NCBI GenBank assembly: GCA_048884785.1 | Contig: JBHLQM010000074.1 | Location: 1-13,795, forward strand | Length of the DNA stretch: 13,795 nucleotides | Direction of reading: 5' to 3' | From: Candidatus Thorarchaeota archaeon | Lineage (GTDB): Archaea > Asgardarchaeota > Thorarchaeia > Thorarchaeales > Thorarchaeaceae | In this document: one piece after another, positions 1-13,795 of the stretch | Layout: each line of letters opens with the position of its first letter | Position numbering within the stretch: position 1 is the first letter of the stretch | The notes under the pieces: generated by a model | Told to the model about the DNA's origin: nothing | What the model saw: the letters and a program-made list of their open reading frames with translations, nothing else | The model's database searches: none | Program-made: the position numbers and the translations under genes

Positions 1-1613
1 AGCCCAAACCAAGTCCTCCACATTGGGAAATAATGAAGTGCCTCTGCTTTATCATCAAAGGTTGGAATGTAGTTGTGTACCATATCGAGGAAGATGAGCC
101 AAGCTTCGTCATGCTGTGGGCCTTTAAGGGTCAAGCCATATCCTCCCTGTTGTGCAAGGCTTTCTTTGGTTACATATTCTGAGTATTCGAGCCCCTTGTG
201 CTCCATCCCAATGTCTTGCATTACCTGCTTGTCAACACCAAACTTGTTACCAAAGTATCCTTTCAGATAGCGTACACCTTTTCCGAAATGCATCCCTCCA
301 AAGCCCTTGCCCTCGGCGATCTCATGAAGTACTGCCAGTGATGCCTCTGCGGCTCCCCATCTTAACGTGTGTCCTCCGGTCGCCTTCTCATCAATGTGTC
401 CTTCTTCAAACAGCTCCATGACAAAGCCCATAGTGGTGCCAAATGAGATTGTGTCGATGCCATATGCATCGCAGTAGAAGTTCAGCTCAGCTACTTGATA
501 TGGGTCGAAAATGCCAAGATTGGAGCCACATCCAGCAATGGTCTCATATTCCGGGCCATCAACAACTACGCTTTTCCCTTTGAATGCGCCAGTCTTTGGA
601 ACGAACCCTTCTATACAGTGACTGCAGTTAATTGCGCAGGGACGCCAGCATCCGTCCCAACCTTTGCCGGGATTTGTGAAGATCTTTTCCCAGACCTCTC
701 CAGAGAGATTCTTGGCGCTAGGGTCTCCACCAGTTCTGAAATTGCGAGTTGGCAGGAGGTCAAATTCATCCATGATTGAAGGAAGGTGGCCTGTTCCAAT
801 GACTCGCATCCTATTCTGCTTCTCATCTAACTCGAGAATCTCACCTGAGTGGTCTCTCCCCACTGCCTTGACTGCCTCAATATCAGCAGGACCATTGAGT
901 TCGAGTGTTATCTTCTCGACCTTGGAAATTAATGCCTTGATTCGCTTGTTCCTGAATACAGTGCCAATCCCTCCACGTCCTGCTTGTTTATACCTTGGTA
1001 TATTTCTACGCATGTCCCACCAGCTAAAATTCAAACAGCCCATCCAAGCATGTTCCGCACCTGGGCCAGCTGCGACAACTGATATATCCTTGCCATCCTT
1101 CTCCGTGTGCCGTTCACTGAGTACACGTGTTATCTCATAGGCAGTATCAGGAAGGCCCTTAGCATCAAAAATCTGAATCTTCCCGTTGTCTCCATCAATC
1201 AATATGTATACGTCTTCCTTTGCTTTGCCTTGAATCTCAAGTGCATCAAATCCACTGAATTTCAAGTTAGGACCAAAGTAGCCTCCAACATTGCTGTCGA
1301 TGGGAATTCCGGTCATAGGAGAGATGGTTGTGACAATTGATTTCCCAGCTCCTGGATATTGTGTCACTCCACCAAGAGGACCTGTTGCTATGCAGATTTC
1401 ATTCTCAGGATCATCCCATTTTACCACCCTGTCCTTTGGCAGTCCATTCCACATGAGCCAGAGGTCGAAACCCTTGCCTCCTGTGAAGGTATCCTTCATT
1501 CTCTGGTCAACAGGTTTAATCTTGATTTCATTAGTATTCAAATTGATATACAATGTCTGATTGGCGTAGCCACGCTCAATCTTTGGCACTTTATAGGCTA
1601 ACTCTTTCAACAT
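1..1613 (-). CDS. aor: Tungsten-dependent aldehyde:ferredoxin oxidoreductase family protein (3' end outside the window)
   Basis: Manual translation from ATG at 1613 (GGTG SD-like sequence just upstream, in-frame TAG at 1649-1647) is open to position 1 (~537 codons). It begins MLKELAYKVPKIERGYANQTLYINL and contains AOR motifs: GPLGG..PGAGKSIVTTISPMTG..DSNVGGYFG..LKFSGFDAL, QAGRGGIGTVFRNKRIKA, Fe-S cysteines CWRPCAINC, GPEYET and pterin-binding CDAYGIDTISFG. Absent from the ORF track, probably because it has no stop in the window. Confidence 0.95.
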   Translation of the reverse strand, partial: MLKELAYKVPKIERGYANQTLYINLNTNEIKIKPVDQRMKDTFTGGKGFDLWLMWNGLPKDRVVKWDDPENEICIATGPLGGVTQYPGAGKSIVTTISPMTGIPIDSNVGGYFGPNLKFSGFDALEIQGKAKEDVYILIDGDNGKIQIFDAKGLPDTAYEITRVLSERHTEKDGKDISVVAAGPGAEHAWMGCLNFSWWDMRRNIPRYKQAGRGGIGTVFRNKRIKALISKVEKITLELNGPADIEAVKAVGRDHSGEILELDEKQNRMRVIGTGHLPSIMDEFDLLPTRNFRTGGDPSAKNLSGEVWEKIFTNPGKGWDGCWRPCAINCSHCIEGFVPKTGAFKGKSVVVDGPEYETIAGCGSNLGIFDPYQVAELNFYCDAYGIDTISFGTTMGFVMELFEEGHIDEKATGGHTLRWGAAEASLAVLHEIAEGKGFGGMHFGKGVRYLKGYFGNKFGVDKQVMQDIGMEHKGLEYSEYVTKESLAQQGGYGLTLKGPQHDEAWLIFLDMVHNYIPTFDDKAEALHYFPMWRTWFG

Positions 1614-1735
1614 AGGAACACCACAGCATAATCGTAGATTGCCAATCTAGATGGCTGATTAATTCAATTGCCCTAGTCGCCTGCATTTGAGTCTTGTCGT
1701 TTCCGACATGCATCGTCATGCATAATGACACCAAT

Positions 1736-1752
1736 GGTATAAATTACTTCAT
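1736..1752 (-). promoter_or_regulatory. Candidate archaeal BRE/TATA promoter for aor
   Basis: Minus strand reads ATGAAGTAATTTATACC: a purine-rich stretch followed by TTTATA (1743-1738), about 125 bp upstream of the aor ATG. Confidence 0.4.
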
Positions 1753-1812
1753 ACTATTAGCATGCTGTACTGCTCGAACACCGAATTATTCATATGCTTC
1801 GCCATAAGTGTG

Positions 1813-1827
1813 GGCTATAATTAAATT
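1813..1827 (+). promoter_or_regulatory. Candidate TATA box for pckG
   Basis: TATAATTAAA about 55 bp upstream of the start codon; SD-like AGGTG at 1867-1871. Confidence 0.3.
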
Positions 1828-1876
1828 GAGGGCTTGGGGGCCTGGGAGGCCAATATAGTATCTAGTAGGTGTACAT

Positions 1877-3751
1877 TTGAACGAAACGATGCGCACACTT
1901 GAAACAGCGCTTACTGATGCCAATCTACGAAAGCTATTGGCTATCCCGAATAAGCATGTACACCAATTTGTGGCAGATGCCATTATGTTATGCAAGCCCA
2001 TGAAGGTATTCGTTTGCAATGACTCAGAGATAGATACCGAGTACATCAGGCGTACTGCAATTGCGAGAGGAGAAGAAACGCCTCTGGCAAATCCAAATCA
2101 CACAGTTCATTTTGATGGATATTGGGATCAAGCCCGAGATAAAGAGAGTACAGTATACCTTGTCCCAAAGGGTGATAGTCTCGGGGAACAATTGGCCCAG
2201 ATTGATAGAGATACAGGGCTTGCCACTGTCGACAAGTTGCTTGAAGGAAGTATGAACAACAAAAAGATGGTTGTTCGCTTTTTCTCACTCGGTCCGCTTG
2301 ATTCCGTATTCTCCATTCCCGTCGTCCAAATTACTGATTCCTTCTATGTGGCACATAGCGAGGATCTATTATACAGAAGGGGATACGAATACTTCAGACG
2401 ATTGCATGAGGATAGAGAGATTTTCCGAATGTTGCATTCATCAGGAAAACTGATGCACTCAGTTAGTATTGATTGGAAAAAACGTGGTGTCATGGTTGAT
2501 TATCTTGAGAACAAGGTATACAGCGTGAATACACAATATGCAGGAAACGCTATTGGTCTGAAGAAGCTTGCACTTCGACTTGCCATTCGAAAAGCTGACC
2601 GTGAAAGATGGCTTGCTGAACATATGTTTCTTATGGCAATTCACGGACCTGGTGGTCGAAAGACATACTTCACTGGCGCGTTCCCCTCAGGATGCGGCAA
2701 AACTAGCACATCAATGGTTCGAGGGAATACTATCGTTGGTGATGATCTTGCCTACATGCGTGTGATAGATGGTAAAGTGCGAGCAGTTAATGTTGAACGC
2801 GGCATCTTTGGAATAATCCGCTCTGTTACGGCAAAAGACGACCCTGTCATATGGGATGTTCTCCACTCAAAGCATCCAGTCATTTTCTCTAATGTATTGG
2901 TCACCGAAGATGCAGAGCCTCGCTGGTTAGATGATGGCTTGGAGGATCCTGAATCGGGCGTCAATCACTCTGGTGAGTGGTTTAAAGGAAAAATCGACCG
3001 AGATAAGGAAGAGATACCTTTTGCCCATAAGAATGCGCGTTATACTTTCAGTCTTGAGGGGTTGTCAAATCTTGATGAAGCACTTGAAGATCCCAGAGGT
3101 GTTGAAGTTGGTGGAATTCTATATGGGGGTCGTGATTCAGATACCTGGGTGCCTGTTCAGCAATCTCTAGATTGGGAGCATGGTGTCATTACAATGGGTG
3201 CATCTCTTGAATCAGAAACCACTGCTGCCACACTTGGTCCAAGTGGAATACGGAGGTTTCAGCCATTCTCAAATCTTGATTTTCTCTCTATACCATTGGG
3301 AAGATATGTAGGCAATCACCTCGACTTCATCAGAAATGTTGAATCACAGCCCAGCATTTTTGCCGTTAATTATTTTCTGAAGAACGAAGAAGGTCAATTC
3401 ATTACTGATAGAATGGATAAGCTCGTATGGTTGAAATGGATGGAGCTCAGAGTACATGAGGAAGTCAAGGCAATTAGGACCCCTACTGGCTATATTCCTC
3501 TCTACGCTGATTTGAATGATCTTTTTAAAACATATCTTGGCAAGGACTACTCACTTGATGATTACAATCTTCAGTTCATGACGCGAATACCTCAACTATT
3601 GGCAAAATTGGATCGCATCGAGAAGATCTACAAAGAAAGCGTTAATGATACACCAAAGAACATGCTTGAGGTGTTCAATTCACAAAGGAGTCGATTAATC
3701 GCCGCTGAGGAAAAGTTGGGTGAGTACATTCATCCTGATGCATTTATGTAA
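1877..3751 (+). CDS. pckG: Phosphoenolpyruvate carboxykinase (GTP-dependent)
   Basis: 624-aa ORF with YAGNAIGLKKLALR, WLAEHM, P-loop AFPSGCGKTS, VGDDLAYM, AVNVERGIFG, AHKNARYT and ILYGGRD motifs. TTG start after AGGTG; alternative ATG at 1889. Confidence 0.97.
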   Translation: MNETMRTLETALTDANLRKLLAIPNKHVHQFVADAIMLCKPMKVFVCNDSEIDTEYIRRTAIARGEETPLANPNHTVHFDGYWDQARDKESTVYLVPKGDSLGEQLAQIDRDTGLATVDKLLEGSMNNKKMVVRFFSLGPLDSVFSIPVVQITDSFYVAHSEDLLYRRGYEYFRRLHEDREIFRMLHSSGKLMHSVSIDWKKRGVMVDYLENKVYSVNTQYAGNAIGLKKLALRLAIRKADRERWLAEHMFLMAIHGPGGRKTYFTGAFPSGCGKTSTSMVRGNTIVGDDLAYMRVIDGKVRAVNVERGIFGIIRSVTAKDDPVIWDVLHSKHPVIFSNVLVTEDAEPRWLDDGLEDPESGVNHSGEWFKGKIDRDKEEIPFAHKNARYTFSLEGLSNLDEALEDPRGVEVGGILYGGRDSDTWVPVQQSLDWEHGVITMGASLESETTAATLGPSGIRRFQPFSNLDFLSIPLGRYVGNHLDFIRNVESQPSIFAVNYFLKNEEGQFITDRMDKLVWLKWMELRVHEEVKAIRTPTGYIPLYADLNDLFKTYLGKDYSLDDYNLQFMTRIPQLLAKLDRIEKIYKESVNDTPKNMLEVFNSQRSRLIAAEEKLGEYIHPDAFM

Positions 3752-4057
3752 TGTATGTTTTTCTCAAAAGGGATATCTAACCAATTTTCTAAAATCGTGT
3801 TAAATGTTTTCAGAGTGAAACCAATCTGATGAACTGCATTACAATGGAGAATAATATCGGTGGGTCCATAAGGCAAAACACACAAAAAGTAAGTGGATTC
3901 GAATTCTAACTATTATCTTGAAATCGATACAATTGAAATAGTAAATCTGTTTTGTTGGTAACTCTTTGTAAGAGAAAAATTCGTTCAAATTAGACAGTCC
4001 GAGAAAGAAATCGGAATGTGTTCATTTTGGAACACTTGTAGGTTTCGTTGTGTCTGA

Positions 4058-4080
4058 AATGAGAACTCATTATTCTCATT
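4058..4080. promoter_or_regulatory. Perfect inverted repeat, candidate transcription-factor operator
   Basis: AATGAGAA-N7-TTCTCATT, with a nested AATGAG-AA-CTCATT, about 20 bp upstream of a BRE/TATA-like element. Confidence 0.45.
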
Positions 4081-4100
4081 CATGTACGATTTTAAACTCT

Positions 4101-4114
4101 GAAACTTTAAGATA
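4101..4114 (+). promoter_or_regulatory. Candidate BRE/TATA promoter of the hdr-mvh/vhu operon
   Basis: GAAAC-TTTAAGATA resembles an archaeal BRE plus TATA box; it would put the transcription start near 4133-4137. Confidence 0.4.
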
Positions 4115-4393
4115 ACCACGGTCTCAGAAAGTATGGCCTACATAGACCTTTGGATTGGTCATGAACAATATCCTAGCCCAGCTACCTTCGATAATGCATT
4201 GATAATGTTTCAAAATGGGCCGGTGAGTAAGTGATGCTCGAGAAAATATCCGCCCCTTTCAACACCTGGATTTCTAGTGTGCGTCATCTTGAGTTTCTAG
4301 ACTACTCATTTCAGATAGGCAATCTTGCGTGGGGTACAATCACCAATCCTGAGGTTGAATTAATCGCTGGCTTATATCTATGGAGCCATCACA

Positions 4394-7189
4394 ATGACAG
4401 TTGATCAACCGACTCAAACAGTAACTGAACCTGAAAAACAGATTCCCAGCGCACTCGTGATAGGAGGCGGGGTTGCAGGTATGCAGGCGGCCCTTGATAT
4501 TGCAAATCAGGGCTTTTTGGTACACCTTGTGGAAAAGACCTCAAGCATCGGAGGAAGAATGGCCGCCATTGACAAGACATTCCCAACGTTGGACTGTTCT
4601 GCCTGTATCCTTACTCCACGACTAAGTGAGGTCGCAAGGCATCCAAATATTGAGCTACTCACATATTCAGAAGTCAAGCGAGTGACAGGAAAAGCCGGAA
4701 ACTTCCATGTAGAGGTTCTCCGAAAACCACGATATATTCACGAGGACAAGTGTTCTGGATGCGGTGATTGTGTAGCCGTATGTCCGATTGAAACTGCAAA
4801 CGAGTTTGACGAGGGTCTCGGATTCAGAAAAGCAACGTATGTCCCGTTTCCGCAAGCCACTCCAAATGCATACACCATTGACAAACGAGATCATCCCGCT
4901 TGTAGAATAAATTGTCCCGCAGAAGTGAATTGTCAGGCATTTGTAACTCTTCTCAACCAAGAGAGGTATGCTGATGCACTTCGTATTGTTCGAGATGCAA
5001 TTCCGTTTCCGGGGATATTAGGAAGAGTTTGCGTTGGCTGGTGTGAAGGCCAGTGTCAGCGCGGGGAGTATGATGGAAGTGTAAGCATTCGTAACCTTCA
5101 CAGGTACCTTTCAGATTGGGAAAAGGAACAAGGGACCAAGAAACCTGTTGTCGCCAATATTGACAAGAAAGAGAGAGTAGCTGTAGTTGGTGCAGGTCCT
5201 GGAGGAATCTCATGTGCCTATCAGCTCGCCAGAATGGGATACCCTGTTACGGTATTTGAGAAACGTTCTGAACTTGGCGGTCTGTTAAAATGGGCAATTC
5301 CGGAATATAGACTGCCTCGGGATATTCTTCAGGAAGAGATTGAATGGGTCGCAGAACATGGCGTGGAGTTCAGATCAAATGTACATATAGAATCTCTAAA
5401 GCAGCTGAAAAAACAAGGTTTCAAAGCCATCTTTTTGGCAACAGGAGCCTCAAAGAGCAACAAGCTATCGATACCCGGGGAAGATTCAAAGGGTGTCTAT
5501 CATGCGATTGATTTTCTTGACAGAGTTGCTTCGGGCGAAAAGGTAACCGTGGGAGAAAGAGTTGTTGTGATTGGCGGTGGCGACGCTGCCATTGACTCAG
5601 CAAGAACGGCTCTTCGCCTAGGTGCGTCAGAAGTCACAGTAGTCTATAGACGTGGACAGACGGAGATTCCAGCAATACCTTCTGAGGTTGAAGATTCCCG
5701 ACAGGAAGGTATCCGTCTAATGCTGCTTACAGCACCTGTTGAGGTATTAACTCAGAAAGGTGCAGTTCAAGGTGTAAAATGCATACGCATGAAGCTCGGA
5801 GCTCCTGACCACTCTGGAAGATGCCGTCCTGTTCCCATTGCAGATTCCGAATTTACTGTAGTTGCTGATCAGATGATAATTGCAGTGGGTCAGACCGTGG
5901 AGCCAATTCCCATACATGAAGATCTGGATACAACCGAATGGGGAACCCTTATGGTTGACCAGATAACACTTGAAACAAGTGAGAAGGGTGTTTTCGCAGG
6001 AGGAGATTGTGTCTTGGGTCCTGCCACAGTTGTACAGGCAATTGGGCATGGTAAGAAGGCTGCAATCTCAATTGATCGTTATCTCCGAGGAGAGGATATG
6101 GAAGCTGGACGCGAGCCGGAACACTATCGCATTGCAAAACCGGCTGTCAATCAAGCCCACTTTAAATTCCAGCCTCGAACTGAAATGCGAAAGGCAAGTA
6201 TCCGGAGCAGAAAAGGTGATTTCTCTGAGGTAGAACTCGGATTCTATCACGACATGGCTGTAGCAGAGGCCGGTCGATGTTTGAACTGCACTGTGTGCTG
6301 TGAATGTCTTGAGTGTGTCAAGGCATGTGAGCGGAATGCTATTGATCATAGTATGCGCGAAGAGAAGTTGCACCTTAATGTTGGAGCTATTGTGGTGGCT
6401 TCTGGATACAAGCTCTATGATGTGTCCAAATACCCACGCCTAGGATTTGGTAAGTTCCAGAACGTAATCACAGCAATGGAATATGAGAGGTTGATTAATG
6501 CTGCTGGTCCCACGCAAGGTCACTTGATACGATTCAGTGATGGCAGGATGCCAAAGAGCATAGGATTTGTGCAATGCGTTGGTGCACGTGATACACAGAA
6601 AGGTGTTCCAAACTGTTCTCGTGTCTGCTGCATGTATGGTATAAAGAACGCAGTGATGGCAAAGGAACATGACCCTGATGCAGAGGTCACAGTTTACTAT
6701 GCTGACATCAGAGCATTCGGAAAAGGCTTCGAAGAGTTTTATGAAATGGCACGAACACGATTCGGAGTCAATTTTGTTCGAGGCCGTGTCGCTGAAGTCG
6801 ACGAAGATCCGATGAACGACAACCTGCTCGTTCAGGTCGAGAATACAGCAGATGGGACATTAATGAATGTTGAACATGATCTTCTTGTATTGAGCCCAGG
6901 ACTCATACCAAACGACGATACAGCTTTCATGGCAGATGAGCTAGGTATAACCCTGGATGACGAGGGATACATCGATACACGAGATGAGCTAGTTTCGCCT
7001 GTTGACACAAACAGGGATGGCATCTTTGTGTGTGGCTGCACAGACGGCCCCAAGGATATTCCGGATAGCGTAACCGCCGGAAGTGCAGCGGCAATGCATG
7101 CATCCATCATATTGGTGGAAAAGGAAAATGAACGAGGTGGCGAACTGAATACAGGAGCTGCCAAGGAACGGGAGGTTTCAGTGAAATAA
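4394..7189 (+). CDS. hdrA: HdrA-like flavoprotein (HdrL-type) with an inserted GltD/NfnB-like NAD(P)H oxidoreductase module; lacks the HdrA N-terminal domain and C-terminal ferredoxin
   Basis: ALVIGGGVAG FAD motif, KTFPTLDCSACILTP, CSGCGDCVAVCP; insert with PACRINCP, PFPGILGRVC..CEGQC, VAVVGAGPGG, VVVIGGGDAAIDSARTALRLGA..YRR, GVFAGGD; then CCECLECVKAC, QCVGARD..CSRVCCMYGIK and GPKDIPDSV. Confidence 0.93.
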   Translation: MTVDQPTQTVTEPEKQIPSALVIGGGVAGMQAALDIANQGFLVHLVEKTSSIGGRMAAIDKTFPTLDCSACILTPRLSEVARHPNIELLTYSEVKRVTGKAGNFHVEVLRKPRYIHEDKCSGCGDCVAVCPIETANEFDEGLGFRKATYVPFPQATPNAYTIDKRDHPACRINCPAEVNCQAFVTLLNQERYADALRIVRDAIPFPGILGRVCVGWCEGQCQRGEYDGSVSIRNLHRYLSDWEKEQGTKKPVVANIDKKERVAVVGAGPGGISCAYQLARMGYPVTVFEKRSELGGLLKWAIPEYRLPRDILQEEIEWVAEHGVEFRSNVHIESLKQLKKQGFKAIFLATGASKSNKLSIPGEDSKGVYHAIDFLDRVASGEKVTVGERVVVIGGGDAAIDSARTALRLGASEVTVVYRRGQTEIPAIPSEVEDSRQEGIRLMLLTAPVEVLTQKGAVQGVKCIRMKLGAPDHSGRCRPVPIADSEFTVVADQMIIAVGQTVEPIPIHEDLDTTEWGTLMVDQITLETSEKGVFAGGDCVLGPATVVQAIGHGKKAAISIDRYLRGEDMEAGREPEHYRIAKPAVNQAHFKFQPRTEMRKASIRSRKGDFSEVELGFYHDMAVAEAGRCLNCTVCCECLECVKACERNAIDHSMREEKLHLNVGAIVVASGYKLYDVSKYPRLGFGKFQNVITAMEYERLINAAGPTQGHLIRFSDGRMPKSIGFVQCVGARDTQKGVPNCSRVCCMYGIKNAVMAKEHDPDAEVTVYYADIRAFGKGFEEFYEMARTRFGVNFVRGRVAEVDEDPMNDNLLVQVENTADGTLMNVEHDLLVLSPGLIPNDDTAFMADELGITLDDEGYIDTRDELVSPVDTNRDGIFVCGCTDGPKDIPDSVTAGSAAAMHASIILVEKENERGGELNTGAAKEREVSVK

Positions 7190-7205
7190 CTAGGAGTTGA
7201 AAGAA

Positions 7206-7730
7206 ATGGTTTTGGAAGAATCATCACAACCAAAAAGCCATACACCATCATCTCACTTTGCCAAGGAAATATCCGTCATTGAGGGTGGAGAGGCAATCAA
7301 CAAGTGTGTACAATGTGGCATTTGCACAGCAAGTTGTGTTGTGGCAAGGGCTACTGACATATATCGACCTAGAAGACTCATTCAGAAGATCATCCTCGGG
7401 AAGAGAGAGGAGGTTCTTCAGGACCCACAGTCTTGGTATTGCATGACGTGCAGGATGTGCGAAGAGCGATGTCAGGAAGGAGTCTCTCCTGCGGAAATTT
7501 TCCACGCAGTTAGGGTCGTTGCCGCGCGGGAAGGGCACATACCCAATGTGTTTAGGCAGACGGTTAAGACGGTTCTACAAGATGGATGGCTTCTCAAGGA
7601 TGCGTATTCTGACTTCACCCAAGATGAACGCGAGGATCTTGGTTTGAATCCTGACTTGCACATCAATACTGAGTTTGGAGAACGTTTGAGACATAGGTAC
7701 TTCAGCGATGAAGAGGAGGTGCACATCTAG
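7206..7730 (+). CDS. hdrC: Heterodisulfide reductase subunit C (2x[4Fe-4S])
   Basis: KCVQCGICTASC and WYCMTCRMCEERCQEGV motifs, PRRLIQKIILG. ATG at 7206 is preferred over TTG 7197 because the GGAG SD is at 7193-7196. Confidence 0.92.
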   Translation: MVLEESSQPKSHTPSSHFAKEISVIEGGEAINKCVQCGICTASCVVARATDIYRPRRLIQKIILGKREEVLQDPQSWYCMTCRMCEERCQEGVSPAEIFHAVRVVAAREGHIPNVFRQTVKTVLQDGWLLKDAYSDFTQDEREDLGLNPDLHINTEFGERLRHRYFSDEEEVHI

Positions 7731-8605
7731 TGGACCTAATTCTCTACAGAGGATGTACAACCCCTGTTCGACTACCTGCCTACGAGGCTGCAACAATTGC
7801 GGTTCTTGAGAAACTCGGTGTGCATATCTATGAGATGTCAGATGCCAATTGCTGCGGAGCCCAGTATGTTGAATCCATGGATAAGATGGCATTTGCTGCA
7901 ATGAGCGGCAGAATACTTGCTCTCGCTGAGAGAGAAGAGAAGGACATTCTCGCCCTTTGTGGTGCTTGCTCCGGCTCCCTCAAGACAACCAAGCATTTGC
8001 TCGATACTGATATCCGGGCAAGGGATGAGGTCAATTCTCTATTGGCAGAGGAGGGTCTAAAGTATACAGGGAAAGTGCGAGTAAAGCACTTGCTGCAGGT
8101 ACTCGCCGAAGATATCGGTTTTGACGCAATCGAGCGTGCAGTTGTAAACCCGTACAAAGATGTGAAACTTGCGGCGCATTATGGATGCCACGTAACCCGA
8201 CCCTATGAAATTGTACAGGTAGATGATCCTGAGAACCCGACAATCCTTGATCGCCTTGTTGAGGCAGCTGGTGCCACTGCTGTCGATTATCCAGGAAAGA
8301 CAAGATGCTGCGGCGGACCGATGCTCGCAATGGATGAGGAAGTAGCAGCTCGAATTGGACTAGACAAAATTGACAATATTCTGGACTCCGGGGCAAATGG
8401 TGTAGTCACAGCATGTGTCTTCTGCGACATCCAGCTGACTCAGGTACAGTTCGGATCACAAGCTGGGAAGAGAACGAAGATACCTATAATGCCTATACCC
8501 CAGTTTCTGGGCCCAGCACTCGGAATAGATGAAGACATTCTTGGTATTGAGCTGAATAAAATCGATCCTCATCAGGTGATAAGTTGCAGTGGGGTGAATC
8601 AATGA
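7730..8605 (+). CDS. hdrB: Heterodisulfide reductase subunit B (two CCG domains)
   Basis: YRGC..NCCG..CGAC and HYGCH..CCGG..CVFC motifs. GTG start overlaps the hdrC TAG; SD GGAGGTG at 7715-7721. Confidence 0.95.
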   Translation: MDLILYRGCTTPVRLPAYEAATIAVLEKLGVHIYEMSDANCCGAQYVESMDKMAFAAMSGRILALAEREEKDILALCGACSGSLKTTKHLLDTDIRARDEVNSLLAEEGLKYTGKVRVKHLLQVLAEDIGFDAIERAVVNPYKDVKLAAHYGCHVTRPYEIVQVDDPENPTILDRLVEAAGATAVDYPGKTRCCGGPMLAMDEEVAARIGLDKIDNILDSGANGVVTACVFCDIQLTQVQFGSQAGKRTKIPIMPIPQFLGPALGIDEDILGIELNKIDPHQVISCSGVNQ

Positions 8606-10383
8606 CAGAAGGTCAGGTGGAGTCCGTTTCTGCAGAACTCAACGCTACGCCACGGATTGGCGTATTTGTATGTCACTGTGGTCATAATATTGCAGGTGTG
8701 GTAGATGTAGAAAAAGTTGCAGACTCTGCTAAGAAACTACCGAATGTTGCATTCGCGACTCATGAAATGTTCACCTGTTCTGATGCAGGGCAGGAGCTAA
8801 TTCGTGAGAAGATAAAGGAGTGCAATCTCAATCGTGTGGTTGTAGCTAGCTGTTCGCCTCGTATGCATGAACCAACATTTCGTCGAGTTGTTGAAGAAGC
8901 AGGGTTAAACAGATATCTCTTTGAACAGGTGAATCTTAGAGAGCATGTTTCTTGGTGCCACTCAAGGGAGCCAAACGCAGCCACACAGAAAGCATCTGAT
9001 CTCATTCGGATGGCAGTCGCGCGAGCTGCAGAACTCGAAGCATTGCCGATAAAGCGAGTACAAATAACTCCTAGAACACTTATTGTGGGTGGCGGAATCG
9101 CAGGCATCAGAGCAGCATTGGATGTCGCAGATCGTGGATTTGAAGCAGTCATTGTTGAACGTGATTCGGAATTAGGTGGCAATGTTCGAAAATGGTCGCA
9201 TATGTTCCCTGGTGAAAAACCAGGAAAGGAAGTTCTGAAGCCCTTAATTGAGCGCGCTCAGAAACACAAGAATATCAAAATCCTTACTGGCGCGCATGTC
9301 GAGAACTTTGAGGGGTATGTTGGAAACTTCGAAGCCCATATTGCGGTTCAAGGGCTCAAAAATACAAAGAAGTTTCAGGTTGGCACCGTCATCGTTGCCA
9401 CAGGATTTGAACCATTTACACCCCAAGGCCACTATGCCTATGGTGAAAGCCCTGATATCCTAACGCTAGCCGAGCTTCAATCGCTTCCAGATGAAGAGCA
9501 ATACCTTAGACGAAGTGACAGCAAGCCTGTAAAGAAAGTTGCCTTCATAGGCTGCGTAGGTTCTCGTGAGCCAGGAGTGAAGGGGCATGAGCATTGTTCG
9601 CGATACTGCTGTTCTGCTCTTGCCAAGACGGCTGCAATCATGAAGAAACGGCTCGATGAAGCTATTATCCTGTATCAAGATATTCGCACCTATGGAAAAG
9701 ACCACGAGGAATTCCAACGAATCGCTCGTGATAGGCATGTTATCTACTCAAAATTCCCAACCGAGAATAAACCCAAAGTAATTGTAAAGAATAAGAAGAT
9801 CAAACTATACTGGCATGATGTTTTCTCAGATTCACCACTTGATTTTGAGCCAGACCTCCTCATTCTTGCGTCTGCAATGACACCGCCGGATGGCATAGAA
9901 GAGGTTTCGCATGCGTTTGGCCTGACTCGTAGTGGTGATGGATTCTTCAATCCGGAGCACATCAAATTGGCTCCCGTATCCACTCATACAGCAGGAATCA
10001 TGATAGCTGGAGCAGCGCAGGCTGCAAAGAATGCATCTGAGGCTGTGATTGATGCAAGTGGGGCGGCAGCGAAAGTTGTTGGATTAATGGCAAAGGGAGC
10101 TGTGGAGATCGAGTCAACAGTGTCCAGAGTACTTCCCGAGCTTTGTTCGTCATGTGCTACATGCATTACAGCCTGTCCATATCGAGCTATTGAGTGGGAC
10201 GAATCACGTGACCCGCACATCGCACAGGTCCAGGAAGCAAAGTGCCACGGTTGCGGAACCTGTGCTGCAGCATGTCCTAGTAGTGCTATCATCATGTTGC
10301 ATTCCACAGATAGTCAAATCATGGCGATGGTGGAGGCCTACCTCTGCCCACCGCCCGAAACCACAGGAGGTGGTGTAAAGTGA
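8602..10383 (+). CDS. hdrA: Second HdrA-like subunit with N-terminal Fe-S domain, FAD domain and C-terminal ferredoxin, but no inserted ferredoxin
   Basis: RIGVFVCHCGHNIAG, FTCS, VVASCSPRMHEPTF, NLREHVSWCH, LIVGGGIAG, GCVGSR..CSRYCC, CSSCATCITACP and CHGCGTCAAACP. ATG 8602 overlaps the hdrB TGA (ATGA) after SD GGGGTGA. Confidence 0.93.
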   Translation: MTEGQVESVSAELNATPRIGVFVCHCGHNIAGVVDVEKVADSAKKLPNVAFATHEMFTCSDAGQELIREKIKECNLNRVVVASCSPRMHEPTFRRVVEEAGLNRYLFEQVNLREHVSWCHSREPNAATQKASDLIRMAVARAAELEALPIKRVQITPRTLIVGGGIAGIRAALDVADRGFEAVIVERDSELGGNVRKWSHMFPGEKPGKEVLKPLIERAQKHKNIKILTGAHVENFEGYVGNFEAHIAVQGLKNTKKFQVGTVIVATGFEPFTPQGHYAYGESPDILTLAELQSLPDEEQYLRRSDSKPVKKVAFIGCVGSREPGVKGHEHCSRYCCSALAKTAAIMKKRLDEAIILYQDIRTYGKDHEEFQRIARDRHVIYSKFPTENKPKVIVKNKKIKLYWHDVFSDSPLDFEPDLLILASAMTPPDGIEEVSHAFGLTRSGDGFFNPEHIKLAPVSTHTAGIMIAGAAQAAKNASEAVIDASGAAAKVVGLMAKGAVEIESTVSRVLPELCSSCATCITACPYRAIEWDESRDPHIAQVQEAKCHGCGTCAAACPSSAIIMLHSTDSQIMAMVEAYLCPPPETTGGGVK

Positions 10384-10823
10384 CGACAACGTCAAATGAA
10401 GTATCAGTCGAATTCGAGTGGGAACCGAGAATAGTTGCCTACTGCTGCAACTGGTGTTCCTATGCCGGAGCTGACCTAGCTGGAACAAGCAGAATACAAT
10501 ATCCGCCTAATGCTAGAATTCTCCGTGTGAACTGCACAGGGAGAATTGATCCTGAGTTCATCTTGGCTGCCCTTGATATGGGCGCAGATGGAGTTCTGGT
10601 TTCTGGGTGCCATCCAGGGGACTGTCACTATACTAGCGGCAATCTCAAGGCACGAGCAAGATGGGCACTCATGGAGAAGGTGATAGAGCAATCAGGTGTC
10701 AATCCAAAGCGAGTGCGTCTGCAATGGGCAAGCGCCTCAGAGGCACAAATCTTCGCTGATGGGGTTCGAACACTTGTCGACCAAGTTCGTGAGCTTGGAC
10801 CAATTGAGAGGGAGTGGCGATGA
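10380..10823 (+). CDS. mvhD: F420-non-reducing hydrogenase [2Fe-2S] subunit D (all-cysteine form)
   Basis: IVAYCCNWCSYAGADLAGTSRIQYP, RVNCTGRIDP, GADGVLVSGCHPGDCHY, WASASEA. GTGA overlap with the hdrA2 stop. Confidence 0.96.
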   Translation: MTTTSNEVSVEFEWEPRIVAYCCNWCSYAGADLAGTSRIQYPPNARILRVNCTGRIDPEFILAALDMGADGVLVSGCHPGDCHYTSGNLKARARWALMEKVIEQSGVNPKRVRLQWASASEAQIFADGVRTLVDQVRELGPIEREWR

Positions 10824-11053
10824 GAAGATTCTCAGGTTTCTTTGAACAAAAACATAGTGAAGTCCGACATCAGCGCCAGAGGATTAAGGAAGCAGTGAGT
10901 GGCGGCGCAAATACGGTAGACAAGATTTCAGAGGCCACCAAAATGCCCAAGGAGCTTGTAGTATGGAATCTCATGGGCTTGCTAAAGTGGGGTCAGGTTG
11001 AAGTTTGTGGTGAAGTGAACCATGAACCTGTGTACGCTATCAAGGAGGCCTAA
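10820..11053 (+). CDS. Small winged-helix-like protein (77 aa), function unknown
   Basis: ATGA overlap with mvhD and a 2-nt gap to mvhG. The pattern IKEAVSGGANTVDKISEATKMPKELVVWNLMGLLKWGQVEV..PVYAI fits a helix-turn-helix plus beta-wing; fold assigned by eye. Confidence 0.8.
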   Translation: MRRFSGFFEQKHSEVRHQRQRIKEAVSGGANTVDKISEATKMPKELVVWNLMGLLKWGQVEVCGEVNHEPVYAIKEA

Positions 11054-11055
11054 TA

Positions 11056-11991
11056 ATGGGAGATCCTGTACCTGTTGCAATGGCTCAAGGTTCCTCATGC
11101 TGGGGATGTTTCCAAAGCCTTATTGATATCCACCTCGGACTCGCGGATGTTTTGCCGAAGTTGGATATTAAGTACTGGCAAGCTGTTGTAGACTTCAAAC
11201 TGCATCATCTTGAGGGTTATGAAGACAAGTCTATTGTTGTTGGATTCTTTGAGGGTATGGCAAGAACCGAGGAGGATATCCATCTTCTAAAGACCATGCG
11301 CAATAAGTGTCAGATTCTGATAGCCTATGGGTCTTGTTCCTGCTTCGGAGGGATTCCAACCTTGGCCAACCTCTCTGACATTGAGGAGTGCTACGATGTG
11401 AAATATCGTGAAAACAAGACATTCAGTGGCGGAAAGGTTCCATCTGAGAATATTCCAAAGATAGAAACAGTGGTCAGACCGAATTCCGACTTTGTCAACT
11501 TTGATATTTACCTACCCGGATGTCCGCCGACTCCAAAACTCATTGCGACGGCAGTGACATCTTTACTTGAAGGAAAAGAACTTGAACTTCCACCTCATAC
11601 AGTCTGTCACTACTGCAAGAGAGAGAAGAAGGAGACCCCGATTGACAACATCCTGCGTCCATTTCAGGGCATAGCTGACCCAGAACGATGCCTGCTAGAG
11701 CAAGGATACATTTGTGTGGGGTCAGCAACGTGGGGTTTGTGCGAAGGCCAGTGTGTCAATAAGGGTGCAACCTGCCGAGGTTGCTTTGGACCTCCACCTC
11801 CTATAATGGCTGACCATGGGGCAGCTTCTATCTCAATGCTGGGGACATATGCCCCTATTGAACCAGAAAAGCTTGTTGAGCAAGTCAAAGATCCTCTTGG
11901 TACTTTCTATCGTTTTGACTATGGAACAAGTCACCTCAATAGAATACGTATCAGGAGGGAAGATATCGTGAGACCCAGGGAGGTACACTAA
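11056..11991 (+). CDS. mvhG: Group 3c [NiFe(Se)]-hydrogenase small subunit (MvhG/VhuG)
   Basis: SSCWGC, EG..R, AYGSCSCFGGIP, YLPGCPP, VCHYCKR, CLLEQGYICVG..C...C..CRGCFG; SD GGAGG upstream. Confidence 0.94.
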   Translation: MGDPVPVAMAQGSSCWGCFQSLIDIHLGLADVLPKLDIKYWQAVVDFKLHHLEGYEDKSIVVGFFEGMARTEEDIHLLKTMRNKCQILIAYGSCSCFGGIPTLANLSDIEECYDVKYRENKTFSGGKVPSENIPKIETVVRPNSDFVNFDIYLPGCPPTPKLIATAVTSLLEGKELELPPHTVCHYCKREKKETPIDNILRPFQGIADPERCLLEQGYICVGSATWGLCEGQCVNKGATCRGCFGPPPPIMADHGAASISMLGTYAPIEPEKLVEQVKDPLGTFYRFDYGTSHLNRIRIRREDIVRPREVH

Positions 11992-13307
11992 TGACGAATG
12001 ATAAGACAATTCGAATTGACCCTGTAACTCGACTTGAAGGCCATGGAGCTCTAACCATTAAACTCAGTAAGGACAACAAAGTCAAAGATATCCAATATAA
12101 TGTGGGCTCTACAAGATTCTTTGAGAAGTTCCTAACTGGGCGACCAATGGAGGAAGCTCCCCGTATTGCCCCCAGGATTTGTGGAATCTGTCCTATTCCC
12201 CACCATCTGGCATCAATCAAAGCAGTTGAAGCGGCTTGGGATGTAAAACCACCACCAGCCGCAATTAAGCTGCGACGGTTGATGATTGAAGCCAAACAAC
12301 TCTCTTCACATGCAATTCATTTCTATGCCCTTGCGGCTCCTGACTTTGTATTTGGCCCGTTTGCCAATCCAGCTGTCAGAAATGTTGCGGCTGTTTTGAA
12401 GCACTTGCCAGATGTGACAGTTCAAGCCATCAAGATCATGGAGTTTGGACAAGAGCTCATTCGTGATATTGGTGCAAAATCTGTGCATCCTGTCACCGGA
12501 ATTCCGGGCGGAATGCTGAATACACTAAAGGAAGAGGAGCGTGACAAATGGCTAAAGCAAGTCCCTGAGATGCTTGAAAATGTCAACAAAACCGTAGAGC
12601 TTGCTAAGACTGTGGTCAACGCATATCTAGATGTCATAACGAAAGTTGCTGTTACACCTACATACTATATTGGTCTTACTAACAATGGCACCTTAGATAT
12701 TTATGATGGAAATGTGCGTGTGATGGACCCGGACGGCAAGATTGTTGCTGACTTTGAGCCAAAAGACTACACTAAGTACTACGGAGAACACATTCCAAAG
12801 CATGCATATGCAACCCACATTTACTTCAAACCAGCAGGATATCCTGAAGGAATTTGGAGAGCAAACACACTTGCTCGATGCAATGTTGCAGATAAGATGG
12901 CTACACCATTAGCAGATGCAGCTTTGAAGGAAATGCGGGACCTTGTGGGTCGGCCTTCACATCACACGTTTGTCTACCACTACGCACGTATTGTAGAGCT
13001 CGTGCAAGCCGCAGAGTGGATTAAGACACTACTGGAAGACCCTGACATTGTCAGTACTGATGTAAAGCTGTCAGATGTTGAACCAAAGGCTGGAGATGGT
13101 GTAGGTATTGTAGAGGCTCCACGAGGCACTTTGCTACACAATTATACAAGTGATGAGAAAGGTATGCTTGTGCATGCAAACCTCATCGTTGCTACAAATA
13201 ACAACATCGCTGGGATAGAGAAGTCTCTCATGACGGCAGCGAAACAGATCTTCGAGGATAAGGCTCTCGATAGTCTGAAACTACCGGAACCACTGGTTAA
13301 GACCTAG
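11991..13307 (+). CDS. vhuA: Group 3c hydrogenase large subunit, N-terminal chain (VhuA-type, lacks the C-terminal L2 motif)
   Basis: IDPVTRLEGH, RFFEKFLTGRP, L1 motif PRICGICPIPH, VHPV..PGG, EAPRGTLLHNY, NLIVATNNN. It ends at TAG without DPCxxCxxH. Confidence 0.93.
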   Translation: MTNDKTIRIDPVTRLEGHGALTIKLSKDNKVKDIQYNVGSTRFFEKFLTGRPMEEAPRIAPRICGICPIPHHLASIKAVEAAWDVKPPPAAIKLRRLMIEAKQLSSHAIHFYALAAPDFVFGPFANPAVRNVAAVLKHLPDVTVQAIKIMEFGQELIRDIGAKSVHPVTGIPGGMLNTLKEEERDKWLKQVPEMLENVNKTVELAKTVVNAYLDVITKVAVTPTYYIGLTNNGTLDIYDGNVRVMDPDGKIVADFEPKDYTKYYGEHIPKHAYATHIYFKPAGYPEGIWRANTLARCNVADKMATPLADAALKEMRDLVGRPSHHTFVYHYARIVELVQAAEWIKTLLEDPDIVSTDVKLSDVEPKAGDGVGIVEAPRGTLLHNYTSDEKGMLVHANLIVATNNNIAGIEKSLMTAAKQIFEDKALDSLKLPEPLVKT

Positions 13308-13318
13308 GAGATGAAGTG

Positions 13319-13483
13319 ATGACCGAAGAAATACCCGAAGGCGTACTCAACCTCATTGAGATGGTCGTACGCTGTTATGACTGCTGACTATCATGTGCGG
13401 CTCACATGGTTGTCGTTCGTGAGGATGACGATGGTGAACTGCACGAGATAGCCAGGAAGGATCTAGTGCTGGGCGGCGCATGA
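13319..13483 (+). CDS. vhuU: Selenocysteine-containing hydrogenase peptide VhuU (54 aa; Sec TGA at 13385-13387)
   Basis: MTEEIPEGVLNLIEMVVRCYDC-U-LSCAAHMVVVREDDDGELHEIARKDLVLGGA*. It has its own SD (AGGAG, 13306-13310). The TGA sits at the first Cys position of the L2 motif (RxxDPCxxCxxH) that vhuA lacks, homology continues past the TGA, and a SECIS follows. Confidence 0.95.
13385..13415 (+). promoter_or_regulatory. In-CDS hairpin starting on the Sec codon (SRE-like / bacterial-SECIS-like)
   Basis: UGACUAUCAUGUG-[CGGCU]-CACAUGGUUGUCG: 12 of 13 positions pair (two G-U pairs, one U-U mismatch). Confidence 0.65.
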
Positions 13484-13538
13484 AGGTCCAACCGAAACTC
13501 GGGTTGGACTGGACGACCCCGCAAGGGTCGCCCGCACT
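13465..13538 (+). promoter_or_regulatory. Eukaryote-type SECIS element
   Basis: AUGA (13480-83), N11, AA (13495-96), N15, GA (13512-13). Helix II GGUCCAACC/GGUUGGACU; helix I AGUGC-U-GGGC/GCCCGCACU; extra hairpin GACCC-CGCAA-GGGUC. Confidence 0.85.
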
Positions 13539-13546
13539 CTCCTTCA

Positions 13547-13558
13547 TTCTTTCTTTTT
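13547..13558 (+). terminator. Pyrimidine/oligo-U tract, likely archaeal terminator of the operon
   Basis: TTCTTTCTTTTT immediately after the SECIS and before a convergent gene. Confidence 0.55.
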
Positions 13559-13612
13559 GAATTCACTTGTCGAAAGTGTAAAACGTATTCTTGAGTGGTT
13601 CATGAAACACCT

Positions 13613-13795
13613 TCAAGATTTAGATGGAGGATTCGCAAGAATCATAAAAACAGCAATTGATAGAATGATCACTGCAAAAACAAGTATGATAATGAGGATA
13701 AGAGAATAATCCACCAGGGTGTACTCAATCTGGGATAATAGGGAAATATCGATTCCTAGAGCTGAAAAAGCTATGAGCAGAATTATTATCCATGC
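13613..13795 (-). CDS. C-terminal end of an integral membrane protein (start outside the window)
   Basis: Open frame AWIIILLIAFSALGIDISLLSQIEYTLVDYSLILIIILVFAVIILSIAVFMILANPPSKS* with two hydrophobic segments; TGA at 13615-13613. Confidence 0.7.
   Translation of the reverse strand, partial: AWIIILLIAFSALGIDISLLSQIEYTLVDYSLILIIILVFAVIILSIAVFMILANPPSKS

Follow-up and report, generated by a model that had tools for sequence, protein, structure and literature searches.

A short vhuU gene, very probably a selenoprotein gene, supplies the missing nickel-ligand motif of a split Vhu-type hydrogenase in a Thorarchaeon

VhuU selenoproteins are known from Asgard archaea, as the earlier note on this DNA had stated: they were described in Loki archaea in 2016 (PMC4989117) and in Thorarchaeota in 2018, by the account given in PMC11227280. 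A 2024 survey found the FrhA/MvhA/VhuU family in 68.3% of 227 Sec-using metagenome-assembled genomes (MAGs), and VhuU selenoproteins were reported in the same year from Atabey- and Freyarchaeia too (PMC11227280, PMC11291895). In Loki VhuU.1, the AUGA of the SECIS element is also the stop codon (Mariotti et al. 2016, PMC4989117), and eukaryote-like SECIS elements were described for the frhA and vhuU genes of Thorarchaeia (PMC11227280). The relation of Asgard Sec recoding to the origin of the eukaryotic SECIS has been argued in print since 2016, with hundreds of MAGs surveyed in 2024.

The window analysed here is a whole stretch of 13,795 nt from a Candidatus Thorarchaeota archaeon (assembly GCA_048884785.1, contig JBHLQM010000074.1). 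The source genome is a MAG of 3.6 Mb, 91% complete and with 5.4% contamination. The window encodes, all on the + strand, an operon in the order hdrCBA-vhuD-orf-vhuG-vhuA-vhuU, with the following genes upstream of vhuU:

7197-7730, + strand: hdrC, from family matches
7730-8605, + strand: hdrB, from family matches
8584-10383, + strand: hdrA, Cys form
10380-10823, + strand: vhuD/mvhD, Cys form, matching Pfam FlpD over positions 1-123 of 123
10814-11053, + strand: small conserved ORF of 79 codons between vhuD and vhuG
11056-11991, + strand: vhuG, hydrogenase small subunit, matching Pfam Oxidored_q6 and NCBIfam VhuG (235.6 bits)
11991-13307, + strand: vhuA, [NiFe] hydrogenase large subunit of 438 aa, with its TAG stop at 13305-07

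VhuA aligned end to end with PDB chain 9sfi_g (VhuA, 418 aa; E=8e-132, 415 residues aligned) and covered positions 4-417 of the 418 of NCBIfam VhuA (NF041785), while its alignment to the longer MvhA chain 5odc_F (473 aa; E=3.5e-108) ended at about residue 417-420. The N-terminal Ni motif was present as RICGICPIPHH (RxCGxCxxxH type), and the translation ran to the TAG without a DPCxxCxxH motif, so that vhuA does end without its C-terminal Ni ligands, as had been claimed. The VhuA score was 498.9 against an NCBIfam equivalog cut-off of 800, and for VhuG and VhuD the NCBIfam namesakes were the best matches, also below cut-off.

The enzyme is supported by its sequence as a group 3c Mvh/Vhu-type [NiFeSe] hydrogenase coupled to HdrABC, because VhuA, VhuG and VhuD match these families and hdrABC lies next to them. 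The best PDB and NCBIfam matches of the large subunit were VhuA and MvhA, and hdrC, hdrB, hdrA, vhuD, vhuG, vhuA and vhuU are encoded together; the earlier assignment of the operon to group 3c thus gains support on both counts.

The missing ligands were found in a separate short gene, whose features are listed below:

13306-13310, + strand: Shine-Dalgarno-like AGGAG, overlapping the vhuA TAG and placed 8 nt before the ATG at 13319; a presumed ribosome-binding function
13319-13483, + strand: vhuU coding sequence, 54 codons plus TGA stop (13481-83), from its NCBIfam match and as a conserved ORF
13379-13405, + strand: Ni-ligand motif D-C-U-L-S-C-A-A-H, whose second residue is Cys in place of the Pro of other enzymes
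13385-13387, + strand: in-frame UGA for residue 23, which alignments place on the first Cys of the DPCxxCxxH motif
13406-13480, + strand: 25-codon C-terminal tail after His29, presumably removed by a maturation endopeptidase

The gap between vhuA and vhuU measures 11 nt (13308-13318), and vhuU is read in another frame than vhuA: 22 codons, the TGA at 13385-87, LSCAAH (His being residue 29), 25 further residues and a second TGA. The earlier note had described exactly this arrangement, namely a separate frame 11 nt after vhuA with its own Shine-Dalgarno sequence, encoding RCYDC-TGA-LSCAAH plus a 25-aa tail and cut to 22 codons by the TGA, and each element agreed with the frame read here; under table 11 this frame ends after 22 codons. 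A start at GTG 13316, in the same frame and one residue longer, was dropped in favour of ATG 13319, as the relatives begin at Met.

The VhuU peptide, searched with C in place of U, matched NCBIfam VhuU (NF041786) at positions 2-35 of 45 (E=7.6e-16), its 57.6 bits falling short of the equivalog cut-off of 70 yet well outside what chance would give, and had no match in Pfam. Since the VhuU and VhuA scores both lie under the NCBI equivalog cut-offs, the two are best seen as diverged relatives of the Methanococcales proteins. With the same substitution, VhuU aligned to the last ~28 residues ahead of the cleavage site in the MvhA chains 7t2r_D, 9sw2_F and 5odc_F ('...YDPCLSC..H'). It also aligned to 9sfi_M, the 27-aa VhuU chain of the Methanococcus maripaludis Hdr-Vhu-Fwd assembly (PMC13518236), which ends in '...YDPXYSCAAHM' with X standing for Sec. 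In the MvhA chains and 9sfi_M alike, U23 and C26 lined up with the first and second Ni-ligand residues (Cys/Sec and Cys), and H29 matched the His.

The chain record of 9sfi_M ends one residue past this His, and its 27 residues are compatible with cleavage of the VhuU tail. A HycI-family protease gene was found in the genome (G000:C56:10596-10895). Tail cleavage of VhuU is known in Methanococcus voltae, and by analogy the Thorarchaeial tail would be removed after His29, leaving a mature VhuU of ~29 aa.

The vhuU stop codon coincides with the core of a SECIS element that extends downstream of the gene, and whose parts are as follows:

13456-13474, + strand: lower helix, 5' strand, inside the coding sequence (13456-61, 13465-74), from MFE folds
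13480-13483, + strand: SECIS core AUGA, its UGA doubling as the vhuU stop
13485-13493 with 13502-13510, + strand: SECIS upper stem, from covariation, closed by the apical loop GAAACUCG (13494-13501)
13512-13513, + strand: SECIS core GA, 3' half of the GA/GA quartet, GAC being invariant or nearly so
13516-13528, + strand: conserved third hairpin ACCC-CGCAA-GGGU, following the core and preceding the second strand of the lower helix
13530-13545, + strand: lower helix, 3' strand (13530-38, 13540-45), from MFE folds and alignment

In both alignments of this region, the TGA of the core was invariant and the preceding A occurred in at least 90% of rows; the GA was replaced by AA in some Loki rows, in line with published Loki elements. 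The upper stem was paired at 85% across 54 non-identical sequences, with 9 of 10 pairs changed on both sides, a covariation score reached by none of 500 shuffles. Sliding the partner strand by 1-3 columns brought the pairing down to 15-54%. In the window, this stem has 8 Watson-Crick pairs, one G-U and one A.G, and the element falls within type I lokiSECIS, whose upper stem spans 7-15 bp and tolerates no more than 2 mismatches. Its apical loop GAAACUCG has unpaired adenines at its start and contains two invariant A columns; for Thorarchaeial frhA, an apical loop G[U/G]AAA was published (Huang et al., PMC11227280).

The lower helix, which comprised up to 18 pairs in the extended alignment (81% paired, 16 of 18 changed on both sides), takes its 5' strand from the last ~25 nt of the vhuU coding sequence, that is from tail codons, and its pairs agree with the [U/C]GG_C[C/U][A/G] pattern of frhA (Huang et al., PMC11227280). 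For the third hairpin the pairing was 95%; most of its positions do not vary, apart from some exchange of AU and GC pairs at the base, and Thor, Loki, Hel, Jord and Frey rows all have it. Taken together, the kink-turn core (AUGA/GA), upper stem, side hairpin and lower helix resemble a three-helix junction of the k-junction kind. A T-rich tract follows the lower helix to ~13560 and may act as a terminator.

Model R1 of this element scored 64.6 bits at the window site and, run over the genome itself, retrieved the vhuU site only; as it includes the third hairpin, which is specific to vhuU, it is not suited to finding the SECIS elements of selD or other selenoprotein genes. Scanning 13250-13795 with Rfam gave chance-level matches only (E>=2), and no SECIS family from archaea, Asgard included, exists in that database.

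These features make the short gene very probably a genuine VhuU selenoprotein gene of this Thorarchaeial genome, as far as sequence can tell, with selenocysteine presumably inserted at residue 23. The simplest contrary reading takes the UGA at its face value in table 11, as a real stop that leaves a decayed remnant, a 22-residue peptide and an inactive hydrogenase short of two Ni ligands. In a decayed gene the TGA would be expected to drift, whereas here it was invariant. Among VhuA relatives taken from species-representative genomes (78-91% VhuA identity within Thorarchaeota, ~60% for Hermod-, Jord-, Frey-, Hel-, Atabey- and Loki-type MAGs), all 63 loci with the split gene read D-C-U-L-[SA]-C-x-A-H with TGA. 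A scan of 400 Asgard genomes gave a vhuU match in 323, and among the best 150 matches 147 had exactly one in-frame TGA, so that the TGA expected in close relatives held there and in distant ones as well. Protein-level conservation of the 31 codons past the UGA, with LSC.AH and the tail, extends over the 63 loci and hundreds of genomes. The distance from Sec codon to stop was 84 or 96 nt in almost all relatives, and 81 nt in the single locus ending in TAG. Three Cys-type relatives (L099, L100 and L101) retained the frame with TGT at the Sec codon, reading DCCLSC..H (..F in one), which together with the Cys of the MvhA chains establishes a Sec/Cys pair at this position. With a covarying SECIS and a full Sec machinery in the genome besides, a genuine stop here is very improbable. 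The window does come from a metagenome bin, where a TGA could be an assembly or sequencing error for TGC or TGT, as the earlier note had considered; at contig level, however, the TGA at 13385-87 was unchanged in X1 (12900-13405) and X5 (13229-13393), from independent DNA studies, and in the RNA-library contig X19 (13318-13537), and the same codon recurs in the 63 independently assembled loci, which leaves such an error the least credible of the readings.

One might also suppose that near-cognate decoding, or a code change throughout the genome, lets the UGA be read as Cys or Trp, given that Cys is functional at this position both in the DCC forms and in the Mvh/Vhc enzymes. TGA is nevertheless an ordinary stop in the window (hdrA, 10381-83, and the end of vhuU), and the genome has a dedicated route for Sec. 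It encodes a tRNA-Sec (56.5 bits, above the Rfam cut-off; called SeC with anticodon tca by ARAGORN), PSTK (151.8 bits), SepSecS (443.9 bits) and EFSec/SelB (272 bits), all within ~4.3 kb on contig C35, as well as selD on contig C3 (203.7 bits), itself with one in-frame TGA. The whole set of Sec machinery that the earlier note had looked to was thus recovered in this 91%-complete MAG, on contigs other than that of the window (C74). Moreover, the SECIS was confined to the TGA forms. The stops of the three Cys-type relatives were TAA in two and TGA in the third, and since these stops are not preceded by A, no AUGA is formed; no SECIS was detected in them, model R1 reaching at most 10.7 bits, on the opposite strand, against the 64.6 bits of the window. 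Decoding as Cys or Trp is therefore as improbable as termination, and insertion of Sec remains the preferred reading.

Several observations were made alongside. X19 is a soil metatranscriptome contig of 226 nt with 9 differences, which spans almost exactly vhuU and its SECIS; this is suggestive of a vhuU transcript but no proof of one, contigs being unable to show transcript ends or exclude DNA carry-over. The RNA runs X18 and X20 covered small shares of the stretch, the X18 contigs lying over 13415-13558 only. The codons TGC TGA CTA (13382-13390) were near-invariant in most of the 63 loci, synonymous positions included, a hint that UGA recoding is constrained by its context. Among the Cys-type relatives, L099 (G319:C63:34200-34600) reads DCCLSCSAF, with Phe in place of the motif's closing His, where the protease site lies, and could be a decaying or divergent paralogue for that reason; its genome has four further matches, at least one with TGA. 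In some Thorarchaeial genomes a single contig bears vhuA-vhuU twice, as with L024 and L055, both with TGA and ~9 kb apart on DXJO01000006.1, L055 having a divergent upper stem and third hairpin.

Within the operon, Sec use was limited to VhuU. Both hdrA and vhuD were checked and had no in-frame UGA, which makes them Cys forms, in contrast to their Loki counterparts. The hdrA stop TGA (10381-83) overlaps the GTG start of vhuD as GTGA (10380-10383). In Loki, UGA is avoided as the stop of hdrA where that gene and vhuD have a SECIS in common (Mariotti et al., PMC4989117), and a UGA stop of hdrA in the window fits with both genes being Cys forms. The 79-codon ORF (10814-11053) had no family match in Pfam or NCBIfam and was present at the same position in 44 Thorarchaeial loci, with 35-68% identity; its product looks like a small helical, possibly winged-helix, member of the operon. 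Upstream of hdrCBA, a 931-aa protein (4394-7189, + strand) resembled HdrA towards either end and, in between, a GltD/NfnB-like NAD(P)-binding module (PRK12771, 524 bits); possibly it is a variant of HdrA into which a pyridine-nucleotide module has been inserted. The hdr/vhu cluster is flanked by genes for a GTP-type PEP carboxykinase (1877-3751, + strand) and an aldehyde:ferredoxin oxidoreductase-like protein (3-1613, - strand).

The expression of vhuU may be pictured as follows. A ribosome starting at ATG 13319 would reach the UGA at 13385-87 with the SECIS, ~95 nt downstream, still folded, and EFSec with Sec-tRNA(Sec) would be recruited to place selenocysteine at residue 23. Onward translation would unwind the lower helix of the SECIS, and termination would take place at the UGA of 13481-83, within the melted AUGA core. 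Given the distance between the Sec codon and the stop, the SECIS would be intact at the first UGA and unwound at the second, and the latter, lying inside the melted core, would be read as a stop. The 54-aa precursor would then dock on VhuA and contribute the two absent Ni ligands, Sec23 and Cys26. After insertion of the metal, a HycI-type endopeptidase would cut behind His29 and so release the tail of 25 residues. The end product would be a [NiFeSe] VhuAGU(D) hydrogenase of group 3c, with HdrABC as its partner.

Asgard and Thorarchaeial VhuU selenoproteins, their eukaryote-like SECIS and the overlap of AUGA and stop being published, the identification made here is right but already known. Its practical side is that standard ORF callers drop vhuU; when it is missed, the Thorarchaeial group 3c hydrogenase appears short of two of the four Ni ligands, with a risk that H2 metabolism is misjudged. 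The Thorarchaeial vhuU is a further case of eukaryote-like Sec recoding in Asgard archaea, and as such bears on the origin of the eukaryotic SECIS. Three details were not found in the main text of PMC4989117, PMC11227280 and PMC11291895: the conserved Cys before Sec, the lower helix of ~18 bp formed from tail codons, and the GCAA-type hairpin with its three-way junction. The Cys before Sec was general: 63/63 loci, from seven named lineages, read DCU, and the Cys forms read DCC. It is conceivable, but rather doubtful, that the Cys-Sec dyad and the three-helix SECIS are two conserved and perhaps functional departures of Asgard VhuU from the methanogen paradigm. If so, the dyad could form a reversible selenenylsulfide, shielding the active site from oxidants or tuning Ni ligation, and the three-helix junction would explain both the uniform tail end ...ELV(T/L)GG(G/A) and the escape of the terminal UGA from recoding. 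The dyad, the lower helix within the coding sequence and the third hairpin are minor additions that leave the overall picture unchanged.

Compared with known systems, the locus shares its layout with VhuADGU of M. maripaludis (9sfi, PMC13518236), a solved enzyme that matches the Methanococcales-type split proposed beforehand. In both, vhuA is truncated and a small separate gene directly follows it, Sec takes the place of the first Cys of the C-terminal Ni motif (UxxCxxH) with a tail past the His, and the partners are VhuG, VhuD and HdrABC. They differ in the residue before Sec, which is Cys in the Thorarchaeial VhuU (DCU) and Pro in 9sfi_M (DPU), and in the SECIS, eukaryote-like (AUGA/GA) and overlapping the stop in the former, a hairpin with a GAA_A bulge in methanogens; unlike M. 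maripaludis, the Thorarchaeon is a non-methanogen host. Compared with MvhA (5odc, 9sw2, 7t2r), VhuA and VhuU jointly align to the full chain with the same spacing of the RxCGxCxxxH and C-terminal motifs, MvhA being one polypeptide with DPCLSC..H and no Sec, whereas the Thorarchaeial enzyme is split and has Sec. The vicinal Cys-Sec dyad of Asgard VhuU resembles the GCUG end of thioredoxin reductase. The locus shows no essential difference from the described Asgard VhuU proteins (PMC4989117, PMC11227280, PMC11291895), which belong to the same family and to a lineage set that includes Thorarchaeia, have ~50 aa and one Sec, and share the SECIS with its AUGA, stem of 9-10 bp, A-rich loop and GA, the AUGA there too being also the stop.

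Follow-up and report, generated by a model that had tools for sequence, protein, structure and literature searches.

A probable eukaryote-like SECIS element with the vhuU stop codon in its core in a Thorarchaeota archaeon

In the Thorarchaeota genome analyzed here, the 3' end of the hydrogenase gene vhuU very probably forms a kink-turn SECIS element that resembles those of eukaryotes and is known as lokiSECIS, or Asgard eSECIS-like type I. The element would direct selenocysteine (Sec) to the UGA codon at positions 13385 to 13387, and it would be unwound, with termination as the outcome, once the ribosomal A site reaches the stop UGA of the same gene. We make this assignment because the element covaries, accompanies Sec-type but not Cys-type vhuU genes, and has the same core as the one that closes selD, and because the full Sec machinery is present in the genome. 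The location of the stop codon within the SECIS core had been proposed from the DNA letters alone, in a sequence-only reading that could not tell whether such an overlap had been reported. The layout is correct but largely known: it was published for Asgard archaea in 2016, explicitly for Lokiarchaeota VhuU.1 by Mariotti et al. 2016 (PMC4989117), and Huang et al. 2024 (PMC11227280) mention it again.

The locus is therefore one more Thorarchaeota example of a published principle. To that principle we add a codon-level map of the kink-turn, a reciprocal -1 pair in selD, constraint at synonymous sites, a stop-codon bias in vhuA, and a side hairpin as a near-universal third arm, together with the findings that the overlap is near-universal for vhuU (70/73) and that Thorarchaeota selD has the same layout. 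Asgard SECIS elements are a proposed link between archaeal and eukaryotic selenocysteine decoding, and the stop-in-core layout is a natural experiment on the way in which a single mRNA separates a UGA for Sec from a UGA for termination.

A Sec-type vhuU gene at the end of a hydrogenase gene string

The window, the whole stretch of DNA that was analyzed (13,795 nucleotides), is one entire contig (C74) of a 3.6-Mb genome bin that is 91% complete. Pfam matches give the gene order AFOR (minus strand), PEPCK, an HdrA-like fusion (4394 to 7189), hdrC, hdrB, a shorter hdrA (8584 to 10383), mvhD/flpD (10380 to 10823), a small open reading frame (ORF), vhuG (11056 to 11991), vhuA (11991 to 13307; a truncated large hydrogenase subunit matching NiFeSe_Hases), and vhuU. 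The vhuU gene starts after a gap of 11 nt on the plus strand (13319 to 13483; 54 codons, stop included), and its translation with TGA read as U gives ...RCYDCULSCAAH..., the small Sec-containing C-terminal part of a split [NiFeSe] hydrogenase large subunit. The Sec codon (UGA, 13385 to 13387, plus strand) occupies the Ni-ligand Cys/Sec position of the motif D[PC]UxxCxxH. Its context, UGC UGA CUA, is shared by 60 of 75 distinct vhuU genes, and the sequence UGA-CU is found in all of them; the Leu codon CUA that follows is favored over its synonyms. The stop UGA lies in frame at 13481 to 13483. As the sequence-only reading had counted, 93 nt separate the two UGA codons, and the Sec UGA is 96 nt upstream of the core described below.

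No in-frame TGA occurs in either the HdrA-like gene (4394 to 7189) or hdrA (8584 to 10383), and the HdrA and MvhD proteins of the cluster are accordingly Cys forms. The HdrA-like protein has 931 residues and contains an inserted GltD/NfnB-like module (Fer4_20, Pyr_redox_2). The small ORF between mvhD and vhuG (10814 to 11053, 79 codons) overlaps the mvhD stop codon with its start; it has no Pfam match and is conserved, with tblastn recovering 45 distinct orthologous loci. Downstream of vhuU, a T-rich tract (13546 to 13558, plus strand) read from the sequence is likely to be the transcription termination signal of the operon, and in most orthologues the element is likewise followed by T-rich tracts. 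The region is covered in part by two metatranscriptome contigs of separate studies, one spanning 13318 to 13537 (9 differences) and the other 13415 to 13558 (3 differences), although such contigs cannot prove transcription, ends, or strand.

Structure of the element around the stop codon

The 5' half of the core (13478 to 13484, plus strand) consists of G13478, the bulged bases C13479, A13480, and U13481, and then G13482, A13483, and A13484, with the stop codon formed by U13481 to A13483. It is followed by a 9-bp helix (helix II, 13485 to 13493 with 13502 to 13510), found by minimum free energy (MFE) folding, RNAalifold, and covariation, and by an apical loop of 8 nt (GAAACUCG, 13494 to 13501). 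In the 3' half of the core (13511 to 13514, plus strand), G13511 stands opposite A13484, G13512 and A13513 stand opposite A13483 and G13482, respectively, and C13514 pairs with G13478. The 5' strand of the lower stem, helix I or P1 (13466 to 13475; GUG CUG GGC G, with U13470 bulged), lies in codons V-L-G-G and pairs with 13529 to 13537 according to MFE folding, RNAalifold, and pair counts. Both the stop TGA as the UGA of an AUGA/GA core and the origin of the 5' strand of helix I in the last codons had been noted in the sequence-only reading, and both held. A side hairpin (P3, 13514 to 13530; CGACCC / CGCAA / GGGUCG) is part of the RNAalifold consensus. A tentative outer stem, P0, would join 13456 to 13461 (GAAGGA, codons R-K-D) to 13540 to 13545 (UCCUUC) in the MFE fold, and its 3' strand is conserved in orthologues. 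The MFE of 13455 to 13550 is -47.7 kcal/mol (z = -4.3 against shuffled sequences).

At the sequence level, the core has the arrangement of a kink-turn, with a G13478-C13514 pair, the bulge C-A-U, and the tandem pairs G13482.A13513 and A13483.G13512; A13484.G13511 is the next non-standard pair above these sheared pairs. As judged from its bases, this arrangement fits a standard kink-turn in which the last codon provides G(-1b), N(L1), and A(L2) and the stop codon provides U(L3), G, and A. Because the last codon supplies -1b, L1, and L2, its middle base, and with it the last residue of the protein (G, A, E, or V), is free, while bases 1 and 3 are fixed. The -1 pair is G-C in vhuU and is reversed to C-G in selD (CCA UGA ... 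GAGGA), which reads as a compensatory change between the two gene families.

We compared the element with published Asgard SECIS elements. It has the Asgard core, AUGA (13480 to 13483) before the stem and G13512-A13513-C13514 after it, and its 9-bp upper stem lies inside the 7 to 15 bp of the Huang 2024 model. The lokiSECIS of VhuU.1 (Mariotti et al. 2016, PMC4989117) comes from the same gene family and likewise has AUGA before a stem of ~9 bp, an A-rich start and a final G in the loop, and a C behind the GA or AA that follows the stem; it too overlaps the coding sequence in part and uses AUGA as the stop. The two elements come from different classes (Lokiarchaeota and Thorarchaeota), and they differ in the loop (11 nt with AAAAA in lokiSECIS versus 8 nt, GAAACUCG, here) and in the 3' core (AA in Loki VhuU versus GA). 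The loop here contains AAA and the final G; loops measure 10 to 12 nt in other Thorarchaeota genera and 11 nt in Lokiarchaeota, and the length of 8 nt here fits the looser 2024 Huang model but not the strict 2016 Mariotti length. The second comparison is with the Asgard eSECIS-like type I element of Thorarchaeia frhA and vhuU, for which Huang et al. 2024 (PMC11227280) give Thorarchaeia-specific loop and lower-stem signatures: the AUGA_GA core, the 7- to 15-bp upper stem, and a loop of the G[U/G]AAA kind are alike, and the lower-stem signature [U/C]GG_C[C/U][A/G] fits U13470-G-G with C13532-C-G. That model has an internal loop between the 3' GA and the lower stem, where we find a conserved hairpin.

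Eukaryotic type I SECIS elements share with the vhuU element the kink-turn core AUGA...GA, the unpaired A's of the loop, a 3' location from which they act at a distance, and the need to lie some minimum distance away from the UGA that they recode. In contrast to them, the vhuU element has a shorter helix II, overlaps the coding sequence and the stop codon, carries a third helix, and belongs to a genome without an SBP2 homologue. The SECIS elements of Methanococcales and Methanopyrus resemble it in their 3' location within an archaeal hydrogenase operon, and the VhuD type has AUGA with GAC or AAC; however, the vhuU element has tandem G.A pairs in its core and lacks both the GAA_A bulge and the run of three G-C pairs. 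A search of 13455 to 13550 for the GAA_A asymmetric bulge flanked by G-C pairs gave none.

The curated Rfam SECIS families gave no match at E values up to 10 in the whole window or in 13380 to 13600. SECIS-finding tools miss Asgard elements too, according to PMC4989117 and PMC11227280. The nearest Rfam model was flpD RNA (RF01737) on 13476 to 13516, with a score of 15 bits, far below the gathering score of 40. AUGA and a GAA bulge are present in the consensus of this model, one control genome contains a match that passes the cut-off, and M. jannaschii is the only archaeon with a match; RF01737 may be the VhuD-type SECIS of Methanococcales.

The element is conserved and covaries in Sec-type vhuU genes

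A VhuA search over 60 relatives returned 29 orthologous loci, 26 of which include vhuU. These 26 Thorarchaeota orthologues were unselected for pairing, and every one keeps the arrangement, with a TGA stop preceded by a last codon of the form G-N-A (GGA in 20, GCA in 3, GAA in 2, and GTA in 1). RNAalifold applied to a plain MAFFT alignment recovered three helices: the lower stem, helix II, and the side hairpin. Pair counts were made after the sequences had been realigned with a covariance model. In the unselected orthologues, helix II showed two-sided changes at 8 of its 9 pairs; all 9 were compensated in a wider alignment, which had itself been selected for pairing. The lower stem P1 changed on both sides at 5 of 10 pairs, with 84% of cells paired, and its consensus pairs in RNAalifold are 13471 to 13475 with 13529 to 13533. 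None of 500 shuffles reached the observed covariation score, and slid controls reduced the paired share from 87% to between 35 and 50%. The orthologues are kin, so that these counts overstate independence, and since the alignment was fitted to the model and the sequences are related, we take the counts as supportive and not as a formal test. Covariation across vhuU 3' ends, where the sequence-only reading had advised looking for it, was seen, with the core conserved and 8 of 9 helix II pairs compensated. Double changes in P0 came from two extra covariance model hits only, which leaves its support weak; the complementary CUCCUU is conserved in the 3' untranslated region (UTR) of most orthologues.

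Among 58 aligned cores, the 5' G, A, U, G, and A and the A and C of the 3' GAC were invariant, position L1 was free, and the G of GAC was nearly invariant, being replaced in the AAC of Loki-like sequences. The apical loop conserved AAA near its start and its final G. These patterns bear on the idea that the hairpin serves transcript termination or stability at the 3' end, with no relation to selenocysteine, and that its likeness to AUGA/GA is a coincidence. The element does close the final gene of the cluster, with the T-rich tract immediately behind it, its fold is stable, and no Rfam SECIS model matches it. Termination in archaea depends on an oligo-T signal and does not need a hairpin. A structural role of this kind would hardly keep AUGA, the loop AAA, and GAC invariant while the helix sequence changes freely, and it leaves unexplained why three Cys-type homologues lack the element and why an unrelated selenoprotein gene, selD, is closed by the same core. 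We regard a termination hairpin as barely conceivable and retain the SECIS assignment.

A second alternative is that conservation reflects protein constraint on the C-terminal tail (...LVxGGG-stop), in which case the pairing with coding sequence would be incidental and only the hairpin in the 3' UTR would matter. The tail peptide (...RKELVTGGG) is indeed conserved at the protein level. However, the last residue varies (G, A, E, or V) while bases 1 and 3 of its codon stay G and A, and the codons in paired positions are nearly fixed beyond the requirements of the amino acid. In P1, Val is GTG in 24 of 25 cases and Gly is GGC in 21 of 22, and in the P0 region Lys is AAG in 25 of 25 and Glu is GAG in 18 of 21, whereas Leu and Thr codons outside the pairing are variable and all four synonyms occur at two Val codons farther upstream. 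The double changes at 5 of 10 P1 pairs, and a UGA stop in 70 of 73 genes where 35% would be expected, also argue against protein constraint, which we consider very improbable as the main cause. Conservation of an RNA element that extends into the coding sequence remains the preferred reading.

The background for the stop-codon comparison comes from this genome, in which TGA ends 35% of long ORFs and A+TGA ends 12%; given ATGA, we calculate a chance of ~0.7% for a helix followed by the [GA]A pattern. The wider set contained one genome per species plus added paralogues and outgroups, in bins labeled Thor-, Loki-like, Hel-, Jord/Frey-, Atabey-, and Hermod-, and yielded 73 distinct Sec-type vhuU genes. 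In 70 of these the core UGA is the stop. Of the 70, 57 match a strict pattern without gaps (AUGA, N, at least 8 of 9 pairs, N, [GA]A) whose first base immediately precedes the stop; visual inspection showed the same arrangement in the remainder, in which the helix has a bulge or AUGA is replaced by GUGA, UUGA, or CUGA. In the other three, an earlier TAA or TAG ends the gene and the element lies 5, 22, or 45 nt beyond it, with a spacing of 84 to 106 nt from Sec codon to core. In almost all vhuU genes this spacing is 84 or 96 nt. Three Cys-type homologues (Bathyarchaeia-labeled and one other) end in TAG and are without the element.

One of the three early-ending genes, in the Loki-like locus L042 (G044:C49), has its tail shortened by a TAA only 39 nt from Sec to stop; its AUGA element persists 45 nt downstream and keeps the 84-nt Sec-to-core spacing of the relative L043 (G054:C65). 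Overlap between stop and core is therefore not obligatory.

The third alternative that we weighed is that the second UGA is also partly decoded as Sec, yielding a longer VhuU isoform, such that the overlap would tune the ratio of products without excluding recoding. Read-through would add 36 codons before the next stop, and there is no backup stop nearby. Among orthologues, however, the apical loop is 8, 10, 11, or 12 nt long, which shifts the reading frame and therefore marks the region as noncoding, and conservation downstream of the stop is of the RNA type and not of the codon type. The VhuU tail after the His residue is reportedly removed on maturation in Methanococcus voltae, as Sorgenfrei et al. 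are said to have found in 1993, and an extension would for that reason have no obvious use. A second recoding event is in our judgment hardly credible, and we continue to treat the core UGA as a stop.

A side hairpin forms a third arm

Of 59 distinct vhuU contexts, 58 have a hairpin of 4 to 7 bp that begins 0 to 2 nt past the C of the 3' GAC or AAC; the loop reads CGCAA in 36 of them and mostly YGCNN in the rest. Because 0 or 1 base separates this side hairpin from the lower stem, the element takes the form of a three-way junction with the kink-turn at its center. Two-sided change was seen at 1 of 4 hairpin pairs, A13516-U13528, which is AU in 17 sequences, GC in 6, GU in 3, and CG in 1. The MFE fold of the single sequence extends helix I into 13527 to 13533 and competes with the side hairpin for four bases (13527 to 13530). 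We rejected a two-stem model with this extended helix I, since the covariation at 13516-13528 and the RNAalifold consensus favor the side hairpin; the two folds may alternate.

The k-junction, known from the Lilley laboratory, is a kink-turn elaborated into a three-way junction. The vhuU element resembles it in having a three-nucleotide bulge, tandem G.A pairs, and a third helix that leaves the non-bulged strand right after the G.A pairs. The C helix is only 1 to 2 bp here (G13478-C13514 and C13477-G13515), unlike that of the k-junction, and the resemblance is one of sequence and pairing only. The main text on lokiSECIS (PMC4989117) describes neither a side hairpin nor a lower stem, and a side hairpin or three-way junction, including a tetraloop or GNRA in that sense, is absent from the main texts of both PMC4989117 and PMC11227280. 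We tentatively suggest, as a possibility that we think the less likely outcome, that the Asgard SECIS is a kink-turn within a k-junction-like three-way junction, that its third arm (the 4- to 7-bp hairpin with an NGNRA-type loop, CGCAA) is a required component of the signal, hitherto undescribed, in both vhuU and selD, that the reading frame is locked to the kink-turn, and that the stop-in-core layout is selected and not merely tolerated. The conserved third helix should be included in structural and biochemical work on Asgard SECIS elements.

selD has the same layout, and the Sec machinery is present

The selD gene of the same genome (G000:C3:126054-127150; locus L153/L160) has one in-frame TGA, the Sec codon near the N terminus, and its last residues, ...EFP, are succeeded by a UGA that forms part of CCAUGA; downstream lie a helix, GAGGA, and a hairpin whose loop is of the CGCAA type. 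Because the stop of selD thus falls in an AUGA core, the organism has another selenoprotein gene, unrelated to vhuU, that terminates at the core UGA. All 25 other Thorarchaeota selD loci examined share the layout, with [A/G]UGA (CUGA in one) and a covarying helix.

The remaining Sec machinery is clustered on one contig (C35, 12547 to 16040), where tRNA-Sec (12547 to 12637), SepSecS (13376 to 14500), and SelB (15198 to 16040; above the cut-off) all lie on the minus strand, and the Sec-type SelD is encoded on C3. An AIRS-family gene beside this cluster on C35 was considered as SelD and rejected; the true SelD is the one on C3. The L7Ae family is represented in the genome by only two short open frames, of 125 and 115 amino acids, and no SBP2-like protein was found in the genome. 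A core covariance model (R2), built from vhuU sequences only, detected no SECIS-like element besides that of vhuU in the 91%-complete genome. A loose pattern scan of the genome gave 28 matches, of which only vhuU and selD are real; matches at C2:97491 and C21:14923 look good but have no matching reading frame.

How one mRNA may distinguish its UGA codons

The proposed mechanism depends on the position of the ribosome. The 5' half of the SECIS would be built from the last ~9 codons of vhuU. A ribosome covers roughly 12 to 15 nt downstream of its A site. When the Sec codon occupies the A site, the closest base of the element that is paired (13456) would be ~70 nt away, so that the SECIS would stay intact and could deliver SelB-Sec-tRNA. 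With the A site on 13481 to 13483, P0, P1, the core, and the 5' strand of helix II would be single-stranded, and the unwound element would leave no SECIS to recruit SelB-Sec-tRNA, allowing release factor to terminate translation. Each ribosome that finishes vhuU would then transiently destroy the signal for a ribosome 96 nt behind. Kink-turn folding, protein binding, and the melting rule are all inferred.

The melting explanation, which the sequence-only reading had also put forward, is the same inference as that of Mariotti et al. 2016 (PMC4989117), who note that AUGA doubles as the stop codon in Loki VhuU.1, propose a minimal-distance rule, and hold that a SECIS is kept by its structure from acting on UGAs so close by. 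They draw the comparison with the minimum spacing of 51 to 111 nt for eukaryotic SECIS elements. Huang et al. 2024 (PMC11227280) began their search 30 nt upstream of the stop, to allow for the frequent overlap of UGA stops with AUGA. A Loki SECIS did not work in Methanococcus maripaludis (PMC11881835), and the portion of the Asgard SECIS literature covered here contained no experimental evidence for any Asgard SECIS.

The base after the codon differs between the two UGA codons of vhuU (UGA-C at the Sec codon versus UGA-A at the stop), but A follows the Sec codon of selD, which rules out the +4 base as a general discriminator and makes the vhuU Sec codon context gene specific. A 12-bp hairpin that begins on the Sec codon (13386 to 13414) was also rejected as a conserved recoding signal, since 10 or 11 of its 12 pairs are kept within this genus but only 5 to 9 in the other genera of Thorarchaeota; the need to encode AAHMVV probably gave rise to it incidentally.

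Other stop codons of the gene string bear on a possible range over which the SECIS would act. The vhuA stop (13305 to 13307), 176 nt before the core, is TAG here, and TGA ends vhuA in only 7 of 74 distinct orthologues versus the 35% genome background. Farther upstream, hdrB, hdrA (hdrA2), and mvhD end in TGA (8603 to 8605, 10381 to 10383, and 10821 to 10823), 2.7 to 4.9 kb from the only SECIS of the gene string, and TGA closes mvhD in 43 of 44 distinct orthologues, where it usually forms an ATGA shared with the start codon of the next gene. This contrast suggests that UGA is selected against inside the range of the SECIS, though not at great distances upstream of it. The distant UGA stops of hdrB, hdrA, and mvhD mean either that distance alone is not the whole discrimination rule or that these genes are on separate transcripts; possible explanations for their tolerance are separate transcripts, an upper limit of range in a polycistronic mRNA, or tolerated read-through. 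Judged from the positions of the codons, the 84- or 96-nt spacing from Sec codon to core and the depletion of TGA at the vhuA stop would fit a range rule.

One relative carries an additional trace of the element. About 1.1 kb downstream of its vhuU, at L009:4154-4255, lies a decayed vhuU 3' end together with a SECIS copy in which AUAA stands for AUGA, and a covariance model match in L011 (2 to 95) is similar to this second L009 match.

Follow-up and report, generated by a model that had tools for sequence, protein, structure and literature searches.

A conserved stem-loop at the selenocysteine codon of Thorarchaeota vhuU as a candidate SRE-like accessory recoding element

PYLIS, a hairpin located 3' of the UAG-pyrrolysine codon of Methanosarcina mtmB, is thought to be an efficiency enhancer and not an essential signal. 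In the eukaryotic SELENON mRNA, the SRE has a spacing of 6 nt. The work of Howard et al. from 2005 and 2007 reportedly deals with this SRE and with those of some other selenoprotein mRNAs. SREs have been described for eukaryotes (review PMC8704476). The Asgard archaea are used to trace the origin of the eukaryotic selenocysteine (Sec) system, and hitherto only 3'-UTR SECIS-like elements have been described in them: in their accessible portions, Huang 2024 (PMC11227280) and a 2026 review (PMC13188914) describe Asgard elements in the 3'-UTR only, and that of Mariotti 2016 (PMC4989117), in which RNAz was applied to the vhuU CDS +/-200 nt, reports lokiSECIS alone. An earlier note on the DNA studied here had taken coding-region structures near Sec codons to be established in Lokiarchaeota, a statement that finds no backing in the same portion of Mariotti 2016 (PMC4989117), where nothing beyond lokiSECIS is reported; the sequence set of that study is Loki-like, and the present analysis likewise finds no hairpin in such genes. 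As far as the accessible portions of the literature searched extend, no description of the long stem-loop presented below was found for archaea.

The window, a 13,795-nt stretch from a Candidatus Thorarchaeota archaeon (assembly GCA_048884785.1, contig JBHLQM010000074.1), carries an operon of the hdr/mvh type in which an HdrA-like fusion, hdrC, hdrB, hdrA, mvhD, a small ORF, a small subunit and vhuA are followed by vhuU (Table 1). The in-frame UGA of vhuU lies in the motif RCYDC-U-LSCAAH, and a single in-frame TGA is found in the vhuU homologues of 52 of the 61 related genomes. The VhuD (10380-10823) and HdrA (8584-10383) of the window have Cys where the Loki and Methanococcales homologues carry Sec. 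Since both are Cys versions, vhuU is the only Sec gene of the operon that its SECIS serves; selD is the sole further Sec gene found in the genome. The vhuU sequences were collected from the 61 related genomes together with additional paralogues and named records, and were aligned as 46 sequences (for the short-hairpin test and for the gene plus UTR) and as 55 distinct Thorarchaeota-family sequences (for the long-hairpin test). One copy, L008 (G002:C143), has an unrelated N-terminal half without a start codon and YHC-U for YDC-U; it retains the hairpin and the SECIS, and may reflect a chimeric assembly or a gene in decay.

Table 1 Features at the 3' end of the vhuA-vhuU region of the window
Feature	Coordinates	Strand	Remarks
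vhuA	11991-13307		directly precedes vhuU
vhuU	13319-13483	+	54 codons; Sec UGA = codon 23; stop UGA 13481-13483; from translation
Sec UGA of vhuU	13385-13387	+	paired within the long hairpin's basal stem
Whole conserved stem-loop	13384-13455	+	72 nt, -36.1 kcal/mol
Lower stem, 5' strand	13384-13392	+	CUG.CUAUC, includes the UGA; partner 13447-13455
Lower stem, 3' strand	13447-13455	+	GAUAG.CAG; codons E-I-A-R of the C-terminal extension
Middle helix, 5' strand	13394-13400	+	UGUGCGG; begins 6 nt past the UGA; partner 13439-13445
Middle helix, 3' strand	13439-13445	+	CUGCACG; partner 13394-13400
Upper part	13402-13437	+	UCAC/GUGA 13402-05 x 13434-37; 10-bp apical stem 13409-18 x 13423-32; loop GUGA 13419-22
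SECIS domain	13456-13545	+	adjoins the hairpin end at 13455
Short hairpin	13385-13415	+	alternative pairing confined to one genus; not expected to form in the mRNA context

The earlier note had drawn attention to a hairpin of 13 positions with a CGGCU loop that is based on the UGA itself, and the hairpin is there as described (13385-13397 x 13403-13415, loop 13398-13402): 12 of its 13 positions are paired, two of them as G.U, and one is a U.U mismatch. Its MFE is -12.2 kcal/mol, compared with -5.8 +/- 1.9 kcal/mol in dinucleotide shuffles (z = -3.3, 0/200), and this energy is reached by about 0.3% of random 31-nt windows of the genome and at 14 places on the + strand of the window. Against peptide-keeping recodings that follow the codon usage of the genome its z is -2.4, and merely 2.5% of them fold equally well, so that the codon-resampled controls proposed in the earlier note bring no refutation; its other proposed comparison, between Cys and Sec homologues, also speaks for the hairpin, the Cys homologue lacking it (-2.6 to -3.2 kcal/mol). 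The short hairpin is moderately unusual, not striking. It is retained in nine copies only, all from one genus (the "96-nt type", with protein identities of 87-98%), among which the few changes in the stem are disruptive or neutral/wobble, and it is missing from all other Sec vhuU copies of the alignments. The same-genus paralogues L033-L035 encode the identical LSCAAHMV through UCC UGC GCC GCU CAU and have lost it. Over the 46 aligned sequences, its pairs are formed in 71.0% of cells versus 71.1% after shuffling, its core pairs are broken in 30-34 sequences and it shows no covariation. When vhuU is folded together with its 3' UTR, the pair probability of the short hairpin is about 0 and that of the 72-nt hairpin 0.89-1.0; both arms of the former fall within the 5' half of the latter. 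Conservation among the Sec homologues and folding in context rule the short hairpin out as the relevant fold, and the predicted structures indicate that it arises incidentally, as another way of pairing bases in the 5' half of the long stem-loop.

The MFE structure of the region 13300-13560 contains this 72-nt stem-loop, not the short hairpin. Alone, the stem-loop has a z of -5.8 against dinucleotide shuffles. Its lower stem consists of two helices, CUG/CAG (13384-86 x 13453-55) and CUAUC/GAUAG (13388-92 x 13447-51), and the sub-hairpin 13394-13445, made up of the middle helix and the apical stem, accounts for about -26 kcal/mol. Compared with most relatives, the window's type has 12 extra nt inserted at the tip, which lengthen the apical stem. 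A covariance model of the stem-loop (R1) finds this site as its only match in the genome, and Rfam, searched with E up to 10, gives no match at the hairpin or at the SECIS.

Nearly all Sec vhuU of the Thorarchaeota family, of either length type, have this architecture as their MFE structure. Among the approximately 45 family Sec copies compared with peptide-keeping recodings, z ranges from -3.8 to -7.3, except for three copies at -2.7 to -2.8, in a recoding model that applies the codon usage of the window genome to all family members and GC3-weighted usage to the Loki-type loci, both of which are approximations. For comparison, the 5' half of vhuU (66 nt) has a mean z of -1.8 +/- 1.0 (56 copies); a GCGUAC/GUACGC stem is observed in this half of the window gene (13340-13373). 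In the 55 family sequences, the long-hairpin pairs are formed in 90.7% of cells versus 86.9% after shuffling (0/500), and sliding the partners by 1-3 columns drops this pairing to 33-52%. The six consensus pairs of the middle helix are formed in all 55 sequences, bar one G.G mismatch, and three of them covary (CG45/UA10; GU24/CG16/GC15; CG41/GU9/UA3/UG2), changing among standard pairs with the unpaired state never seen. Some of these changes tie a synonymous site in one arm to a replacement in the other: from UGC..CGC to UGU..CAC, the synonymous Cys codons UGC/UGU are coupled to a replacement of Arg (CGC) by His (CAC), and from GGC..GGY to GCC..GGG, a four-fold degenerate Gly site is coupled to a replacement of Gly (GGC) by Ala (GCC). 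On a tree built from flanking sequence, parts of which are weakly resolved, the three covarying pairs have changed state at least 4, 9 and 7 times.

From the trimmed family alignment, RNAalifold recovers the middle helix unaided and no other helix; the lower and apical stems thus rest on pairing frequency and thermodynamics. The lower stem is paired in 82-95% of the 55 sequences over CUAUC/GAUAG (columns 10-14 x 69-73) and in 64-91% over the four pairs that include C-UGA (columns 6-9 x 74-77). It is nearly invariant where paired, classical covariation being absent among these 55 sequences, and in L006, L031 and L032 it is re-paired in an alternative register. The conservation of the rare codons Leu CUA and Ile AUA is best understood by their pairing with each other, but the 3' arm also encodes the conserved peptide GREI[VA]RK, and part of the nucleotide conservation could therefore be at the protein level. 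For the lower and apical stems, then, the alignments provide support of one kind, conserved pairing potential and not covariation. When RNAalifold was given the gene plus UTR (46 sequences), the long hairpin was not among the structures returned, which were the SECIS, a small GCAA-type hairpin and a helix of Val/Asp codons. The latter was discarded as a covarying helix, its double changes numbering 7 where 7.0 are expected under independence.

The stem-loop is associated with Sec. It is absent from three Cys-type vhuU, one within the family (L029) and two from other Asgard lineages, and from seven fused Cys-type hydrogenase large subunits, although this comparison draws on few independent Sec-to-Cys events, a single one of them within the family. 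That event is represented by L029, the sole Cys-type vhuU of the family, which has a z of +1.0 and has lost the SECIS too. Candidate Sec-type fused hydrogenases of the family were also considered, but the five large subunits flagged with one TGA and a sixth flagged with TGA and TAG are all Cys-type, the flagged codons lying at or past the gene end. The long stem-loop is likewise absent from the Loki-type Sec vhuU (z from +0.1 to -1.75) and from more distant Asgard copies, and no structure was found at the selD UGA of the window's genome. These absences suggest that it is a lineage- and gene-specific accessory and not a general need of Sec decoding. One of the distant Asgard Sec vhuU, L050 (G058:C1), lacks the family hairpin and has another 10-bp stem, AUCUCCUUGU/ACAAGGAGAU, that begins about 19 nt past the UGA (z = -2.65).

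In every relative folded, 0-3 nt separate the 3' end of the stem-loop from the helix that closes the SECIS domain. In the window, this closing helix is GAAGGA/UCCUUC (13456-61 x 13540-45), and the relatives show matching changes in it. The AUGA core (13480-83) contains the stop codon of vhuU and matches the published lokiSECIS; the stem above it (13485-93 x 13502-10) has undergone many compensatory changes. Since hairpin and SECIS domain adjoin, almost all the mRNA 3' of the Sec codon lies in conserved helices. The long helices that close the SECIS join the last ~25 nt of the ORF to the 3' UTR (13456-13461 x 13540-13545 and 13465-13477 x 13527-13538), with matching changes in relatives such as GAGAGAGCU/AGCUCUC in L012 and AAGAAAGGAG/CUCUUUUCUU in L021; as predicted, they enlarge the published SECIS core considerably, and no description of them was found in the accessible portions of the literature on Asgard SECIS elements. 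3' of the core, a small hairpin ACCC/GGGU (13516-19 x 13525-28), whose closing pair covaries (AU20/GC11/GU6/CG4), competes with the helix that the MFE draws there.

The immediate context of the UGA is also nearly uniform. Of 70 distinct Sec vhuU, 65 have CUA as the codon that follows it (13385-13390 and the homologous sites in L001-L114) and the other five have CUU or CUC, so that the base after the UGA is always C, including in low-GC Loki-type genes without the hairpin. CUA makes up 16% of the Leu codons of the window's genome, and the codons after the Cys site of the three Cys-type vhuU are UUA, UUA and CUG. UGA-C and UGA-CUA are leaky contexts for termination by eRF1-type factors, and the CUA may be a separate context signal. 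Upstream, among the 55 family copies in which the stop codon of vhuA (13305-13307 and homologous sites) can be called, 53 have UAG or UAA and two have UGA, a count that overstates independence because the copies are related, whereas UGA makes up 35% of stops genome-wide. The avoidance of UGA at this site suggests that a UGA is at risk as soon as it lies near the SECIS, which weakens the idea of the earlier note that the hairpin serves to single out the UGA to be recoded; it probably does not.

What might such a structure do? When a UGA occupies the A site, the next ~8-12 nt lie inside the ribosome, a figure that comes from bacterial footprint and helicase data and is assumed here. The 6-nt spacer corresponds to the spacing of known downstream recoding stimulators. 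By the same footprints, the entire 5' arm of the short hairpin would be within the ribosome with the UGA in the A site, so that the stalling which the earlier note ascribed to it appears poorly placed. In the long stem-loop, the entry of the UGA into the A site would melt the lower stem, and the GC-rich middle helix together with the apical stem (~-26 kcal/mol) would then stand at the mRNA entrance, 6 nt past the UGA. A hairpin at the entrance could delay the ribosome on the UGA and hold the SECIS domain, ~10 nt past the hairpin foot, near the decoding site; both effects would favor EFSec and Sec-tRNA over the release factor. We infer an effect on Sec insertion or termination from the position of the stem-loop and its association with Sec. 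With a little better than even confidence, we suggest that the 72-nt stem-loop, at whose foot the SECIS domain begins, assists recoding as an accessory element in the manner of the eukaryotic SRE. That vhuU carries a second recoding signal, as the earlier note had proposed, holds insofar as there is a coding-region structure starting on the UGA besides the 3'-UTR SECIS, but the element concerned is the 72-nt stem-loop. A more specific proposal, to which we give somewhat less than even credence, is that Sec decoding in Thorarchaeota vhuU uses a two-part module of ~160 nt, in which an SRE-like stem-loop with the UGA at its foot stands directly on an extended eukaryote-like SECIS domain.

Several other explanations have to be weighed. 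The most skeptical one holds that no structure is selected and that the pairing simply follows from the encoded peptide or from common descent. The compared sequences are indeed related to one another, the Val codon GUC and the Asp codon GAC can pair with each other, and covariation in the apical stem does not exceed what independence predicts; yet z values of about -4 to -7 against peptide-keeping recodings, covariation that involves a four-fold degenerate site and spans amino-acid changes, and the repeated state changes on the tree make this explanation extremely improbable. On this evidence, the comparison of sequences shows the predicted 72-nt structure to be under RNA-level selection in the Thorarchaeota-family Sec vhuU. 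Nor does it seem credible, except at a very low probability, that the short hairpin is itself functional, perhaps as a kinetic intermediate or by switching with the long one. It is real, stable alone and better than 97.5% of synonymous recodings, and the Cys homologue reaches just -2.6 to -3.2 kcal/mol at the same site; but it occurs in nine near-identical copies without covariation, disappears from same-genus paralogues with the same peptide, has a pair probability of about 0 in the mRNA context and would have its 5' arm within the ribosome during UGA decoding, while the long hairpin already fixes all but one of its synonymous sites. The comparative data appear to have largely refuted it.

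The remaining alternatives accept the long stem-loop and differ on its role. Its function could be architectural only: by folding away 70 nt between UGA and SECIS, without any pausing, it would allow the SECIS domain, whose closing helices lie in the last ORF codons, to refold after each ribosome and stay near the UGA. The close abutment of the two domains in every relative folded, the compensatory changes in the closing helix and the near absence of unpaired mRNA 3' of the UGA all agree with such a role. Nevertheless, in the Loki-type vhuU, which do without the hairpin, UGA and stop are likewise 84 nt apart and AUGA overlaps the stop in the same way, and the best-conserved helix is the one at the classical spacing of recoding stimulators, not the basal one, so that a purely architectural role is judged rather unlikely. 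We favor an SRE-like enhancer, which possibly acts as a tether too, and regard the architectural role as its main rival. A role unrelated to Sec is less probable still: the structure might protect the 3' end of the mRNA, or slow the translation of the C-terminal extension and thereby aid nickel insertion or assembly with VhuA. In [NiFe]-hydrogenases, the C-terminal extension that follows a conserved His is removed at maturation. The 3' arm encodes the extension that follows this His, and the 5' half of vhuU has a mild excess of structure as well; however, the Cys-type vhuU and the fused Cys-type large subunits have the same maturation need and no stem-loop, and the UGA sits exactly at the foot of the stem. 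Finally, the hairpin could be a bacterial-type SECIS bound directly by the Sec elongation factor, since it stands immediately 3' of the UGA, has a GUGA apical loop in the window and places this loop 22-31 nt away in the 55 copies, compared with the 16-37 nt of the bacterial SECIS model given in the accessible portion of the 2026 review (PMC13188914). Yet the loop sequences vary freely, with a G in the first two positions in just 19 of the 55 copies, and the EFSec of the genome (475 aa) is of the archaeal type with GTP_EFTU, D2 and aSelB_III domains; the SelB wing domain PF09107 was not found in the genome (91% complete), the E. coli control being positive. This leaves a bacterial-type SECIS very improbable, and the preference of the earlier note for an SRE-like role over SelB binding appears well founded, given an EFSec without the SelB wing domains and the varying loops.

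If the SRE-like enhancer is the correct interpretation, SRE-type helpers would not be confined to eukaryotes. The ~160 nt would also offer a compact and clearly delimited target for testing how a distant archaeal SECIS reaches the ribosome, for instance in a Methanococcus reporter system, and the stem-loop provides annotation with a strong extra mark of Sec-type vhuU in Thorarchaeota genomes, in which gene prediction truncates vhuU at the UGA.

Among the known systems, lokiSECIS and the Asgard eSECIS-like elements belong to the same gene and the same mRNA and are the neighbors of the hairpin. They are defined by an AUGA..GA(AA) core, an upper stem of 7-15 bp, an A-rich loop and a position in the 3'-UTR, all of which are found at 13480-13513 and none in the hairpin, which is located in the ORF and has neither the AUGA..GA kink-turn core nor an A-rich loop. 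With PYLIS, the hairpin shares the character of an archaeal coding-region stem-loop adjoining a recoded stop codon, but the codon, the amino acid and the machinery differ and there is no homology. Like a bacterial SECIS, it is a hairpin that follows the UGA directly within the coding region and holds its apical loop at a similar distance from that codon; unlike it, the vhuU hairpin has no conserved loop G/U or bulged U, and its organism has an EFSec without SECIS-binding winged-helix domains and a separate eukaryote-like SECIS. The eukaryotic SRE differs in its gene family, the gene here encoding a hydrogenase subunit, and no sequence relationship is seen: Rfam, with E up to 10, gives no match that would indicate homology to the SELENON or SELENOT elements. 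In vhuU, moreover, the basal stem takes in the UGA itself, and the SECIS domain follows directly on the hairpin. The likeness to the SRE lies in the arrangement: a stem-loop in the ORF beside the Sec UGA, with a stable helix that begins a few nucleotides 3' of this codon after a short spacer, conserved across species against synonymous drift and coexisting with a separate SECIS in the 3'-UTR. Should the proposed function hold, vhuU would be an archaeal precedent for the eukaryotic combination of SRE and SECIS, and in function would recall the bacterial arrangement, where the SECIS lies next to the UGA.
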